Shown piece by piece: positions 1 to 64,000 of a DNA stretch of 64,000 bases; positions within the stretch are counted from its first letter, which is position 1; the number at the start of each line of letters is the position of its first letter. This DNA comes from an uncultured virus (IMG/VR IMGVR_UViG_3300025133_000091) (lineage: Duplodnaviria > Heunggongvirae > Uroviricota > Caudoviricetes > Crassvirales). The notes below the pieces were generated by a model. That model had not been told where the DNA came from. It worked only from the letters and a program-made list of their open reading frames with translations, and ran no database searches. The translations under genes were made by a program, and so were the position numbers. The stretch lies in the IMG/VR virus record IMGVR_UViG_3300025133_000091; one strand, written 5' to 3'.

Positions 1-2
1 AT

Positions 3-377
3 TGTAAGACTGAAGATGTTAATAGGTATACAATGGAGTATCTAACAAAGATAGAGATCTTTGCTAAGAAATATGATGTGCTAGTGTTCATAGTAGCTCA
101 TCCAACTAAAATGTATAAAGGAAATGATGGAAAAATTGAAGAACCTACTATGTACAACATTAAAGGTGGGGGAGAATGGTACGATGCAAGTTATCATGGT
201 TTATTGGTACACAGGGACTACGATGCTAAGACCACTAAGGTTAAAGTACTTAAGGTCAAGTTCCAAAACCTCGGTGAAAACGGTGCTGAGTCTCATTTTA
301 CTTGGGAGCCTAAGTCTGGGAGTTTCATACCAAACGAACCGGTAACAGCTGAAGTTGATGGGCTGCCCTGGGAGTAA
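3..377 (+). CDS. DNA primase-helicase, C-terminal part (SF4/Twinkle-like); 5' truncated by the window
   Basis: Frame is open from position 3. FIVAHPTK, YNIKGGGEW and VLKVKFQNLG resemble SF4 (T7 gp4/Twinkle) helicase motifs. Confidence 0.8.
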   Translation, partial: CKTEDVNRYTMEYLTKIEIFAKKYDVLVFIVAHPTKMYKGNDGKIEEPTMYNIKGGGEWYDASYHGLLVHRDYDAKTTKVKVLKVKFQNLGENGAESHFTWEPKSGSFIPNEPVTAEVDGLPWE

Positions 378-631
378 TGGCTTGGATGAAAAAATCCACT
401 GGTAAATCGCCAGGTTATCACAACTACACCCACGAAGACATGAAAAGAGTTCAATGGTGTTTAGATAAGAAGATAAAGATAGCGGTTATACCTAGTGGAA
501 CTAAATGGCAAATTGAACTTAACATTAATGACAAGATACATTTAGATCCAGAGATACGAAAAGCTGATGAAGCTTATAAAAAAATGTACGAATACTATAA
601 ATACTATTATGATAAACACAATAAACAATAA
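377..631 (+). CDS. hypothetical protein
   Basis: 84-aa ORF coupled to the helicase stop (TAATG). Confidence 0.6.
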   Translation: MAWMKKSTGKSPGYHNYTHEDMKRVQWCLDKKIKIAVIPSGTKWQIELNINDKIHLDPEIRKADEAYKKMYEYYKYYYDKHNKQ

Positions 632-1265
632 AGTCTTTAGAAACGCGAATGAAGCCTACGAATATTTGCACGATCAGATAATTCAAAACGGTGTATCATT
701 TGGAGATACTAAAGCTCTGTTCAATGTAGGTTTCTACATTACAGACCCTAAAGATAGAAAGATAATAAACAAAGAACGTAAGTGGAACGAAGAGTACGCT
801 GAGGCTGAATGGCAATGGTACTTATCAGGTGATCCTAAAATATCTAAGTTAGGCGAGATATACGGTAAAGTTCCTGAAATATGGAAACGCATGGCAAACC
901 CTGCTGGTGAGGTAAACTCTAACTATGGTTACCAATGGCAACGTAACGGGCAATTAGACTTTATAATCACCCAGTTAACATATCAAAAAGATACTAGGCA
1001 AGCCTGTATATCTATATATGATGGTAAGGAAATAACTGATTATGCGTACGACACGCCATGTACTTATGCGATACAATTTACAATTGTTAATAACAGGCTT
1101 GATATGTGTGTTACGATGCGATCTAACGATCTTTGGTACGGTTTTTGTAATGATCAATATCAATTCTCTAAACTGCAAGAGATGGTCTCTAAACGGTTGA
1201 GGATTGAGACTGGTGTTTACTATCACTTTGCACATAACATGCACTTATACAACGATAAGATATGA
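609..1265 (+). CDS. thymidylate synthase-family protein, possibly a dCMP hydroxymethylase/methylase
   Basis: NYGYQW, RQA, catalytic DTPCT, MRSNDLWYGFCND and HNMHLY motifs. Likely start is ATG 609, in frame with the 567 ORF. Confidence 0.85.
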   Translation: MINTINNKVFRNANEAYEYLHDQIIQNGVSFGDTKALFNVGFYITDPKDRKIINKERKWNEEYAEAEWQWYLSGDPKISKLGEIYGKVPEIWKRMANPAGEVNSNYGYQWQRNGQLDFIITQLTYQKDTRQACISIYDGKEITDYAYDTPCTYAIQFTIVNNRLDMCVTMRSNDLWYGFCNDQYQFSKLQEMVSKRLRIETGVYYHFAHNMHLYNDKI

Positions 1266-2191
1266 CATACTATATATACCACATACCAGGAAAAAAGATT
1301 GGGGTAACTCGCGATCTAGAAAAACGAGTTACAAAGCAACAAGGCTACGAACCGCATGAATACGAGATACTATATACTTACAATGAAGACGAGATAGAAG
1401 AGGTTAGTTTAATGGAAACTTATCTTCAAAAAAAGTATGGTTACCGTGTTGATGAAGTGCCTTATAATAAACTTAAATTTAATAAAGAAGAAAACGATAT
1501 GAATATAAACGTAACAGAACAAACAACAACGTTTCCTTGTCCAGTTAATAAACTGAAAGGACAACTTATGGATAACATAGGAATGATATGGGAAACAGAG
1601 CACGGAGGATTTATGATCAACAAACAATCTATTGATTGGATAATGAGGAATGTTCAAGTATCTAGATACAACTCAGAAAGATCATATGTATACAATAAGG
1701 CTTTTGCTAGGTTCTATGACAACCACCAAACACACGATTACCCATCAAACGGTAGAACAACTTTAACCGGAGGTTTAGCTCCAACTGGAATGAAAGAGAG
1801 ACTTTGTGATGAATACCAAGATCGTAATCCAGAAGATTATGGCGTGCCAACTGAACCAGAGTTCGCTAAAAGAAAATGTAACAAGGGTGAATGTTTAAAC
1901 CCAACTCAATTTGATTTAATTAGAACGTGGGCTAACGATAGAGGATTATATGATGGAGGTGATCCTAAAACTCAGGCTTTAAAATTAGTTGAAGAGGTTG
2001 GCGAAACTTGTAGAGCTATATTAAAAGAAGATGCTCATGAAATGATTGATGGTATTGGTGATTGTGTGGTTGTGCTTACAAACCTAGCTGAATTAATTGG
2101 TACACCAATTGAAGAGTGTATTGATCAAGCTTACAACGAGATCAAAAACAGAAAAGGAAAGATGGTTAACGGAACTTATAAAAAAGATTAA
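1262..2191 (+). CDS. MazG-like NTP pyrophosphohydrolase (C-terminus) with a GIY-YIG-like N-terminus
   Basis: C-terminal WANDRGL..KLVEEVGE..DGIGD..AYNEIKNRKG is the all-alpha NTP-PPase pattern. N-terminal YYIYHIPGKKIGVTRDLEKR resembles GIY-YIG. Confidence 0.75.
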   Translation: MTYYIYHIPGKKIGVTRDLEKRVTKQQGYEPHEYEILYTYNEDEIEEVSLMETYLQKKYGYRVDEVPYNKLKFNKEENDMNINVTEQTTTFPCPVNKLKGQLMDNIGMIWETEHGGFMINKQSIDWIMRNVQVSRYNSERSYVYNKAFARFYDNHQTHDYPSNGRTTLTGGLAPTGMKERLCDEYQDRNPEDYGVPTEPEFAKRKCNKGECLNPTQFDLIRTWANDRGLYDGGDPKTQALKLVEEVGETCRAILKEDAHEMIDGIGDCVVVLTNLAELIGTPIEECIDQAYNEIKNRKGKMVNGTYKKD

Positions 2192-2192
2192 T

Positions 2193-2465
2193 ATGTCAAG
2201 TAGAGAAATATCAGATGCCAAAAGCGGTATCACAAGAAAAGAGTATGGGTTTAGAGACCCCGTGGTTAAACACGCTGTAAACAAGTTTGTGTCTAGATCA
2301 GATATTGGTTATGAAAAATATGGCAGAACATTAGATGACGAACGTAAAGGCGGTTTTAAAAACCTAGCTGGTTATTTAAATGACATACAAGAAGAGCTTA
2401 TGGACGCTGTGCTATACATACAAGCAGCGCGTGAAGAGCTAGAAGATCGAGATGAAAAGATTTAA
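2193..2465 (+). CDS. small phage protein, NTP-PPase-like helical family
   Basis: RSDIGYEKYG..QEELMDAVLY pattern. ATG 2193 follows the upstream stop. Confidence 0.5.
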   Translation: MSSREISDAKSGITRKEYGFRDPVVKHAVNKFVSRSDIGYEKYGRTLDDERKGGFKNLAGYLNDIQEELMDAVLYIQAAREELEDRDEKI

Positions 2466-2898
2466 AAGAAGAAAGGGTCCCGTCCAAGCAAAGAAAGTCA
2501 CATTCGACGGGATCCAATTTGCTTCAGGTCTTGAAAAGTATATGTATCTAGCTTTAAAAAAAGCTAAGATCAAAGCTCAGTACGAAGGCGAAACCTATCA
2601 ATTATTTGAGGGGTTTATGTTTGAAAACGAGAGCTACGAGAGACAAGCAAATGGTAAAGGGGAATTCAAAAATAGAGGCTCTAAAAAGATTTTAGGCATC
2701 AAATACACCCCTGATTTTGTAGCAGAAAAGTTTATAATAGAATGCAAAGGACGTGCAAACGAATCGTTTCCAATTAGATGGAAGATGTTCAAGAAACATG
2801 TAAAAGAGCGAATTCCACATGTAACTTTATATAAACCACAGAATCAAAAGGAATGTGACAAGGTTGTAGAATTAATATTAACGAATAAATTAAATTAA
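2452..2898 (+). CDS. T7 endonuclease I-like Holliday junction resolvase
   Basis: FASGLE..YTPDF..IIECKG PD-(D/E)xK motif. Confidence 0.8.
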   Translation: MKRFKRRKGPVQAKKVTFDGIQFASGLEKYMYLALKKAKIKAQYEGETYQLFEGFMFENESYERQANGKGEFKNRGSKKILGIKYTPDFVAEKFIIECKGRANESFPIRWKMFKKHVKERIPHVTLYKPQNQKECDKVVELILTNKLN

Positions 2899-3036
2899 AT
2901 GAAAAATTGGGAATTAAGTTTTGGGTTTTACCCAGGAATATTATTAGGTTTTAGAACCTATAACGAAGTGAAGAAGAACAACCATGTGTTATATATACCT
3001 TTTATCGATGTGTGCTTAACTACGTTCAATGCGTAA
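2899..3036 (+). CDS. small hypothetical protein (45 aa, absent from the ORF track)
   Basis: MKNWELSFGFYPGILLGFRTY.. fills the gap after an AATTAAATTAA leader and overlaps the RNR start. Confidence 0.55.
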   Translation: MKNWELSFGFYPGILLGFRTYNEVKKNNHVLYIPFIDVCLTTFNA

Positions 3037-4903
3037 TGATTTAAACAAAAAGATACTTTCAGATCTTACGATCCACATGAAGTATGCTAAGTTTATACCC
3101 GAGTTAAACAGAAGGGAAACTTGGGAAGAGCTAGTCACGAGAAATAAGGAGATGCATCAAAAGAGATACCCTGAGTTGGTAGATCAAATACAATTAAATT
3201 ACAAATATGTTTATGAAAAGAAAGTTTTACCATCTATGCGGGCTTTGCAGTTCAGTGGTAAGCCGATTGAAATCAGCCCTAACAGGCTATACAATTGCTC
3301 TTACTTACCTATTGATCACACTGATTGCTTTAGCGAATGTATGTTTCTGTTACTCTCTGGTTGCGGAGTGGGTTATTCAGTTCAGAGACACCATGTCAAC
3401 GTACTCCCTCATATAACAAAACCATTCGAGGGTAGAACTCGTAGGTTTGTTATCGGAGATAGCATTGAGGGTTGGTCAGATGCAGTTAAGGTTTTAATCA
3501 AGTCCTATTTGGGCTCTAAGAGATCATCTAAGGTCAAATTTGATTATTCTGATATTAGGCCAAAGGGATCACAACTTGTGACCTCAGGGGGAAAAGCTCC
3601 AGGACCACAACCATTAAAAGAATGTTTAGTAAAAATTAAAGGATTATTAGATGCAAAAGAAGACGGAACAAAACTCACTACACTGGAGACTCACGATATC
3701 ATCTGTCATATTGCTGATGCTGTTCTTGCAGGCGGTATTAGACGGGCTGCTTTAATATCATTATTCTCGGCATACGACGAAGAGATGATATCAAGCAAAT
3801 CAGGTGATTGGTGGGAATCAAATCCTCAAAGAGGTAGAGCCAACAATTCAGCTGTACTAATGAGACATAAAATAACTAAAGAATTTTTCTTAGATTTGTG
3901 GAAACGTATTGAATTATCCGGAGCTGGTGAGCCTGGCATATACTTTAATCACGATAAAGATTGGGGAACTAATCCATGTTGTGAAATTGCGTTAAGGCCA
4001 TATCAGTTTTGTAACTTGTGCGAAGTTAATGTAAGTGACGTCACGAGTCAGGAAGATCTTAATGCTAGAGTTAAGGCCGCATCTTTCATAGGCACGCTTC
4101 AAGCAGGTTATACGGAATTCCACTATCTAAGAGAAATATGGCAAGAGACAACTGAGAAGGATGCTTTAGTCGGTGTATCAATGACAGGTATTGCTTCTAA
4201 GAAGGTTTTGAAGATGGATATGGCTAAAGCTGCTGACGTAGTTAAACGTGAAAACTCTAGAGTTGCGAAGCTTATAGGCATAAACAAAGCAGCTAGAACA
4301 ACATGCGTCAAACCAGCTGGAACAACGTCTTTAGTACTCGGTACGTCTTCAGGTATTCACGCTTGGCATAACGAATTCTATATTAGAAGGTTACGTGTAG
4401 GTAAGAACGAACCTATATATAAATATCTAAAACAAAACAATCCTGACTTAGTTCAGGACGAATATTTTAGACCACACGATACTGCTGTTATCGAAATACC
4501 ACAATCAGCACCGAAAGGTTCTATATTAAGAACTGAGTCTGCTTTTGACTTACTCAAGAGAGTTAAAAAAGTTGCTACCGAATGGGTGAAGCCTGGACAT
4601 AGGAAAGGCTCCAATACTCACAACGTGTCTGCAACAATTAGTTTAAAAGACGACGAATGGGATAAGGCTGGAAAATGGATGTGGGATAACAGAGAGTGTT
4701 ACAATGGTTTATCAGTTCTACCTTACGACGGTGGAACGTACACTCAAGCTCCGTTTGAAGATATAACAGAGCAAGAGTTTAACAAAAGAGTCAAGTTATT
4801 AAACGATGTAGATTTATCTATGATTGTTGAAATGACTGACGAAACAGATCTGTCTGGTGAATTGGCTTGTGCCGGCGGAGTCTGCGAAATAACAAGTCTT
4901 TAA
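3029..4903 (+). CDS. nrdJ: ribonucleotide reductase, class II (B12-dependent)
   Basis: LPSMRA, YNCSY, GGIRRAALI, TNPCCEI, VKPAGTTS and C-terminal CAGGVC motifs. No beta subunit gene nearby. Confidence 0.85.
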   Translation: MRNDLNKKILSDLTIHMKYAKFIPELNRRETWEELVTRNKEMHQKRYPELVDQIQLNYKYVYEKKVLPSMRALQFSGKPIEISPNRLYNCSYLPIDHTDCFSECMFLLLSGCGVGYSVQRHHVNVLPHITKPFEGRTRRFVIGDSIEGWSDAVKVLIKSYLGSKRSSKVKFDYSDIRPKGSQLVTSGGKAPGPQPLKECLVKIKGLLDAKEDGTKLTTLETHDIICHIADAVLAGGIRRAALISLFSAYDEEMISSKSGDWWESNPQRGRANNSAVLMRHKITKEFFLDLWKRIELSGAGEPGIYFNHDKDWGTNPCCEIALRPYQFCNLCEVNVSDVTSQEDLNARVKAASFIGTLQAGYTEFHYLREIWQETTEKDALVGVSMTGIASKKVLKMDMAKAADVVKRENSRVAKLIGINKAARTTCVKPAGTTSLVLGTSSGIHAWHNEFYIRRLRVGKNEPIYKYLKQNNPDLVQDEYFRPHDTAVIEIPQSAPKGSILRTESAFDLLKRVKKVATEWVKPGHRKGSNTHNVSATISLKDDEWDKAGKWMWDNRECYNGLSVLPYDGGTYTQAPFEDITEQEFNKRVKLLNDVDLSMIVEMTDETDLSGELACAGGVCEITSL

Positions 4904-4917
4904 TTAAACAAAACAAA

Positions 4918-5142
4918 ATGGAAAAAGTATTTAATGTAGTAAACGAATTTTTTGGTAAAATGTCAACTTTATTTATGACGCTATTGTCATTCGGAATAGT
5001 AGCTGAGATTTTATTTGGGAAAGCAGTTTTAGGAATGTCCGTGATTGATAACGTAACAGAATTGATTGCAGCATTTGGAAATAACGGGGTAGTTGGATTA
5101 ATCGCTCTAGTTATATTATACAACTTACTAGATAAAAAATAG
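4918..5142 (+). CDS. small two-TM membrane protein
   Basis: Two hydrophobic helices. ATG 4918 follows an A-rich leader. Confidence 0.6.
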   Translation: MEKVFNVVNEFFGKMSTLFMTLLSFGIVAEILFGKAVLGMSVIDNVTELIAAFGNNGVVGLIALVILYNLLDKK

Positions 5143-5168
5143 TATTAACAATTAAATTAAATTAAATT

Positions 5169-5363
5169 ATGGAAAATGAAGTAACAAATCTGCTTAAAAA
5201 TATGGCAGAACAATTTCACGAAGCAACACACGATGCTACGAAATTTGAAAGTGGTAATAACTCTGCAGGAACGAGAGTTAGGAAAGCTATGCAGAACATT
5301 AAGAACTTAGCTCAACAAGTTAGGTTAGAAGTTCAATCACAAAAGAACAGTGTGACAGCGTAG
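5169..5363 (+). CDS. histone H1-like (Bacteroidota Hc1-type) protein
   Basis: KFESGNNSAGTRVRKAMQ..AQQVR pattern. Confidence 0.7.
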   Translation: MENEVTNLLKNMAEQFHEATHDATKFESGNNSAGTRVRKAMQNIKNLAQQVRLEVQSQKNSVTA

Positions 5364-5382
5364 TGCTATGCACTAAACTAAG

Positions 5383-5417
5383 AAAGGGAGTAACGAAAGT
5401 TACCCCCTTTTTTTTTA
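5383..5417. terminator. intrinsic terminator, probably bidirectional, between convergent blocks
   Basis: AAAGGGAGTAAC-GAAA-GTTACCCCCTTT followed by a T run. Confidence 0.85.
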
Positions 5418-5517
5418 TGTATTTATTTAAATTATTCTTCTTGTTGACTCACAATATACGTTATTAACCCAGCTAGCATTATGAAAACTAAGTAATATAA
5501 AAACAATTTACAAATCA

Positions 5518-5973
5518 TTAAATAACCGTGTATTTAGTTTTTCCTTTGTCTTTATATGCTTTTAAGCATCTGTTCCGATTATCAATTTCATTGACATAAC
5601 TAATGTGAATCCAATTAGGATTCTTATCATCTCCAAACTCCCAGATCATTTGATCGAAGTTTATATTCTCTTTAACCCATTCATACATCTCAGCGTTAGT
5701 CTTTTTACATCTAGTGTCATCTATATCTATAGCTTGACCCTTACAATGTTGAGATGATGTTGATCCGCCAATAGCTTTGTTTAAGGCTTTACCTCTGTAG
5801 AAGCTATTAACTCTAATTGGTCCACCAACCCACTCTCTTAATGGTTCAAACACTTGTTCAGCTAACTCTTTCATGTTAGCTAACTCAAATTGATTTGGAG
5901 TATTATCTAATCCTCGGCGCATCGCTGTTATGCTATACACTCCTTCCTTATCGCTTATGTGTTTGCTTATCAT
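5518..5973 (-). CDS. endolysin, peptidase M15A family
   Basis: SFYR..LNKAIGGS..SQHCKGQAIDI..WIHISY. Confidence 0.9.
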   Translation of the reverse strand: MISKHISDKEGVYSITAMRRGLDNTPNQFELANMKELAEQVFEPLREWVGGPIRVNSFYRGKALNKAIGGSTSSQHCKGQAIDIDDTRCKKTNAEMYEWVKENINFDQMIWEFGDDKNPNWIHISYVNEIDNRNRCLKAYKDKGKTKYTVI

Positions 5974-5985
5974 TTTTTATATTAT

Positions 5986-6933
5986 TTAATATGCCGTTGT
6001 GTCATCTACCTCGAACACAAACGTGTAGTTTATTTTTGGCTGACCACTTGGGCCAGAGCCAGACGTACATTGAGTGCTAAACAATATTCTATCACCTACA
6101 CTGAACTGAGTTGATGTAGAATAACCAGTTTCAAAATTACAAGCGTTAGCCGCATCACTGGCGTCTGTTGTAAAATCTACAACGTGGTTGGTGTGCGAGG
6201 CTCCACCGGCGTTTGCTGTAACCGTCGCTATCAATGTTGTAGTTGAACCTATTGTTCCATTGGGAACTCTCTTTAATTTAAACGACCAAGCTTTTGCTGA
6301 TAAGCTTGATTGAGTATTTATTAAAACTCTTTTTAATACTCCAGTTGCTGGAGCTACAAGTGGGATAGCGAGATTAAGTTCAAGCACATTCTCTCTATCA
6401 GAATCTGCTAGAGGCACGTAGATTTCACTAGTCATACCACTACCAGTGAATTTCGCAGATGTGTGCACGTAGTGTAATCTTTTTGTTGGTAGTGTTGTTT
6501 GTATTTTGTCTTGAATAGCAGCTGACGTCATTATACTAGTATCATCATCAACAAATGATTCTGAAGACGTTTGTATTAAATCCCCATCAAGATAATCAAA
6601 AACAACACATTCGTCAGCTAAGCCCACAGCTCCAGAACTAACATCAAAATCTGCTGAAGCAAAACTAGCAGCTCCTTTTGCAGAAGTACTAGCGTCAGCT
6701 AAATTTAATGTAACAGTTCCACTAGTTCCACCACCAGTAAGATTTGTTCCTGCGGTTACGCCTTCTATATCTCCACTACCACCACCGCTAACGGTTGCTT
6801 TAACTATTTTATTATTTGAGTCTAAACCTAAGTTACCACCACTAGCTATAGTACCAGTGTCTATATCTTCTAAATAGACGTCATTACGGAATCTAGATAT
6901 TAGATCATATACGTATTGGCCTATCCACTTCAT
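5986..6933 (-). CDS. tail fibre-like structural protein
   Basis: GDIEGVTAGTNLTGGGTSGTVTLN fibre-like motif; rich in Ser, Thr and Gly. Confidence 0.55.
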   Translation of the reverse strand: MKWIGQYVYDLISRFRNDVYLEDIDTGTIASGGNLGLDSNNKIVKATVSGGGSGDIEGVTAGTNLTGGGTSGTVTLNLADASTSAKGAASFASADFDVSSGAVGLADECVVFDYLDGDLIQTSSESFVDDDTSIMTSAAIQDKIQTTLPTKRLHYVHTSAKFTGSGMTSEIYVPLADSDRENVLELNLAIPLVAPATGVLKRVLINTQSSLSAKAWSFKLKRVPNGTIGSTTTLIATVTANAGGASHTNHVVDFTTDASDAANACNFETGYSTSTQFSVGDRILFSTQCTSGSGPSGQPKINYTFVFEVDDTTAY

Positions 6934-6934
6934 G

Positions 6935-7231
6935 TTAGTTTATTATTACGTCCACAGTGCTATCTGCTGCACTTAATTTTATATATAACCCGAATTCACC
7001 GACACGATTATTAAACTTCGCAGCATCATATACCAAGGTAACACCTATGGGTAAGTTTATTTTTTTTAGCAAGTAAAATGTACCAGTAAGTTTCTTTTCA
7101 ATAAACACATCTACAGTCACGCTGTCAGTAGCATGAGTGTTAACTAGTTGTATACTTGATACTAGAACGCTATCTCCTGCCGACAATAACTCTTGTGTTA
7201 ATGCTCCGGTTATATTAAAATATTGAGCCAT
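6935..7231 (-). CDS. putative structural protein
   Basis: Beta-rich 98-aa ORF in the late operon. Confidence 0.5.
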   Translation of the reverse strand: MAQYFNITGALTQELLSAGDSVLVSSIQLVNTHATDSVTVDVFIEKKLTGTFYLLKKINLPIGVTLVYDAAKFNNRVGEFGLYIKLSAADSTVDVIIN

Positions 7232-7234
7232 TTA

Positions 7235-7684
7235 TTACTCGTGAATTATCATGTATTCTAAAGTAACAGAATCAGTACTACTAGGAGTCACATCAATATC
7301 TTGATTGTTTGCGTGAGCCGCACTCGTCCATACTGCTGAGTAAGGGAAGAACATCCAGTCCCCACCGTATAACCAACCTATTTCCTCTAATGCACCCGCA
7401 CCATTTTGTATACCGACCGCTACGTGTTCAGCAGTTGAAGTTCCAGTGTTTTTAATATACACCTTCGCTGCTTTGTCTTCTGTAAGAGTTTGGTCTTGAT
7501 AATGATCAAGATCTATAAGCTTTACTGTACTCATAGAAGTAAAAGTTCTTCTTCTCAAACCACTTGTTTGATCTAATCCTGTCGTGCTACCAGCTTTAGT
7601 TAGTGTAGCTGTGTTAGATATAGAAATACTATTGTCTGCAATATCAGAACTAGCTAATGTTATTGTTGCTGTTGTTGTTGCCAT
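7235..7684 (-). CDS. putative structural protein, paralog of 7708..8127
   Basis: Shares MATTTATITLAS, KN, LYGGDWMF.P and EY.I.HE. Confidence 0.6.
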   Translation of the reverse strand: MATTTATITLASSDIADNSISISNTATLTKAGSTTGLDQTSGLRRRTFTSMSTVKLIDLDHYQDQTLTEDKAAKVYIKNTGTSTAEHVAVGIQNGAGALEEIGWLYGGDWMFFPYSAVWTSAAHANNQDIDVTPSSTDSVTLEYMIIHE

Positions 7685-7707
7685 GTTTATTGTTTTTAAT
7701 GTTATTA

Positions 7708-8127
7708 TTATGCTCCTGTAAACGTTCTACCTTCATGGAAAATAGCGTATTCTACCGTGTTGACTTCATTGGGTGCTTTAATTTCAAGGTTTGCAGCTGC
7801 GTCTGCTTGACTCCAAGGAATAAACATCCAGTCTCCTCCATATAATCTACCTAACACCGCTTCATCTATTGACACTATAACATAATGAGTTTCGTCAGTG
7901 TTTTTATTTACCACATACACCCTGTTCCCCTTATCCACTGCTGCTGCGGTAGAATCTAATAACACATATATATTGTTGTCTCCAGGTATTTTTACTCTAC
8001 CTGAGTCGTATTGAGTTAATCCAGTTGTTGTACCCGCGTCGTAAAGAGTCGTAGTAGACGACAACGATAAGCTGTCGCTAAGTAGGTCTGCACTAGCAAG
8101 TGTAATTGTTGCTGTTGTTGTTGCCAT
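7708..8127 (-). CDS. putative structural protein, paralog of 7235..7684
   Basis: Same shared motifs as 7235..7684. Confidence 0.6.
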   Translation of the reverse strand: MATTTATITLASADLLSDSLSLSSTTTLYDAGTTTGLTQYDSGRVKIPGDNNIYVLLDSTAAAVDKGNRVYVVNKNTDETHYVIVSIDEAVLGRLYGGDWMFIPWSQADAAANLEIKAPNEVNTVEYAIFHEGRTFTGA

Positions 8128-8157
8128 AATTTTTATTTTTGTTTTTGTTGGTTTTGT

Positions 8158-8376
8158 TTATTTGTGTTTGCAACCTTCTAGTTTTGCTAGTTCTTTTTCA
8201 AGCTCTACTATACGGTCTTCGTTTTCGTTTATTATTTTAATCTTTTTCTCTAGTCTTCTATCTAGAATTATAATATCTTCTCCTAATTGAGCTATTTGAC
8301 TATAAGCCATACCCATAGTAAAGATAATACCTATTATCCAGATTATGTTTCCGATGTTAATTTTAAAGTCTTTCAT
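8158..8376 (-). CDS. N-terminal TM plus coiled-coil protein (possibly lysis-associated)
   Basis: IIWIIGIIFTMGMAY helix followed by a heptad-like region. Confidence 0.45.
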   Translation of the reverse strand: MKDFKINIGNIIWIIGIIFTMGMAYSQIAQLGEDIIILDRRLEKKIKIINENEDRIVELEKELAKLEGCKHK

Positions 8377-8454
8377 TATTCACATTCGTGTAAGTAGTAA
8401 CAAACTATTCTCCCAAGAATTAAAGATATCGCTATTAGTAATATGTATTTCATT

Positions 8455-8763
8455 TTACCAGAATAACAATTTAACAATATAACCTATAATAGCAGCATAT
8501 AAACCCCAAAGAGCTTTTGTCACTGTAGATTTCCATTTTTTCATATAATGAAAATCACGAACATCCTTCATCCAGCCAGCTAGATTTTTATCTCTCTCGT
8601 CTAAACGATTAGTATTTTTGTTAACCCTAACCACTAAACCTTCGTCTGGGTCTAGTAACTTGATCATTAGTCTATCCAACTTATCATTTATCTCCTTAAC
8701 GTCTTCTCCCAAAGTTTCGATATCTTTTTTCATTAATGCTATTTCTTGTGCAGTTGTTGCCAT
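8455..8763 (-). CDS. coiled-coil protein with a C-terminal TM helix
   Basis: C-terminal ALWGLYAAIIGYIVKLLFW. Confidence 0.5.
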   Translation of the reverse strand: MATTAQEIALMKKDIETLGEDVKEINDKLDRLMIKLLDPDEGLVVRVNKNTNRLDERDKNLAGWMKDVRDFHYMKKWKSTVTKALWGLYAAIIGYIVKLLFW

Positions 8764-8768
8764 ATCAA

Positions 8769-8799
8769 ATTATAATCACTTATTTTTTCAATTGTTTAC
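8769..8799 (-). promoter_or_regulatory. candidate late promoter GTAAA-N15-GTGAT-TATAAT
   Basis: Intergenic; same spacing as the copies at 21900-21930 and 55196-55226. Confidence 0.55.
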
Positions 8800-8804
8800 T
8801 TTAT

Positions 8805-11800
8805 CTATCTTCTACTTTTTAATAGGTTTTTTCTTCTAATTTCCTCTCTACTTAGTGGTTTTTTCTTCTTTTTACTTTTCTTCTTATCTTTCTTAAGTCT
8901 ATCTTTTATTTCTTGTATTTCTTTATTTTCAATATCAAGATTATATTGAGTCCAACCCCAAAACATCAAGATTCTTTCCAGAGCTGTATGTTGATTGTTT
9001 AAAACCTCTTGCATATTTTGTACTTTCTGATATACTCTATATGTTGGCGCGCCTGTTATACCTTCTATATAACGAGTATATGCTGACCACATTGGATTAT
9101 CAATGTCGAATGTTTCCATTTCTTTTATAACTTTTTTGTTATAATTAAGAGTTTTTTCACCCAAAGTTATATGCCTAGATTTAATACCTAGAACTGGAGA
9201 AACGTTTAGTAATTCTAATAAAACACTACTTTCGTCTGGATTATAATCTTTGCCCCTTTCTTTCATCCATTGTCTCGCTATGTTTTTCAAAGTAGCAACT
9301 ACAGCTCCCATTACACCAGATCCTCTTAAAATAGAATCTATAGTACCATGTATTATTCTTTCTTGCTTTTTAGTTACCTTATCTTCCTCTTCGTCATCAT
9401 CAAACATAACAGCAAATAAAGCTGTTTGCAAGCCGTAAAATATTAAGTTCTGTACTCCAAGATAATAAACCACTCTAGACGCATTGGATATATCACTTTG
9501 TATTAAGCTTGTGTTACCGGGCGTTGTTCTTCTATTATATATATCTGAAAGCGCTTTCTTAGTTATTCTATTGTATTGAGATGTAATGTTTTGGAAATTC
9601 AAAATAACCTTACCAATAGGCGAAGCTTGTTGCTGTGATACTTTATCTGGTCTAGCTGATTGCTGAGTAGACTGAGTTATATCTTGGAAATCTGTCCACG
9701 CTTTTGCTTCTGCTTCTTTTTGGTTTAATCCTTCTTTTAAATAAGTATTAACTCTATTTCTATAAAAAGTAGCTCCACCTGTTGCAATAGCTATACTATC
9801 CCCAATTTGTGTTGGTGTAAATCCTAATTGTAATAATTTAGCTAATAAAGCTCTACCTGTGAAATCTTTACCACTAAGTTCTTTTACAAGATCAGCGGCA
9901 TTTACATCAGTTTGTATACCACCACGTCTTTGCTTTAACATATCTGAATTAAATATTTTAACCCAATCTTCGCGATATTGTTTTACATTTGCAAAAGCTT
10001 TAGCAGCGGCAAACATGTTGTTATCTGCAAAATTAATATAGTTAACAATAGATAGTTGTTGTAATAAAGCTGATCTCATATTTAAAAACATAACAGAACC
10101 AACCGCAGCGTTTAAATAGTTCATAAACCTGTTTGTAAGTTCGTTCTGTCCACTAGGTCTATTTCTACCAGTTTTAATTCTATAAATAGAGTCTTCAATA
10201 GCGCTTCTAACGTTTTTACCGTATATAGCTTCTATTTTATTTAAGTTTTCTTCAGAAAATATCACATCTACATTTTCATTAAACTCAGCAAGATAATCTG
10301 CTCTACCTTCTCTTCCAGTTGCATCATCTAAATCTACTCTTATATCTCCAGCCTCCCAACCTTCTGTTGGTTTAACATAACCTTCTCTTTTAGATATTAC
10401 ATTTAATGTTTCCGCATACGCTTGTAATTCAGCATCTTCCATTACCAATTCAGATAATTTTGCTTGATCAGTTTCGCTTAAACCAGGTATTTTATAACCA
10501 TGTTTATTCCATATGTAAACTCTTATAGCGTCTTGATATGTAAAATCTCCATCAGGGGTTTTCTTGTTTAATTTCTTTTTTATTCCTGGGAATTGTTTAT
10601 TTAAAGCTTTGTAATCATTAGCTACATTTTGCTTAGCTGCATCAAGTTCTTTGTTAGCTCTATTTAAAGGTCTAATTAAAGCTTTTTCAAAGAAATTTCT
10701 ATGAGCGTCTCCTTTCTTACCTTTACCTAAGAAATTATATATTAATCCTACAAAATCTTCATGTGATGGTGGTATAAAGAATCTAAACTTACCTTTATTA
10801 GATCCACGCTTTCTACCTTTAATAGCGGAAAATCTTTTCTTAGATTCCATACCTGTTACATCTTCTAGTATATCGTTAAACTCAGTATCCATATTCTTAC
10901 TAAACTTAACTCTAGCTTGTTGAACCTTAGATTTAACATCGAGTTGATCTAACATATTCTGCACGGCTTTTACGTTTTGTAAAGCATCATCAGCAAAGTA
11001 AAAGTCATTATAACCTTCACCAACTTTTTCAGCCACCCAAAGTGCTTTAGCGTCTGCTGTAGAATTTCCTAATCCAGTAATATTCTTTAAAGGTATGTTT
11101 AAACCATTAGCTTTTAAAAACGCGTGTATAGCAGCGGCAGATTCAGCGGGTCTAGCGGTTAATATAAACATATTCTCAGGACCAAACTTATCTTGTAATT
11201 TTAAAGCTTTTTCAAATAGTGGAGCTTTCTTACCATCTACAACTTTGTTAAATTCTGAGAAGTCCCACTTATAACCTAACTCTGTTAGCTCTTGATATGT
11301 ACTAGCATATTGTTCTGCGTTTAATGTACCTTTAGTTCCATCTGGTCTAGTAAATCTAATCATAGATTTAGTCGTTGCCAGTGTATCATCAAAATCTAAA
11401 ACAGTAATACCTTTAGATTCGTTATTAGTTGAACGAGAGAACATTATAGCTTTATCTAGCTTTTGAAAATCTTGAGATTTACTAAATTTAGCATTGACAA
11501 TAACTTTATTATCTACTAGTTTTTGAAGAGCGTCTTTAAAAGCAGCGTTATTATATCTACTACGACCGCCCTTACGCCTAAGTCTTTCACTATTTAATAT
11601 TCTATCTAGCGCTTTAGGTAACACGTGTACTCTAGCTTCATCAAATATTTCTTGCAGTTTAACTTTACTTATTTTACCATCAATATAATCATTAACATAA
11701 CCTTGCATATCATTGTTAGTGATTTCATGTTCTAATACTGTTTTCTTTGAATCTAAATCGCTAACTGAACGATCAACAACCATACCTATTTTAGCTATTT

Positions 11801-14800
11801 TTCTCAAAGCGCCTCTCTGATCATAAGCCATGAGTTGTACTATAGCTTTTTTCTCAGTAATAGTTAAACTTTTAGAATCTGCAATTTTAAATATATAAGC
11901 CTGTGCTTTTACCGCTTGTTCATTTACCTTGTTAGCTAACTCAGTATCATTGTGAGCATTGTTTTTTATATTTTCAACATTCTCATACAGCTCTACATCT
12001 TTCCAAGTTTTACCATCTTTATACTGCATTTTCTTCCTTTGCTCTGCTTCTGGCTTGTTCTTGTCTTGCGCGATAGTGGTTGCCCTATAGTTCCCTTTAA
12101 CATCTTCACTTAGGTTTTCTATAACCTCTTCCAATAACAATTGATTAGTAGTAATACCTTCGACTTTAGCAGATCTAGTTGGTCTTCCAACATTAGCTAA
12201 ATATTCGTTAATAATTTCTATTTTTCTTTCAGTGTTCTTAATGTTTGCTAACTTCCTTTTAAGGTGTTTTACAGAAGAATCATGTCCTAATTTTCTTATT
12301 TTAGCAACCCCAAACTCTTTAATGTCTTTAATTATATTATCAATATGAATTTTACCAAGAGTACCGTTTGCTAAAACAGCATCTATACCAACATTAACCA
12401 AACCAAGTTCTGCTTTAACTGTTTCAAATACTTCTATTAAACCAAACCCATCTTCAACAAGCTCTCTAGTCATTGTTAAGAAGTCTTTTGTTAATCCATC
12501 TTCTTGAACATTTTCTAAATTCTGTAAATATACTCCAATTTTCTTCTTTTTGCTAGGCGTAAATAAAGAAAACTCATTTGCATTTTGAACTCGAGAAAAC
12601 TTAACATCACTTTTAGAAAACCTAAGGTTTGTTTCTTGTACAACACCGTCTATTGTTACGATTGTTGTTTCGCCTGTTTGCAGCTGATTTAATGAAGCTC
12701 CTTCAACTATTGTTTTTACAACTATTTTAACTTTCTTACCTTGAATACCGTAATATCTTTCGTAAGCAGGTGTTAGATACTTTATGTTAGCTTTTTCAAA
12801 CCCAACTAACTTACTTGGATCTTGAAACTCTTCAAAGTATTTTTGATTAACAGTACCTTCAATCGTTATTGTTTCCGCTTGCATAGTCCAATCTTTTTCA
12901 ATAAGAGATCTTTCGTATTTAGTTATGTTGTCAACCCTAATCTCATCTCTACCAAAACTAACTTTTTCAGTGGCTATTGGGTTATTATAAGTTCTTTCTT
13001 CTTTAAAGTCTAACCTTTGTCCTTCTTTAAAATTTTGCGTTCTTTTGAGGTTGTAATTATTTGATCTTTTATTTTTATTATCAACCTCAATACTCACTCC
13101 ATCAGTTCTACCATTCTTTTTAGTCTTTTGCGAGATAAAATCACCATCACCATCTTTTAGTGTAATGGTACCATTCTTCTTATCACCAGTTACTTTTTCA
13201 TAACGTATTACTTCTGATTTATTTTTATATACCAATGATACTGGTTTGAAACCATCTTTATCTTTCTTGCCTCTAATCACAGGGGCGTTAGTAGATTTAT
13301 CATTTCTATCCCACCATTCCATGTTATTACCATCTCTAAAAGCAATTAATTTGCCATCATGAAAAGCTATCTTATGACCGTTACCTTCTTGATTATATTG
13401 TTTCCAATGTTGCCACGCTTGACCTAATTCACCTTTTTGTTTAGAGGTAAATTCTATTCTATAATACTCACCTTCCCCATAGTCTTCTACTTTGCTGAAA
13501 TCCTCTATCACATAACCCTCGTCAATTAAACCATCTCTAAACGTTATAGCATTCTCGCGGCCGTCTATAGTTTCTTCCATGCCAACTTGTTCTTGCCTAG
13601 CAGCTAAACACCAAGGATTAGATTTTTTTCCAAAGTGAGTATCAATTACTTTTCTAACATCTTTTTGTCCCTGTTTAGAATCTTCAACATCGTAAATCGT
13701 AACACCGTCGGTTAACTCTGTTTTGTTAGTAAAAGCTTTAACTTTATCAGGATTAGTTCTAGCACCTTTAACTTCTCCAACAAATGTTTCTATTAATTCG
13801 TTAGGATTTTTGAAAGAGAATGGATCTATCTTCTTCTGAGTAGCTATTCTCTCAGCTTCTATAACTTTATAGCCATCTTCAGGTAGTATTAAGAAGCCGT
13901 TGGCTGTATAGTGCATAGCCATTTTCTCATACTTAGATTTCTTATGATTAGGTATTTCTTTACCATCTACAAAGTCAAATACAGATTGAACAGCATTTTT
14001 TCTTTGATCTTCAGTAAGATCAGGTCTTCTCTTAGTTAATTGCTTCTCATAAGCTTCTCTGTGAGATTTAGAGAACTTAATTTGAGAATACACGTTAACG
14101 TCTCCCGTACCGTCTATAGCTGCTGAGATGTCTCCTATCGCGTTACTCTTAGAGAATTTAACATTAACCTCTCTACCAATTGCAGCGCCTAATTCAGCAA
14201 CACTTCCTGGGTCGATGTCCATTTCAGCAATCTTACTTTGAACTTCTTCAGACTGTCTAGCTTCCATGATTGCATCGGTAACTAAACCATTAACCATTCG
14301 CATTGCAATACCATCTTTTCTAGTACCTTTTAAACCTTGTCTTGAACCAGTGACTGGATTAATACCTGGTTGATCAGCCCAACTTACCAATTCAGTTTCT
14401 GTTGGCATTATTTTATTATATAGAGAAGGTGAGAAAGCACCTTTACCTGTTTTCTTATCTTTTGTAATCTTGTTTAAAGCTTCTGGTGGTAATTGCTCTC
14501 TGTTTACAGCATCTTGTACTTGCTCTATAGAGGTTAATGTCTTAACAAAATTTGTAAAGATTCTATCAGCTTCAGGAGTGTTTCTTTCCATTTGAACTAA
14601 ATCCGCTGTAGATATATTTTTAACGATGTCTTCTCTAAATTTCTTAAGATTAGATATATATGTGTCTTTTGTTCCTCTTTTCACGTGTACGTCAGCAACA
14701 CCATAAGTTAAGAAGTTTTTGATTTGCTTAAACAAAGGACTGTTAAGATTAGCGTATTCCTTTTTTAGTTTAGCTGCAATAGCTTTTGCTCTCAACTGAA

Positions 14801-17800
14801 CATCTGTAATGTTCTGAGTAGTACTATAAGCCATCATTAAACTTTTCTTAACGTTGTCTAATACCTCGTTGTATATTTTACTACCAGTTTCAAATCCTAG
14901 TTTTTTTCTAAACTCAGAGTATCTTTGTTTATCAGCTTTTTCTTTTTTGGCTTGACCTTCGATTGATAAATCTTCCTCTTCAAAAGCCTCCATCTCAGCA
15001 GATTTTTCAGCCGCAACTTGAACTTTTACTTCACCTTCTTTAGTTGTCTTGCCTATATCTTTAGCGCCTTTCATTTCGTCAGCAACCTTAAACTCTCTGT
15101 TGTAAACGTTACCAGCTTTATTAGCTATTTGAGAGTTGATCCAACCAAATAGATTGTCATTTTGTTCAGGCTTAAAATTCTTAACATGGTTAACTAACTC
15201 AGAGTAAACTAAGTCAACAAAGTTATCCGGAACGATATCAGCTTTATATTTAGATCGTATTAAACCATCAAGCATTTTATTGCTTTGCATTTCTTTGATA
15301 GCAAAGTCAGCGCCTTGTTCTTTCCACGTTTTATTAGTCCAACCCATGTCAGCTAATTCGTTTACAGCGTTTGTTTGATTTTTAGAAAACTTAGTTGCAG
15401 GTTCAGATTTAGTTTTAGGCGCGGATTCTGCAGCTTGTTTAGCAATTCTATTTTCTCTAATTGCCTGTATATCTTTTGTGTCAATAGTACCAGCTTTAAT
15501 TTTCTTAGCTATTCCAATTAAAAAGTTAATTGCATCTGTCTCTCCTTTTAAGTCAATTTTTCTACCACCAACTTTTTCAATACCTTTATTCATAAGGTTA
15601 GCTAAAAACCCTGCTTGTTTTGATTTAGCTATATCAACCTTACCACTAGCAACCTCTTCTAAGAATACCATTATAGTTTCATCGTATAACTTATCTTTAA
15701 TAGCACCAGCTTGATTTAATCGAAACTGTAATCTTTTGTATGCTGCTGGATTAGCTTGTTTTAAATATTCTGTTATTTGTCCACTTAGCTCTTTAAAAGC
15801 AGCTGGATTAGAACCAATAGCCTTTACAAAGACAGAGTGTCCAACCTCATGCGTTCTTGTTTCCAACCTATCGTCCATAGCCATGTTGTTGGCAACAATA
15901 AAAGGCACTTGCCCGTCTTGTGTTGGAATATTCGCACCGTGAACGTTACCATCTTTTACCCCCTTAAAAAACTCAGCTTTAGCAGCCTCAGATATGTTTG
16001 TTTGTTTTTCAACCCAAGCTATAGCGTCCTCATTTGTCTCAAACAACTTGGTATTTGTTAAACCAGCTTTTGAGTTAGCGGCATGATCTCTTTTAATTTT
16101 TCTAACGTTATATAAAAATTTAGCCCTTTGGTTTATTTCTATTTCTGTTGGTTCTTTTCTACGACCTTTAGTTGCTTCTAAGTTAACATTAACTAAATCA
16201 TCGCCAGCTTGCTTTTTTAAAGCAGCTACGTCATCAGCGTTTTCATCTAAACCAGAGTAAGCGTCCCACTCATTTCCAAAAGCGTTTTTATCTCTAAAGA
16301 AATCTTTTTGTCTTTGTTTAGAATCAAACTTTACTTGTAAAACTTTTAATCTATCGTTTCTTTGCTGATCTGTTAAGGTGGTATTATTATCAACCTCAAT
16401 AGCCTCGTTTTTTATACCTTCTAACTCAGAGTTTAGTGCAAAATAATATTTTGTAGCATCGTCGCTTAAACTGTTGACAAGGGCCTCTTGTTCTCTAACA
16501 TGTGTTTCGTTTTCAGCCTGTAAATCAGCAATTATTTTATTGTTGTTGTTTATGTCAGCTTGCGTTCCAGCGTTAGTAATACCAGCTTTTAAATTTATTT
16601 TTATATTTAAGTTTGTCTTGTTAAGATTTTTCAATTTATCAACACGTTGTCTATACTCTATATTAGCGGCATGATCATTAAACTGAGATAAATATAAACC
16701 TCTAGCAAATGGAGCTACACTTAAAGTAGTACCAAACATAAGACCAGAAAACATAGCGTGATCTAATCCTTGTGTTAGTGGTTTTCCGTCTATAATATTT
16801 TGAGTTAACTGCGTCATACCCTCACCTATAGGCTCTGATGCTATACCATATACTGTTTTACCAATGTTCTTTTTAAAGTACTTACCCACTGTTTGGTCTA
16901 ACAATGTTTTTTTACCAGGTGTAATTGAGAAACCTCTTTTAGCAGCTTTAAGCAATGGAATTGTAGTTAAAGATTCAAATACTAATTCAGAAGCACCGAA
17001 ACCAGCACTCATCCACCACATCTCCGCGTTAGAAAGTTGTCTTCCTCCTTCAGAATTTCTTTCAATAGATAAATCAGTATAGTGCTCTCCAAAAGCACTT
17101 AAACCAAGAGTAGCCGCTCCAACACCAGGTATTGCTAAAGCTGCAAATACAGGTATTTGATTAGCTATTTCTTGAGCCATAAATGTACCAAAATTAGTAA
17201 GAGAATCAAATGCATTGTCAAACTCCACATCTTTAGCATAAGATTCTCTAATTTCTGAGGTTGATGTTTTAAAATCAGATAGGAATTCAATAGCATCTTT
17301 ATTCTCCCCACCACCCATTAAATTCATACCGATAGTAGCGTTAAAAAACATTTCAGTAGTACCTAAAGCTATAGTTGTTAAGAACTTCTCTAAACCATTA
17401 TAATTTCTTCTAGCAATATCAATAGCAGCAGCGTTGTCACTGTACTGAACAGCTTTTTCCATTACTTTTTCTTGAAACGACTTAAAAGCTTTGATTTTGT
17501 TGTTGATTTTAACATTAAGCCCCTTAAATTCATTAAATATTCTTTCTGGAATTTGTCTACCACCTTGTAATGTAACTACACTTTCACCAGGCATAATATC
17601 AAACACAAAATCAGGATCTTCTAGTTGAGAGTTTATTTCATTAAATCTAGTAATTTCAACACCATTGTCTAATTCCAAAGCTTTAGCCGTGAGTAAAGAA
17701 TAGTCTTTGTTAAAGTCTACATCAAACTCTTTAGCTGCTATCGTGTATTTTTCAGCTTTTGTAGCTTTGTTTCTACCGCCATCTCCACCTATCTTATAAG

Positions 17801-18956
17801 AATAATTATGTTGGTAGCCATCTGTTTCTATAATTTCAGTTAACGCTTTTTCTTGAACGCTATCTATAACATACTCTAAAGCTCTTTCATGCACTTCTTC
17901 TGTAGTTGGTTGGCTTTTGTTGCCATCGGCCTCATACTCCGCTTTTAAATCTTTTAAAGCTCTTTCTAATTCTTCTTTATAAAGTTGTACTTCGTATTTT
18001 TGAACAGACGATCCGCTTCCCACCCCCATAGTACTAACACCAGAGCTCGCTATCTTTGTTTTTATCTCTTTACCAAACAAAGTGCCTTCTTTAAACTTCT
18101 TTTCTATTTCTGTGATTTCTTCAGCGGCTAATTTATCTCTCCAAGCATTTATATCTTCCCAAGTTTTTCTCCTTGCTTTTTTAGCCGCGTCTTGAGCAGC
18201 CCAATTTTCATCAGTAGAATATTTGTTAACAAAATCTTTGAGGATATTAAAAGATCTATCTCGTCCTTCTTCTTCACTTAAACCCGGAGACATAGGTGTC
18301 GCTATTTTCTTTACTTTTGCTTCAGTATATTGTTTATCATCTATCGATGATTTGTATCCTACTGTCCTCCCATTTTCAATAATCGGACTAAAGTATTCTT
18401 CGGCAACCGTTGTAGTTTTTCCATTTTCATCAATAATTTCACGTGGCTGGATTTTTCTTTTATATTTCTTTCCTTTGCTGTAAAGATTTAAACCGCCAAT
18501 ATTCATGTCAAATGTAGCAGAGTGTTTACCGTCTTGAGTAGAAATTTCAACAGCATCTAATCCACTACCTTCTTTAGATCCCAACCTTACTTCTTCAAAA
18601 TTAAACCCAGGATATAACTCTTTTAACTTTCTTACAGCCTCTCCTTCACCTTTATTAAACAAACTAGTGTGAGCGTCGATGTTATAACCAACAACATCTA
18701 GTGGTGAAGCGTAGTCTGATGACGATAAGATAGTTTCTGGGTTATACGCAGGGACTTCAGTGGCTGCTCCAGTAAACTTATTTACAGTAAACTTATTTTC
18801 GAAAGTATTAAAGTCACCTGTAAAATCACCATCATTTACAATACCAGCGTGTAGTGTTTTTCTGTAATCTAAGTCTTTAAATTTCTCTTGAAATTGCTCG
18901 AAACTACCGTAAAAATAACCATCATCATATAAACCTTGATATAACTCTTCTAACAT
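8805..18956 (-). CDS. giant polyvalent virion (ejection) protein, 3383 aa, with a zincin HEXXH motif, a sigma-like segment and a HAD phosphatase domain
   Basis: THEVGHS at about 15837-15851. HAD motifs LDFDDTL, ILTARP and FADDA at about 10975-11400. Lies in the late operon after the ejection-type genes. Confidence 0.7.
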   Translation of the reverse strand: MLEELYQGLYDDGYFYGSFEQFQEKFKDLDYRKTLHAGIVNDGDFTGDFNTFENKFTVNKFTGAATEVPAYNPETILSSSDYASPLDVVGYNIDAHTSLFNKGEGEAVRKLKELYPGFNFEEVRLGSKEGSGLDAVEISTQDGKHSATFDMNIGGLNLYSKGKKYKRKIQPREIIDENGKTTTVAEEYFSPIIENGRTVGYKSSIDDKQYTEAKVKKIATPMSPGLSEEEGRDRSFNILKDFVNKYSTDENWAAQDAAKKARRKTWEDINAWRDKLAAEEITEIEKKFKEGTLFGKEIKTKIASSGVSTMGVGSGSSVQKYEVQLYKEELERALKDLKAEYEADGNKSQPTTEEVHERALEYVIDSVQEKALTEIIETDGYQHNYSYKIGGDGGRNKATKAEKYTIAAKEFDVDFNKDYSLLTAKALELDNGVEITRFNEINSQLEDPDFVFDIMPGESVVTLQGGRQIPERIFNEFKGLNVKINNKIKAFKSFQEKVMEKAVQYSDNAAAIDIARRNYNGLEKFLTTIALGTTEMFFNATIGMNLMGGGENKDAIEFLSDFKTSTSEIRESYAKDVEFDNAFDSLTNFGTFMAQEIANQIPVFAALAIPGVGAATLGLSAFGEHYTDLSIERNSEGGRQLSNAEMWWMSAGFGASELVFESLTTIPLLKAAKRGFSITPGKKTLLDQTVGKYFKKNIGKTVYGIASEPIGEGMTQLTQNIIDGKPLTQGLDHAMFSGLMFGTTLSVAPFARGLYLSQFNDHAANIEYRQRVDKLKNLNKTNLNIKINLKAGITNAGTQADINNNNKIIADLQAENETHVREQEALVNSLSDDATKYYFALNSELEGIKNEAIEVDNNTTLTDQQRNDRLKVLQVKFDSKQRQKDFFRDKNAFGNEWDAYSGLDENADDVAALKKQAGDDLVNVNLEATKGRRKEPTEIEINQRAKFLYNVRKIKRDHAANSKAGLTNTKLFETNEDAIAWVEKQTNISEAAKAEFFKGVKDGNVHGANIPTQDGQVPFIVANNMAMDDRLETRTHEVGHSVFVKAIGSNPAAFKELSGQITEYLKQANPAAYKRLQFRLNQAGAIKDKLYDETIMVFLEEVASGKVDIAKSKQAGFLANLMNKGIEKVGGRKIDLKGETDAINFLIGIAKKIKAGTIDTKDIQAIRENRIAKQAAESAPKTKSEPATKFSKNQTNAVNELADMGWTNKTWKEQGADFAIKEMQSNKMLDGLIRSKYKADIVPDNFVDLVYSELVNHVKNFKPEQNDNLFGWINSQIANKAGNVYNREFKVADEMKGAKDIGKTTKEGEVKVQVAAEKSAEMEAFEEEDLSIEGQAKKEKADKQRYSEFRKKLGFETGSKIYNEVLDNVKKSLMMAYSTTQNITDVQLRAKAIAAKLKKEYANLNSPLFKQIKNFLTYGVADVHVKRGTKDTYISNLKKFREDIVKNISTADLVQMERNTPEADRIFTNFVKTLTSIEQVQDAVNREQLPPEALNKITKDKKTGKGAFSPSLYNKIMPTETELVSWADQPGINPVTGSRQGLKGTRKDGIAMRMVNGLVTDAIMEARQSEEVQSKIAEMDIDPGSVAELGAAIGREVNVKFSKSNAIGDISAAIDGTGDVNVYSQIKFSKSHREAYEKQLTKRRPDLTEDQRKNAVQSVFDFVDGKEIPNHKKSKYEKMAMHYTANGFLILPEDGYKVIEAERIATQKKIDPFSFKNPNELIETFVGEVKGARTNPDKVKAFTNKTELTDGVTIYDVEDSKQGQKDVRKVIDTHFGKKSNPWCLAARQEQVGMEETIDGRENAITFRDGLIDEGYVIEDFSKVEDYGEGEYYRIEFTSKQKGELGQAWQHWKQYNQEGNGHKIAFHDGKLIAFRDGNNMEWWDRNDKSTNAPVIRGKKDKDGFKPVSLVYKNKSEVIRYEKVTGDKKNGTITLKDGDGDFISQKTKKNGRTDGVSIEVDNKNKRSNNYNLKRTQNFKEGQRLDFKEERTYNNPIATEKVSFGRDEIRVDNITKYERSLIEKDWTMQAETITIEGTVNQKYFEEFQDPSKLVGFEKANIKYLTPAYERYYGIQGKKVKIVVKTIVEGASLNQLQTGETTIVTIDGVVQETNLRFSKSDVKFSRVQNANEFSLFTPSKKKKIGVYLQNLENVQEDGLTKDFLTMTRELVEDGFGLIEVFETVKAELGLVNVGIDAVLANGTLGKIHIDNIIKDIKEFGVAKIRKLGHDSSVKHLKRKLANIKNTERKIEIINEYLANVGRPTRSAKVEGITTNQLLLEEVIENLSEDVKGNYRATTIAQDKNKPEAEQRKKMQYKDGKTWKDVELYENVENIKNNAHNDTELANKVNEQAVKAQAYIFKIADSKSLTITEKKAIVQLMAYDQRGALRKIAKIGMVVDRSVSDLDSKKTVLEHEITNNDMQGYVNDYIDGKISKVKLQEIFDEARVHVLPKALDRILNSERLRRKGGRSRYNNAAFKDALQKLVDNKVIVNAKFSKSQDFQKLDKAIMFSRSTNNESKGITVLDFDDTLATTKSMIRFTRPDGTKGTLNAEQYASTYQELTELGYKWDFSEFNKVVDGKKAPLFEKALKLQDKFGPENMFILTARPAESAAAIHAFLKANGLNIPLKNITGLGNSTADAKALWVAEKVGEGYNDFYFADDALQNVKAVQNMLDQLDVKSKVQQARVKFSKNMDTEFNDILEDVTGMESKKRFSAIKGRKRGSNKGKFRFFIPPSHEDFVGLIYNFLGKGKKGDAHRNFFEKALIRPLNRANKELDAAKQNVANDYKALNKQFPGIKKKLNKKTPDGDFTYQDAIRVYIWNKHGYKIPGLSETDQAKLSELVMEDAELQAYAETLNVISKREGYVKPTEGWEAGDIRVDLDDATGREGRADYLAEFNENVDVIFSEENLNKIEAIYGKNVRSAIEDSIYRIKTGRNRPSGQNELTNRFMNYLNAAVGSVMFLNMRSALLQQLSIVNYINFADNNMFAAAKAFANVKQYREDWVKIFNSDMLKQRRGGIQTDVNAADLVKELSGKDFTGRALLAKLLQLGFTPTQIGDSIAIATGGATFYRNRVNTYLKEGLNQKEAEAKAWTDFQDITQSTQQSARPDKVSQQQASPIGKVILNFQNITSQYNRITKKALSDIYNRRTTPGNTSLIQSDISNASRVVYYLGVQNLIFYGLQTALFAVMFDDDEEEDKVTKKQERIIHGTIDSILRGSGVMGAVVATLKNIARQWMKERGKDYNPDESSVLLELLNVSPVLGIKSRHITLGEKTLNYNKKVIKEMETFDIDNPMWSAYTRYIEGITGAPTYRVYQKVQNMQEVLNNQHTALERILMFWGWTQYNLDIENKEIQEIKDRLKKDKKKSKKKKKPLSREEIRRKNLLKSRR

Positions 18957-18977
18957 ACGTAATGTAATTTAATTTTA

Positions 18978-20540
18978 TTAATCATATTTTACTCCAACAG
19001 CGTTTCTTCTAGCGTTAACCTTAGTGTAGAAAACAGGTTGGCCAGTAATAACTACACCTTCTACCTCTTCGTCGTTTGTTATAAGTTGACCAGTAGCACC
19101 ATCTCTTACATTATACCCCACGACCTTACCATTATTATCCAATACTGGCACGTACTCGTTCTGCCAAGGATCTGTAAACGCTTCACCAGCTTTAATTTTT
19201 TTAGCAACAGCTTTATCGTCGTATAAAACATTACCTTCTCTATTCATCCTCCAACCAACATAACTTTCTGTACCTTTTGCTGGATCGTATAAGAAACCAC
19301 CTCTTCCAATTTTAGCATTACCCTCAACTTTACCAAGTATAGCTTTGTCAAACCCTTGGAATGTATACTCATATCTACTAGTAATATCATTTTTTAAATG
19401 ATTTACTAAAACTTTTTTTGATCTTTCTAAGTCAAAGTTATCATCAGTAATATCTGTTAGTACATTAACCATTTTATCAAAATTTTCTTTAAAAAGCGCT
19501 TTATCCGCTTCAGGTAAGGCCTCCATGTCCTGAAGATCAATATCACCATCTTTGTCAACATCTGTTAATTGAAATGTTGTTAAAAAAGTTGACTCTAAAA
19601 GATCTAACGATATAGACGCTCCTTCTCCTGGTTTAGTATTTTGCAATGCCGATACTAAAGATTCTCTATTAACACCGTCAATTCTAGTTAACGCTAAATC
19701 TCTAAAATCTTCTTTTGTGTCAATTAAAACTTCAATATTTGACAGCAGTTCTTCATCATTAAGTATTGGTTTACCACCATTTTCAGCGTCTATTTTTGCT
19801 TGAGCTACTCTAGTTTTATAAATATCTACCACAGCACCTTGTTTTTTAGCATTTATTGTTGGTAGGTTTTCCCTCATTTGGCTTAGGTTGTAACTCATAT
19901 CTCCACCCATAACCATGTTACCAAAACCGTCGTCAACCTGTGAGTAATTCTTTGCGTTAAAAGTTAGTTTACCATCAACAAATGATACCGAAACGTTATC
20001 GTCCATGTCCATGTTATCTAAATCCATCATTAACATCATCGGGGCTATTGTTTCGCTTTTAATAGCGTTAGTATGCCAAGCAGCTTTATTTTCACTTAAC
20101 AATTGAAATGTAGTTCTAGCGTCTACAGCCTCACTAATAACTCTCTGTAGATCCGCTGTTATCCTTGTTCTAGCCTTTTCGTTTTCAACGTTATCACCTT
20201 TACCAAAAGTATTTACAGCCTCGAATTCATCTTGTAATCTTTTAACTTCAGCATCAACAGCGTTAACCAACTCTTGAGGCATTGTTTCTTTTCTCTTTAC
20301 GATTTTCTCATAGTTTTTATCCATGATTTTTTTAAACTCAGCTAACTGCGCGTTCTTACCAAGTCTTAAGGTTTCTTTTTCTACCTTATACTCTGTCATA
20401 GCATCTGTAGCGATACCTAAGTAAGATTTCATGTTCTCTGTATTACTATCGTATAAAGGTTTTAGATTTGGAACGTCTACTCCAGCTCTTGATGTAGCCT
20501 CGCTAAACGCTGCCTTTACTAATGTACTATCTGCTGCCAT
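18978..20540 (-). CDS. putative internal virion protein
   Basis: 520-aa helical ORF next to the giant protein; contains an EF-hand-like loop DVDKDGDIDLQD. Confidence 0.55.
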   Translation of the reverse strand: MAADSTLVKAAFSEATSRAGVDVPNLKPLYDSNTENMKSYLGIATDAMTEYKVEKETLRLGKNAQLAEFKKIMDKNYEKIVKRKETMPQELVNAVDAEVKRLQDEFEAVNTFGKGDNVENEKARTRITADLQRVISEAVDARTTFQLLSENKAAWHTNAIKSETIAPMMLMMDLDNMDMDDNVSVSFVDGKLTFNAKNYSQVDDGFGNMVMGGDMSYNLSQMRENLPTINAKKQGAVVDIYKTRVAQAKIDAENGGKPILNDEELLSNIEVLIDTKEDFRDLALTRIDGVNRESLVSALQNTKPGEGASISLDLLESTFLTTFQLTDVDKDGDIDLQDMEALPEADKALFKENFDKMVNVLTDITDDNFDLERSKKVLVNHLKNDITSRYEYTFQGFDKAILGKVEGNAKIGRGGFLYDPAKGTESYVGWRMNREGNVLYDDKAVAKKIKAGEAFTDPWQNEYVPVLDNNGKVVGYNVRDGATGQLITNDEEVEGVVITGQPVFYTKVNARRNAVGVKYD

Positions 20541-20559
20541 ATTTTATTTGTTTTGTTTA

Positions 20560-21384
20560 TTAAGGAATAGGATTACCATACTGATCGAGTTTTACTGGCT
20601 CTTGTTGAAGGTTCGTCACTCCACCACCATATCCATATTCACCTGCACCAGGGTTCGTTGCGTTTGGATCAGCAACTTTTGCGCTACCACCCCAATTTAT
20701 TTGACCAGCGGCTTGCCCAGCCACATTAAACATACCTGTCATAGCGTCGTTCTGAGCGATTTGAGCATTCATTTGGTTTGCCATAGCTTGTTGGTTTGCT
20801 AAATTAGCACCTGTAGTTTCTCCCATCTGCATTCCAAGTAAAGTAGCTTGTCTATCCATTTGAGCTTGTTGAACCCATTGTTGACCTTGTCTATCGTAAG
20901 TTTGAATAGCTGCCGCACCTTTAGCTGCTGCTATTTGATTTCTTGATTCTTGTTGACCTATTGAAGCTGATATTTGTTGGGTTTGTAACGCACCTTGATT
21001 TGCTAGTGCCTGAGCTAAACCTGCTATACCACTACCACCTGCAGCGCCTTTCATATTCTGCATTATGTTAGCTCTCTGCTGAGAACCTTGTTGCGCTTGA
21101 AATTGAGCTTGTTGTTGGTTGACAGTTAGATCTTCGTACACGTTTTCCATGTTAGCAAATGGATTTGTAAACTTCATACGTTTATATTCGGCTTTTTGTT
21201 TGTTTAAAGCAGCTTGTTCCTTTTGACGTTGTGCATCAGCATCTGCCGCAGCATCTTCAGCGATACCTCTGTTTTTACTAGCATTATATATGCTAACGCC
21301 AGCTCCAATAGCACCAACGACAATTGCGCCCCATGTTCTATCCATGTGGTTATTTGGTGACATTATGCCTGTTAAATTTATCAT
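20560..21384 (-). CDS. putative DNA pilot/ejection protein
   Basis: Hydrophobic Gly/Ala N-terminus and a Gln/Ala/Gly-rich body. Confidence 0.6.
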   Translation of the reverse strand: MINLTGIMSPNNHMDRTWGAIVVGAIGAGVSIYNASKNRGIAEDAAADADAQRQKEQAALNKQKAEYKRMKFTNPFANMENVYEDLTVNQQQAQFQAQQGSQQRANIMQNMKGAAGGSGIAGLAQALANQGALQTQQISASIGQQESRNQIAAAKGAAAIQTYDRQGQQWVQQAQMDRQATLLGMQMGETTGANLANQQAMANQMNAQIAQNDAMTGMFNVAGQAAGQINWGGSAKVADPNATNPGAGEYGYGGGVTNLQQEPVKLDQYGNPIP

Positions 21385-21878
21385 AATTTATTTTCTTTTA
21401 AATATTCTTCGTACTCATCCCAATTGAACACTACGTTTATTTTTGCTAATTCATCTAAATCCTCTGTATTAGTGGGATTTGCATGTACAGTTGTTATAAC
21501 ACAATCTTCTACCGCGTACACAATTCTTTTTGCTCCTTGTGGTGATATAATATAACACGGTGCTATAAACTCTTCAACACCATCTTCTTTTGACGATGCT
21601 AGTATTCCTGATAGTAAGAAGAATCCATAACTGTGTTTATGTATTGCTGAAAAACCCAGTTGACCCTTCTTCATTCTCATCTCTCTAATATAAACCCCAT
21701 CAGCAAAAGAATGCTTATATTCCCACAGATGCTCTGGATATATTATTTCTTTCCCAGTACCTATAATGTTCTCTCCATCAGCAATACTCACGAAGTAATC
21801 CTCAATTTGCTTTACCTTATCTTTATAGGATTTAGCCGGAGTATTGTCAAATATTTTTTGCAACTCATTTTTAGACAT
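21381..21878 (-). CDS. cupin-like protein
   Basis: HSFADGVYIREM..IHKH..GAKR..TVH pattern. Confidence 0.6.
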   Translation of the reverse strand: MSKNELQKIFDNTPAKSYKDKVKQIEDYFVSIADGENIIGTGKEIIYPEHLWEYKHSFADGVYIREMRMKKGQLGFSAIHKHSYGFFLLSGILASSKEDGVEEFIAPCYIISPQGAKRIVYAVEDCVITTVHANPTNTEDLDELAKINVVFNWDEYEEYLKENKL

Positions 21879-21899
21879 AATTTAATTTAATTTATACCT

Positions 21900-21930
21900 A
21901 TAATAGTCACAGTTTTGCCGGTTTTTTTAC
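21900..21930 (-). promoter_or_regulatory. candidate late promoter GTAAA-N15-GTGAC-TATTAT
   Basis: Intergenic, upstream of the ejection-protein block; conserved 15-nt spacing. Confidence 0.55.
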
Positions 21931-23642
21931 TATGGAGCTGATGTAGAAAGCAGTTTCTCAACATCGAATCTTAATGTTTGACTTGCGGTACCTGCTTTTA
22001 CAATTTGTATATTACCAGTTATAGTTGCAATTCTACTTGTATTTTCTACAGTTAATGTAACACCACTTTCTAACGTTTGAGCAGCATCAGCTGTTAAATT
22101 ACCACTACCAGTAGCACCTCCACCAGCTGTTATAAGTGGATTTTGTAGTTTTGAATTAATACCTATCCCACCAATTCTAGAAACATTATTGATAATACCC
22201 TCTTTACTAGCTACACCTATTGTAGCGCTAGCACTAACAGCTCCAGATGTTGTAGTTGTGGGCGCGGTTAAAGCGATAGCTAGATCTGTAAACCTAACTT
22301 CCCAACCATAAACTCTTGATATTTCATTTTCTCCATAACCACCAAGTTTCAAAGTATCTCCAGCTAGGGCTAGAGCTTGTTGTTTGTCAAAAACAACTTC
22401 ACCGTCTTGAGCTGTTATTAATCCTTTTACTATTGTTGGGGTTTTACCAACTGTACTTATAGCTGGTCTTGCATTTTGGATAATTACTTTTTCATCTTTA
22501 GTACCTTCAAATATTGTTATCTTATCTTCGTATGCACCAACCACGGTATCCGCTGTAACATCAGTATTTGGTACAACTATCATGCCTGGTTTTATTAAAT
22601 TAGCCTTAGTTATAGGCCAACTATAATTCATTTGATTGTAAAAGTTTAGTCTAACACCACTCCCAATTGACACGGCTTCTGAAGCTGTGAATTGGTACGC
22701 GTTAAGTCCACCACCAGTGATAGCAACAACAGTAACTAAATTAGCAAAATATGGACCTGTTGCTTGTATAACTTTATCACCAACTTTAATTTCCAAATCC
22801 TCAATTGTTTGAGTCATTGTAACCGTAGTGGTACTCGACATAACAGCGTTGGTATTATCATGAGCTGTCACAGTTGGGTAGATGTTTTCTCCTGGTAAAT
22901 CTATTGGAGCGGCTCCAATTACCGGTTCTATAAAAGCTATAACATCACTTTCCACTGGTTGCTTTAAAACTCTATAAGCAGCTGTCGTTGCGGCGGTTGT
23001 TGTAAAACTAAAAGCTGTTTTAGCTTGAGGTTTACCTCTATTAATAGAAATAGTGTCTGTTGCCATAGTTCCAGCAACTGTACTATTAGGTGAATAACCC
23101 TGTAAAGTCAACGTTAAAGCATCATACTGATATATAACTTTTTGCATCACTAGAGAACTAGACCCCGTAGAATTATTAATATCTAATGAACCGTCTCCAA
23201 ATCTAACTTCTCTATAAGCAGCATGTTCTGTACCTGGTTGTGCATAAAGATAAATATCATATTGATCATCACCACCTGTTACCGCTGGGAAAGTTATACT
23301 TCCACTATACGAGTTGCTAGATATTTTCTCTTCTAAATTTGAGGCATCAGCTTGAAAAGCATTTGTCACGAAGTTGTAGTAATATCCAGTGGTATTATCT
23401 TTAATTTCTAATTTAAACTCTGCTCCTTTATCTCCAGATATAGTAAAACGTCTACGTTCACTAGTAGCTGGTAAGTCTGATAAATCTAAGTCAAAAGACC
23501 TGATAACCTTTCCCTGTATTGGCATTTCGGAATCAAGCATTAAACTACCATCTGGCATATAATGATATCCAGGAGGAGCTATTTGTCCTTGAGCGTTTCT
23601 TTTGCTTAGCCCTGCTTTATTAAGTCCGTTATGATATGACAT
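21930..23642 (-). CDS. putative tail/structural protein
   Basis: 570 aa, Thr/Gly-rich beta composition, in the tail region. Confidence 0.55.
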   Translation of the reverse strand: MSYHNGLNKAGLSKRNAQGQIAPPGYHYMPDGSLMLDSEMPIQGKVIRSFDLDLSDLPATSERRRFTISGDKGAEFKLEIKDNTTGYYYNFVTNAFQADASNLEEKISSNSYSGSITFPAVTGGDDQYDIYLYAQPGTEHAAYREVRFGDGSLDINNSTGSSSLVMQKVIYQYDALTLTLQGYSPNSTVAGTMATDTISINRGKPQAKTAFSFTTTAATTAAYRVLKQPVESDVIAFIEPVIGAAPIDLPGENIYPTVTAHDNTNAVMSSTTTVTMTQTIEDLEIKVGDKVIQATGPYFANLVTVVAITGGGLNAYQFTASEAVSIGSGVRLNFYNQMNYSWPITKANLIKPGMIVVPNTDVTADTVVGAYEDKITIFEGTKDEKVIIQNARPAISTVGKTPTIVKGLITAQDGEVVFDKQQALALAGDTLKLGGYGENEISRVYGWEVRFTDLAIALTAPTTTTSGAVSASATIGVASKEGIINNVSRIGGIGINSKLQNPLITAGGGATGSGNLTADAAQTLESGVTLTVENTSRIATITGNIQIVKAGTASQTLRFDVEKLLSTSAP

Positions 23643-23654
23643 AGTTATTATTTA

Positions 23655-24041
23655 TTATTTACTGTTTTCAGTTACACCACTTCCTACCGACCATAATTTA
23701 GCGTCTGTAGTTGAATTGTTTACAAAATGAACAGAAGCATAGTACCCTAGTAAATCGTTGTTATTTACAACTCTATTTTTAGAGAAGGATATATAATCAC
23801 CTCCATCTGGATCTAATAGGTTGTAAGGCAAAGGATCACCAAAACTATCAACATATTCACTATAAACCTCTATCTCTGTAGAAGAAATAATACTATGAAC
23901 TTGACCGATATGTATCGGTACTGCGCTAGAATTCTGTTGAAAACCACCGAAATCCGATGTGCTCGTCATGTAAACCTGATCTCCAACTTGTAGAGAGGTA
24001 TTTATATCGTGATCAAAATTTAATGTTTGTACGTATGCCAT
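23655..24041 (-). CDS. putative tail protein
   Basis: C-terminal LLGYYASVHFVN..KLWSVGS; directly follows the large tail gene. Confidence 0.5.
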   Translation of the reverse strand: MAYVQTLNFDHDINTSLQVGDQVYMTSTSDFGGFQQNSSAVPIHIGQVHSIISSTEIEVYSEYVDSFGDPLPYNLLDPDGGDYISFSKNRVVNNNDLLGYYASVHFVNNSTTDAKLWSVGSGVTENSK

Positions 24042-24043
24042 AT

Positions 24044-27000
24044 TTAATCGTTTAGTGTAATAGTTATTGTAGCTGACTCAGAATTTCCACAAGAATCACC
24101 ATCGTTGTTCTCACAAACTGCTATTACTTGAAAATCGTAAGTACTTTCGTTTAGGAAGTAGTTAAAATTAGTGTTGTAAGTGTAGGAAGCAAGACCGCTA
24201 TTTATAGTAGGTGAAACAATAGAGATGAATCCAGGAGGAGATGCTCCATTGTCTATTAAAATTGCGTAAGAGGTAGCTGTATCCACCGAAGCAAAGTTAA
24301 ATGTAATTTGTGTTGCGTATGTAGGGGTGATTGGATCATTCCAAGTGTTAACAACAACAGGATTAGTTGCATCAAAAGTAGGTTCATCACAAGTATAACA
24401 ACAGCAATCGTTAGGGTTTGTACTACCATCAAAAGTACAATCTTGATTAAATGCAGCATCATAGTTAGTTGCCGTAGCATCCATACATCCTGGGTTAGGA
24501 GCTATACAACTACCATCAATCTGAAGGTCTAAATTTGGGTTATAGTTCATAGCTGAAGCATCCGTTTTACAACCCGCTGAGAGCACGAAAGTATTTGAAG
24601 TACTAGTCGTTATTACATCGTTCATAGAAGGATTAATTATTGGTCCTGACCAATCAGCATGATACGTTATAGTTAAATCACCACTTGCAACGCCATAAGC
24701 TCCATTAATATCAACATGTGGTGCCCACTCATTTTGCTGAACAAGACCCGAGAATGCTTGCGTACCACCACTCCAAGTCACTCCACTCTGAGATGGATCG
24801 ATCTCAATTCCTGGATTAGTAATAGTAGCCGTGTTAGTTCCAACGCCAAGATCTATAGATGTAACTAAAGCTGAGTTGTAAGCTGTACCATAGTTGTCTC
24901 CAGTAGCTCTAATACGTTGGTAAGCGGTGCTTCCCCCAAAACCGAATCCTTGTAGTTCGCTCACAAGCGGCGTTCCAGTGTAAGTACAACAACTGTTATC
25001 ATTAGTCCCATCGTTACAAGGTGTGGTAGCGTCAGGATCATAATTATCCGCTGCGTATAAACCAAATCCATCAGCATTTAATGTAGCGTCCATACAACCA
25101 GCGATAACACAAGAACCATCATCACAACCAGCAGCTGCATCATAATTTGAAGCAGTTGGATCTGTACATCCACCATAAGTACAAGAACCATCATCTATAG
25201 TCGCTCCTGCGTTGAAATTACACGCCGTAGCATCAATACATCCTGAATATGTACACTGTGTGTTGTCCGATATATCAAAACCAGTGGCATTAGTAGCCGC
25301 ACTATCAGCACAACCAATAGTAAATGTTTGCGTTTCTGTTATAGAACAATTACCATCAACTGTTATAACGTTAAATACTATATCAACGGTAGTAGAAGGA
25401 GGAGATACAACCGCAACGTAGTTCATTGTTGGCTCACTTGTTTTAACCCCAATAACGGTATTACCACTCATTCCACTACTCCAAGGGTTTAGTGTTACAT
25501 TATTACCATCAATAGTAGCGTTTGTACCTGACCCATTCCAATAGGCGGAGGTGTTAGGATACGGGGTGTTATATGTGTTTATTTTAAAAGTGGTGTTAGT
25601 AGAACTTTGTGTAATTTCTATTGTTGGGCAGTTGTAAGGATTACAAGAACCATCATCTACATTAGCAAGTGCATTGTAATTTGAAGCCGCATAAGTTCCA
25701 TCGTTGTTTAACGTATCATCCATACAACCTGGAATAGCAGTAATACAAGAACCATCATCTACGGTCGCAGCAGGATCAAAATTTATCGCAGTTACGTCCA
25801 TACATCCAGGAACTATAAGAGTCAAACAACTAGTAGGAATTGTATCAGCAACCCAAGTACTTCCACCACCAACTACAACAACTTGATTAACAGCATCCCA
25901 ACAATCACCACAAAATTCTAAGAACGTATTATCGTTACAACCAGTACATGTTGCGTATTCACAAGTACCATCATCTACTGTTGCAATAGGATCATAATTA
26001 CAAGCGCCCCAAGTTCCACCAACGTTATTATTTGCTCCAGTGCCATCTGTACAACCGGGTATTGGAGTTGACGTAATTGTTACACTTGTGCTAACTGTAG
26101 ATCCAAGAGCTAAATTACCAGCGTATAAGCCAGTCATGTCGCAAAGACCACTTAACGTTATTGTAAGAGTCCCAGCGGGTAAACCAGTTATTGTATATGT
26201 TCCTGTACCAGTTCCTGAATCAAGGATATCAACAATATTTCCTAGATAACCTAATTGATAGTAGTTTATCGTTGGGGAAGTGGACTCTGTCCACTCTATA
26301 ACAACCTCTCCATTACTCATTCCAGCATCAGCTGTTGTTTGAGAGATTATTTGAAGGTTTGTAGGTCCATAACAATACTCACAACCAGTTGTACAACTTG
26401 GGTCTGCGCCATCGTTGTTGATTGTACTAACATCTGTGTCTCCACAATAATTACACAAACCGTTGTCAACCGTAGCTGATGCATCATAGTTACATGCTGT
26501 AGCGTCCATACAACCACCAATGTAAGTGCATAGGCCATCATCAACCGCAGTACCATTTAGATAAGTTAAATTTCCATTAGGACCATCAACAACCGGTGAA
26601 CTACCTGTAAAGCTATAGTTTGTAGCTATAGGATCAGTACATCCTAAATATTCACAACTTCCATCGTCATAATTAACATCTGTCATCTCGTCAACAGGCG
26701 TAATGTAGTTATCAGCAGTTGTATCAGTACAACCAGGTATTATAGGAATACACATACAATCAGCGTATCCACAAGAAGTACCGTCACTTAAAATTCCTGA
26801 ACCAAAGTTTGCTGATGGGTTATAATTCCAATTACCTGAAATAGTACATCCCCAAACAGCTGGGATACAACTACCATCATCAACAGTTGCGTTAGAGTCA
26901 AAGTTCATCGATCCACCCGCCGCTTCTTGAGACCAAACAGCGAGAGGTCCTGTTGTACAACCTAACCAATAACAAGTTCCATCGTCTGTATTAGCACTTG

Positions 27001-30000
27001 GAAGGTAGTTATCAGCGCTAGCATCTGTACACCCATGGTTAAAATCAATACAAGAACCATCATCATTAGTAGCAGCGTCATTATAGTTAAACATTGTATT
27101 GTCCATACAACCGAATACAACACTAGTTGTTGTACCAGCAGTTCTACCTATACCTTGTATACTAGAATCTTCAGTATCATAGTTACCTGACACGTTACCA
27201 GTAGGGTTTATAGTAACATCGTTACCTGTAACATACCCAAACCACTTACCTTCTTTATTTATAAACTCAGTTATACCACCTTGTTCTAAATTAGTAATAA
27301 CGTTAGTAACATGCCAACCTTCTACATCTGCTAGATTAAAATATTCGTTATCACCAGTTTCTTTTGTTACTTTAGCTTGTGAACCCTCGTAGTTTACAGT
27401 TTTAAAAGATTTTACACTTCCAGGAACCTCGTTAAATACAACCTCTAAAGTTGATGGCACAAGATCTTGATCATAAAAAGTATTTCTATTAACAAACTCA
27501 TCGTGGTGTTTCCATATATTACCATCTTTAAACGTGTAATATTCATTAGCACAGCTAATAGCATTTTCAGGTGTAAATGATTTGAAACTCACCCAACCTT
27601 TTACATCTTCTTTAAATGTAACTGTTTTAGCAATAGTATCACCTTTTATAGTAACATTATATTCATCTTTTTTATCGTCATAACTACCAATTAGTTTATC
27701 ACCTAGTTTTAGGTGATCTCTAAACCAATCTTTCATACCGTGATTTGATATAGGTGTTAATCCGTCCATAGACAACCTCATAACAGTACCTCTAACTTTA
27801 TCGGTGAAGTAAATTCTATAAGCTTCCGATGCAAATGATTCTGGGTTTTTAGATATACCATACTCACCAGAATAAGGGATAGCTTGACCTAAAACATTGT
27901 TTGTTGAAGTTACATTTGTATTTCCATCAGCGTTGAATAAAGCGTCTTTATTTGCTAATATTTTTAATACTCTATCTTCACAAAGCGCTACTAAATCTCC
28001 ACCCTGTCCCCATCCACTATGTAGTTTTTGTATACTACCGTAAATAGGGTTTATATCTTTTGTAATTTTTTCAGCAGCTATAAATTGATTAAAGTTGTTT
28101 ACACCGCTAGTGGAATTATATATACCAGAATATATTAAACCATATTTTCTACGTTCCTCTTCATACGGCTCATCAAGAATCGTGGACACTGTTGCTCCAT
28201 TATCAATTTTAACAGCGTTAAAATCATCTCTTATTCTATTTGATTCTACACCATTGTTAAAAGAATAACAATTACTCCAAGACAATCCTTTTGGTAAACC
28301 TAACAAAAACGGTTTTACGTAATATTGGTAGTAATCTAAACTACCAGAGGTATTTAAAGGATTTGAAGCGTCAGCATCAGGATAAGTTGCTGTAGAAGCG
28401 CTTGTCCAATATTCTACTTGCACTTCAGAACCGTCTTGCAACGTAAACATTAAATTGTAACCATTGTTATATGTTAACGGTTTGTTTGTTACAATAACTA
28501 TATTTGGACCTATCTGTCTACTTTGCCAATCAACAACTATTGTTCCTGGATCCACAGTTCCAGTTGAAGTTGTGGAACTAACAATAGAACCAACTGGTAT
28601 TGTTGTTAACGCGTTTTCCTTACTAATACTAAGCTGATAAGTTCTGCTAGCCTCGTAATACACGTCTAGATCCGTAGATTCTTTTGGCTCCGTCTCCCAT
28701 ATAGATGGATCGATTGATGAATCAACACCAAAACCATCAAAAACCATTTTTGCTTCTAAAAATATTATTCTGGAAAGATTTGTGTTTATACCAGGCGTGT
28801 CCCAAACTCCAGCATATCCAGGAATCCCGACAGCATTACCAATAGTTGGAGTAAAACCACTGTCTCCAATGTTTTTGTCAAGCTCTAAGCTCCACGTAAT
28901 CCTATGGTTTGCGTTGTTAGTGTAAGCGCTACTGTGGTTAATGTTTGTACTCGCGCTATGTGGGTAATTACTTTGATAGCCACTTAGGTCTGAAGCACCT
29001 GGATAAGTGTCGTCATAATAACCTTCTGAATAATTATTTTTAAGCGACACAGACACACTTACAATTGTAAAAACTTCATCTGTTGGATCATCAGCAAATT
29101 TAAACTTATTTCCAACCACAAGCTGCTCCCACACATCCCAGTAGTCATCTGGAAGATTATACCTCATGTGTAATTGATCAAAAAAGTTGATCCATGTAGC
29201 TGGTTGCAACTTACCCTTAGTCTTCCACTCATCATGTATACCACCAATAAACGACAAATCCAACCTGTTACTACGACCCGTGTTGGCCCCAGCCCCATTA
29301 CCCAAGTGAAAATATTGATATGCACTAAGGTTTGAACCGTGATTTAATAGCGGAATATCTATGGTCGGGTAGCGGTTATCACCACAAACGCCAGGGGTGC
29401 TGTAACTAGTGTTGTCATCTTGAGGCACACAACCAGTAAGTTCTGTTAAAATGTTTTCGTAATAAGGGAAGTTATAAAGCGTTTCCATATCCGTGTCAAC
29501 ACCCGCGTTATAATCCAATGTAATTTGTGGTGCTGAAGCAGAGTTCCAACCTCCAAAAAGAGATTGTTGGTTTCTTTCTAATATATCGGTTCTTGATTGT
29601 TTTCCATCTTCTCCCCACTCAGCACTTATTCCCAAACTATCAATACCATCAACTGCGGTTGCAAAAGCCTCGTCAATAAACCATCCGTTAGCGTTGGAAC
29701 CATGTGTCTTTCTTAATATGTATCCCCATGTTTTGGGGTGATAATAAGATTTAGTTGGAATAGGCACACCGTCCATAGTGCCTCCACCAGTATACCTAGC
29801 CGCCGCCCACGAGTGGGGTAAAGCACTGATTTGCGCCATAATACCACCCATTGTTGGAGTAGACCCACTCATCGCGTCATAGAAATTAGCTTGAGTTTCG
29901 GTCGCTGTTAAACCACCAATATCCTCTTGGCTATAATCTTTTACGTACCCAAAATCGTGGTTCAAGCTAGATACTAATTGTTCTGTTCCAGTGTTAGATA

Positions 30001-33000
30001 ATACTTGTTCATAGAAACTAATATCTTTTAGTATTTTAACAAAAAATCTACCGTTAAACTCAGCTTTATTTTCTCTAGGTATTAATTTTCTAATCTCTAA
30101 AACTGGCGCGCCATTAGTAGTTGGCACGGTAACAGTACCCGACTGATCCGTAAAAAAGAACTCCGCGTCATTATTAAAAGGTTCTGCTAAATGAAATGTA
30201 AATTCGCTAACGCGAGACTGCCCACTTCCACCGTCATCTTCAAATAAACCTGCTTGTCTGTAATACGTAATATCCTGTAGCTTATACCATTTAGTAGTGT
30301 ACTTTCCTTGTTCAGTCTCACTACTACCTACGGGTTTAATAGTGCTTAGTCTAATCTCTACTTCGTGATCTTTAGATATTAACGACCTTAATTTCAACCT
30401 ACCAATAGCCGGTGTGTTATCAAAATGTGTTCTACCTATTAAGTGTAATTTATAATGACCCGGTAATCCGTTTATCAACACATCGCTTTCGTAAACTTTA
30501 TTATTGTAATTGTCAGGATCCATAAATAAACCACCATCATCATTAGCATCCACGTCTATTATGTCGAGCGAACCTCTGCCGTAGTTAGTTGCGTTAAATG
30601 AATCTGTTCCTTGTACAAATTTTCCAACATTTTGCTTGTCTACCTTTACATAGTCTGGCACCTCGTTGCTAATATCTAGTATTTTATATCTATAATCGTT
30701 TTTAGCCAACTGGTCTGAACCTTGTTCTTTTTTTAATATTAAATACGTTTCATCATCCACTTTGTTCCTGTCTGACGATGGAAACGATAACCAAACGTTA
30801 CCGTCCTCAGCATCATAAAATCTATCCATAGCTAGATTATAATAGTCAGAAGACGTTTCTTTTATATAAAACTTATAAGAATCTACCCAAGAAGGAAGTT
30901 GATAACCGTCAATCGGGTACCACTTGATATTAAAACGATTATTTCCGTCAGCCTTGTCTTTATCTATTGTTATTTTAGAATTAGCCGAAGTTATAATAGG
31001 TGTTTCTCTACCATATTTATCCGCAAACATAATACCAATATCATAATCTCTTAAAGACTTTAAACTCTTACTTACGCCCGTGGAACTATACGGGGTAACC
31101 CAAGACCTAAGGTTAATTTTATTTTTATCAATACTATAGTTTTGTAAGTAATTAGCGTATACAATCCTATTACCAGTAACGTCTTGCGCGAGGGCTTTTC
31201 TTGGAACATTGTCATAAGGGCGTAGCAATTGGTTTGACGGTAAAGTGTGACTAATACTTTCCGCGGTTATAAGATAACCGTAATCATCAGTAAGTTGATT
31301 AAATAATTGTGATGTAGGATCGGCTGGGAGTGTCGGTGGAATATTTACAATAGTATCTACCACATAGATGTTTGGCGAGTTAGATTCTTTGTACAAAATA
31401 TCAATAGCAACAACATCTTCAGGCATATCAGGTGTTATTATGTCTAACAACGTTAATCTAGAAATAATATTTTCCATACCAGAGTTATGGCCAACCCTAG
31501 CGTTAAACGAATAATTTCCAGGTTGAAAAGCTATTTCAGAAAAAGGAGAGAAAGGAGAGTACTGGTTGTCTTTATACTTGTATCTTGTTGCGAATCTTGG
31601 GAATTTAAGTCTATATAAAGGTTTAGTATCTTCCAACCAGTCGCACGCATAATCTAAAGTCCCAAGCTGAGCCCCAATAAGCGCAAAATTTACAACCTCA
31701 AGCGTAACATTAAACATCCCACTCAGACTCTGGCTCCCAATGCTTGTGATAACTAAAACCAATTCACTGTCAACCGCATTAATTGGATAATACTCTGATG
31801 GAGATGCGACACCGCTGTATGAATCAATGTTTTTAAGAGCTAAACTGTCTCCCTCTTGATAGTTCAACCCATCTCCAAAAGGAGAAATTATATCAACACC
31901 TGTAATAGATTGACCCACACCCACGCCTTGTAAATCAAGACCATATATTAGACCGTTTGAGTTACCATCTCTCGCGACGCCTACTCGTAACATTGGAGCG
32001 TTTTTAGGCGGAGATTTTATAGTAGTAACGTGTTTTTGTCGCGCCGCAACTTCTGTTCCTAAATCCGCACTGATATTCCTATCTTCAACTAATATGTTAG
32101 TGTGGACTAAACCACTTTGATCTGTACCATTTATACTATCATTTATATTTATACATTTTGGCTCGGAGTTATTGTCTGTCCAAAATAATAAATCGTCAAC
32201 AATGTTTATTCCTGTTACGGGGTATTTAATATCCAAATCAAGAGTTTGTGTTTCAAAAACCCAATGTGTAACTACCATACTAAGAGGCATCCATTGACCT
32301 AGATTTTTATATCCACAGCCTCCGCTTATGTAGGTTTGTTGCCACGCTGAAGGTTGAACAGAGCCAAATTCTTGAAAACTCACAGGAGGCTCCATGCACG
32401 CAAATCCACCTGTATTAACATTTAACTGAACTATACCTTGTATACGTGTTTTCCCAAAAGAATCAACCCAAGTACCAACTTCTTCTATCGACACAACAAC
32501 AGCGTTTTCCCAGTAATTTATTAGTTTATGATAATAAGGATCAAGTCCAAGGCCCTTAACGGTCATCCCTGGGTGTATGTTCGAAACGTCATATACCTCT
32601 AGTTGGTAAGAAGTCGTGTTTGTATAACCAGATCCACCAGTACCCCAACTTGAAAACCCAGATGACACTACAAGTGTGTCTCCAGAAACATAGTCATTAG
32701 AAGCCATATCAAACTGACTTTGACCCCCACTACCGGTTCCAGCCCCTTGCCAGGCAGTTACAGTTACAGACGCTTTATCTACAAACACAACGTTTATATT
32801 ATCATCTTTATGTTGTAGTATAATTGATTTAGATTCTTTAATCCAGAGAGGATTACTCGTAAAAGCCGCAAAGTTAGTTATCATGATATCTAACAAAGGA
32901 GAACTATTAGTATGAACTGATTGGTTAAGAGAAATAGTAGAATATGCCTGCATCTGATCCTTCCAAGTTTTCTCAGCCACAAGCCAATAAAAAGCGTCGT

Positions 33001-33229
33001 TTTTCTCATCAGATACAGAGCCAATACATTCGTGATCATTATAATCCAATAGAGCTTGGGTTTGCACTAGTGAGTTACCCAATATATTTTGAACAGTACC
33101 AACGTCAGATCCTTCTGAAGTTGAAACCTGTATGTTCATTGCATCTCTATATTCTCCTTTTGGAACAAGTCTTTGATCGACATCCTTGTTCATTTTACCA
33201 CCGGTAAAATTATGCTTGATCTCTGGCAT
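24044..33229 (-). CDS. tail stabilisation/nozzle protein with C-terminal Cys-rich repeats (3061 aa)
   Basis: N-terminus MPEIKHNFTGGKMNKDVDQRLVPKGEYRDAMN resembles crAss-related stabilisation proteins. About 17 GC(T/M)D..NY..A..DDGSC repeats. Confidence 0.7.
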   Translation of the reverse strand: MPEIKHNFTGGKMNKDVDQRLVPKGEYRDAMNIQVSTSEGSDVGTVQNILGNSLVQTQALLDYNDHECIGSVSDEKNDAFYWLVAEKTWKDQMQAYSTISLNQSVHTNSSPLLDIMITNFAAFTSNPLWIKESKSIILQHKDDNINVVFVDKASVTVTAWQGAGTGSGGQSQFDMASNDYVSGDTLVVSSGFSSWGTGGSGYTNTTSYQLEVYDVSNIHPGMTVKGLGLDPYYHKLINYWENAVVVSIEEVGTWVDSFGKTRIQGIVQLNVNTGGFACMEPPVSFQEFGSVQPSAWQQTYISGGCGYKNLGQWMPLSMVVTHWVFETQTLDLDIKYPVTGINIVDDLLFWTDNNSEPKCININDSINGTDQSGLVHTNILVEDRNISADLGTEVAARQKHVTTIKSPPKNAPMLRVGVARDGNSNGLIYGLDLQGVGVGQSITGVDIISPFGDGLNYQEGDSLALKNIDSYSGVASPSEYYPINAVDSELVLVITSIGSQSLSGMFNVTLEVVNFALIGAQLGTLDYACDWLEDTKPLYRLKFPRFATRYKYKDNQYSPFSPFSEIAFQPGNYSFNARVGHNSGMENIISRLTLLDIITPDMPEDVVAIDILYKESNSPNIYVVDTIVNIPPTLPADPTSQLFNQLTDDYGYLITAESISHTLPSNQLLRPYDNVPRKALAQDVTGNRIVYANYLQNYSIDKNKINLRSWVTPYSSTGVSKSLKSLRDYDIGIMFADKYGRETPIITSANSKITIDKDKADGNNRFNIKWYPIDGYQLPSWVDSYKFYIKETSSDYYNLAMDRFYDAEDGNVWLSFPSSDRNKVDDETYLILKKEQGSDQLAKNDYRYKILDISNEVPDYVKVDKQNVGKFVQGTDSFNATNYGRGSLDIIDVDANDDGGLFMDPDNYNNKVYESDVLINGLPGHYKLHLIGRTHFDNTPAIGRLKLRSLISKDHEVEIRLSTIKPVGSSETEQGKYTTKWYKLQDITYYRQAGLFEDDGGSGQSRVSEFTFHLAEPFNNDAEFFFTDQSGTVTVPTTNGAPVLEIRKLIPRENKAEFNGRFFVKILKDISFYEQVLSNTGTEQLVSSLNHDFGYVKDYSQEDIGGLTATETQANFYDAMSGSTPTMGGIMAQISALPHSWAAARYTGGGTMDGVPIPTKSYYHPKTWGYILRKTHGSNANGWFIDEAFATAVDGIDSLGISAEWGEDGKQSRTDILERNQQSLFGGWNSASAPQITLDYNAGVDTDMETLYNFPYYENILTELTGCVPQDDNTSYSTPGVCGDNRYPTIDIPLLNHGSNLSAYQYFHLGNGAGANTGRSNRLDLSFIGGIHDEWKTKGKLQPATWINFFDQLHMRYNLPDDYWDVWEQLVVGNKFKFADDPTDEVFTIVSVSVSLKNNYSEGYYDDTYPGASDLSGYQSNYPHSASTNINHSSAYTNNANHRITWSLELDKNIGDSGFTPTIGNAVGIPGYAGVWDTPGINTNLSRIIFLEAKMVFDGFGVDSSIDPSIWETEPKESTDLDVYYEASRTYQLSISKENALTTIPVGSIVSSTTSTGTVDPGTIVVDWQSRQIGPNIVIVTNKPLTYNNGYNLMFTLQDGSEVQVEYWTSASTATYPDADASNPLNTSGSLDYYQYYVKPFLLGLPKGLSWSNCYSFNNGVESNRIRDDFNAVKIDNGATVSTILDEPYEEERRKYGLIYSGIYNSTSGVNNFNQFIAAEKITKDINPIYGSIQKLHSGWGQGGDLVALCEDRVLKILANKDALFNADGNTNVTSTNNVLGQAIPYSGEYGISKNPESFASEAYRIYFTDKVRGTVMRLSMDGLTPISNHGMKDWFRDHLKLGDKLIGSYDDKKDEYNVTIKGDTIAKTVTFKEDVKGWVSFKSFTPENAISCANEYYTFKDGNIWKHHDEFVNRNTFYDQDLVPSTLEVVFNEVPGSVKSFKTVNYEGSQAKVTKETGDNEYFNLADVEGWHVTNVITNLEQGGITEFINKEGKWFGYVTGNDVTINPTGNVSGNYDTEDSSIQGIGRTAGTTTSVVFGCMDNTMFNYNDAATNDDGSCIDFNHGCTDASADNYLPSANTDDGTCYWLGCTTGPLAVWSQEAAGGSMNFDSNATVDDGSCIPAVWGCTISGNWNYNPSANFGSGILSDGTSCGYADCMCIPIIPGCTDTTADNYITPVDEMTDVNYDDGSCEYLGCTDPIATNYSFTGSSPVVDGPNGNLTYLNGTAVDDGLCTYIGGCMDATACNYDASATVDNGLCNYCGDTDVSTINNDGADPSCTTGCEYCYGPTNLQIISQTTADAGMSNGEVVIEWTESTSPTINYYQLGYLGNIVDILDSGTGTGTYTITGLPAGTLTITLSGLCDMTGLYAGNLALGSTVSTSVTITSTPIPGCTDGTGANNNVGGTWGACNYDPIATVDDGTCEYATCTGCNDNTFLEFCGDCWDAVNQVVVVGGGSTWVADTIPTSCLTLIVPGCMDVTAINFDPAATVDDGSCITAIPGCMDDTLNNDGTYAASNYNALANVDDGSCNPYNCPTIEITQSSTNTTFKINTYNTPYPNTSAYWNGSGTNATIDGNNVTLNPWSSGMSGNTVIGVKTSEPTMNYVAVVSPPSTTVDIVFNVITVDGNCSITETQTFTIGCADSAATNATGFDISDNTQCTYSGCIDATACNFNAGATIDDGSCTYGGCTDPTASNYDAAAGCDDGSCVIAGCMDATLNADGFGLYAADNYDPDATTPCNDGTNDNSCCTYTGTPLVSELQGFGFGGSTAYQRIRATGDNYGTAYNSALVTSIDLGVGTNTATITNPGIEIDPSQSGVTWSGGTQAFSGLVQQNEWAPHVDINGAYGVASGDLTITYHADWSGPIINPSMNDVITTSTSNTFVLSAGCKTDASAMNYNPNLDLQIDGSCIAPNPGCMDATATNYDAAFNQDCTFDGSTNPNDCCCYTCDEPTFDATNPVVVNTWNDPITPTYATQITFNFASVDTATSYAILIDNGASPPGFISIVSPTINSGLASYTYNTNFNYFLNESTYDFQVIAVCENNDGDSCGNSESATITITLND
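24400..27112 (-). repeat. coding repeats GC(T/M)D-x-A-x-NY-x-A-x-DDG(S/T)C, about 17 copies
   Basis: Counted by eye in the translation. Confidence 0.85.
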
Positions 33230-33232
33230 GTA

Positions 33233-34111
33233 CTAGTGTTTTATTTGTTTCGATTTACCTCTTAAAATTTGAGTAAGTTCTTCTAGTTTTAAATTAGATA
33301 ATCTTAGCTTTGCAGTTCTAACGGCTGCAAATTTTTCTTTTTTAAATCTGTTCACCTGATATTCAGGTATGTTTGATTTTCCTGATAAAATAGCACAAGA
33401 AATCCATTTATACATTGCTTCCTCAGCAAACTTATGCACCTTCATTTCATCTTCAGTTCCTAGACTATCACTTATATAATCTAAGATCACAGTTTTTCCT
33501 GAGATATTAGAACTAAAGTGAATTTTTCCTGCGTTTTCATCTATATAAAAAGAACCATTAGCTTGAGCGTGTTGAGGGTCTAACCCATATCTTTCTCCGT
33601 CTAATGGCCAGTATGCGTCATCTTGATAATCGTTTTGGTTTTCAGATGGCGTAGCAGAATTATAACTTGCCCAAGTCGTAGATTCAGAATCAGTCAACAT
33701 GCTACCATCAACACCATTAAAAGTATACGAGCCATCAGAAGCTTGTGTTGGTTTTGTAGGATTTGATGTCTTACTAGCAGGATATATAACATGTTTAATT
33801 CCAGATCCATCAACCCAACTAACTTTAACGTAACCAACGTAATCTTGAGGTAACGTCATTTGTAATGTTGCTGGAACAGTTATTTCTAGAGCCTTAGTAG
33901 ATTTAAAGGTGTCAAATGACATTTCAGCTAAACCTCTTTGAGCGTGGAAAGCTACATCTGTTCTACTAGCTTTTGATATAATTTTATCTTCACCAACATA
34001 TATAAACATAAATTGAGTTATAATATCAGCTAGTGAAACAAACTGATAATCACCATATATACCAGCGTTGCTATAATATTGGGAGGAAGATTGATTGTCT
34101 AGTAATGCCAT
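33233..34111 (-). CDS. tail ring/adaptor protein
   Basis: Position between capsid and nozzle genes; LPQDYVGYVKVS motif. Confidence 0.6.
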   Translation of the reverse strand: MALLDNQSSSQYYSNAGIYGDYQFVSLADIITQFMFIYVGEDKIISKASRTDVAFHAQRGLAEMSFDTFKSTKALEITVPATLQMTLPQDYVGYVKVSWVDGSGIKHVIYPASKTSNPTKPTQASDGSYTFNGVDGSMLTDSESTTWASYNSATPSENQNDYQDDAYWPLDGERYGLDPQHAQANGSFYIDENAGKIHFSSNISGKTVILDYISDSLGTEDEMKVHKFAEEAMYKWISCAILSGKSNIPEYQVNRFKKEKFAAVRTAKLRLSNLKLEELTQILRGKSKQIKH

Positions 34112-34114
34112 TTA

Positions 34115-34813
34115 TTATATTTTAGGTTGTTGTTGTTTTGTTGCCATATCCATACCTTGACCAGCTTTCATTATATCTGGTTGTTGGTTGGCTAATCCAG
34201 CTAGCATCAATATTTTATTTATAAGTTGATTTTCCTCTGATGGATGAAGTTCAAAGTCTTGAGTTGAGGGGTTAGCGTCATACATTGCTTGTTTGTTTAT
34301 AACAACATAAGTCCAATTGACTTTAGTGGGAACTCTAAAATAGTAAATACCTTTAGGGACTACCGCGAGGTTGTTTCCAGCAATTAACCTTATTGTGTTG
34401 TTTCTAATGTTTGCCACTGGTCTAGTATCACTAGGGCTTAATAAAGGACCACCATCCACACAAGTGTTAAAATCTTTTGTGTTTAGTATTTCCGCTTTAC
34501 CATACGACCCCTTTATCTCGTGAATCCTATATACGTAATTAGGAACATTAGGATAGTAAGTATCAATAGTGGCAGCGTTATCTACACTTTCAAATATTTG
34601 AAGTTTTTCTTCTAGCATGTCATCTACATCTGCGTAAACCGTGTCGTTGCCTTGGCTTTTTCTAGCAATGTTTGTGTCATAGAAATATTGTTCAAATATT
34701 TCCATTTGTGCTTGGTTAGCAAATAGATTAAAATCCTGAGGTGTTATATAACCTCTTTGTTCTTTATTAGCTAACGCTAAAACTTTTTGATATACTGTAT
34801 CTACGCTTACCAT
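34115..34813 (-). CDS. tail ring/tubular protein
   Basis: VYQKVLALANKEQRGYITPQDFN..AQMEIF..FELHPSE pattern and gene position. Confidence 0.6.
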   Translation of the reverse strand: MVSVDTVYQKVLALANKEQRGYITPQDFNLFANQAQMEIFEQYFYDTNIARKSQGNDTVYADVDDMLEEKLQIFESVDNAATIDTYYPNVPNYVYRIHEIKGSYGKAEILNTKDFNTCVDGGPLLSPSDTRPVANIRNNTIRLIAGNNLAVVPKGIYYFRVPTKVNWTYVVINKQAMYDANPSTQDFELHPSEENQLINKILMLAGLANQQPDIMKAGQGMDMATKQQQPKI

Positions 34814-34821
34814 AATTTCTT

Positions 34822-34983
34822 TTATTTATTATAAGGGAATAATCTATTCAAGGTGTCTTTTCTTTTCCCACACCCACAATCTTTTTTAACAACTTTACTA
34901 ACTGTGTCTACAACTTTTTTTATCCCCGTTGCTTTTGTAATTTTTTCTATTGAGTCTCCTAATCCTTTTGATTTCTTTTCCAT
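34822..34983 (-). CDS. small hypothetical protein (GLGD..CGC..R motif)
   Basis: Likely start is ATG 34983; the longer track ORF runs through a terminator hairpin. Confidence 0.6.
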   Translation of the reverse strand: MEKKSKGLGDSIEKITKATGIKKVVDTVSKVVKKDCGCGKRKDTLNRLFPYNK

Positions 34984-35001
34984 ATAATTTAATTTTAATA
35001 A

Positions 35002-35025
35002 ATGGTCGCCCCGAAGGGCAACCAT
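35002..35025 (-). terminator. hairpin with cUUCGg tetraloop (terminator or stabiliser)
   Basis: Minus strand ATGGTTGCCC-TTCG-GGGCGACCAT followed by TTATT. Confidence 0.7.
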
Positions 35026-35037
35026 ATTATTTTGTTG

Positions 35038-35868
35038 TTAATTTAATCTTTTCTCTATATTAGAGTAAATCTCCATACCTTCGTCAGTTTTAAACCAAGC
35101 AGCCAAAGCTGAATAAGGATGTTCATCAAATGGAACATTCATTAGTTTTCTATCATTAGAACCCCATGAAAAAGTTCTTTGATCAGGTGATAGTTTTAAT
35201 ATACCCATTTCAGTTGCTTTGATACCAAAGTTTCTAAGCTGTACGTTTTCATCATTTACTAATTCTAAGAATAACCTTGGGTTTCTCTTAGCATATAATA
35301 GTAAATCTCTTTTAAGTTCCTTAGAACTCATCTCTGACACCTTAGAACCTAATTCTACACGCATAACAGCTTCTGCCATATCTATATCTATAGATTGGGC
35401 AGCGTTTAATGCCGCTATCTCCAGTTCTAACACATATATGTCACTAACCGCCTCTTGTTGGTAGTCTTTCTCGTGAAATTTTCTTCCTTTATCTGGGTGA
35501 TACAATGATAGTATTTGTTGTAAAATAACTTTATTTTTAGGTACGAACAAAGTTCCATTTCTGAATATAACATGTTCTAACCTTTGATCACCTTTCATCT
35601 CATCAACAAATGGAGTTCTTTGATTGGACGTGATTTTTACTTCTCTTTCATATCCTTTCTCTTCATCAAACCAATATATGTTTGAAGATTTAATACTGTA
35701 ACTTAAAGGTCTTAAACTACCTCTTAAGTAATATTGTCTATCTTTTACTTCCCAAGTATCTTTTTTCTTTTTTGGTAATGGTTTTTCCATAACCGGTATT
35801 TCAACTTCTTCGAAGTCTTTTTCTATTAAAGGTTCTACGACCTTTTCTATTTTTTGTTTTTTTGCCAT
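35038..35868 (-). CDS. conserved hypothetical protein downstream of the capsid gene
   Basis: 276-aa ORF. Confidence 0.55.
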   Translation of the reverse strand: MAKKQKIEKVVEPLIEKDFEEVEIPVMEKPLPKKKKDTWEVKDRQYYLRGSLRPLSYSIKSSNIYWFDEEKGYEREVKITSNQRTPFVDEMKGDQRLEHVIFRNGTLFVPKNKVILQQILSLYHPDKGRKFHEKDYQQEAVSDIYVLELEIAALNAAQSIDIDMAEAVMRVELGSKVSEMSSKELKRDLLLYAKRNPRLFLELVNDENVQLRNFGIKATEMGILKLSPDQRTFSWGSNDRKLMNVPFDEHPYSALAAWFKTDEGMEIYSNIEKRLN

Positions 35869-35897
35869 AATATAATATATAATAAAATTAATAAATA

Positions 35898-35927
35898 AAA
35901 GGGTCGAGGCCGAAGCCCCGACTCTTT
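35898..35927 (-). terminator. intrinsic terminator after the major capsid gene
   Basis: Minus strand GAGTCGGGGC-TTCG-GCCTCGACCC followed by TTTTATTT. Confidence 0.85.
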
Positions 35928-35939
35928 AAATAATTGTGC

Positions 35940-37406
35940 TTAGTTCATCAACATGAAGTTGTTTGCACCTTGTACGATTAAACATCTTTCAGATAAGTAA
36001 TGTACGTTCATTGCATCTAAGTCAGTTGTAACATTTCCTCCAACTGAACCAGTGATCCAAGTCTTCATTCTTCTGTCTTCTGACTGACCTTTTCTGTAAC
36101 GAACATGTAAGAAAGGTCTCTTAAGATTCTTTCCTAATTGTTGGTCATAAACTGAAGATACACCTGCTGGTACAATAACACCTCTAATTGCACTAGAAGA
36201 TTCAACAGCACCACCTCTTGTAGCGTTGTCGTTTAAGTATTTCCAATCAGTTTTGTAGAAGTCATAAGAACCTCTTCTAAAACCAGAGAAACCTAAGTTT
36301 AATGCCATATCTTCTGAGTTGTCAAATACTCCGTAAGAAGTACCACCAGCTCCGTAAGAATTCATAGAAGCTAACATGTCATCCATTGCTAGAGCAGTTG
36401 CTCTGTTTACAAACATCATGTTTTCTTCAATAGCACCTTGCTTGTCAAACTCAGCTAAGATAGCGTCAAACTCAGCTAAATCAGTTGCAGCGTTAACACC
36501 TGTAACACCTGAAGTTAAATTACCTCTATCTTCGATAGCCGCAAATAAACCTTCAGTTCCAGGGTCAGTATTAGTAATAGTACCAGCACCTCCATCATAA
36601 ACTGCGTCATCGTGAATTGTAGAAGCTGCTAAAGCTCTAACAGATTCAACCATTGACATTTCAACGTAATCAGAAAATCTAGTTCTAGTATCACCTTCAG
36701 CTTTTAAGTACCATAAGTAACCGTTTTGACCATCTTCACCAGAAATTTCAACCCAACCAATTTGAGACGCATCAGATCCATTGATTTGATAGAAGTCTTT
36801 TAAAATAATTGGTTTATTGCTAAAACTTTGGTGAACTGGCTCGTTAGAAGACGTTTGCCCACTAGTACCTTTCGCGAATTCAGATCCATATACCATAACA
36901 GTACAAGTACCATCAGTAAGCGTACCTGCAGCCGCGTCAGACATAAGAGCAGCTTTGTAAGGTAAAGCTACAATAGTAGCAGCACCAGCCGTTCTAGTTT
37001 TAACGTAACACTGTGTAGTTGCTCCATCACGAGAGCTAGATACTAATATAGTATCACCAACTCTAATACCGTGAGCCGCACCACCAGCGTTACCGTCTAA
37101 ATCAGTACCGATAGTAATTTGATTAGCCGATACATCTAGTGTACCATTGTAACTTAAGTGTAATCTTCCTTGTTCCGACCAGATTACTTGGTCTGATGTC
37201 ATACTTTCTTCTGCTCCAACTTGTGATAAGAAACCTGAAATTGTTCTATTACCGAACACCTCAGCTTCTTTCTCCATTAAATCAGGTAAGTATTGTTGTG
37301 CCCAACCCGCTGTACCAGCTGCTGTAAAGTCAATATAGTTATTAACTAACGCCATCTGAGTAGAAGTTGCAACACTGTTTAAATTTGTTCCTGCTGTAAT
37401 TGCCAT
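35940..37406 (-). CDS. major capsid protein
   Basis: 488 aa, in portal-scaffold-MCP order, followed by a strong terminator; WSEQGRLH and GTEGLFAAI motifs. Confidence 0.8.
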   Translation of the reverse strand: MAITAGTNLNSVATSTQMALVNNYIDFTAAGTAGWAQQYLPDLMEKEAEVFGNRTISGFLSQVGAEESMTSDQVIWSEQGRLHLSYNGTLDVSANQITIGTDLDGNAGGAAHGIRVGDTILVSSSRDGATTQCYVKTRTAGAATIVALPYKAALMSDAAAGTLTDGTCTVMVYGSEFAKGTSGQTSSNEPVHQSFSNKPIILKDFYQINGSDASQIGWVEISGEDGQNGYLWYLKAEGDTRTRFSDYVEMSMVESVRALAASTIHDDAVYDGGAGTITNTDPGTEGLFAAIEDRGNLTSGVTGVNAATDLAEFDAILAEFDKQGAIEENMMFVNRATALAMDDMLASMNSYGAGGTSYGVFDNSEDMALNLGFSGFRRGSYDFYKTDWKYLNDNATRGGAVESSSAIRGVIVPAGVSSVYDQQLGKNLKRPFLHVRYRKGQSEDRRMKTWITGSVGGNVTTDLDAMNVHYLSERCLIVQGANNFMLMN

Positions 37407-37427
37407 TTTAAATTTGTTTTAAATTTG

Positions 37428-38600
37428 CTATTTGTTTTTGTTTTTAATTTTAAACTTAAAATCAGAAGAATTTTCACCTAACACTCTTACTTTTACACCG
37501 CCGGCTTCAATTTTCCCATGACTCTGTCTTGGGTTCATATCCACGTTTTTAGATTTAGCAATACTATTTTTCATAGCATCTGCTTTTCCTTGTTCGTAAA
37601 AGTGTTTTGCAACAGCGTCCGCATTCATTGCTGTGTATAGAGATTTATGATAACCCTTAGCGTCTGTTAAAGCTGATTTCTTATCCAAAAACTTTTTGGT
37701 GAAATTACTTATGTCGCTCTGAGTGTTTTTAACCTCTTCAGCATTGTTTACATTAAACCTGTATTTTTTATCACCGACGTTGTATTCAAAACCTTTGAAC
37801 TTGTCGTTGAAAACTTGTTCAGTTTTCTGTGTAAAAATATCAGAGTTTGTTTTAACTGTTTTTTGAGTTGCTTCTGACTCCTTGTTGTACCTATCAAAGA
37901 AATTAATTGCTTTTTGTTGCTCACTTGTGAGTTTCGATCCAGCTTTAATCTCTTCATAGTATTTAGACTTTTGCCCGTCTAGGTGGCTTTTAGCGCTGGC
38001 AACTTGCTCTTTAAGCGCTAATTTCTTTCTACGTATATCTCTATCGTCGTCCATATCTTCGTCGTAAGAGAACGTGTCTTCCAAAAGGAAGTTAATTTCT
38101 TCATTGTCTAAATGAGGTTTTGTTTGCTTGTAGTACTCGTGTAACAAACTAGTATCATCTAGTTTTGAATAATCTTGATTAAGCTTAACATAATCATTTA
38201 AATCTCCACCAGTATCATCCATAAAGTCCATTAACTTTTGGATATTTTCTGGTAATGGTTCTCCAGTAGCTTCAGCTTCCGCTATCGCTTCTTCAACTTG
38301 TTCTTCCACCTCCTCAACTTCTTCTTCAGTAATTTCTTCTAATACTGGAGTTTCTTGTGTTTCAGCTTCCGGTTGTACTTCTTCTTGTTCTTGTGTGGGC
38401 TCGGCATCTTCAGACTCTGCAACCACTCCGCTGTCGTCAGCGTTATCTTCTTTAACTTCATCTTGTTTTGGTTCTGGTGGTTTACTTAAATCTACCTTAA
38501 CGACACTATCGTCTCCAACAGATTCAAATTTACTTTCTTCAACTTGTTTAGTCGTTTCTTGTGTAATCTCTTCGACTACTTTTTCATTTTCTTCTTCCAT
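37428..38600 (-). CDS. capsid scaffolding protein
   Basis: Acidic, disordered N-terminus and helical body, between portal and MCP. Confidence 0.65.
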   Translation of the reverse strand: MEEENEKVVEEITQETTKQVEESKFESVGDDSVVKVDLSKPPEPKQDEVKEDNADDSGVVAESEDAEPTQEQEEVQPEAETQETPVLEEITEEEVEEVEEQVEEAIAEAEATGEPLPENIQKLMDFMDDTGGDLNDYVKLNQDYSKLDDTSLLHEYYKQTKPHLDNEEINFLLEDTFSYDEDMDDDRDIRRKKLALKEQVASAKSHLDGQKSKYYEEIKAGSKLTSEQQKAINFFDRYNKESEATQKTVKTNSDIFTQKTEQVFNDKFKGFEYNVGDKKYRFNVNNAEEVKNTQSDISNFTKKFLDKKSALTDAKGYHKSLYTAMNADAVAKHFYEQGKADAMKNSIAKSKNVDMNPRQSHGKIEAGGVKVRVLGENSSDFKFKIKNKNK

Positions 38601-38626
38601 AATATAATATAATAATAGTTAATAAT

Positions 38627-41029
38627 TTACCTAGGGTCAAACACGCCTAAATTAAATCCTCCGCCTAGTATATCATTACCTGCGGACTCAAAGTTTTTAG
38701 GTGGTTTACCACTGTTTCTTTGATCTATAAGTTCGCTTTGTTGAGAAGCTTGTATTCTAGTCCTCTCATCTTTACGATCTTCCTTTTCTTTTTCTTTTGA
38801 TTTCTGCCCATCAACCTCAACACCTTTAAGCTGCATGTTCATCTCAAATTCTAATTGCATTAGCTCTTTTTTCATCTGAACCTCTTGCATCATTCTTTGA
38901 GATTCTAATTGAGCTTTAACTTGTTCTAACTGCGCTTGACTTTGTGTTAAGGCTTGGTTTTTTTGAACCTCTGATTGAGCAGCTGCTTGAGCCGCTTGTT
39001 GGTTCATTTGACTTTGCATCTGCATGTTTTGCTGCTGCAAAGCTTGGTCTTTGTCTAATTTTTTCTTTCTACGTATTTTAAGTAATTGGTTGGCTAGTTT
39101 GATGTTTTTAATTTCTCTAATATCAATAGCATCAGCTAGTTCAATTATTTGTTGCTGTAGAGCCATTTGAATGTTGTTCTCTAACATCATTCTCTCTTCT
39201 TCATCTGGTTGTAGGTCGATGAATATACCAAAGTCATATAAATGCAACTCACTAAGTTCTTCTAATACTGCCGCGTTATGAACACCAATAGCTTGTATGA
39301 AAGCATCTTTTGTAGGAGAGTATTCTATAATATCAGAAATTCTTAAAGATAATGCCTCACAAACCTCAGCTGTTAGGAATAATCCAGACTGTAATATATG
39401 TCTAGTCGCTGTGTTTGAATTTGCTGCTGCTAATTTTTGAACACCGACTAAAGCGTTTTTATCTGGCATACTACCGTCTCTAGCTTCGTTAAGTCCGGTT
39501 ACATCTCTTATCATTTGTAGGTAGTAGTTATAATTACCTATAAGAGCTTGCATTTTGTTTCCACCAGCTCCAGATGTAATTTCTTGAATAGGTACTTTAC
39601 CTGGGTTCATATCACCCTCAGAAGTAAATGATCTACCAATAACAGATCCTGTTTGGAAGAACATATTTAAAGCTTCTTGTGGGTTATAGTTTGTTCCATT
39701 ACCTAAATCTACTTCAGCTAAACCATCAGCATCTAAGTAAACACCATCGGGAACCATTCTTGACATTACCTGTTGTAGTTTAAGGTGTGTTAATTGAATC
39801 ATATCGGCAAATCCAGTTATACGCTTTACTAACGAATCAATTTTTCCATTGTACATTCTAGGCGCTACAATAGAATAGTTCATTTTAACTTTAGTAAAAT
39901 CACTTTTAGGGCGCATCATGTTTTTAGCCATCTCCCATTTAAGTAATTTTTCTGTACCTAAAATCATAGCGCCATCATACAAACACTCTATAGATCTCAG
40001 CATTTTACCAAAACCACCCTCCATATCTTCTGGTGGATTAAACGAATCGTCTTTAGGTATAATCTTATCCCCACCAGTTGCTGTTTCTTTGGTTTTATAA
40101 ACCTCATTCATATAAGTTTTATAATTAAAATATAAAACTTGGATTGTGTTTTCGTCCTCTTGGTGTCTAGAGGTTTTGTTAGAAGACTTGTTCTTCATTA
40201 TATCTTCAAGATCACCTTCAGATAAATGTGGGAATTGCTTTGCTAGCTCGTTAACAGGAATAGTTTTCACCTCTCCAACATAATATATATCTTCAAAGTA
40301 AGGTGAATCTGTGTGTGAGTAAACTAAGTTAACTGGATCAACGTAATCTACAACAACTCCTTCTGAAGTGTTAAATGACGTTTTTACCGCTCCTATACCT
40401 AAAACTGTAAGGTCATAATAAAATCGCTTTTTTGTAAGCTCATATCTATTACCTTCTAACAAGGTATTAAGAGCTTGTTCTTCCGCTATTTCAATAGATT
40501 GCTTGTATGTTAATTGCATATGAAGTTCCAACTCCTCATTACTCTCTGGAAGTTCTTCTATTTGACTATCTCTAACGTTTAAGTTTAACTCTCTTTTGAC
40601 AGCATCATTAAACTCTTTCAATCTCATATCTTTCAATATAGATTCCATGTAGGCGGTTCTTTTAGAAACTCCATGTGGATCTTGGGAATAAGCCTTTACA
40701 TCATAAGTTCTTTCGGCGATACCATTTACAACTATATCAACAAACTTGGATATAATTGGAACTGGTTTCCAGTCTAAATTTAAATAGGACAAATCACCGT
40801 TTATAGACAACTCATCCTTATATTTTTGTATAGACTGCTCGCCTCTAGCGTACAATCTTAAATTATGAAAATCATTATGATTAGCCCCATGTCTATTAGA
40901 ACCTCTATCGTTGTTAAACCACTCTTGTTCTATTGCTTTACCTACTTTTAAACCATATTCGTAGCTAAGCTTCTCAGCATCACTTACAGTTTGACTCGGG
41001 AAATAACTTTTAATGCCAGACTCTGCCAT
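38627..41029 (-). CDS. portal protein
   Basis: 800 aa directly after terminase; PIISKFVDIVVNG and DVTGLNEARDG motifs; Gln-rich coiled C-terminus. Confidence 0.8.
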   Translation of the reverse strand: MAESGIKSYFPSQTVSDAEKLSYEYGLKVGKAIEQEWFNNDRGSNRHGANHNDFHNLRLYARGEQSIQKYKDELSINGDLSYLNLDWKPVPIISKFVDIVVNGIAERTYDVKAYSQDPHGVSKRTAYMESILKDMRLKEFNDAVKRELNLNVRDSQIEELPESNEELELHMQLTYKQSIEIAEEQALNTLLEGNRYELTKKRFYYDLTVLGIGAVKTSFNTSEGVVVDYVDPVNLVYSHTDSPYFEDIYYVGEVKTIPVNELAKQFPHLSEGDLEDIMKNKSSNKTSRHQEDENTIQVLYFNYKTYMNEVYKTKETATGGDKIIPKDDSFNPPEDMEGGFGKMLRSIECLYDGAMILGTEKLLKWEMAKNMMRPKSDFTKVKMNYSIVAPRMYNGKIDSLVKRITGFADMIQLTHLKLQQVMSRMVPDGVYLDADGLAEVDLGNGTNYNPQEALNMFFQTGSVIGRSFTSEGDMNPGKVPIQEITSGAGGNKMQALIGNYNYYLQMIRDVTGLNEARDGSMPDKNALVGVQKLAAANSNTATRHILQSGLFLTAEVCEALSLRISDIIEYSPTKDAFIQAIGVHNAAVLEELSELHLYDFGIFIDLQPDEEERMMLENNIQMALQQQIIELADAIDIREIKNIKLANQLLKIRRKKKLDKDQALQQQNMQMQSQMNQQAAQAAAQSEVQKNQALTQSQAQLEQVKAQLESQRMMQEVQMKKELMQLEFEMNMQLKGVEVDGQKSKEKEKEDRKDERTRIQASQQSELIDQRNSGKPPKNFESAGNDILGGGFNLGVFDPR

Positions 41030-41034
41030 ATTTA

Positions 41035-43248
41035 TTATTTGATTATTTGTGAATTACTCCCAGTATTACTATACTTGGAAATGTTTATGTTTAGTGGTTG
41101 TTTTTCAACCTTAGCGTTTGGCGCATATAAATGTCTGTTGTTTGCCATAATAGCTAAACCAGAACTTATTGACGCATCATGCTTTGTTCTTTTGTTTATA
41201 TCAAACTTTGCCCAATCATTTAGTAGTTCATTGAAATATAAATCACCGAACGTTCCATCTTGCTTCATTCCAATGTGATCTTGTATATACATCTCAATTG
41301 CCGCTGCATGAGCTTGTTTAATGTCTTCTGAGGAATTTGGTATTCCTCCAACTTCTTTTTCTGCTACAGATAATTTGTTCCATATCTTATCAGGTCTGTT
41401 CATACTAAACCCTCTATACCCTCTACGTCTCAGATAATATAAGAGACGAGGTTTATTGTTCTCTGCGAGTATAGGCATCCCGTAAAATACTAAAGCCATT
41501 AGAACGTCCTCAAAGAACATCTCAGCTGTTGGTGGTCTTGATAAGTATTCTAAAAAGAAACTATTAGCTGGAGCATCCTCCATGCTAAACCTAGTTAAAC
41601 CGTGTAAAGCTCCTTTCGATCCAACTCCATCTACCGTCCCTGATATATCGTAACTATCACAACCAAAGGCTCCCATGTGTTCATTACCTGGGTATTTAAT
41701 ACCATTTTTAAGCACTACTTTGTTTTGGAGCTGTTGAGGTGGAACCCAACTAACTTTAAACCTGCCTTTTGGATCTGGGTAAAATATAACTTGTGAATCT
41801 TTTATACCATTCACCCATTGAAAATTACCCGTTGTGATTCCTAGAGTTCTAGTCATCTCCTCGTTGTAATCTATCTGTTCATATATTTTAACCAAGTTAA
41901 ATATACTGTTTTTAGTTTCATCTCTAAACGCGTGCTCTGTAGTTCTAGGAAACTGGCGGTAAAATTCGTTCAAAGCATCTTGATCGTCCTTTAAGCCATC
42001 AACTTCGTTCTGCCAACTATCTATTACACCTAAATCTATTAATTCACCGTCTGGTGCGAATCTGTCGATATCAGGAGTAGTAAAGACTGGAATTCCATGT
42101 TCATCAATAAATCCTTCATAGTTCCATTCCATTGGGATAAAAAGAGAGTATAAGCCAGACTTTGTCTGACCATTTCTATTTCGTTTCGTGACATCTGAGG
42201 CATTGTATAGTTTTTTAAAATTCTCTCCACCTTTATCTAAAGCATTTGAAGTTGAGCCCATCATACATTTACCAATAATTCTACTACCTAATCGTAAACA
42301 TGTTTTTGTAACCCTCCAGTTATTTAAAATATTATCAGGTCTTTCCCATTTACCACTTTCATCATGTACTAGTAGCGCTAGTTTCTCACCGTCATAACTA
42401 TTGTCTCCAGTGTTTTTCCAGTCAATCGTCGTGTCCAAACCTTCAATTTCCTCCATTCCATCTGTGGCTGACATTTTTTTCCTTGTAAACTTGCTAGCAG
42501 GTACTCTATAAGCAAGTTCAGATTTAGGACGATCCATACCATCTTGGATAGGTTTAAAAAAGAATGGATAATTAATCGATATAGGAACAACTTTATCCGT
42601 GAACATTTTTTTTGCATCTGATCCAGTTTTAGATAATATACCATATCTACTATCACTCGCAAGAGTGGCTAAATTAACTGTTTCTGCTGACGACATGAAA
42701 GAAAATCCAGAACGTCTATTTTTGAGGTAGCACATCCCGTAACATCTCTTATCTGCTTTACAGGCTTCCCAGAATATATAGAATAATCTATTTGCTTCTC
42801 TAAAGTCTGCAGCACCCACGTCTATCTTGCTCCATTGCAAATACATATAATGCGTACCTGTTATCCAGGTTGGTTTACCATTATTTGTGAACCAGAATCC
42901 TTCTTCCCTTCTTTTGAATTCCTCGTCTATATAATCGTACCATTTTTCTTTACTGCTTTCCGGATAGTTTCTCCAATCGAATATATTTTTAATTCTTTGC
43001 AACTCCTTGGGATACTCGAATTTCACCCATTTGTTCTTCGGATCTTTGTATACTTCTTTGGGAGCTTTTGGTAGCGCAATAACTAGTCCTTGTATTTCAA
43101 TTATCTCACCTATCTGCCCGTTGTGAGATAACACTATAATATCATGTTCTTTATCGTAACCGTATTTCCATTTCTTACCTTTGTTAAGTCTACTGATAGT
43201 AGTCTTTTTTACAGGTTCAACTGTCTTAACTAAACTTTGCTCGTACAT
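41035..43248 (-). CDS. terL: terminase large subunit
   Basis: Walker A KNRRSGFS, Walker B LLVHDESGK, coupling motif GST, nuclease FGCDSYD..AENN..HDASIS. Confidence 0.9.
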   Translation of the reverse strand: MYEQSLVKTVEPVKKTTISRLNKGKKWKYGYDKEHDIIVLSHNGQIGEIIEIQGLVIALPKAPKEVYKDPKNKWVKFEYPKELQRIKNIFDWRNYPESSKEKWYDYIDEEFKRREEGFWFTNNGKPTWITGTHYMYLQWSKIDVGAADFREANRLFYIFWEACKADKRCYGMCYLKNRRSGFSFMSSAETVNLATLASDSRYGILSKTGSDAKKMFTDKVVPISINYPFFFKPIQDGMDRPKSELAYRVPASKFTRKKMSATDGMEEIEGLDTTIDWKNTGDNSYDGEKLALLVHDESGKWERPDNILNNWRVTKTCLRLGSRIIGKCMMGSTSNALDKGGENFKKLYNASDVTKRNRNGQTKSGLYSLFIPMEWNYEGFIDEHGIPVFTTPDIDRFAPDGELIDLGVIDSWQNEVDGLKDDQDALNEFYRQFPRTTEHAFRDETKNSIFNLVKIYEQIDYNEEMTRTLGITTGNFQWVNGIKDSQVIFYPDPKGRFKVSWVPPQQLQNKVVLKNGIKYPGNEHMGAFGCDSYDISGTVDGVGSKGALHGLTRFSMEDAPANSFFLEYLSRPPTAEMFFEDVLMALVFYGMPILAENNKPRLLYYLRRRGYRGFSMNRPDKIWNKLSVAEKEVGGIPNSSEDIKQAHAAAIEMYIQDHIGMKQDGTFGDLYFNELLNDWAKFDINKRTKHDASISSGLAIMANNRHLYAPNAKVEKQPLNINISKYSNTGSNSQIIK

Positions 43249-43526
43249 TATTTAGATCTACTTTCCGCGAATCCTTTAAAAGTTTTTTCCTTTGTCTCTT
43301 CAGGTGTCTTTCCATCAAGCAGGTTTTCTTCTTCTTCAATTCTGTTAAGTATCTCAAATGCGTCAAATATAGCTAATTTTTTAGAAGCCGCGGCGTTCTT
43401 TAACTTATCAGCTGTTAAATCATCTTCAGAATCAGTAACAATAGCTTCTTCACCTACTTTAATAAGTTCTTCAACTGCTTTGTGCCCAGCTTGGATTATA
43501 CGTTTCTTCGTTTCCTTGATGTTCAT
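43248..43526 (-). CDS. putative terminase small subunit
   Basis: Small helical ORF coupled to terL; likely start ATG 43526. Confidence 0.45.
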   Translation of the reverse strand: MNIKETKKRIIQAGHKAVEELIKVGEEAIVTDSEDDLTADKLKNAAASKKLAIFDAFEILNRIEEEENLLDGKTPEETKEKTFKGFAESRSK

Positions 43527-44061
43527 ATTTGATTGTAATAAAATTAGATAAAACTCGAAATAGTCTCTCGCCATCAACGATAAACTCATATTCACTACTT
43601 GGTCTATAACCAACTAGATCGCCAACCTCAACTGTACCGTCAGAATATTTAACAATACCTTGTAAAGGTTTTTCAGATTTAGTGTTAAACTGATCCGTAG
43701 CTTTCAAAGGTATTACAAAGCAATATCCTTTTGGAGCTATCCACTTGTCATTTCTTTTATATAAAAAGATTTGATCGTCGTTTATAAAATAAGTGTCTTC
43801 GTCGAAGTAAGCCCTACTATTCTTCTCAACACCCTTTACGTTATGCCATCTACGAAATACATTGTGATGAACTACAACTGTATCCCCTGGTTTTATATCT
43901 GTATCACCAATAATTGGAGTCGATACAACCTCTGCTTCTCTATTAACGTATTGATGATTGAATATCTCCGTGTTAAGGATCAACTCTCCACCATCTAGTT
44001 TTTTAGTATTGTTATATCTTTCTCCTTTTGGTTTTACAACAAAGTTGTAAACGCTTTTCAT
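43471..44061 (-). CDS. GroES-like protein with two tandem GroES-fold halves
   Basis: FVVKP..AEVVS..IKPGDTVVV and CFVIP..GIVKY..VEVGDLVGY. Confidence 0.55.
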   Translation of the reverse strand: MKSVYNFVVKPKGERYNNTKKLDGGELILNTEIFNHQYVNREAEVVSTPIIGDTDIKPGDTVVVHHNVFRRWHNVKGVEKNSRAYFDEDTYFINDDQIFLYKRNDKWIAPKGYCFVIPLKATDQFNTKSEKPLQGIVKYSDGTVEVGDLVGYRPSSEYEFIVDGERLFRVLSNFITIKYEHQGNEETYNPSWAQSS

Positions 44062-44282
44062 TAGTATTGTAGATTATATTCTACAGATACAGCCATATTC
44101 TTATTAAAGTCTTTCCAAGGTAAAACGTCTTTATTTTTTTTGATATAGACAGAGAACTTATCGTCTTCTTCTATAATGTCGCAGATAGTATGACCACCAT
44201 ACACTTCTTGCCCCACGGCATAGTGCATAGCGTCATTCTTATAATCTTTACCGATACTTATCTTACGAATCAGCTTCGACAT
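44061..44282 (-). CDS. hypothetical protein
   Basis: 73-aa coupled ORF. Confidence 0.55.
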   Translation of the reverse strand: MSKLIRKISIGKDYKNDAMHYAVGQEVYGGHTICDIIEEDDKFSVYIKKNKDVLPWKDFNKNMAVSVEYNLQY

Positions 44283-44553
44283 CGTCTCCGTAGTTTATTG
44301 TACCATCTTGGATGTTGATATCAAAAGTACCGTACTCCTTCTCAAACTCACCTTGTAATAAAGTTAGTTCATCTCTTAATCCAGCAACACCATGCATCAT
44401 TTCGTGTTTTCTTAGTTCTAAAGAACCAACCTCTAGTTGAGCTCTATTAATACCGTTTACTGTATCTTGAACTTTTTTTAATTGTTCGTTAGTAATTTTC
44501 TCAGCCTTAGGCTTTAAGTCTACTACTTTTTCCATTTTTTTTGTTTTTGCCAT
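44263..44553 (-). CDS. hypothetical coiled-coil protein
   Basis: 96 aa with an AATTAAATTAAAT leader. Confidence 0.55.
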   Translation of the reverse strand: MAKTKKMEKVVDLKPKAEKITNEQLKKVQDTVNGINRAQLEVGSLELRKHEMMHGVAGLRDELTLLQGEFEKEYGTFDINIQDGTINYGDDVEADS

Positions 44554-44609
44554 TTTATTTAATTTAATTTAATTATTGAAGTTAGTATCTCTAACTTTTG
44601 TTTTTAGTT

Positions 44610-47156
44610 TTATGACCAAGCTGCTTTAGCTGCTGCTTGCTCTCTATATTGTATTGCAACGCCTAATAAATGTGCGTCTTCATTTAAATCGTCTTGAGCG
44701 TGGTTTGCAACTCTTTGGAATCTAAAGTAAACTAACTCATCTGCACCAGCGGTGGCGTTAGAAATTGTTACGTCACTTGATGCTCCTGATACGTGTAACG
44801 CATTAGGGCCAGCAGAAAGAACATCATCAGCTGTAAGTGAAATTGTTGTGCCCCAAGCATCTAATTCATATCCATTGCTGAGTGACTGACCATCAATAGC
44901 CCACACAACACTATGGGAGGTAGTTGTTGAAGCCGCTGGTTTCCAGTAAAATTTAGCTTTAATCACACCGCCATCCCATTGTTCTGGCATGATAGTTTTA
45001 ATCTGAGCATACTCTATTGTACTAGCATCAAACGCTAGATATTTATTCATGATATCGTAGGTACCAGCAGTTTCAGACGTGCCAGCAGCGGCGCCATTAG
45101 TGGTTTGCGGAACCATTTCGCTAGCATCAAACCAAAGTGTTCTGTAGTTTAAACCAGTAATAGGACCAGCTGTTGAACTTATTGCCCCGTCGGTAGTAAT
45201 AACACCAGCGGTTGTTATAGTTGTTCCAGTGGAACCAGTACCACCACCAAAAGTAGCAGCGTTTGTACAAACAATATTGTCAGCTGTTAAAGCTGCGGTT
45301 GTTTCTAAAGCTCCAGTTACATTTGTTGCTCCCTCTAATTCGATACTACTATCAGCGTCTAAAGTCACTACAGCACCATCTATGTCTACGTTAGCCGCGG
45401 AAGTTATAGTGACTGCTCCATCAGCATTTATATCCCAAGCAATACAATTGTTAACAATATTTCCATCAGCAGTTAATGTTAAATGAGCGTTAGCACCATC
45501 GTCATCTACTGTTGTTAATGTAGTGGCTCCGTTTGCAACTGTTCCTATAGAGAAATAGTCACCAGTATCTGCCGAGCTAACTATCTGTATGTCTTTTGCG
45601 TTAGAGTCTCTAGTGTTTAAATATAGTCCCGCTCCACCATTTAAAGCAGAAGCAGCAATATCAACAACATTAGCAGATGTATTTGCAGCGTCTATATCCA
45701 AAGCTATTTGGCCCACAGTGTTATTATCAACGAGTAGAGCAGGCGTTGCTGCTGTGTTCTCTATCTCCACACCTCCACCTGAAGTAAATTTTGTTAAACC
45801 ACCGGATTCTACGTTTATTAACCCAGCAGAATCTAAAACTATATTATTAGCCGCTTCTAACTCAACATCATTAGCGGCGTCTATAACCACATCTGTAGCT
45901 ACTATCTCTAAATCATTATCACTCGGGGAGTTTATATAAGAGTTAGTGTCTCTAAAATAAAGCTTATCACTACCGTCAATTGTTTTTTCTCCAGTAATGG
46001 TTTGAGCAACACTTAAGTGCATTGTGTCTGCGTCTAAAAAACCACTAGTTATAATGCCTCCTTCCCAACCAGCGTTTGATATCATCCCATTAGCATCTAT
46101 ATCTATACTCGTTGAAGAAAGTGAAAAATCACCATCAACAATAAAAGAAAGGTGGGCGTTGTCAGCGGCCGCGTCAACAGTTGTTAAGGTTGTAGCACCA
46201 TTAGCTGTAGTTGCGAGTGTGCAAAAGTCAGCAGTGTCATCTGAACTAACTATTTTAATATCCTTCGCGTTTGAATCTCTTGTGTTTAAGTACAACCCAG
46301 CTCCACCATTTAAAGCAGAGGCAGAAACGTCGATAACGTTACCTGTTGTGTTAGCGGCATCTATATCTAAAGCCACTTGATTTACGGTATCGTTGTCAAT
46401 AAGCAATGCGGCAGCTGAAGCAGTGTTCTCTATTTCAACCCCAGAACCTGAAGTGAATTTTGTTAATCCAGTAGAATCTATATTTATTAAAGCTGATGAA
46501 TCTAGAGTTATATTGACACCATCTACATCTACATTTCCATCCGCCACCAAAGCAAGGTGTGCAGCCGCAGCGTCATCATCTACAGTGGTTAATGTCGTTG
46601 CACCATGTGTTGTTGTAGCTATAGTAAACTTATCACCCGTGTCACTGGTATCTTGTAGTTCAACAGTCGGACCGTCAACATATACAGATGTGTCTATCTT
46701 CACGTTGTTTCCCGCGACTGGTTCTAATCTTACTTGTCCCTCAGCATCTAAAATAATATTTCCATCAGCAGCTACTCTAAAATGAGCTGCAGCACCGTCA
46801 TCGTCTACCGTTGTTATAGTTGTTGCCCCGTTTGTAGAGGTTCCAACAGAACAATAATCACCTGTGTCGACCGAACTAACCATTAGAATGTCTTTTTGAC
46901 CATCAGCTGTGTTTAAAAACAAACCAGCTCCTCCGTTTAAACTTGTCGCTCTAACGTTTATTACGTTTGATGTAGTGTTACTAGCGTTGATGTCTAGTGC
47001 TATTTGATCAACGTCAAGATTCGCTAGAGTTAATGCCGTTGCCCCACCATCGGTTGGGTTTTCTAAAAAAAGCTGTCCCCAACTTTTCGCCGCTGTTCCT
47101 AATGTCCCTTGTTGATCTGCTCTAGGGACTATACTTTTTGTATCGCTTAATGCCAT
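44610..47156 (-). CDS. tail fibre/spike protein with internal repeats
   Basis: Three copies of LNGGAGL(F/Y)LNT..KDI..VSS.DT.D..NGATT.TTVD; rich in Thr, Ala and Asp. Confidence 0.65.
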   Translation of the reverse strand: MALSDTKSIVPRADQQGTLGTAAKSWGQLFLENPTDGGATALTLANLDVDQIALDINASNTTSNVINVRATSLNGGAGLFLNTADGQKDILMVSSVDTGDYCSVGTSTNGATTITTVDDDGAAAHFRVAADGNIILDAEGQVRLEPVAGNNVKIDTSVYVDGPTVELQDTSDTGDKFTIATTTHGATTLTTVDDDAAAAHLALVADGNVDVDGVNITLDSSALINIDSTGLTKFTSGSGVEIENTASAAALLIDNDTVNQVALDIDAANTTGNVIDVSASALNGGAGLYLNTRDSNAKDIKIVSSDDTADFCTLATTANGATTLTTVDAAADNAHLSFIVDGDFSLSSTSIDIDANGMISNAGWEGGIITSGFLDADTMHLSVAQTITGEKTIDGSDKLYFRDTNSYINSPSDNDLEIVATDVVIDAANDVELEAANNIVLDSAGLINVESGGLTKFTSGGGVEIENTAATPALLVDNNTVGQIALDIDAANTSANVVDIAASALNGGAGLYLNTRDSNAKDIQIVSSADTGDYFSIGTVANGATTLTTVDDDGANAHLTLTADGNIVNNCIAWDINADGAVTITSAANVDIDGAVVTLDADSSIELEGATNVTGALETTAALTADNIVCTNAATFGGGTGSTGTTITTAGVITTDGAISSTAGPITGLNYRTLWFDASEMVPQTTNGAAAGTSETAGTYDIMNKYLAFDASTIEYAQIKTIMPEQWDGGVIKAKFYWKPAASTTTSHSVVWAIDGQSLSNGYELDAWGTTISLTADDVLSAGPNALHVSGASSDVTISNATAGADELVYFRFQRVANHAQDDLNEDAHLLGVAIQYREQAAAKAAWS

Positions 47157-47176
47157 GTTTTTTTAATTTTTTTTAT

Positions 47177-47443
47177 TTATGCTTTTGGTATAATATCTCC
47201 ATTCCCATCTACGTCAAACCAACCTTCTTCGTTTGGTGTTGATGCTGGTATTATATTGCTATCACCATCTAAATCCCAAATATCATTGTTATCAACAAAA
47301 GAATATTTTGGTTGTAAGTTTTGGTCACCATCTTCCTCAAAAAAGAAATCATCACTAAGCGCCGCGGTGAACCCACCAGCCCCACCAGCAGAACCAATAC
47401 TCTCTACTACTCCAGAAATTCCTAATCCTATACCAGGTGCCAT
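47177..47443 (-). CDS. small structural protein with three DG(D/N)-containing repeats
   Basis: EEDGDQNLQP, DLDGDSNIIP, DVDGNGDIIP. Likely start ATG 47443. Confidence 0.5.
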   Translation of the reverse strand: MAPGIGLGISGVVESIGSAGGAGGFTAALSDDFFFEEDGDQNLQPKYSFVDNNDIWDLDGDSNIIPASTPNEEGWFDVDGNGDIIPKA

Positions 47444-47808
47444 TACCTTGCGTCTGCTAAATACAACAGCACTGAACCTGCTCCTAAATCTACTTTTGTC
47501 CACCTGCCAACTAAAGAAATACCGGCCTTGAAAGTTGTAGCTGTAGCTATAGGATCTGCGTTTGTACCATTAGCACCAACTACTGATGTTCCTACATAAG
47601 CTGTTGAGCCATTGATATCAGCTCCCGTTGTACCATCTAAGTAACCAGCGGTGTCAGGAACTAGTTCTGCGAATTTAGTTGTGTCAGTTAAGACTGTTAT
47701 TGCTACTATTACTTTTCCTGCTGGCGGTTCGTAAGCGTCGGTATCAGCCAAATATGCACTACCCATTTGCCCAAAGCCGTAAGCTACTTCTGTTGAATTT
47801 ATTCCCAT
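47443..47808 (-). CDS. putative structural protein
   Basis: 121 aa, beta-rich. Confidence 0.5.
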   Translation of the reverse strand: MGINSTEVAYGFGQMGSAYLADTDAYEPPAGKVIVAITVLTDTTKFAELVPDTAGYLDGTTGADINGSTAYVGTSVVGANGTNADPIATATTFKAGISLVGRWTKVDLGAGSVLLYLADAR

Positions 47809-47809
47809 T

Positions 47810-48202
47810 TTATTTTTTTACTTTTTCTAATGATCGTCCGCCAAAATAAGCACCGATCACGGTTATTAATACTATTTGTAGTAAGTCTGTCCATTTAGGT
47901 TCGACTATAAATTTTATTGTTCCAGCATCAATGAATATCATTAAAACTGTGGATACTACCAAGAAAGCTAAAACCAACGGTCTTATGTTCTTAGCTAACC
48001 ATGAATCAGACTTCATATCAGCCTCCCATCGAGATGTAATTTGCTTTTCCATCTCTACTTCATAATCACTTATAAGTTGCTTGATTTTAAGCTCAGCAGC
48101 AAGTTTTTCTTCTTTTGATGTGTGTAGGTTATCTATAATCCCACCTACGCCTTTAACGAGTTCAGTTGCTCCAGAAGAAAATATGTTTGATAATATACTC
48201 AT
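47810..48202 (-). CDS. holin (3TM, GTA-type)
   Basis: RWEADMKSDSWLAKNIRP..TM..GAYFGGRSLEK. Confidence 0.8.
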   Translation of the reverse strand: MSILSNIFSSGATELVKGVGGIIDNLHTSKEEKLAAELKIKQLISDYEVEMEKQITSRWEADMKSDSWLAKNIRPLVLAFLVVSTVLMIFIDAGTIKFIVEPKWTDLLQIVLITVIGAYFGGRSLEKVKK

Positions 48203-48205
48203 AAT

Positions 48206-48628
48206 TTAATGATTTCCGTTATTTGCGTCGTCCTCCCAAGGAAAACCAGTGTCTCCAGCTTCTTTCCACTCTCCATCTACCAATATAGAATCTATACCAT
48301 CTATATCAGTTCTTTCAAACCTCTCACCATTATACATAACATGATCGTCATCATAAGCCAACTTACCAATCTTCATATCGGTAGCATGTCTCATTTCGTG
48401 ATTAATCGTTTGTCTGTATTCAGGACTATTAGGATCTAGTAATTCATTCACGTATATACTTCCATCCATATTAGCTTCACCCATAATACCTTCTTCTAAA
48501 GGCATAGGTATAATAGGTGTTCCAGGAATAGACTCTATACCACTAGGTTGTCTACCAAAACTTAACTTAGTCTTGATTTCACCGTTAGTAGCTTCTAATC
48601 CTCTTTCTTTACCTAGTTTAAATCCCAT
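48206..48628 (-). CDS. zincin-like metallopeptidase
   Basis: INHEMRH (HEXXH) and a downstream PWE motif. Confidence 0.55.
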   Translation of the reverse strand: MGFKLGKERGLEATNGEIKTKLSFGRQPSGIESIPGTPIIPMPLEEGIMGEANMDGSIYVNELLDPNSPEYRQTINHEMRHATDMKIGKLAYDDDHVMYNGERFERTDIDGIDSILVDGEWKEAGDTGFPWEDDANNGNH

Positions 48629-48630
48629 AT

Positions 48631-48942
48631 TTAATCAACTATTGGACCAACTGGTTTTTTATACGGGGGTTTCATCTTTATATCAGATCTCACTGTGGCA
48701 AAGTTTGTTCCAACTTTTCTCTTTAATTTTGTCACCTTAGCCATCATTTCTCCTTTTGGCGGCGCCCAAATATTTGTGCCTTTTGTTTTTGTCCAACCTG
48801 GTCCAGGTGAAGTTTTAGAGACTACTTCTCCCTTATCTGCTAATGGAGAGTTTCCAAAATCCATTCCTTTCATTTTGAAACCAGATCTTTTTTGCAATGG
48901 ATTGTCTCCGTAATCTTTTTGTGTTGATTTTGAATATGGCAT
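48631..48942 (-). CDS. basic low-complexity hypothetical protein
   Basis: SGFKMKG motif shared with neighbouring ORFs. Confidence 0.5.
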   Translation of the reverse strand: MPYSKSTQKDYGDNPLQKRSGFKMKGMDFGNSPLADKGEVVSKTSPGPGWTKTKGTNIWAPPKGEMMAKVTKLKRKVGTNFATVRSDIKMKPPYKKPVGPIVD

Positions 48943-48943
48943 G

Positions 48944-49384
48944 TTATCTATCTTTATCTTTAATCATATCATCTATAGCTTTATTGTAAACTTTATCTGT
49001 ATATGATTTGTTATTGTAGAATACACTTCTATCTGAAGTGGGTAAGTCTTCCTCACCTAATAGGATTCTATATATCCTACTTATTATTTGTGAACATTTA
49101 AATGAAGTTTTAAATACAGAGTATTTTATCGTTGTACGATTTCTTTGTCTCCAAACCTCTATCCACCCTTCTTTTCTAAGTCTCTCCCAACGGTTCTTAT
49201 CCCAACTCATGGTATAAACTCCATCTATAAACTCTTGTCGTGTAAATCTTTTTTTACAATCTAAATAAATTAATAGTTCTAAATCTGCGTCTGTTAACCC
49301 GTAAGTTTTACAGACCCACTTTCTAGTGAGCCTGTAATACTTAAGGATATTCATTTCACGCAAATCTTGCGCGGTTAGTCTCAT
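48944..49384 (-). CDS. winged-helix-like DNA-binding protein
   Basis: YGLTDADLELLIYL..RLRKEGWIEV resembles a MarR-like wHTH. Confidence 0.5.
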   Translation of the reverse strand: MRLTAQDLREMNILKYYRLTRKWVCKTYGLTDADLELLIYLDCKKRFTRQEFIDGVYTMSWDKNRWERLRKEGWIEVWRQRNRTTIKYSVFKTSFKCSQIISRIYRILLGEEDLPTSDRSVFYNNKSYTDKVYNKAIDDMIKDKDR

Positions 49385-49391
49385 TCAAGAT

Positions 49392-49757
49392 CTATGCCTC
49401 TGCCTGAATAGCTATCGTACAACCTGTGATGTCAGAATCAAGATATATTCCGTTATTATCATCAGCTACAACAATAAAAGAACTTTTATGCGCGTCAGCA
49501 CTTAAAGCGCTAACTATACTGTGTGCGACTTTTTTGTGTGTATCTGCTTTAATTGTTAAAACTACCGCGTCTGATATGTGATTAAAGTCATTTGAATCTG
49601 GTACAGAAACTTGAGATTCAAATGCCATTGTTAATGCAACAGAACTAGTTCCAGTATTATACATACCTTTAAAAGTGCTTTCTCTAAAGGCACCAGCATC
49701 TCCTAGTGCTGCAAATGGGTCTGTTGCTGTTTCCATAAAATAAAGTGTTTTTTCCAT
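49392..49757 (-). CDS. hypothetical protein, paralog 3 of 3
   Basis: LYFME..DSND..VADD..ITGC..AEA shared with the two neighbours. Confidence 0.65.
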   Translation of the reverse strand: MEKTLYFMETATDPFAALGDAGAFRESTFKGMYNTGTSSVALTMAFESQVSVPDSNDFNHISDAVVLTIKADTHKKVAHSIVSALSADAHKSSFIVVADDNNGIYLDSDITGCTIAIQAEA

Positions 49758-49782
49758 GTTTTTTATTTTTTATTTGTTAATA

Positions 49783-50145
49783 CTAGGCTTCTGCCGTTAC
49801 TGTTATTGTACATCCACTAATATGTGTGCTAGCGTACTTACTCTCGTTGTCATCAGCGATAACAATAAAGCCATCACTGTGTACTCCGTTTATAGTGTCG
49901 ATTATGTCTGCTATAGCCTCTTTGTTTTTGTTAGCTGTAGCTAAATCTAGAACAACAAAATCGTGAACGATAGATGTATCATTTGAATCGTTAACGGTTT
50001 GCATTCCTTTAAAATCCATTTGGATTTTTCCATTTGCTAAATTATGAAAACCTTTAAAACTAGATAGTGGCCATACTGCCATATCACCAACTGCGTTAAA
50101 AGGATCTGTTGAGGTCTCCATAAAATAAAGATATTTTTCTGTCAT
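49783..50145 (-). CDS. hypothetical protein, paralog 2 of 3
   Basis: Same shared motifs. Confidence 0.65.
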   Translation of the reverse strand: MTEKYLYFMETSTDPFNAVGDMAVWPLSSFKGFHNLANGKIQMDFKGMQTVNDSNDTSIVHDFVVLDLATANKNKEAIADIIDTINGVHSDGFIVIADDNESKYASTHISGCTITVTAEA

Positions 50146-50170
50146 TTTTTTATTTTTTTTTTAATTTTTA

Positions 50171-50542
50171 TTAAGCCTCAGCTCTAACAGTAACAGCACA
50201 AGCAGTAATATTCGCGTCAGCGTATACACTATTTGAGTCATCTGCTATAACAATAAGTCCATTATTTCTTTTTCCAGCTCCACCATATATTAGATCGCTA
50301 ATGCTTTCTATAACTGCTTTATGTGTGTCTGTTCCGATAGTTAATCTTACTGAATCCTTTTTAGAAGTAGTATCGTCTGAATCAGATTCCGTTAACTTTG
50401 GTTCAAAAGCTAAATCTAACGTCGTGTTGTTAACACTTTGAAATCCAACAAATCTTTCTAGTGGATAACAAGCCATATCCGCTAACGCATCAAAAGCCCC
50501 ATCTGTTTGCTCCATAAAATAAAGATATTTTTTATGTTCCAT
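50171..50542 (-). CDS. hypothetical protein, paralog 1 of 3
   Basis: Same shared motifs. Confidence 0.65.
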   Translation of the reverse strand: MEHKKYLYFMEQTDGAFDALADMACYPLERFVGFQSVNNTTLDLAFEPKLTESDSDDTTSKKDSVRLTIGTDTHKAVIESISDLIYGGAGKRNNGLIVIADDSNSVYADANITACAVTVRAEA

Positions 50543-50616
50543 TTTTTTTGTTTTTTTTGTTAATAATTAATTTTGTTTGTGTTTCTAAGTTTAGGGTTTA
50601 AAGTTTATGGTTTAGG

Positions 50617-50874
50617 TTAATCTACTAGAACTACGTCACCATCACGAATGACCCGGTAAAGTACATCTTTCCATGATATGTCGTGTCCAGCATGTTTATC
50701 GTAATATATCGTATCTCCATCTTTTAGTCCTTCGACTAAATGTCCACACGATATTATTTTTGCTTTTATATAACGGTTGTCTTGATCAGTCTCGTCTGTC
50801 ATGATCAACCCAGCAACCTTTTTAGGCTCTGTCTTTATTCTGTCTACTATAATATATCTATTGATTGCTTTCAT
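50617..50874 (-). CDS. groES: co-chaperonin GroES
   Basis: MKAINRYIIV..AGLIM..GLKDGDTIYYDKHAG..DVV; adjacent to groEL. Confidence 0.8.
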   Translation of the reverse strand: MKAINRYIIVDRIKTEPKKVAGLIMTDETDQDNRYIKAKIISCGHLVEGLKDGDTIYYDKHAGHDISWKDVLYRVIRDGDVVLVD

Positions 50875-52426
50875 TCATTCTCATATTTGAAATTACACAA
50901 TCTGCAGATATAATTGTTGATACTACACTCACTGCATTTTTAAGTGCGGACTTGGTTACAAGTACTGGATCTATGATACCAGCTGAGATCATTGTAGCTC
51001 TTTCACCAGTTATAACATCAATACCATAACCTTCGTGATCTTCGTATCCATCCATCATAGTTATACCAGCATTATCAAGTACAGTGTAAAAAGGAGCTTG
51101 AATAGCTTTTAGTAGGATTTTCTCACCAGGTGTTTTAGCTTTAACCTTTTGAGACGCATTTAATAGTGCAACTCCACCTCCAGGAACAATTCCTTCTTTT
51201 AATGCTGCTTTAGTAGCGTAGATAGCATCTTCTATCCTATCTTTCTTTTCTTTAAGCTCTATCTTTGAATCAGCACCTACCTTAACCATTCCAACACTTC
51301 CCGATAGCATAGCTAGTCTTTGTCTGTGTTTCTTTTGTATAAACGGGTTTTTCTCCCATTTATCTATAGTTTTGTTAATACTAGCGATTCTCTCTTCCAT
51401 TTCCTCCTCTGGAGTCTCTATAGTGAGAACTGTATTCTTATCATCAGTAATTGCTGAGTAAGCTTCTCCTAAACAATCTACATCGATTAAATCAAGATCA
51501 TCACCCAATTGCTCGTTGATTACTTTAGCTCCAACTAAAAAAGCAAGATCTGCCACGGTATCGTCTTTAGTAGGACCAAAACCTGGCAAATCAACTATGT
51601 TAACTTTAATATTACCTTTTACCTTATTCATAAGAAGAGCTGCTTTAACCTGTTGGTCAACTGGAGCAACGATTAATAAAGGACGTTTGTTCTTGATAAC
51701 GTGCTCTAGTACTGTTTGTATTTTTCTTATGTTTGGTATTTCTGAAGACACTATTAATACTAATGGGTTATCAAGCTCACAAATCTGCTTGTCCTTATCA
51801 GTAACGAAATGTGGGGATGTGAGTCCTGAATCTACCTGTACGCCGTCAACTACTTCGACATATGTTTCTTCAGTTGGAGACTCTTCCATTAATACCACAC
51901 CATCTTTACCTACTTTAGTATAAGCTTCCGCTATAATCTTTCCTAGTTCTGTATCATTATTACAACTTATTGAACTAACAGATTCCAGCATATCGCCCTC
52001 GATCTTGACAGAAATCTTATCTAGGTAATCATTTACCTTCTTAAGACCGGATTTAATCCCGTCCTTAATTTCTCTAATGGTAGCATCGTTACCATTAACT
52101 TCTTTTAGCAATGATTCAGCAAGGACAGTAGCTGTTGTAGTACCGTCACCCGCTTCTCTCACTGTATTTCTAGCAGCCTCCTTAATTAAGGTAGCCCCCA
52201 TGTTTTCTACCGGATCAAATAAGACAACAGATTCTGCTACTGTTACTCCGTCTTTTGTTATTACCGGTAAACCTCTAGCATCTTCGTATATTACGCATTT
52301 ACCAGATGCTCCAAGGGTTGATTTTACTGCTTTAGCTAGTTTTTCAACACCAGCTACTATTTTATTTTTTGCGTTATCGCCAAAGTTCACGTCTTTGACA
52401 ATCTCGCTTGGATGATTGTATTCCAT
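50858..52426 (-). CDS. groEL: chaperonin GroEL
   Basis: ITKDGVTVA, AGDGTTTATVLA, EGIVPGGG and GIIDP motifs. Confidence 0.95.
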   Translation of the reverse strand: MEYNHPSEIVKDVNFGDNAKNKIVAGVEKLAKAVKSTLGASGKCVIYEDARGLPVITKDGVTVAESVVLFDPVENMGATLIKEAARNTVREAGDGTTTATVLAESLLKEVNGNDATIREIKDGIKSGLKKVNDYLDKISVKIEGDMLESVSSISCNNDTELGKIIAEAYTKVGKDGVVLMEESPTEETYVEVVDGVQVDSGLTSPHFVTDKDKQICELDNPLVLIVSSEIPNIRKIQTVLEHVIKNKRPLLIVAPVDQQVKAALLMNKVKGNIKVNIVDLPGFGPTKDDTVADLAFLVGAKVINEQLGDDLDLIDVDCLGEAYSAITDDKNTVLTIETPEEEMEERIASINKTIDKWEKNPFIQKKHRQRLAMLSGSVGMVKVGADSKIELKEKKDRIEDAIYATKAALKEGIVPGGGVALLNASQKVKAKTPGEKILLKAIQAPFYTVLDNAGITMMDGYEDHEGYGIDVITGERATMISAGIIDPVLVTKSALKNAVSVVSTIISADCVISNMRMNESNQ

Positions 52427-52466
52427 GTATTAAATTAAATTTGATTAAATTGGTACTGCTTTACTT

Positions 52467-52727
52467 TTACTCTTCGTTAAATATAGCTAATTCTTCGGCT
52501 GTAAGTTTTTGGCCACTCATGTATTTACGTATTATTTGGTCTTTTTTATTACCCTTGTTAGCGCCCTCTTCTATTACTTGTGTTTTCTCTAAATCCGCAT
52601 CAGTTATCTCTGTAGTTCCTGGTGGAGTTGCTAATTTATCATCATCCTTTTTCTTCTTATCATCTCTAAAAGGTGCCCCAAAGTTCCTTGCCATCGGCGA
52701 CCCCTTCATTTTAAATGGTCCTGCCAT
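52467..52727 (-). CDS. hypothetical protein
   Basis: N-terminal PFKMKGSP. Confidence 0.55.
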   Translation of the reverse strand: MAGPFKMKGSPMARNFGAPFRDDKKKKDDDKLATPPGTTEITDADLEKTQVIEEGANKGNKKDQIIRKYMSGQKLTAEELAIFNEE

Positions 52728-52749
52728 AATTTCTGTTTGTTTTTAATTG

Positions 52750-53040
52750 TTATTCAAAGGTTTTAACCACTTTTGGTCCCTTTGTTGCTTCTAGTTTATC
52801 AGTAAAGTGTTTAACACTGCCATTTATGGCGGTTTCTGCACCTTCTATTGTCTCTCTACGCGTAACATCTTGCCATTGATCCTCTTTATCAGGGTTTAAG
52901 CATTCTGTTTGGTAAAATCCGTTAGGTAACTGTGTAATTCTCCAGTTTTTCTTCTCAGAGAGGTGTTTCCAATGTTTAATTGTTGTTTCATTCGGTTTTA
53001 GGTTGCCAGTTGAACTGGTCTTGTAGTATAAATAAGTCAT
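52750..53040 (-). CDS. hypothetical protein
   Basis: 96-aa ORF with WRITQLPNGFYQTE. Confidence 0.6.
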   Translation of the reverse strand: MTYLYYKTSSTGNLKPNETTIKHWKHLSEKKNWRITQLPNGFYQTECLNPDKEDQWQDVTRRETIEGAETAINGSVKHFTDKLEATKGPKVVKTFE

Positions 53041-53089
53041 TTTATTTTGGTTTTAGGTTATTGACTTGGTGTAGGGTGTATCCCTATAT

Positions 53090-54949
53090 CTATTCTGGTA
53101 TATAACCAGATTTTATCATGTTTTGTTGTACAGTTCCACCTTTCACAGCGTTTCTATATATTCTATTATCACGCATTTCCATTGGACTTTTACCTTTTTT
53201 AGCTTGTTGAGCTTGATACCACTTGTCATTAGCTATTTTGTACTGTTCTTGCTTCTCCTTCCAAGTACCTTCAAAGTCACTTGGTTTAGGTTTTCTATCT
53301 GGAGTTGTAGTGACCTGTTCAACTACTGGTTTAGTTGTAGTTTCTTCAACTACTGGTTCGGTTTTTGTTTCTTCTTGTACTAAATCAGTAACACCTCCTC
53401 CGTGACCAGCTTCTATTTTATCAAGGTTCTGGTTTAGTAAGGCTTCTTCTTTTTCAGCTTTAATTCTTTCCTCTTCTGCCTTCTCAGCTGCCCACTGCTC
53501 TTCCATCATTAACTCCATTTCTTCCATCTCTTTATCCTCCTGCTCTTCTTTCTCTTGCTCGAGCTGAGCTTCATATGATTCCGGCAATGTGCCTTCGTTT
53601 TTCATTTTTACGTACGCGTCAAATCTTTCTTGAGTGGTAACAACATCATCCCCATAGTATGCTTTTGCTTCGGCTATATTTTGGGTCCTTAAAGCTTTCT
53701 CCGCTTTTTTCTCTTGTTGTGCTACAAGTTTGTCAGACGTTTCTTTAGATATCCTTTTACCCTCTGGGGTATAATACTTTTCCTTCCCATCGTCTAACCA
53801 GCCCATAGTTCCATCGCCCATATCTCCCCAAGTGTCACCGTAGTTACTTTTAGCACCTTCTTTAGGCACCCACGTTCCGTCTTCTCCCACCTGCATATCT
53901 GTTTTTTCTACCCCGTAATTTTCAGAAGCAGCTTGCATGTTTTTATCAGTTTGTATATCCTCGGGACTCGTATATGCTCCAGCTAACACCCACTCATCTT
54001 TATCATCGTTATAGTGTAGTTGTGTGCCCTGTTTATTTGGATTTTCTAGCAGTTCCGTATACTCCTTTCTAATATCAGGATCATCAAGATCAAAGTCCTC
54101 TCCATATTGTTCTCTCATATACTTATCGGCTTTTTTCATTTGCCTATCAGTAAATTCGGTTGTAGCCACCGTCCCAGTTGATTTTTGCAATTCTAACTTT
54201 TGCTTATTTGTTGGTAATGGACGAATAGATTTCGGTTCTAGAGTAATAGGCTTATTAGCCTCTTGCTCTGCCTCAAATTCAGCTTTCTTTGCAGCCTCCT
54301 CTTCTTTCTTTTTTATATCTTTATACCCCTTAGTATTTTTGTAGTCCGTCTCAGGGTCGTCAATATGGCCCTTACCTACATAGTTAGCATCTTTCTCAGC
54401 TTGTATTCTAAGTTTTTCCGCTTCTTTTTCAGCCTTTATTTTCGCATTCTTTTCTGCTCTTTTCTTTTTACCTTCAGCGCCTTTAGTTTGTATATCTTCT
54501 ATTGCACCCTCTACGACATTCCCAAGTTCATCAACAATATTCTCTCCTAACTTAAATAAACCATTTCCTATCGCTACTGGAACTAACAAAGCTCCTCCAA
54601 CTAAAGTGCTTACGCCTTCAACAATTTTACCACCTACATCTAGAAGATTTTTACCAAACTTTTTTCTTTTAGCTTTCCTCTCTTGTTTTCTAGCATCTTT
54701 CGCCGCTTGTTCCTCTGGTGTTAATTTTTTCTTCTCTTTCTTTTCAGGCACATCTATATTTATCTTGTCAAGTTCGAAATCTATTGCTTGTGGTTTATAT
54801 GATTTACCCAGAGCGTCAGCGGCACCAACCAAACTAGCATCCGCTTTAGTCCTAGACTGAGATACCACAGATTGTGCTTTAGCTTTCGCTATCGATGCTT
54901 TATGATTTGCTGTACCCTTTATCACAGGGCGATTCATTCTAAATGCCAT
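53090..54949 (-). CDS. large charged low-complexity protein (possibly virion-internal)
   Basis: 619 aa, Lys/Glu-rich, with one hydrophobic Gly-rich segment. Confidence 0.55.
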   Translation of the reverse strand: MAFRMNRPVIKGTANHKASIAKAKAQSVVSQSRTKADASLVGAADALGKSYKPQAIDFELDKINIDVPEKKEKKKLTPEEQAAKDARKQERKAKRKKFGKNLLDVGGKIVEGVSTLVGGALLVPVAIGNGLFKLGENIVDELGNVVEGAIEDIQTKGAEGKKKRAEKNAKIKAEKEAEKLRIQAEKDANYVGKGHIDDPETDYKNTKGYKDIKKKEEEAAKKAEFEAEQEANKPITLEPKSIRPLPTNKQKLELQKSTGTVATTEFTDRQMKKADKYMREQYGEDFDLDDPDIRKEYTELLENPNKQGTQLHYNDDKDEWVLAGAYTSPEDIQTDKNMQAASENYGVEKTDMQVGEDGTWVPKEGAKSNYGDTWGDMGDGTMGWLDDGKEKYYTPEGKRISKETSDKLVAQQEKKAEKALRTQNIAEAKAYYGDDVVTTQERFDAYVKMKNEGTLPESYEAQLEQEKEEQEDKEMEEMELMMEEQWAAEKAEEERIKAEKEEALLNQNLDKIEAGHGGGVTDLVQEETKTEPVVEETTTKPVVEQVTTTPDRKPKPSDFEGTWKEKQEQYKIANDKWYQAQQAKKGKSPMEMRDNRIYRNAVKGGTVQQNMIKSGYIPE

Positions 54950-55191
54950 TAGTAATTGTATTTTCGTTTAGTTGCACCTGATCTACTGTTCTTAGCTCTA
55001 TTCTTACTAGCAGGAATACACTTTCCACTAGCGTGATCAAAATCATAACCTTTAGGACAATTCTTCCTCTGTGCATCTCTTTTCTTCTTCTTTCCCCAAG
55101 CAGACATAGCCGACTTCTTGTCTCTAACAGCCTTTCTCTTAGCTGCTGCCGGTGATAATTTCTGTTTTAGTTTAAATGGTGTACCTTTCAT
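54949..55191 (-). CDS. small basic protein, HNH-like remnant
   Basis: GYDFDH..KCIPASKNRA; first gene of the late block. Confidence 0.45.
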   Translation of the reverse strand: MKGTPFKLKQKLSPAAAKRKAVRDKKSAMSAWGKKKKRDAQRKNCPKGYDFDHASGKCIPASKNRAKNSRSGATKRKYNY

Positions 55192-55195
55192 ACTA

Positions 55196-55226
55196 TGTAT
55201 GATTACATGGTAAAGAATTTATTTAC
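55196..55226 (-). promoter_or_regulatory. candidate late promoter GTAAA-N15-GTAAT-CATACA
   Basis: Directly upstream of the first minus-strand gene; same spacing as the other two copies. Confidence 0.55.
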
Positions 55227-55228
55227 AG

Positions 55229-56043
55229 TGTGACAATAGCCTGTTACTCCCTATCTCTACTAATCTATCTCTACTCCTAGATATTACTCTAGTAATATCC
55301 TTAAGTAGGAGTATTAAAAAACGAATACTGTGACAATAGCTAGTTACTCTAATACTTAGCTACCTAATGTCATATAAAAAGTATTGTGGATATAGGGGTA
55401 GAGTACAGTACCCTCCTCTATAGAAGGCCCGGCCTCAACTAAAACGCATCCTACTTTGCCCACCGCCCCTTCGTTTGACCCAAATCTCCAATATGTTTTC
55501 ACATTACAAACTATAATATATCTCAACACAAATAATAATTTTTCTCTAACATTTCAGCAAATGCCCCCGCCCCTGGGCTCGCTGTATAGCATAGCTCACA
55601 AGCTAGTCACGTGTGTTGTTAGATAATATATATGTAAGCAAAATGATTAGCTAACTGCACAGTACACAAAGTTAATACGACTTATAATAGATAATATAAA
55701 TGAAAATAATAACTAACTAAATTAAATTAAATTATGTCAAAAGTAATGAAAGTTGAAGAACTTAAAACTAAAAGATTCGTAATCAGAAAAAGTCTGATCG
55801 GAAAGAATACTGTAATAACATTCGTAAACAAAAAGAATGAGACAGTAAAGTATAGTCATGACGAAGTATACAATACACACAAAGAACGATTTGAAAGTAT
55901 GAACTGTTTCGCTAAGTACAAAAACTATACTAACACTAATGCGATGCCAGCATTCTGCAGAGACTTACAAATTAAGTAAGTTCTCTCTGTGAAACTGTGA
56001 CACTAGCCTCTTACTAGATCCTTATTAAGTGGCTTATGTCACA
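55229..56043. repeat. TGTGACAMTAGCNNNTTACT repeat, three copies (55229, 55329, 55996)
   Basis: Read directly; two copies close with an inverted TGTCA(C/T)A. Confidence 0.75.
55734..55979 (+). CDS. early small basic protein, paralog of 56503..56757
   Basis: KRFVIRKSLIGK..F.NKK..VKY.HD.V..C.AKY..YT.TN..P. Confidence 0.7.
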   Translation: MSKVMKVEELKTKRFVIRKSLIGKNTVITFVNKKNETVKYSHDEVYNTHKERFESMNCFAKYKNYTNTNAMPAFCRDLQIK

Positions 56044-56156
56044 CTTTTCACTACACCTAAGATCGATCTAAAGATCGTGGTGTATAGCAGCATGTATAGC
56101 ACTCGCCGCTCGCCACTTGTCACAAACTGATCACGATCACTAATAGATAATATATA

Positions 56157-56237
56157 TGTAACGATAAAGACTGGACGTAGTAACGCCGCTGCACCGACTA
56201 ACTTGAAAGAAAGTTGACTCGTCCACCTTTAGTTACA
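56157..56237 (+). ncRNA. candidate small structured RNA
   Basis: Nested helices TGTAAC/GTTACA, TAAAG/CTTTA, TGGACG/CGTCCA and AACTT/AAGTT, starting just after promoter copy 3. Confidence 0.55.
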
Positions 56238-56502
56238 AATGTAAATAGTAAATAACGCTCGTCACAATGTCAATACGAACACTATTAGATAATATAGTTG
56301 TAAAAACAAACAAACTGACAAGTATAATAAGTTACAAATGTGAACTAAGTTACAAATGTGAATTGTACACTTGGAGAGTCAGAGTAGTACCTCGTAAGTA
56401 AATATATCACTTAAATGAAATATATACCTTACACAATGTAAATACGATAAGTAAAAGATAATATATATACAAACTAATTAATAAACTAAAAATAGTAAAG
56501 TT

Positions 56503-56757
56503 ATGAGCAAAATCGCTAAAAAAACTGAGAATCAGGTTTTAAAAAGTAAAAGATTCGTAGTACGTAAGTCGTTGGTAGGTAAAGGTCAAGTGATCGAATT
56601 TACTAACAAAAAAGGAGTGACTGTAAAGTATAACCACGATGTAGTGTTCACTATCATGAAAGATGGTTTGGAGAAACTTGCTTGTTGGGCAAAGTACAGT
56701 TCTTACACTGCAACTAACAACATACCTACAATACTAAGAGGTAAAGAGTTAGTTTAG
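56503..56757 (+). CDS. early small basic protein, paralog of 55734..55979
   Basis: KRFVVRKSLVGK.. shared motifs. Confidence 0.7.
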   Translation: MSKIAKKTENQVLKSKRFVVRKSLVGKGQVIEFTNKKGVTVKYNHDVVFTIMKDGLEKLACWAKYSSYTATNNIPTILRGKELV

Positions 56758-56941
56758 TAGTTAGTTAGGTCGGTAGATCGGTGGTCGCTGGACAAACAAA
56801 GTATACCAGTAGTAAACGTACCATCACTACCTTCCTTTTATAAAAATACAATATAATATGGCAAAGAAATTAGAAAATAGAGTGGCAGAGATAGTGATGA
56901 TAACACTAACAATAATAGTAATAATATTAGCAAATTAAGAT

Positions 56942-57187
56942 ATGAATAGAGAAGAATTAAAAAGATTATTTCTAACGTTTCCAACGTTGGATATACCAGA
57001 GAAAAAACAAATAATAGTAGAGATAGATAAGAATCCTCACTGGCCAGGTTATGGTACCATAGAAATATTAAGAGATGGACCAAATGGATATTCTTCATTT
57101 AAAACTCACCAAGAGCTTCCAATGAAGTATGTGTTCAATTGTAACGAGTATAGGTCAGGTGAGTATGAACTAATAGTAAAAGAATAA
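56942..57187 (+). CDS. hypothetical protein
   Basis: ORF in the tightly packed early cluster. Confidence 0.55.
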   Translation: MNREELKRLFLTFPTLDIPEKKQIIVEIDKNPHWPGYGTIEILRDGPNGYSSFKTHQELPMKYVFNCNEYRSGEYELIVKE

Positions 57188-57188
57188 T

Positions 57189-57422
57189 ATGAAATATCCA
57201 AGAATAGTAGGGTGGTCAGTAGTGATCGGTATGTGGAGTATAATGGGTTGTGCTATGACAGAAATGAAGAATTCTGCTATACACGAAACAAGTAATACCG
57301 CGGAAGATATGATCGAGTGGATCGAGCACGATGTAGAGTCAGGTAAACTAGATAGTACGATCGCGGACACTTATATAGAGAACTTAGAAGGAATAATAAT
57401 AGATTTAGGATGTACGAGATGA
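57189..57422 (+). CDS. putative lipoprotein/membrane protein
   Basis: Hydrophobic N-terminus ending IMGC. Confidence 0.45.
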   Translation: MKYPRIVGWSVVIGMWSIMGCAMTEMKNSAIHETSNTAEDMIEWIEHDVESGKLDSTIADTYIENLEGIIIDLGCTR

Positions 57423-57631
57423 GTTGGAAAGGAGAAGATAAGTATCACTGGAATGAAGAGACTATAGAGACTCTTAGAAAACAAATGGATTGTAAAGCAG
57501 GTATAACCATTGATTTAGTGGAAGATGTAAACGAGTGGATAAAAGATAATATATCTAGTGAGTATGAAGAAGACTATATAGATATGGGAATACACTTAAC
57601 AAAAATATTAATTGGAGATATAAAATTATGA
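57410..57631 (+). CDS. hypothetical protein
   Basis: Coupled ORF; the start may be 57419. Confidence 0.5.
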   Translation: MYEMSWKGEDKYHWNEETIETLRKQMDCKAGITIDLVEDVNEWIKDNISSEYEEDYIDMGIHLTKILIGDIKL

Positions 57632-57870
57632 GAGATTATAGTATAACAAGAAGAAAAGGTGAGTGGTATGACGCTAAAGTAACTGATAGTTTCGGTGTTG
57701 AGCATCAAAACTACTTTGAACACGCTCACGAAGCAAATGACTGGATAATGTACATATGGGAAAAGGAATTACCACCATTAACTGATGCAGAACGCGAAGA
57801 ATTACTCGCAAGTGCTATACACGATTGCAAGCAGATGGATAAGCGATCAGGCAGAAGAGCAATACTATGA
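57628..57870 (+). CDS. hypothetical protein
   Basis: ATGA-coupled ORF. Confidence 0.55.
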   Translation: MRDYSITRRKGEWYDAKVTDSFGVEHQNYFEHAHEANDWIMYIWEKELPPLTDAEREELLASAIHDCKQMDKRSGRRAIL

Positions 57871-57963
57871 TAGTATTACTAATAACAATAATAGGTACGT
57901 TTCTACTAGGTAGATACGCTATTAAAAAAGGACAAGAAATAGAAGAAAATAAAAAGAAATAAT

Positions 57964-58131
57964 ATGAAAGAAGCAGTAATTATAGTAGGAACTTTACTTA
58001 TCACTTCATGCGGAACATTTAGTAAGGTAACCGAACGAGAAAAAGAATTAAACTATCAAATAGATAAAGCTTATTTCGAGTATACCACAGTGAGAGACTC
58101 TTTAATACTTAAGTACAATTACAATAAGTAA
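57964..58131 (+). CDS. small putative lipoprotein (55 aa, absent from the ORF track)
   Basis: MKEAVIIVGTLLITSC: signal peptide with a lipobox-like Cys. Confidence 0.5.
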   Translation: MKEAVIIVGTLLITSCGTFSKVTEREKELNYQIDKAYFEYTTVRDSLILKYNYNK

Positions 58132-58264
58132 TGGTAGGTTGGGTGATAGTAACTGCCATAGTGATGTGGTTAATAAGAAAATTAAGATGAAAGAAATAGA
58201 TCAAATGCTCGACCAATGGATACATAATAGTATTATAAGAGCGAAATTAAGAGAATTAATCGTT

Positions 58265-58298
58265 CACAAACTAAATACGACAACTAAAAGATAATATA
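58265..58298 (+). promoter_or_regulatory. promoter-like motif, copy 6
   Basis: CACAA ACTAA ATACGA CAACTAAA AGATAATATA, upstream of ORF 58320. Confidence 0.75.
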
Positions 58299-58319
58299 AA
58301 TACATTAAAACAATAAACT

Positions 58320-58505
58320 ATGCAAAAAATTAAACACCTTAAAAAAGATTATGTACAACTAGGTAATCTAATCTACAGACCGTACACTGTTTGTGCTATA
58401 CCTGCCAACTTCGGTTGTATCGAGTTCAACGAGAAAGAAGGTATTAGCGAATGGTTTAACTACAAAGGATATACTTATATCTTTGATTCAATAGCTAAGT
58501 CATGA
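58320..58505 (+). CDS. hypothetical protein
   Basis: First ORF after motif copy 6. Confidence 0.55.
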   Translation: MQKIKHLKKDYVQLGNLIYRPYTVCAIPANFGCIEFNEKEGISEWFNYKGYTYIFDSIAKS

Positions 58506-58643
58506 GTAAGTACGTAGACAGAATAATGGAAGAAGTTAATTTCAATTTTGATAGACACTTCCATGATAAAGAAGATAAAGTAGAATTCCTAGAGGAATTA
58601 ATTGAAGAATTAAAAAATAGATTAGAACACGAAAAAGAAGAAT

Positions 58644-58856
58644 ATGAAATTTAATATACAAGATAGGATAGTGCTAGACGAGATGGTAGACACTTTCACA
58701 GCGGAGATGCATAAGAATCAAGACGATGCAGAGTTAATGGACAAGAGACCAATCATTACTAGAGAGTATTGGTTACAAATGATAGAGCAAGTTCAAAATA
58801 AATTAGATGACTTTACCACTAAAAAAGCGTTAAGTCATAGTAAAAGATATAGATAA
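58644..58856 (+). CDS. hypothetical protein
   Basis: Packed ORF. Confidence 0.5.
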   Translation: MKFNIQDRIVLDEMVDTFTAEMHKNQDDAELMDKRPIITREYWLQMIEQVQNKLDDFTTKKALSHSKRYR

Positions 58857-58857
58857 T

Positions 58858-59154
58858 ATGAGTAAATACGGAGAATTATTAAGAAAACCACCAGTGTTAG
58901 AGGTATACGGTAAACCTAGAGAGATAAAGATCGATCTAGTAAGTGCAATGTGTGACAACAGGTATAGGTGGACAATTAAAGAAAATAAGGATGGTGATTA
59001 TAAGATAAGCACGAGTCCATTCGCTTACAGTAACTTCCAAATAAGGCACGGTAAAGATGATATCGAGTGGATTGCTGATGAAGGCAATTGGGAAGAGGTT
59101 TTTGATATGATAAATACAGGAACTAGTAAAATAGAATCAATAAAATATAGATAA
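58858..59154 (+). CDS. hypothetical protein
   Basis: Packed ORF. Confidence 0.55.
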   Translation: MSKYGELLRKPPVLEVYGKPREIKIDLVSAMCDNRYRWTIKENKDGDYKISTSPFAYSNFQIRHGKDDIEWIADEGNWEEVFDMINTGTSKIESIKYR

Positions 59155-59155
59155 T

Positions 59156-59752
59156 ATGAATAGAAAAAAATACATGGGCGACCCAAGGTACGCTAAAGTA
59201 CTAGAAAAGATGGATTTATTAGGAATAATGGATATTACTACAACTAGACAAGACAAAAACGGCACGATAGTGTGGAAATTACCGATCAAGAACAGTTGGA
59301 ATAATGGTAAACTGATCGAAGTAGCTAGTTTTAAAACTGGTTATGTAAGAAATCAAAACAGTGGATATAGTAATTATCAACTAAACAAGAGATGTGAGAG
59401 CGATCCACAGTACTACCCAGTATATGAGTGGTGTGATGAAAGAAATATGAGTGTTAAAACAGACAAGTTTAGACAATATACCACTAGATCTTGCGAGTTA
59501 ATACCTATCGAGATCGAGAGACTAGAGTATTTAATAAGCTATTGTCTCAAAAACTATTTCATAAAACGAGCTAATGAAGTGGCTGATGGTAAACTTATAC
59601 CTAAATGGACACACGAGTGGAAATTAGAACAAGCAAAAGATAAATATAAGAAATTAGATGAGTTTAATGATGCGCTTATTGATTATAACAAAGCGATGAA
59701 TACTCACGAGGTATCAGTAACAGTAAATGGACAAAAATATAAAGTAATATAA
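59156..59752 (+). CDS. hypothetical protein
   Basis: 198-aa packed ORF. Confidence 0.6.
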   Translation: MNRKKYMGDPRYAKVLEKMDLLGIMDITTTRQDKNGTIVWKLPIKNSWNNGKLIEVASFKTGYVRNQNSGYSNYQLNKRCESDPQYYPVYEWCDERNMSVKTDKFRQYTTRSCELIPIEIERLEYLISYCLKNYFIKRANEVADGKLIPKWTHEWKLEQAKDKYKKLDEFNDALIDYNKAMNTHEVSVTVNGQKYKVI

Positions 59753-59753
59753 T

Positions 59754-59900
59754 ATGAAGAAATTTTTAAAAGACAAGTCAGGTCCCATAATGATGGGAAT
59801 AGGGGCTATGCTATTAGTAGGTGATCTAATGGGTGTAGAAGGTATAATAACGTTCGCTGTTGGAATAATTTTAATAGTAGAAGGTGTAGATAGATTATAA
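59754..59900 (+). CDS. small two-TM membrane protein (48 aa, absent from the ORF track)
   Basis: MKKFLKDKSGPIMMGIGAMLLVG..IITFAVGIILIVEG; starts 1 nt after the previous stop. Confidence 0.5.
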   Translation: MKKFLKDKSGPIMMGIGAMLLVGDLMGVEGIITFAVGIILIVEGVDRL

Positions 59901-60254
59901 CATGGGAAAACAAGATAAAAAACTATTAAAAAATATAGAGAAATATGAAAAAGAGAAAGTTAAACAGCAAGAATCCAAAGTACTGGGACAAAAGCCAGTT
60001 AAACAAACAAGTGGAAAAGAAAAGAGTACACGCGTGCACAACTCCTAATGGATGTAAAGTATACGCTGTATGGTACAAATAGTGCTATACACACATAAGT
60101 AACGTGAGAAACTGGTTAGAAGTCCACACGTGAAAATCTCCTAAAGCGATAATGTAGAGGAACTTAAAGGTTACTACGTAGTCAATATGGAGAATCTCTT
60201 ACTGGTATTATGATGATACCTTTACACACAGCAATCATAGTGGTAAGAGATGGA

Positions 60255-60361
60255 TAACTAGGTATGGTACGCAGTGCGCTTGAATCAGTAAACGTTTTTA
60301 CGAGCTGATTAGCGAGGTCGTTACTGCTGACGAGTATGAGGTTCGATTCCTCACTAGTTAC
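60255..60361 (+). ncRNA. tRNA-like RNA A (107 nt), non-canonical
   Basis: Acceptor TAACTAG/CTAGTTA and T arm TGAGG-TTCGATT-CCTCA; the middle is one long arm with no D arm. Confidence 0.65.
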
Positions 60362-60453
60362 AAATAATATACGAGGTGAGTACAAGTGGCCGACTGAGTT
60401 GGAAAAAGATTAAGTACAACAAATCAGGTACTACGAAAACTTCGTTTTATATA

Positions 60454-60654
60454 GCCCAAGTACAAGGTGAACAGTAAATCTATGGTAATGTGGGAACAAC
60501 AACCGAAACTCGGTGGCTCTTATACTAAGAGACCGGCTGACCGAAACTCGGTAGATTGTTAACAAAAATAGAGCCTTGTCACTGTGCCTGAAGAGTCTGA
60601 AGATGGACAGGTGTAGTACTAGGAGAATAGGTGGTTCGAATCCACCCTTGGGCA
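60454..60654 (+). ncRNA. tRNA-like RNA B (201 nt), non-canonical
   Basis: Acceptor GCCCAAG/CTTGGGC and T arm GGTGG-TTCGAAT-CCACC; D and anticodon regions are expanded. Confidence 0.7.
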
Positions 60655-60657
60655 CAA

Positions 60658-60691
60658 CACAAACTAAATACGAATAAGTTTGGATAATATG
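60658..60691 (+). promoter_or_regulatory. promoter-like motif, copy 7
   Basis: CACAA ACTAA ATACGA ATAAGTTT GGATAATATG. Confidence 0.7.
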
Positions 60692-60716
60692 AATATAAAT
60701 AATTAAATTAAATAGT

Positions 60717-60887
60717 ATGGTAGAAATTACACAAGAACAATTTGAAGCATATGAAGATGTGCGAGAGTCTGGAGTTACTAATATGTTTGACGTTAGAACA
60801 GTTGGTCAACTATCCGGATTAGAAAAAGAAGAAATAATGACTATAATGAAAGGTTATAGCGAATTAAAAGAAAAATACGATGAATAA
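60717..60887 (+). CDS. DUF5049-like small protein (56 aa, absent from the ORF track)
   Basis: VRESGVTNMFD motif and an AATTAAATTAAAT leader. Confidence 0.6.
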   Translation: MVEITQEQFEAYEDVRESGVTNMFDVRTVGQLSGLEKEEIMTIMKGYSELKEKYDE

Positions 60888-61248
60888 GGAAGAACTAGAA
60901 AAAGAAGTCTTAACGCTAGAAAAGCAAATAGAGGCAAGTGAAACAGTGAGCAAGGCTTACCAAGCAGAGTTGGCGGCAGCTCAAAGAAAGTTAAAAGACA
61001 TCAATAAACCAGAGTTAACTCCACTACAGTTTGACTTAATAAATGAGGCTATTGAGAGAGGTGTTGATGACTTTGATTTCAGTGATACAGCTAACTTTGA
61101 TATTGAGTTCGGCATCGAATATGATAACAAGGTATATTGTGAAAGCCATGACCTTAACGAGACTCGTGAGTTAATCGATAAGATAGCTGAAGAAGTTTAC
61201 AAGTTATTCACTGAAGCTGAGTGTCCTGAAGAAGAAATATCAGAATAA
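60880..61248 (+). CDS. hypothetical protein
   Basis: Acidic ORF with a coiled-coil N-terminus. Confidence 0.6.
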   Translation: MNKEELEKEVLTLEKQIEASETVSKAYQAELAAAQRKLKDINKPELTPLQFDLINEAIERGVDDFDFSDTANFDIEFGIEYDNKVYCESHDLNETRELIDKIAEEVYKLFTEAECPEEEISE

Positions 61249-61249
61249 T

Positions 61250-61489
61250 ATGAAATTAATAGACAAAGTAAAACCAGAAGTGTTAGATGCTTTAGCAGAG
61301 TCTAAAATAGAGTTTAGCTCTAGCTATAGACGTATAATCTTATCACTCAAAAGTGTAGATAGATACAAGCAACTAACAATAGATGAGATACAAACACTAA
61401 TATGTTTTTTACCAGATGAGTTTAGGCCACAATGTGATATAGACTGGTATTATGGTGATAAAATATTACAAGAAAAATATAAATTATGA
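61250..61489 (+). CDS. hypothetical protein
   Basis: Packed ORF. Confidence 0.55.
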   Translation: MKLIDKVKPEVLDALAESKIEFSSSYRRIILSLKSVDRYKQLTIDEIQTLICFLPDEFRPQCDIDWYYGDKILQEKYKL

Positions 61490-61740
61490 CGGGAAAACAA
61501 GTGGAAAAATATATTATGAGAGATCTTGGGTTTATACCAAAGCACGATTGCGAAGCGTTAGCTTCTGCTATACACATCATAGCTGAAGAATTAGATTACG
61601 ATGAGTGCGAATTAATGTATCTATTACTAGAAAATAGACCAATAGATGCACTACATACCCATAGTTATGGTTTTCACACAGCGAATGGAAGAGAAATTAT
61701 TAACAGATTAAAAGAAAAATATTATGAGTATGAAAACTAA
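61486..61740 (+). CDS. hypothetical protein
   Basis: Coupled ORF. Confidence 0.55.
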   Translation: MTGKQVEKYIMRDLGFIPKHDCEALASAIHIIAEELDYDECELMYLLLENRPIDALHTHSYGFHTANGREIINRLKEKYYEYEN

Positions 61741-61978
61741 ACAAGAATTACCTAAATGGTTCAATGGAGAACTATATGAAGAAGGAGCTACTGTACAGAA
61801 CAGGTTTTCTGGAGAAGAATATGACTTAAACAACGTTGAGTTAAGTATGTATGATTTCGTTATAGGTGCAAATATCTGTATGGAAATGGGTATGCCTTGT
61901 AATGTAAATGAATTGAGAAAAGGTCTTAGTTGGTTTAGGAAGAATAATGCGGAGGCTTATATGATATTACTAGATTAA
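61724..61978 (+). CDS. hypothetical protein
   Basis: 84-aa ORF ending WFRKNNAEAYMILLD. Confidence 0.6.
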   Translation: MSMKTKQELPKWFNGELYEEGATVQNRFSGEEYDLNNVELSMYDFVIGANICMEMGMPCNVNELRKGLSWFRKNNAEAYMILLD

Positions 61979-62066
61979 TGATAGCAAACATACTAATATA
62001 TGCATTTGTATTTTATACATTAGTGGTAATAATATATCACAATGCAGCTGATAAAAAGAATAAATA

Positions 62067-62675
62067 ATGAATTTACTAACACAAAATAGCAAGTTAAAGA
62101 AAACATCTAAAGCATTAGGTGTAAGAGTATTTAACTTCGGTATACCAGCGTATAAATCAGCATCAGGTAAACTAACATGTCCGTTTGCGGATGAGTGTGT
62201 GAAATTCTGTTATGCTAAAAAAGGCGCTTATATATGGAGTAACGTACAACCAGCATTTGAAAAGCGATACCAAATAACTAAGCAAGATGATTTTGTAGCA
62301 CAGATGACAACTGAGATCGCTAAGAAGAAACCTGATTACATTAGAGTCCACGACAGTGGTGATTACTACTCAAAAGAATACTTAAGACGATGGTTGGAGA
62401 TTGCTGCTATACACCCGGACATTAAGTTCTATAGCTACACTAACTGTGTAGAAATGTTTAAAAGCGTAGAGTTACCTGATAACTATGATATAATATACTC
62501 AGATAGTGGTAAGCAAAAAGCAATGATCGATCAAACGGTTGATAGGCATACTAGGATATTTCACAGTCACACAGAATTGATCTCATATGGATACATAGAC
62601 GCATCTAAGATCGATCTACACGCAACGAAATGGTTTAATAAAGATAATAATAACATAGGATTAATAGCACATTAG
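62067..62675 (+). CDS. phage Gp88-like protein (Cys-rich, radical-SAM-like)
   Basis: NSKLKK, TCPFADECVKFCYA, RVHDSGDYYS and FYSYT motifs. Confidence 0.7.
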   Translation: MNLLTQNSKLKKTSKALGVRVFNFGIPAYKSASGKLTCPFADECVKFCYAKKGAYIWSNVQPAFEKRYQITKQDDFVAQMTTEIAKKKPDYIRVHDSGDYYSKEYLRRWLEIAAIHPDIKFYSYTNCVEMFKSVELPDNYDIIYSDSGKQKAMIDQTVDRHTRIFHSHTELISYGYIDASKIDLHATKWFNKDNNNIGLIAH

Positions 62676-62685
62676 AATAAATAGA

Positions 62686-63078
62686 ATGAAAATATATACA
62701 AATCAAACCTGTCCTTATTGTAAGGCGGTAAAAGAAGAATTAGAGAAAGAAGATATTAAGTTTATAAATATGGATACCACTGAACATGAAGTTGAGTATC
62801 AGATTGTAGTTAATTTAACTGGTATACCAACAGTACCAACAATTGAATATAACGACGAATACTTTGTTCCTGGTAGAGATTTTGGTAATCCTCAACAGTT
62901 GGTTAGTATGCTTAGATCTCATGCCGACTCTCCATATAAGCAATCTAAAAGAACGTTTGAAAGAGTAAAAACTTTAAACTACAATATGGGTCAAGCATTT
63001 CAAAGAATGGACCAATTATTAAGACAAATAGAAACTAAATTAAATATAAAAGAAAATGAGCACAAGAGCACAAGTTAG
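62686..63078 (+). CDS. glutaredoxin-like protein
   Basis: IYTNQTCPYC..TVPTI, with a coiled C-terminal extension. Confidence 0.8.
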   Translation: MKIYTNQTCPYCKAVKEELEKEDIKFINMDTTEHEVEYQIVVNLTGIPTVPTIEYNDEYFVPGRDFGNPQQLVSMLRSHADSPYKQSKRTFERVKTLNYNMGQAFQRMDQLLRQIETKLNIKENEHKSTS

Positions 63079-63451
63079 ATTCGCAACACGCGAAGCTGGG
63101 CAATCATTCAATGAACACCCAGAAAAAATACACGCACAGTTTTATGTGCATAATGATGGTTACCCTGAAGGTTTAGGTGTAGATATAGCTGAATCAATCA
63201 CTGATAATATTAGTGTTGGCTTTGGCTGGGAAATAGAGCACGTACAAGATATACACGATGATCTAGATTACATATACTATATATGGTCAGACTATGATAA
63301 AGAAACATGGATAAGTATATTTAAAGTAGGTTTTCCTCCATATTGCCCCACGTGTGATCAAGAGGTGAAAGGAGATAAGTTAGATAAATGTATCTTTGTA
63401 GGTACACCAGAACAATTAATAGAGGAATACTCACAAACTAAAAACGACTAA
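63056..63451 (+). CDS. hypothetical protein
   Basis: MSTRA..YVHNDGYPEGLG motif. Confidence 0.6.
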   Translation: MSTRAQVRFATREAGQSFNEHPEKIHAQFYVHNDGYPEGLGVDIAESITDNISVGFGWEIEHVQDIHDDLDYIYYIWSDYDKETWISIFKVGFPPYCPTCDQEVKGDKLDKCIFVGTPEQLIEEYSQTKND

Positions 63452-63825
63452 TGACAGATAATAAAAGGGTATCAAACAAACAGATCTTAGATGAGATCAA
63501 TAATTTAAAAGTAGTAAATGTAGAGGTCGATCCAATGACTGAAACAGAGCTTAACGCTTTGGCTATCAAGATAGTAAGTAGAATGGTTAAACTTAAGTCT
63601 ATGGAAGACTGGTTCGATCACGTTAATAGATCTGATATAGCTGGCTCTGTTGCATACCAAGATCTTGATTTAACTGAAGAGGAAGAGGCATTAGGTGAAG
63701 CTGCAAAGCTTATGACATTAATGAATTTATTTCAAGAGGAAGAGGAGTATGAAAAATGTGCTATCATTAAAGGTAGGATGTCACAAGTAAATAAGATATT
63801 AAGAAAAGGAAATAAAAATGACTAA
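63451..63825 (+). CDS. hypothetical protein with a UVR-like C-terminus
   Basis: EEEEYEKCAIIK. Confidence 0.5.
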   Translation: MTDNKRVSNKQILDEINNLKVVNVEVDPMTETELNALAIKIVSRMVKLKSMEDWFDHVNRSDIAGSVAYQDLDLTEEEEALGEAAKLMTLMNLFQEEEEYEKCAIIKGRMSQVNKILRKGNKND

Positions 63826-64000
63826 ATACGAACAAGAAATGTACCGTGACATTAGCCGGTTAACTAAAGCGGTTGAGAAACTAGTAAAAATATTAGAACA
63901 ATTAGCAAAAGAACAATCATGAGTGAAGAATTAATGGAAAGAATAAAGATATTTAATGAAATTAAATATGGTAATAATGATAATGAAACAAGAATTATTT

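Follow-up and report, generated by a model that had tools for sequence, protein, structure and literature searches.

What can a phage-encoded RNA do that keeps the ends and the corner of a tRNA and carries no 7-nt anticodon loop? Such an RNA, 201 nt long, is encoded at 60454–60654 on the + strand of the window, i.e., the whole 64-kb stretch of viral DNA analyzed here. A first-pass annotation had read it as a non-decoding RNA built on a tRNA scaffold that displays duplicated binding hairpins, for example as a decoy or sponge. We addressed the question by comparing the RNA with its relatives and with known tRNA-like RNAs.

The RNA, its relatives, and their shared fold

All elements listed in that annotation were present where it had placed them. 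The acceptor stem is paired at 7/7 positions (GCCCAAG/CTTGGGC), the T arm GGTGG-TTCGAAT-CCACC and the discriminator A are canonical (Table 1), and the pairing of CAAGG (60463–60467) with CCTTG (60574–60578) is real. The sequence CCGAAACTCGG occurs twice (60503–60513 and 60541–60551), with no further match in the 64-kb window (0.32 expected); the CTCTTA/TAAGAG hairpin spans 60517–60522/60526–60531, and the long helix of ACTGTGCCTG (60581–60590) with CAGGTGTAGT (60608–60617) has no 7-nt loop. Two assignments were revised on comparison with relatives. In place of the proposed canonical U8-A9, relatives show a 1-nt linker (U, A, G, or C) after the acceptor, and A9 is the first P2a pair; in the proposed AATCTA/TAGATT stem, TAGATT falls in a variable module, and the partner of the conserved UCUAU is AUAGA. 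The minimum free energy of the window RNA was −64.7 kcal/mol vs. −49.9 ± 4.3 for 200 shuffles (z = −3.41), none of which was as low.

Relatives were sought with a 14–17-nt core motif, followed by a T-arm test and perfect acceptor closure. This search, to which divergent members are invisible because the core motif is its key, recovered 62 loci, giving 54 distinct complete sequences of 121–402 nt plus 8 that are cut or imperfect. All members come from viral and metagenome contigs, with complete members making up 15/135 viral and 46/118 metagenome motif matches; among prokaryote genomes, 0/120 core-motif matches represented a family member. A covariance model of the family (R1) matched the window RNA over its full length (model positions 1–174; 139.8 bits, E = 1e-35, the window being in the seed alignment), including the acceptor, P2a, P2b, UGU/ACA, the T stem, and both core strands. 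The next match in the 64-kb window reached just 7.9 bits. The window terminase has 81–85% matches in the contigs of two members (L012 and L392) and no match in the contigs of three others, all complete (L007, 207 kb; L015, 188 kb; and L010, 48.5 kb). Sequence comparison indicates that the same core sits on at least three unrelated phage backbones, and that the RNA family is conserved in uncultured aquatic, mostly marine, phages.

The family is apparently uncatalogued so far. Searches by blastn with the locus, the RNA, and a minimal member gave 0 matches in 50,697 GenBank phage records, and R1 found no member (best 28.2 bits) in five phage records (MW202828.1, a Flavobacterium elemo phage, Cellulophaga phi18:3 and phi38:1, and Tenacibaculum Gundel_1); neither method found a cultured carrier phage in those records. 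The region is absent from the nearest virus record compared (G001). No account of this RNA family was found in literature searches; the core motif and two contig names are absent from part of the PMC10690425 supplements (10,006 candidate viral RNAs), and an earlier listing elsewhere in those supplements is possible.

The fold was assessed in a MAFFT alignment of 36 sequences (A3) and a model-fitted alignment of 63 rows (A4). In A3, 99.7% of cells pair and 17/27 pairs change on both sides; the corresponding values in A4 are 98.1% and 19/27, the paired percentages being partly by construction, because the 54 sequences had been selected for pairing of the acceptor and T stem. Slid controls paired at 36–50% (A3) and 35–47% (A4), and 0/500 shuffles of A3 were as good, although shuffle controls overstate significance because the aligned sequences are related. 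Covariation of the acceptor, T stem, P2a, and P2b lies outside the selection criteria, as do the A-rich 3′ strand and the architecture, and RNAalifold independently recovers the same 27 pairs. The compensatory changes for which the first-pass annotation had proposed to look in homologs are thus present in both alignments. Covariation supports the acceptor stem, the T stem, and, where a tRNA has its D arm, the arm of 7 bp plus 5 bp, and we have little doubt that this is a real, selected, structured RNA of the architecture described.

Table 1. Features of the RNA locus in the window, in order of position.
Feature	Position	Strand	Basis or remark
Second tRNA-like RNA TL-1: acceptor UAACUAG/CUAGUUA, T arm UGAGG-UUCGAUU-CCUCA	60255..60361	+	
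Upstream stem-loop cassette ACGAGGU...ACUUCGU, then UUUUAUAUA; abuts RNA 5′ end	60371..60453	+	
Acceptor 5′ strand GCCCAAG	60454..60460	+	all 7 pairs change on both sides across family
1-nt linker, U here; A, G, or C elsewhere	60461	+	family segment table
P2a 5′ strand ACAAGGU, last U in invariant U.G	60462..60468	+	covariation, RNAalifold
5′ bulge GAACAGUAAA; GAAU or GAUU in shorter relatives	60469..60478	+	family comparison
P2b 5′ strand UCUAU, pairs with AUAGA (60568–60572)	60479..60483	+	2/5 pairs covary in A4
Invariant core 5′ strand GGUAAUGUGGGAAC	60484..60497	+	columns invariant in 36/36 sequences, partly by construction
Variable site V1: two ACCG-AAACU-CGGU hairpins flank CUCUUA-UAC-UAAGAG hairpin	60498..60559	+	family comparison
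Core A-rich 3′ strand UAACAAAAAUAGA, with ACA (Px) and AUAGA (P2b 3′ strand)	60560..60572	+	conserved
P2a 3′ strand GCCUUGU	60573..60579	+	covariation, RNAalifold
V2/P3 hairpin, anticodon-arm position, 10-bp stem, no 7-nt loop	60581..60617	+	
12-nt single strand ACUAGGAGAAUA, conserved GG..AAU, variable-loop position	60618..60629	+	
T arm GGUGG-UUCGAAU-CCACC	60630..60646	+	3/5 pairs covary, two inner G-C invariant
Acceptor 3′ strand CUUGGGC plus discriminator A (60654)	60647..60654	+	next bases CAA

Four arms meet at one junction with 1-nt linkers, the second of which lies between P2a and the V2 hairpin. The arm in the D-arm position comprises the 7-bp P2a (6/7 pairs covary in A3 and 7/7 in A4), which ends in the invariant U.G pair found in 36/36 rows, then a 5′ bulge and the 5-bp P2b, a helix that reaches 7 bp in the L012 type (GGCUUAU/AUAGGUC). 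Inside this arm is an invariant purine-rich internal loop (GGUAA/AAA, then UGU/ACA, then GGGAAC), with V1 as the cap; the UGU (60489–60491) and ACA (60562–60564) are predicted by both RNAfold and RNAalifold to form the Px pairing. Docking of G residues on the T loop, if any, is ambiguous because 12 bp separate the junction from the GGUAA loop. The V2 stem begins 1 nt past P2a in 33/46 folded members and is free in sequence and length, while 11–14 nt are unpaired at the variable-loop position in 34/46. The discriminator is A in 53/54 members. No CCA is encoded 3′ of the window RNA, and none of the downstream flanks listed reads CCA.

Invariant core, interchangeable hairpins, and neighborhood

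The part conserved family-wide is the core, UAUGGUAAUGUGGGAA(C) ... AACAAAAAUA(G/A)AG. Its columns stay constant while the acceptor, P2a, and T-stem sequences change, with the invariance of its 5′ strand, the motif of which all 54 members share, inflated by the use of the core motif as search key. The duplicated binding hairpins of the first-pass annotation, by contrast, show no such conservation and are interchangeable modules occupying two variable sites; the conserved payload is the core. V1 ranges from 13 to 80 nt among members, and its sequences are unrelated between them. The swappable modules are the ACCG-AAACU-CGGU pair, the CUCUUA hairpin, and the long anticodon-position helix. They vary from one close relative to the next, and the minimal 121–130-nt members, which keep the core, do without them. 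The same modules turn up at both V1 and V2, within the variable insert of TL-1, and in the intergenic stem-loop cassettes that related phages carry, and ACCGAAACUCGG hairpins are paired in several members. These comparisons indicate that the selected part is the core rather than the hairpins, and that the hairpins first noticed are passenger modules recombining in and out of two permissive tips.

The same observations bear on an explanation close to the original one, in which the tRNA frame stabilizes and processes the RNA while its ACCGAAACUCGGU copies titrate a hairpin-binding protein that would act on the identical hairpins in intergenic stem-loops too. Such titration would account for the recurrence of the modules across V1, V2, the TL-1 insert, and the cassettes of related phages, for the inserts carried by two different tRNA-like frames at one locus, and for the paired ACCGAAACUCGG hairpins. 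It is nevertheless unlikely: modules vary among close relatives and are missing from minimal members that keep the core, the hairpin occurs nowhere else in the window and so has no local set of competing sites, and the invariant core is left unexplained. A sponge built on ACCGAAACUCGGU hairpins could apply only to the subset of members that carry them.

Local motifs within the core were compared with two known RNA modules. Over AUGGUA.UGUGGG..CUCC, E. coli rrfH (5S rRNA) has 16/19 positions in common, and 13/17 with the core; the 5S rRNAs of three Bacteroidota genomes match only 10–11/17 core positions. Loop E of 5S rRNA is symmetric. Mimicry of 5S rRNA was rejected on the weak Bacteroidota match and on differences in the opposite strand and the loop size (5x3 here); a local loop-E-like motif may be present in the core. 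The core also holds two UG..A pentads (UGGUA and UGGGA), 3 nt apart on one strand. In the double T-loop module, as described in part of PMC3664808, the T-loops AG..A and UG..A belong to different loops, and a platform purine precedes them by two residues. Set against that part of the description, the core has no AG..A loop and leaves the GNUG context unmatched; the module thus appears only partly matched and is kept as an idea.

The RNA is flanked on one side by other structured elements and on the other by a run of small + strand ORFs, the first of which starts at ATG 60717. The frame of the upstream cassette, ATATACGAGG...CCTCGTTTTATA(A)TA with varied inner modules, precedes many GCCCAAG-type members and is absent in two others (L001 and L002). 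TL-1 has one variable insert and no anticodon arm, and its acceptor AACUAG/CUAGUU becomes AGCUAG/CUAGCU in relatives with pairing kept. On the jumbo contigs the RNA stands first in arrays of ordinary tRNAs, and in several window-type relatives it is closely followed by a tRNA. A promoter-like TATGGTACAA-N9-TATA is found upstream of the ncRNA cluster (60069–60091) and directly upstream of L012-type members; it was rejected as a repeated promoter, with 17 window matches at ≤3 mismatches vs. 17.2 expected. A sigma-70 and terminator scan of the locus gave nothing useful, and a Pfam scan of 61 window ORFs found no tRNA-processing, repair, or aminoacylation enzyme. Contigs from four RNA-library runs cover parts of 59923–60906, including 60451–60719 and 60555–60719; transcription, ends, and strand are not readable from them, and DNA carry-over is possible. 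This cover is uneven, with bins 59800–59922 and 60907–61000 uncovered; neither the unevenness nor the gaps carry evidential weight.

Such a neighborhood would suit a role in processing punctuation, whereby the fold recruits RNase P and 3′ enzymes to define the ends of the flanking non-coding elements or of the downstream mRNA, and the excised RNA is functionless. The position ahead of the small ORF run is in keeping with this, as are the tandem of two tRNA-like elements and the conservation of both upstream and downstream flanks. However, an acceptor, T arm, and elbow suffice for RNase P, and an invariant core of 17 nt and 10 nt across unrelated backbones with different flanks is more than punctuation needs. 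We therefore give this role a low probability.

Non-decoding status and relation to known RNAs

The non-decoding reading of the tRNA frame stood up. ARAGORN called 0 genes and Rfam 15 gave no match at gathering score, so that no known family was recognized, as the first-pass annotation had expected. The best Rfam tRNA match (RF00005) scored 15.3 bits vs. a gathering score of 29 and covers 60586–60654 only. The minimal 121–130-nt forms have no anticodon loop, and their V2 hairpin has tetraloops. We consider it very probable that the window RNA is non-decoding.

Like canonical tRNA (RF00005), the window RNA has a 7-bp acceptor, a 5-bp T stem with a 7-nt loop (GUUCGAAUC), G53-C61, a discriminator A, and a four-arm junction with 1-nt linkers. 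Unlike it, the RNA lacks U8-A9, a 3–4-bp D stem with a 7–11-nt loop after U8 and N9, and an anticodon stem of 5 bp closing a 7-nt loop with U33 and the anticodon. In place of the D arm is a bulged 12-bp arm whose internal loop is conserved; this arm encloses 85 nt in the window RNA and no fewer than 36 nt in the minimal forms. The “variable loop” consists of 11–12 unpaired nt.

The tRNA-like domain of tmRNA is similar in its acceptor and T arm, its lack of an anticodon arm, and the long helix from its junction, but the 3′ strand of the helix in the window RNA does not adjoin the T arm. The tmRNA identity pair G3:U70 is absent (C3-G70 in the window; C-G 39, G-C 17, U-A 1, and unpaired 1 in the family), and inspection by eye found no tag reading frame common to members after the A-rich strand. 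ARAGORN in tmRNA mode (-m), even relaxed, made no call, and the Rfam tmRNA search returned just a 12.2-bit partial beta_tmRNA match, which falls on the T arm in a minimal member. On these grounds tmRNA was ruled out. A search for intron-containing tRNAs with relaxed ARAGORN (-i, -ps80) yielded forced models only, i.e., a “Phe” with a 114-nt intron and 1-bp D stem and a “Ser” spanning 60170–60362, and this candidate was likewise rejected; Rfam gave no group I intron match.

These results weigh on the explanation that the RNA is a genuine but oversized tRNA carrying introns or insertions, or else a rescue RNA resembling tmRNA, which would be charged and take part in translation after insert removal. 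In line with this, the T arm is canonical, the discriminator is almost always A, and the V1 and V2 inserts are present or absent between relatives, like the “introns” of Lak megaphages, whose oversized tRNA-like genes have inserts variably present between relatives according to part of PMC6784885. On that partial account, Lak tRNAs resemble the family in belonging to phages of Bacteroidota hosts and in combining oversized tRNA-like genes with variable inserts; they differ in having an anticodon after insert removal, whereas the insert-free members of the family have no anticodon arm. Those 121–130-nt members still lack a D arm as well as a 7-nt anticodon loop, the forced ARAGORN intron models depend on a D stem of 1 bp, and there is no G3:U70, conserved reading frame (by eye), or Rfam tmRNA or intron match, making this explanation highly unlikely. 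Least probable is a decayed tRNA gene or a DNA element (attachment site or promoter/terminator array) with no RNA function, which would agree with the lack of ARAGORN and Rfam calls and the richness of the region in stem-loop cassettes, but not with compensatory changes that keep five helices in 54 sequences on at least three unrelated backbones, nor with a strand-specific fold whose G.U pairs include the invariant U.G.

Judged by its architecture, the window RNA is of the same kind as T4 RNAC/RNAD and T5 RNA1/RNA2, in a different family. Those are stable phage RNAs of ~120–145 nt in or beside tRNA gene clusters, with features taken here from the T4 and T5 records, which annotate their function as unknown. 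T4 RNAC and T5 RNA1/RNA2 resemble the window RNA in having a T arm, paired ends, and no anticodon; the T4 and T5 RNAs differ in lacking the UAUGGUAAUGUGGGAA / AACAAAAAUA core and the two module sites. There is no sequence or model homology to T4 RNAC or T5 RNA2, for which R1 scores of 12.0 and 13.0 bits are no better than those of neighboring ordinary tRNAs (10.7–23.8); family members score 26–165 bits. For the T4 pair, function is given as unknown in the relevant parts of reports from 2010 and 2022 (PMC3014915, PMC9697503).

Self-cleaving ribozymes and riboswitches were rejected, as Rfam at E up to 10 gave only snoRNA-like and plastid-UTR noise; the upstream tRNA-like RNA contains a hammerhead-like CUGACGAG, with no GAAA partner seen by eye. 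In the bacterial Y RNA YrlA, the Ro-binding stem is built from the 5′ and 3′ ends, with the tRNA-like part lying internally, unlike the window RNA, whose ends form the acceptor stem. The Rfam Y-RNA search gave no match to the window RNA. YrlA is described in part of PMC4201824 as non-coding, with a tRNA-like module, and as known from phages too.

Proposed role and significance

The best reading, to which we give reasonable credence, is that of a non-decoding tRNA mimic, probably host-matured, that would work through its invariant core. The RNA would be transcribed together with the neighboring non-coding elements at 60100–60654. Host RNase P would cut before G60454, the expected mature 5′ end, and 3′ trimming and the CCA-adding enzyme would complete the other end; maturation by the tRNA pathway is, in our estimation, somewhat probable. 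The RNA would then act in trans as a tRNA mimic, in which the core, rather than an anticodon or the variable hairpins, would contact a conserved tRNA-handling partner of host or phage. Candidate partners are a defense or toxin enzyme that targets tRNA, an enzyme of processing or modification, and the ribosome. This last step, in which the core would make the RNA a mimic or decoy in trans, is a tentative proposal. That the core is found on three or more unrelated phage backbones speaks for a partner conserved on the host side and against a lineage-specific quirk.

A more elaborate variant, which we think quite unlikely, is a “tRNA-scaffold platform” that couples a core docking on host tRNA machinery to two tips capturing mobile hairpin modules. 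The docking core would possibly derive from the T-loop-like UGGNA pentads and the A-rich strand, the machinery held would be tRNA-handling or tRNA-attacking, and the captured modules would also serve in intergenic regulatory stem-loops. If this were true, each phage lineage would re-program the cargo or the titration target of the decoy.

A class of conserved phage RNAs escapes standard annotation with tRNA tools and Rfam. The exchange of modules at two sites, common to intergenic stem-loops and a second tRNA-like frame, represents an unusual form of RNA-gene evolution and parallels the laboratory “tRNA scaffold” trick, which expresses foreign RNA hairpins. The family offers one RNA in natural minimal (121 nt) and expanded (up to 402 nt) forms, with a sharply defined invariant core as a target for mutation and pull-down. 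With this family, the question of anticodon-less stable tRNA-like RNAs could become testable.

The tRNA-like RNA and its relatives

The 201-nt RNA sits within 634 nt (60083-60716) that hold no credible ORF, amid small plus-strand genes. The first-pass annotation had read it as a tRNA scaffold displaying duplicated hairpins, and a sequence check found every element that it listed at the coordinates it had given (see the table of window features). The CCGAAACUCGG hairpin has two matches in the whole 64-kb window, none beyond those in the RNA, compared to 0.32 expected. The folding energy of the RNA is -64.7 kcal/mol compared to -49.9 ± 4.3 for shuffles (z = -3.41), and 0/200 shuffles folded as low. 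In line with the expectation that no known family would match, ARAGORN made no tRNA or tmRNA calls across the whole window and Rfam 15 gave no matches on the window at gathering scores; in E-value mode, the 3' third of the RNA gave only a tRNA match (15.3 bits vs a cut-off of 29).

Features of the window
Feature	Position	Strand	Basis
Promoter-like TATGGTACAA-N9-TATA (putative)	60069-60091	+	
CUCUUAC/GUAAGAG stem element	60196-60249	+	
TL-1, second tRNA-like RNA	60255-60361	+	
ATATACGAGG/CCTCGTTTTATA cassette	60371-60453	+	
The RNA, 201 nt	60454-60654	+	
Acceptor stem, 7 bp	60454-60460 with 60647-60653	+	sequence check
CAAGG/CCUUG pairing	60463-67 with 60574-78	+	sequence check
Two CCGAAACUCGG hairpins	60503-13, 60541-51	+	sequence check
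CUCUUA/UAAGAG hairpin	inside the RNA	+	sequence check
ACUGUGCCUG/CAGGUGUAGU helix	inside the RNA	+	sequence check
T arm GGUGG-UUCGAAU-CCACC	60630-60646	+	sequence check
Discriminator A	60654	+	sequence check
Giant ORF, 3383 aa	8805-18956	-	
Giant ORF, 3061 aa	24044-33229	-	
GroES-like (Cpn10, 85 aa) and GroEL-like (522 aa) genes	50617-52426	-	

Searching for exact copies of the T arm and acceptor gave two viral contigs, whose alignment comprised conserved blocks split by two variable stretches. We used the most conserved block, UAUGGUAAUGUGGGAAC, to probe viral contigs, metagenome contigs and one genome per prokaryote species. Members were recognized by script among the 374 motif matches listed as those with a downstream 5-bp stem enclosing a NUCRANN loop, in which the 7 nt after this T arm pair perfectly with 7 nt upstream. 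At least 62 loci passed, representing at least 54 distinct sequences of 121-402 nt. Among the matches listed, complete members numbered 15 for the viral collection (135 matches, some contigs fetched repeatedly), 46 for the metagenome collection (118 matches) and none for the prokaryote genomes (120 matches); eight more loci hold members truncated where the contig or locus ends, including one (L222) whose acceptor stem is imperfect. Only seven IMG/VR contigs matched a gapped pattern demanding both strands of the internal core, and the family is therefore uncommon in IMG/VR and far better represented in raw metagenome contigs. Searches of 50,697 GenBank phage records by blastn with the locus, the RNA and a minimal member gave no matches. 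Literature searches gave no description of the core or family, and the motif was not found in the searchable supplements of the largest catalogue of viral structured RNAs.

Shared fold and exchangeable inserts

Segment comparison and alignment revealed one plan common to all members (see the table of the family plan). The core consists of a conserved 5' strand and an A-rich 3' strand inside the P2 arm (P2a plus P2b), which occupies the D-arm position. Among 46 folded members, P3, the hairpin in the anticodon position, begins 1 nt past P2a in 33 and is followed by 11-14 unpaired nt in 34. Minimal members (121-130 nt) have a 3-4-bp hairpin as V1 and a tetraloop hairpin as V2, with the core complete; even these have no anticodon loop, in support of the earlier proposal of a tRNA frame unable to decode. 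Two other proposed features changed on family comparison: the supposed canonical U8-A9 is actually the 1-nt linker followed by the opening pair of P2a, and the AAUCUA/UAGAUU stem, which draws on a variable module, is not conserved. As a separate observation, the core 5' strand (60484-60497) resembles a loop E/helix IV strand of E. coli 5S rRNA (rrfH, L395 57-176) at 16/19 positions, and is far less like Bacteroidota 5S rRNAs (10-11/17).

Family plan, with pairs varying on both sides in the R1-fitted alignment
Element	Description	Varying pairs
Acceptor stem	7 bp	7/7
Linker	1 nt; U, A, G or C	
P2a	7 bp; last pair invariant U.G	7/7
5' bulge	3-10 nt; mostly begins GA	
P2b	5 bp UCUAU/AUAGA; 7 bp in one subtype	2/5
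Core 5' strand	GGUAAUGUGGGAA(C/G)	
V1	variable site; 13-80 nt among members segmented correctly	
Core 3' strand	(N)AACAAAAAUA(G/A)A	
UGU/ACA	invariant	0/3
P2a 3' strand	after core 3' strand	
Linker, P2a to P3	1 nt	
P3/V2	hairpin after 1-nt linker	
Single strand with GG..AAU	11-14 nt	
T arm	canonical	3/5 (T stem)
Acceptor 3' strand	after T arm	
Discriminator	A in 53/54 members	

Covariation was assessed on 36 members aligned by MAFFT (A3), against a structure written from the window sequence. In A3, 99.7% of 972 cells are paired and 17/27 pairs vary on both sides; no column shuffle out of 500 matched any measure, figures that apply to mutually related members. Pairing fell to 36-50% when the 3' partners were shifted by 1-3 columns, and RNAalifold predicted the identical 27 pairs without a supplied structure. 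The covariance model made from A3 (R1) scored the RNA at 139.8 bits, compared to 7.9 bits for the second-best match in 64 kb. Its fitted alignment, which is biased towards the model, holds 63 matches from 62 sources, one being an ordinary tRNA (22.8 bits); 98.1% of cells are paired, partly by construction for the acceptor and T stem as membership criteria, compared to 35-47% in slid controls. Compensatory changes among homologs were thus present as predicted, with 19/27 pairs varying on both sides here; the UGU/ACA pairs are uninformative because they are invariant. What the members share is a conserved, strand-specific five-helix fold in which the acceptor and T arm are of tRNA type and the internal core is invariant.

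The V1 and V2 inserts are unrelated even between close relatives and reappear at the opposite site or outside the RNA. Tandem ACCGAAACUCGG hairpins occur in V1 of the window and locus L207; they also occupy V2 in L251 and L242 and are present in a stem-loop between genes in L002, with single-hairpin pieces in V1 (L241) and V2 (L198). The GUAAUCGAUUUAAAACUAAUGCGC module occupies V1 of L209, L185 and L229, V2 of L195, and upstream cassettes of L199 and L140; two more modules are common to V1 and upstream elements. That the RNA exists to display hairpins, for example as a sponge, is accordingly unlikely: the supposed payload lies in the least conserved parts of the RNA, and minimal members keep the core.

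Neighboring elements and carrier phages

The ARAGORN-negative TL-1 has acceptor UAACUAG/CUAGUUA, T arm UGAGG-UUCGAUU-CCUCA and one variable insert between conserved GGUAUGG and UACUACUGACGAGUA strands. Its relatives (76-115 nt) keep acceptor pairing through AACUAG/CUAGUU to AGCUAG/CUAGCU changes, and the insert in L233 is a module also present in V1 of L176. Upstream, a conserved CUCUUAC/GUAAGAG stem surrounds a GGUAU-UAUGAUG-AUACC hairpin whose loop is able to pair with downstream AUCAUA, giving a pseudoknot-like appearance; this element is present in L002, L209, L185 and L233. The intergenic cassette recurs in the form ATATACGAGG...[variable hairpin module]...CCTCGTTTTATA(A)TA, adjoins the 5' end of many members (upstream of L199, L250, L196, L207, L140 and others) and resembles a long stem-loop with a U run and a TATAAT-like box downstream of it; its inner modules also occur within the tRNA-like RNAs. 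The TATGGTACAA-N9-TATA motif stands upstream of the whole ncRNA cluster, or immediately upstream of the RNA in L012-type contigs, and has no repeat elsewhere within the window; it may be a phage promoter.

Contigs from four RNA libraries (four studies) cover parts of 59923-60906. One piece over 60451-60719 comes from a relative whose V1 differs, further pieces cover 60555-60719, and one contig connects 60363 to 60451, the arrangement of L002, in which the cassette is absent. These contigs, which establish neither transcription nor strand nor ends and may reflect DNA carry-over, are a weak hint of expression. The highest-depth contigs lie at 60125-60264 (52.6 and 39.6 vs about 5 elsewhere).

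The window is phage DNA, encoding a terminase, portal, virion protein, GroEL/GroES pair (adjacent genes) and nucleotide-metabolism genes. The larger giant ORF has no Pfam match, and the other matches only the crAss muzzle C-terminal domain (residues 1914-2001). The nearest records to the terminase are an uncultured podovirus (MW202828.1; 63.8% amino-acid identity), Flavobacterium 'elemo' phages (45%), Cellulophaga phages (38%) and a Tenacibaculum phage (32%); given these relatives, the host is probably a marine member of Flavobacteriia. DNA runs holding the locus are labeled marine or viral metagenome, eight of them with at least half of the sampled words.

Judged by terminase content, the RNA family crosses phage types. 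The contigs of L012 and L392 encode the window terminase at 81-85% identity; it was not found in the complete contigs of L007 (207 kb), L015 (188 kb) or L010 (48.5 kb); in L007 and L015, the RNA stands first in an array of ordinary tRNAs. The window's phage group has two very different acceptor stems, GCCCAAG (window) and GCGGGUG, the latter also found in unrelated jumbo phages. Phages with 81-85% terminase identity yet a jumbo-type stem suggest that the RNA gene, or its stem, was exchanged between phages.

Proposed function and known counterparts

RNase P and CCA-adding enzyme recognize the acceptor/T-arm minihelix and elbow. By analogy with tRNA processing, the RNA would be excised from a longer transcript at G60454, trimmed at its 3' end and given CCA; the last step is proposed because a C follows the discriminator, yet no flank listed encodes CCA. 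Since helix sequences drift and the core is constant and identical on unrelated phages, function would be seated in the core, with a conserved partner supposed. Candidate partners, in no order, are defence or toxin enzymes that act on tRNA, enzymes that mature or modify tRNA, and the ribosome; no tRNA-related enzymes were present among the 61 window ORFs scanned against Pfam. A decoy or sponge role, if kept, would possibly belong to this core rather than to the duplicated hairpins.

That the RNA acts as processing punctuation is as unlikely as the hairpin-display reading. It is very improbable that the RNA is a genuine tRNA carrying inserts or resembles tmRNA, since insert-free members still have no anticodon loop. 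Oversized tRNAs of Lak megaphages of Prevotella were reported and interpreted as intron-containing (PMC6784885); unlike these, the RNA leaves no tRNA when its inserts are removed. A decayed gene or DNA element is the least credible reading of a fold so conserved.

RNAs of the same kind are annotated in the records of T4 (RNAC and RNAD, small stable RNAs) and T5 (RNA1 and RNA2, 'tRNA-like stable RNA with unknown functions'). The roles of RNAC and RNAD were still given as unknown in 2010, in a review (PMC3014915), and in 2022, in an omics paper (PMC9697503). These stable RNAs fall outside the family, with R1 scores of 12-13 bits, as for ordinary tRNAs. Two other long tRNA-like RNAs, in cultured or GenBank relatives, were uncalled by ARAGORN: a 140-nt RNA of Cellulophaga phage phi38:1 (NC_021796.1 20678-20817, minus strand, in L383), whose acceptor is UCCUUAG/CUAAGGA and which combines a normal D arm with an extra helix of 13 bp, and a 108-nt RNA in MW202828.1 (523-630, plus strand, in L380), in which the D arm is of Leu type and a long helix replaces the anticodon arm. 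The RNA of the window is a real, conserved structured RNA. Among the non-decoding tRNA-like RNAs of phages, a class already known although unexplained, it and its relatives form a new family of distinctive architecture.
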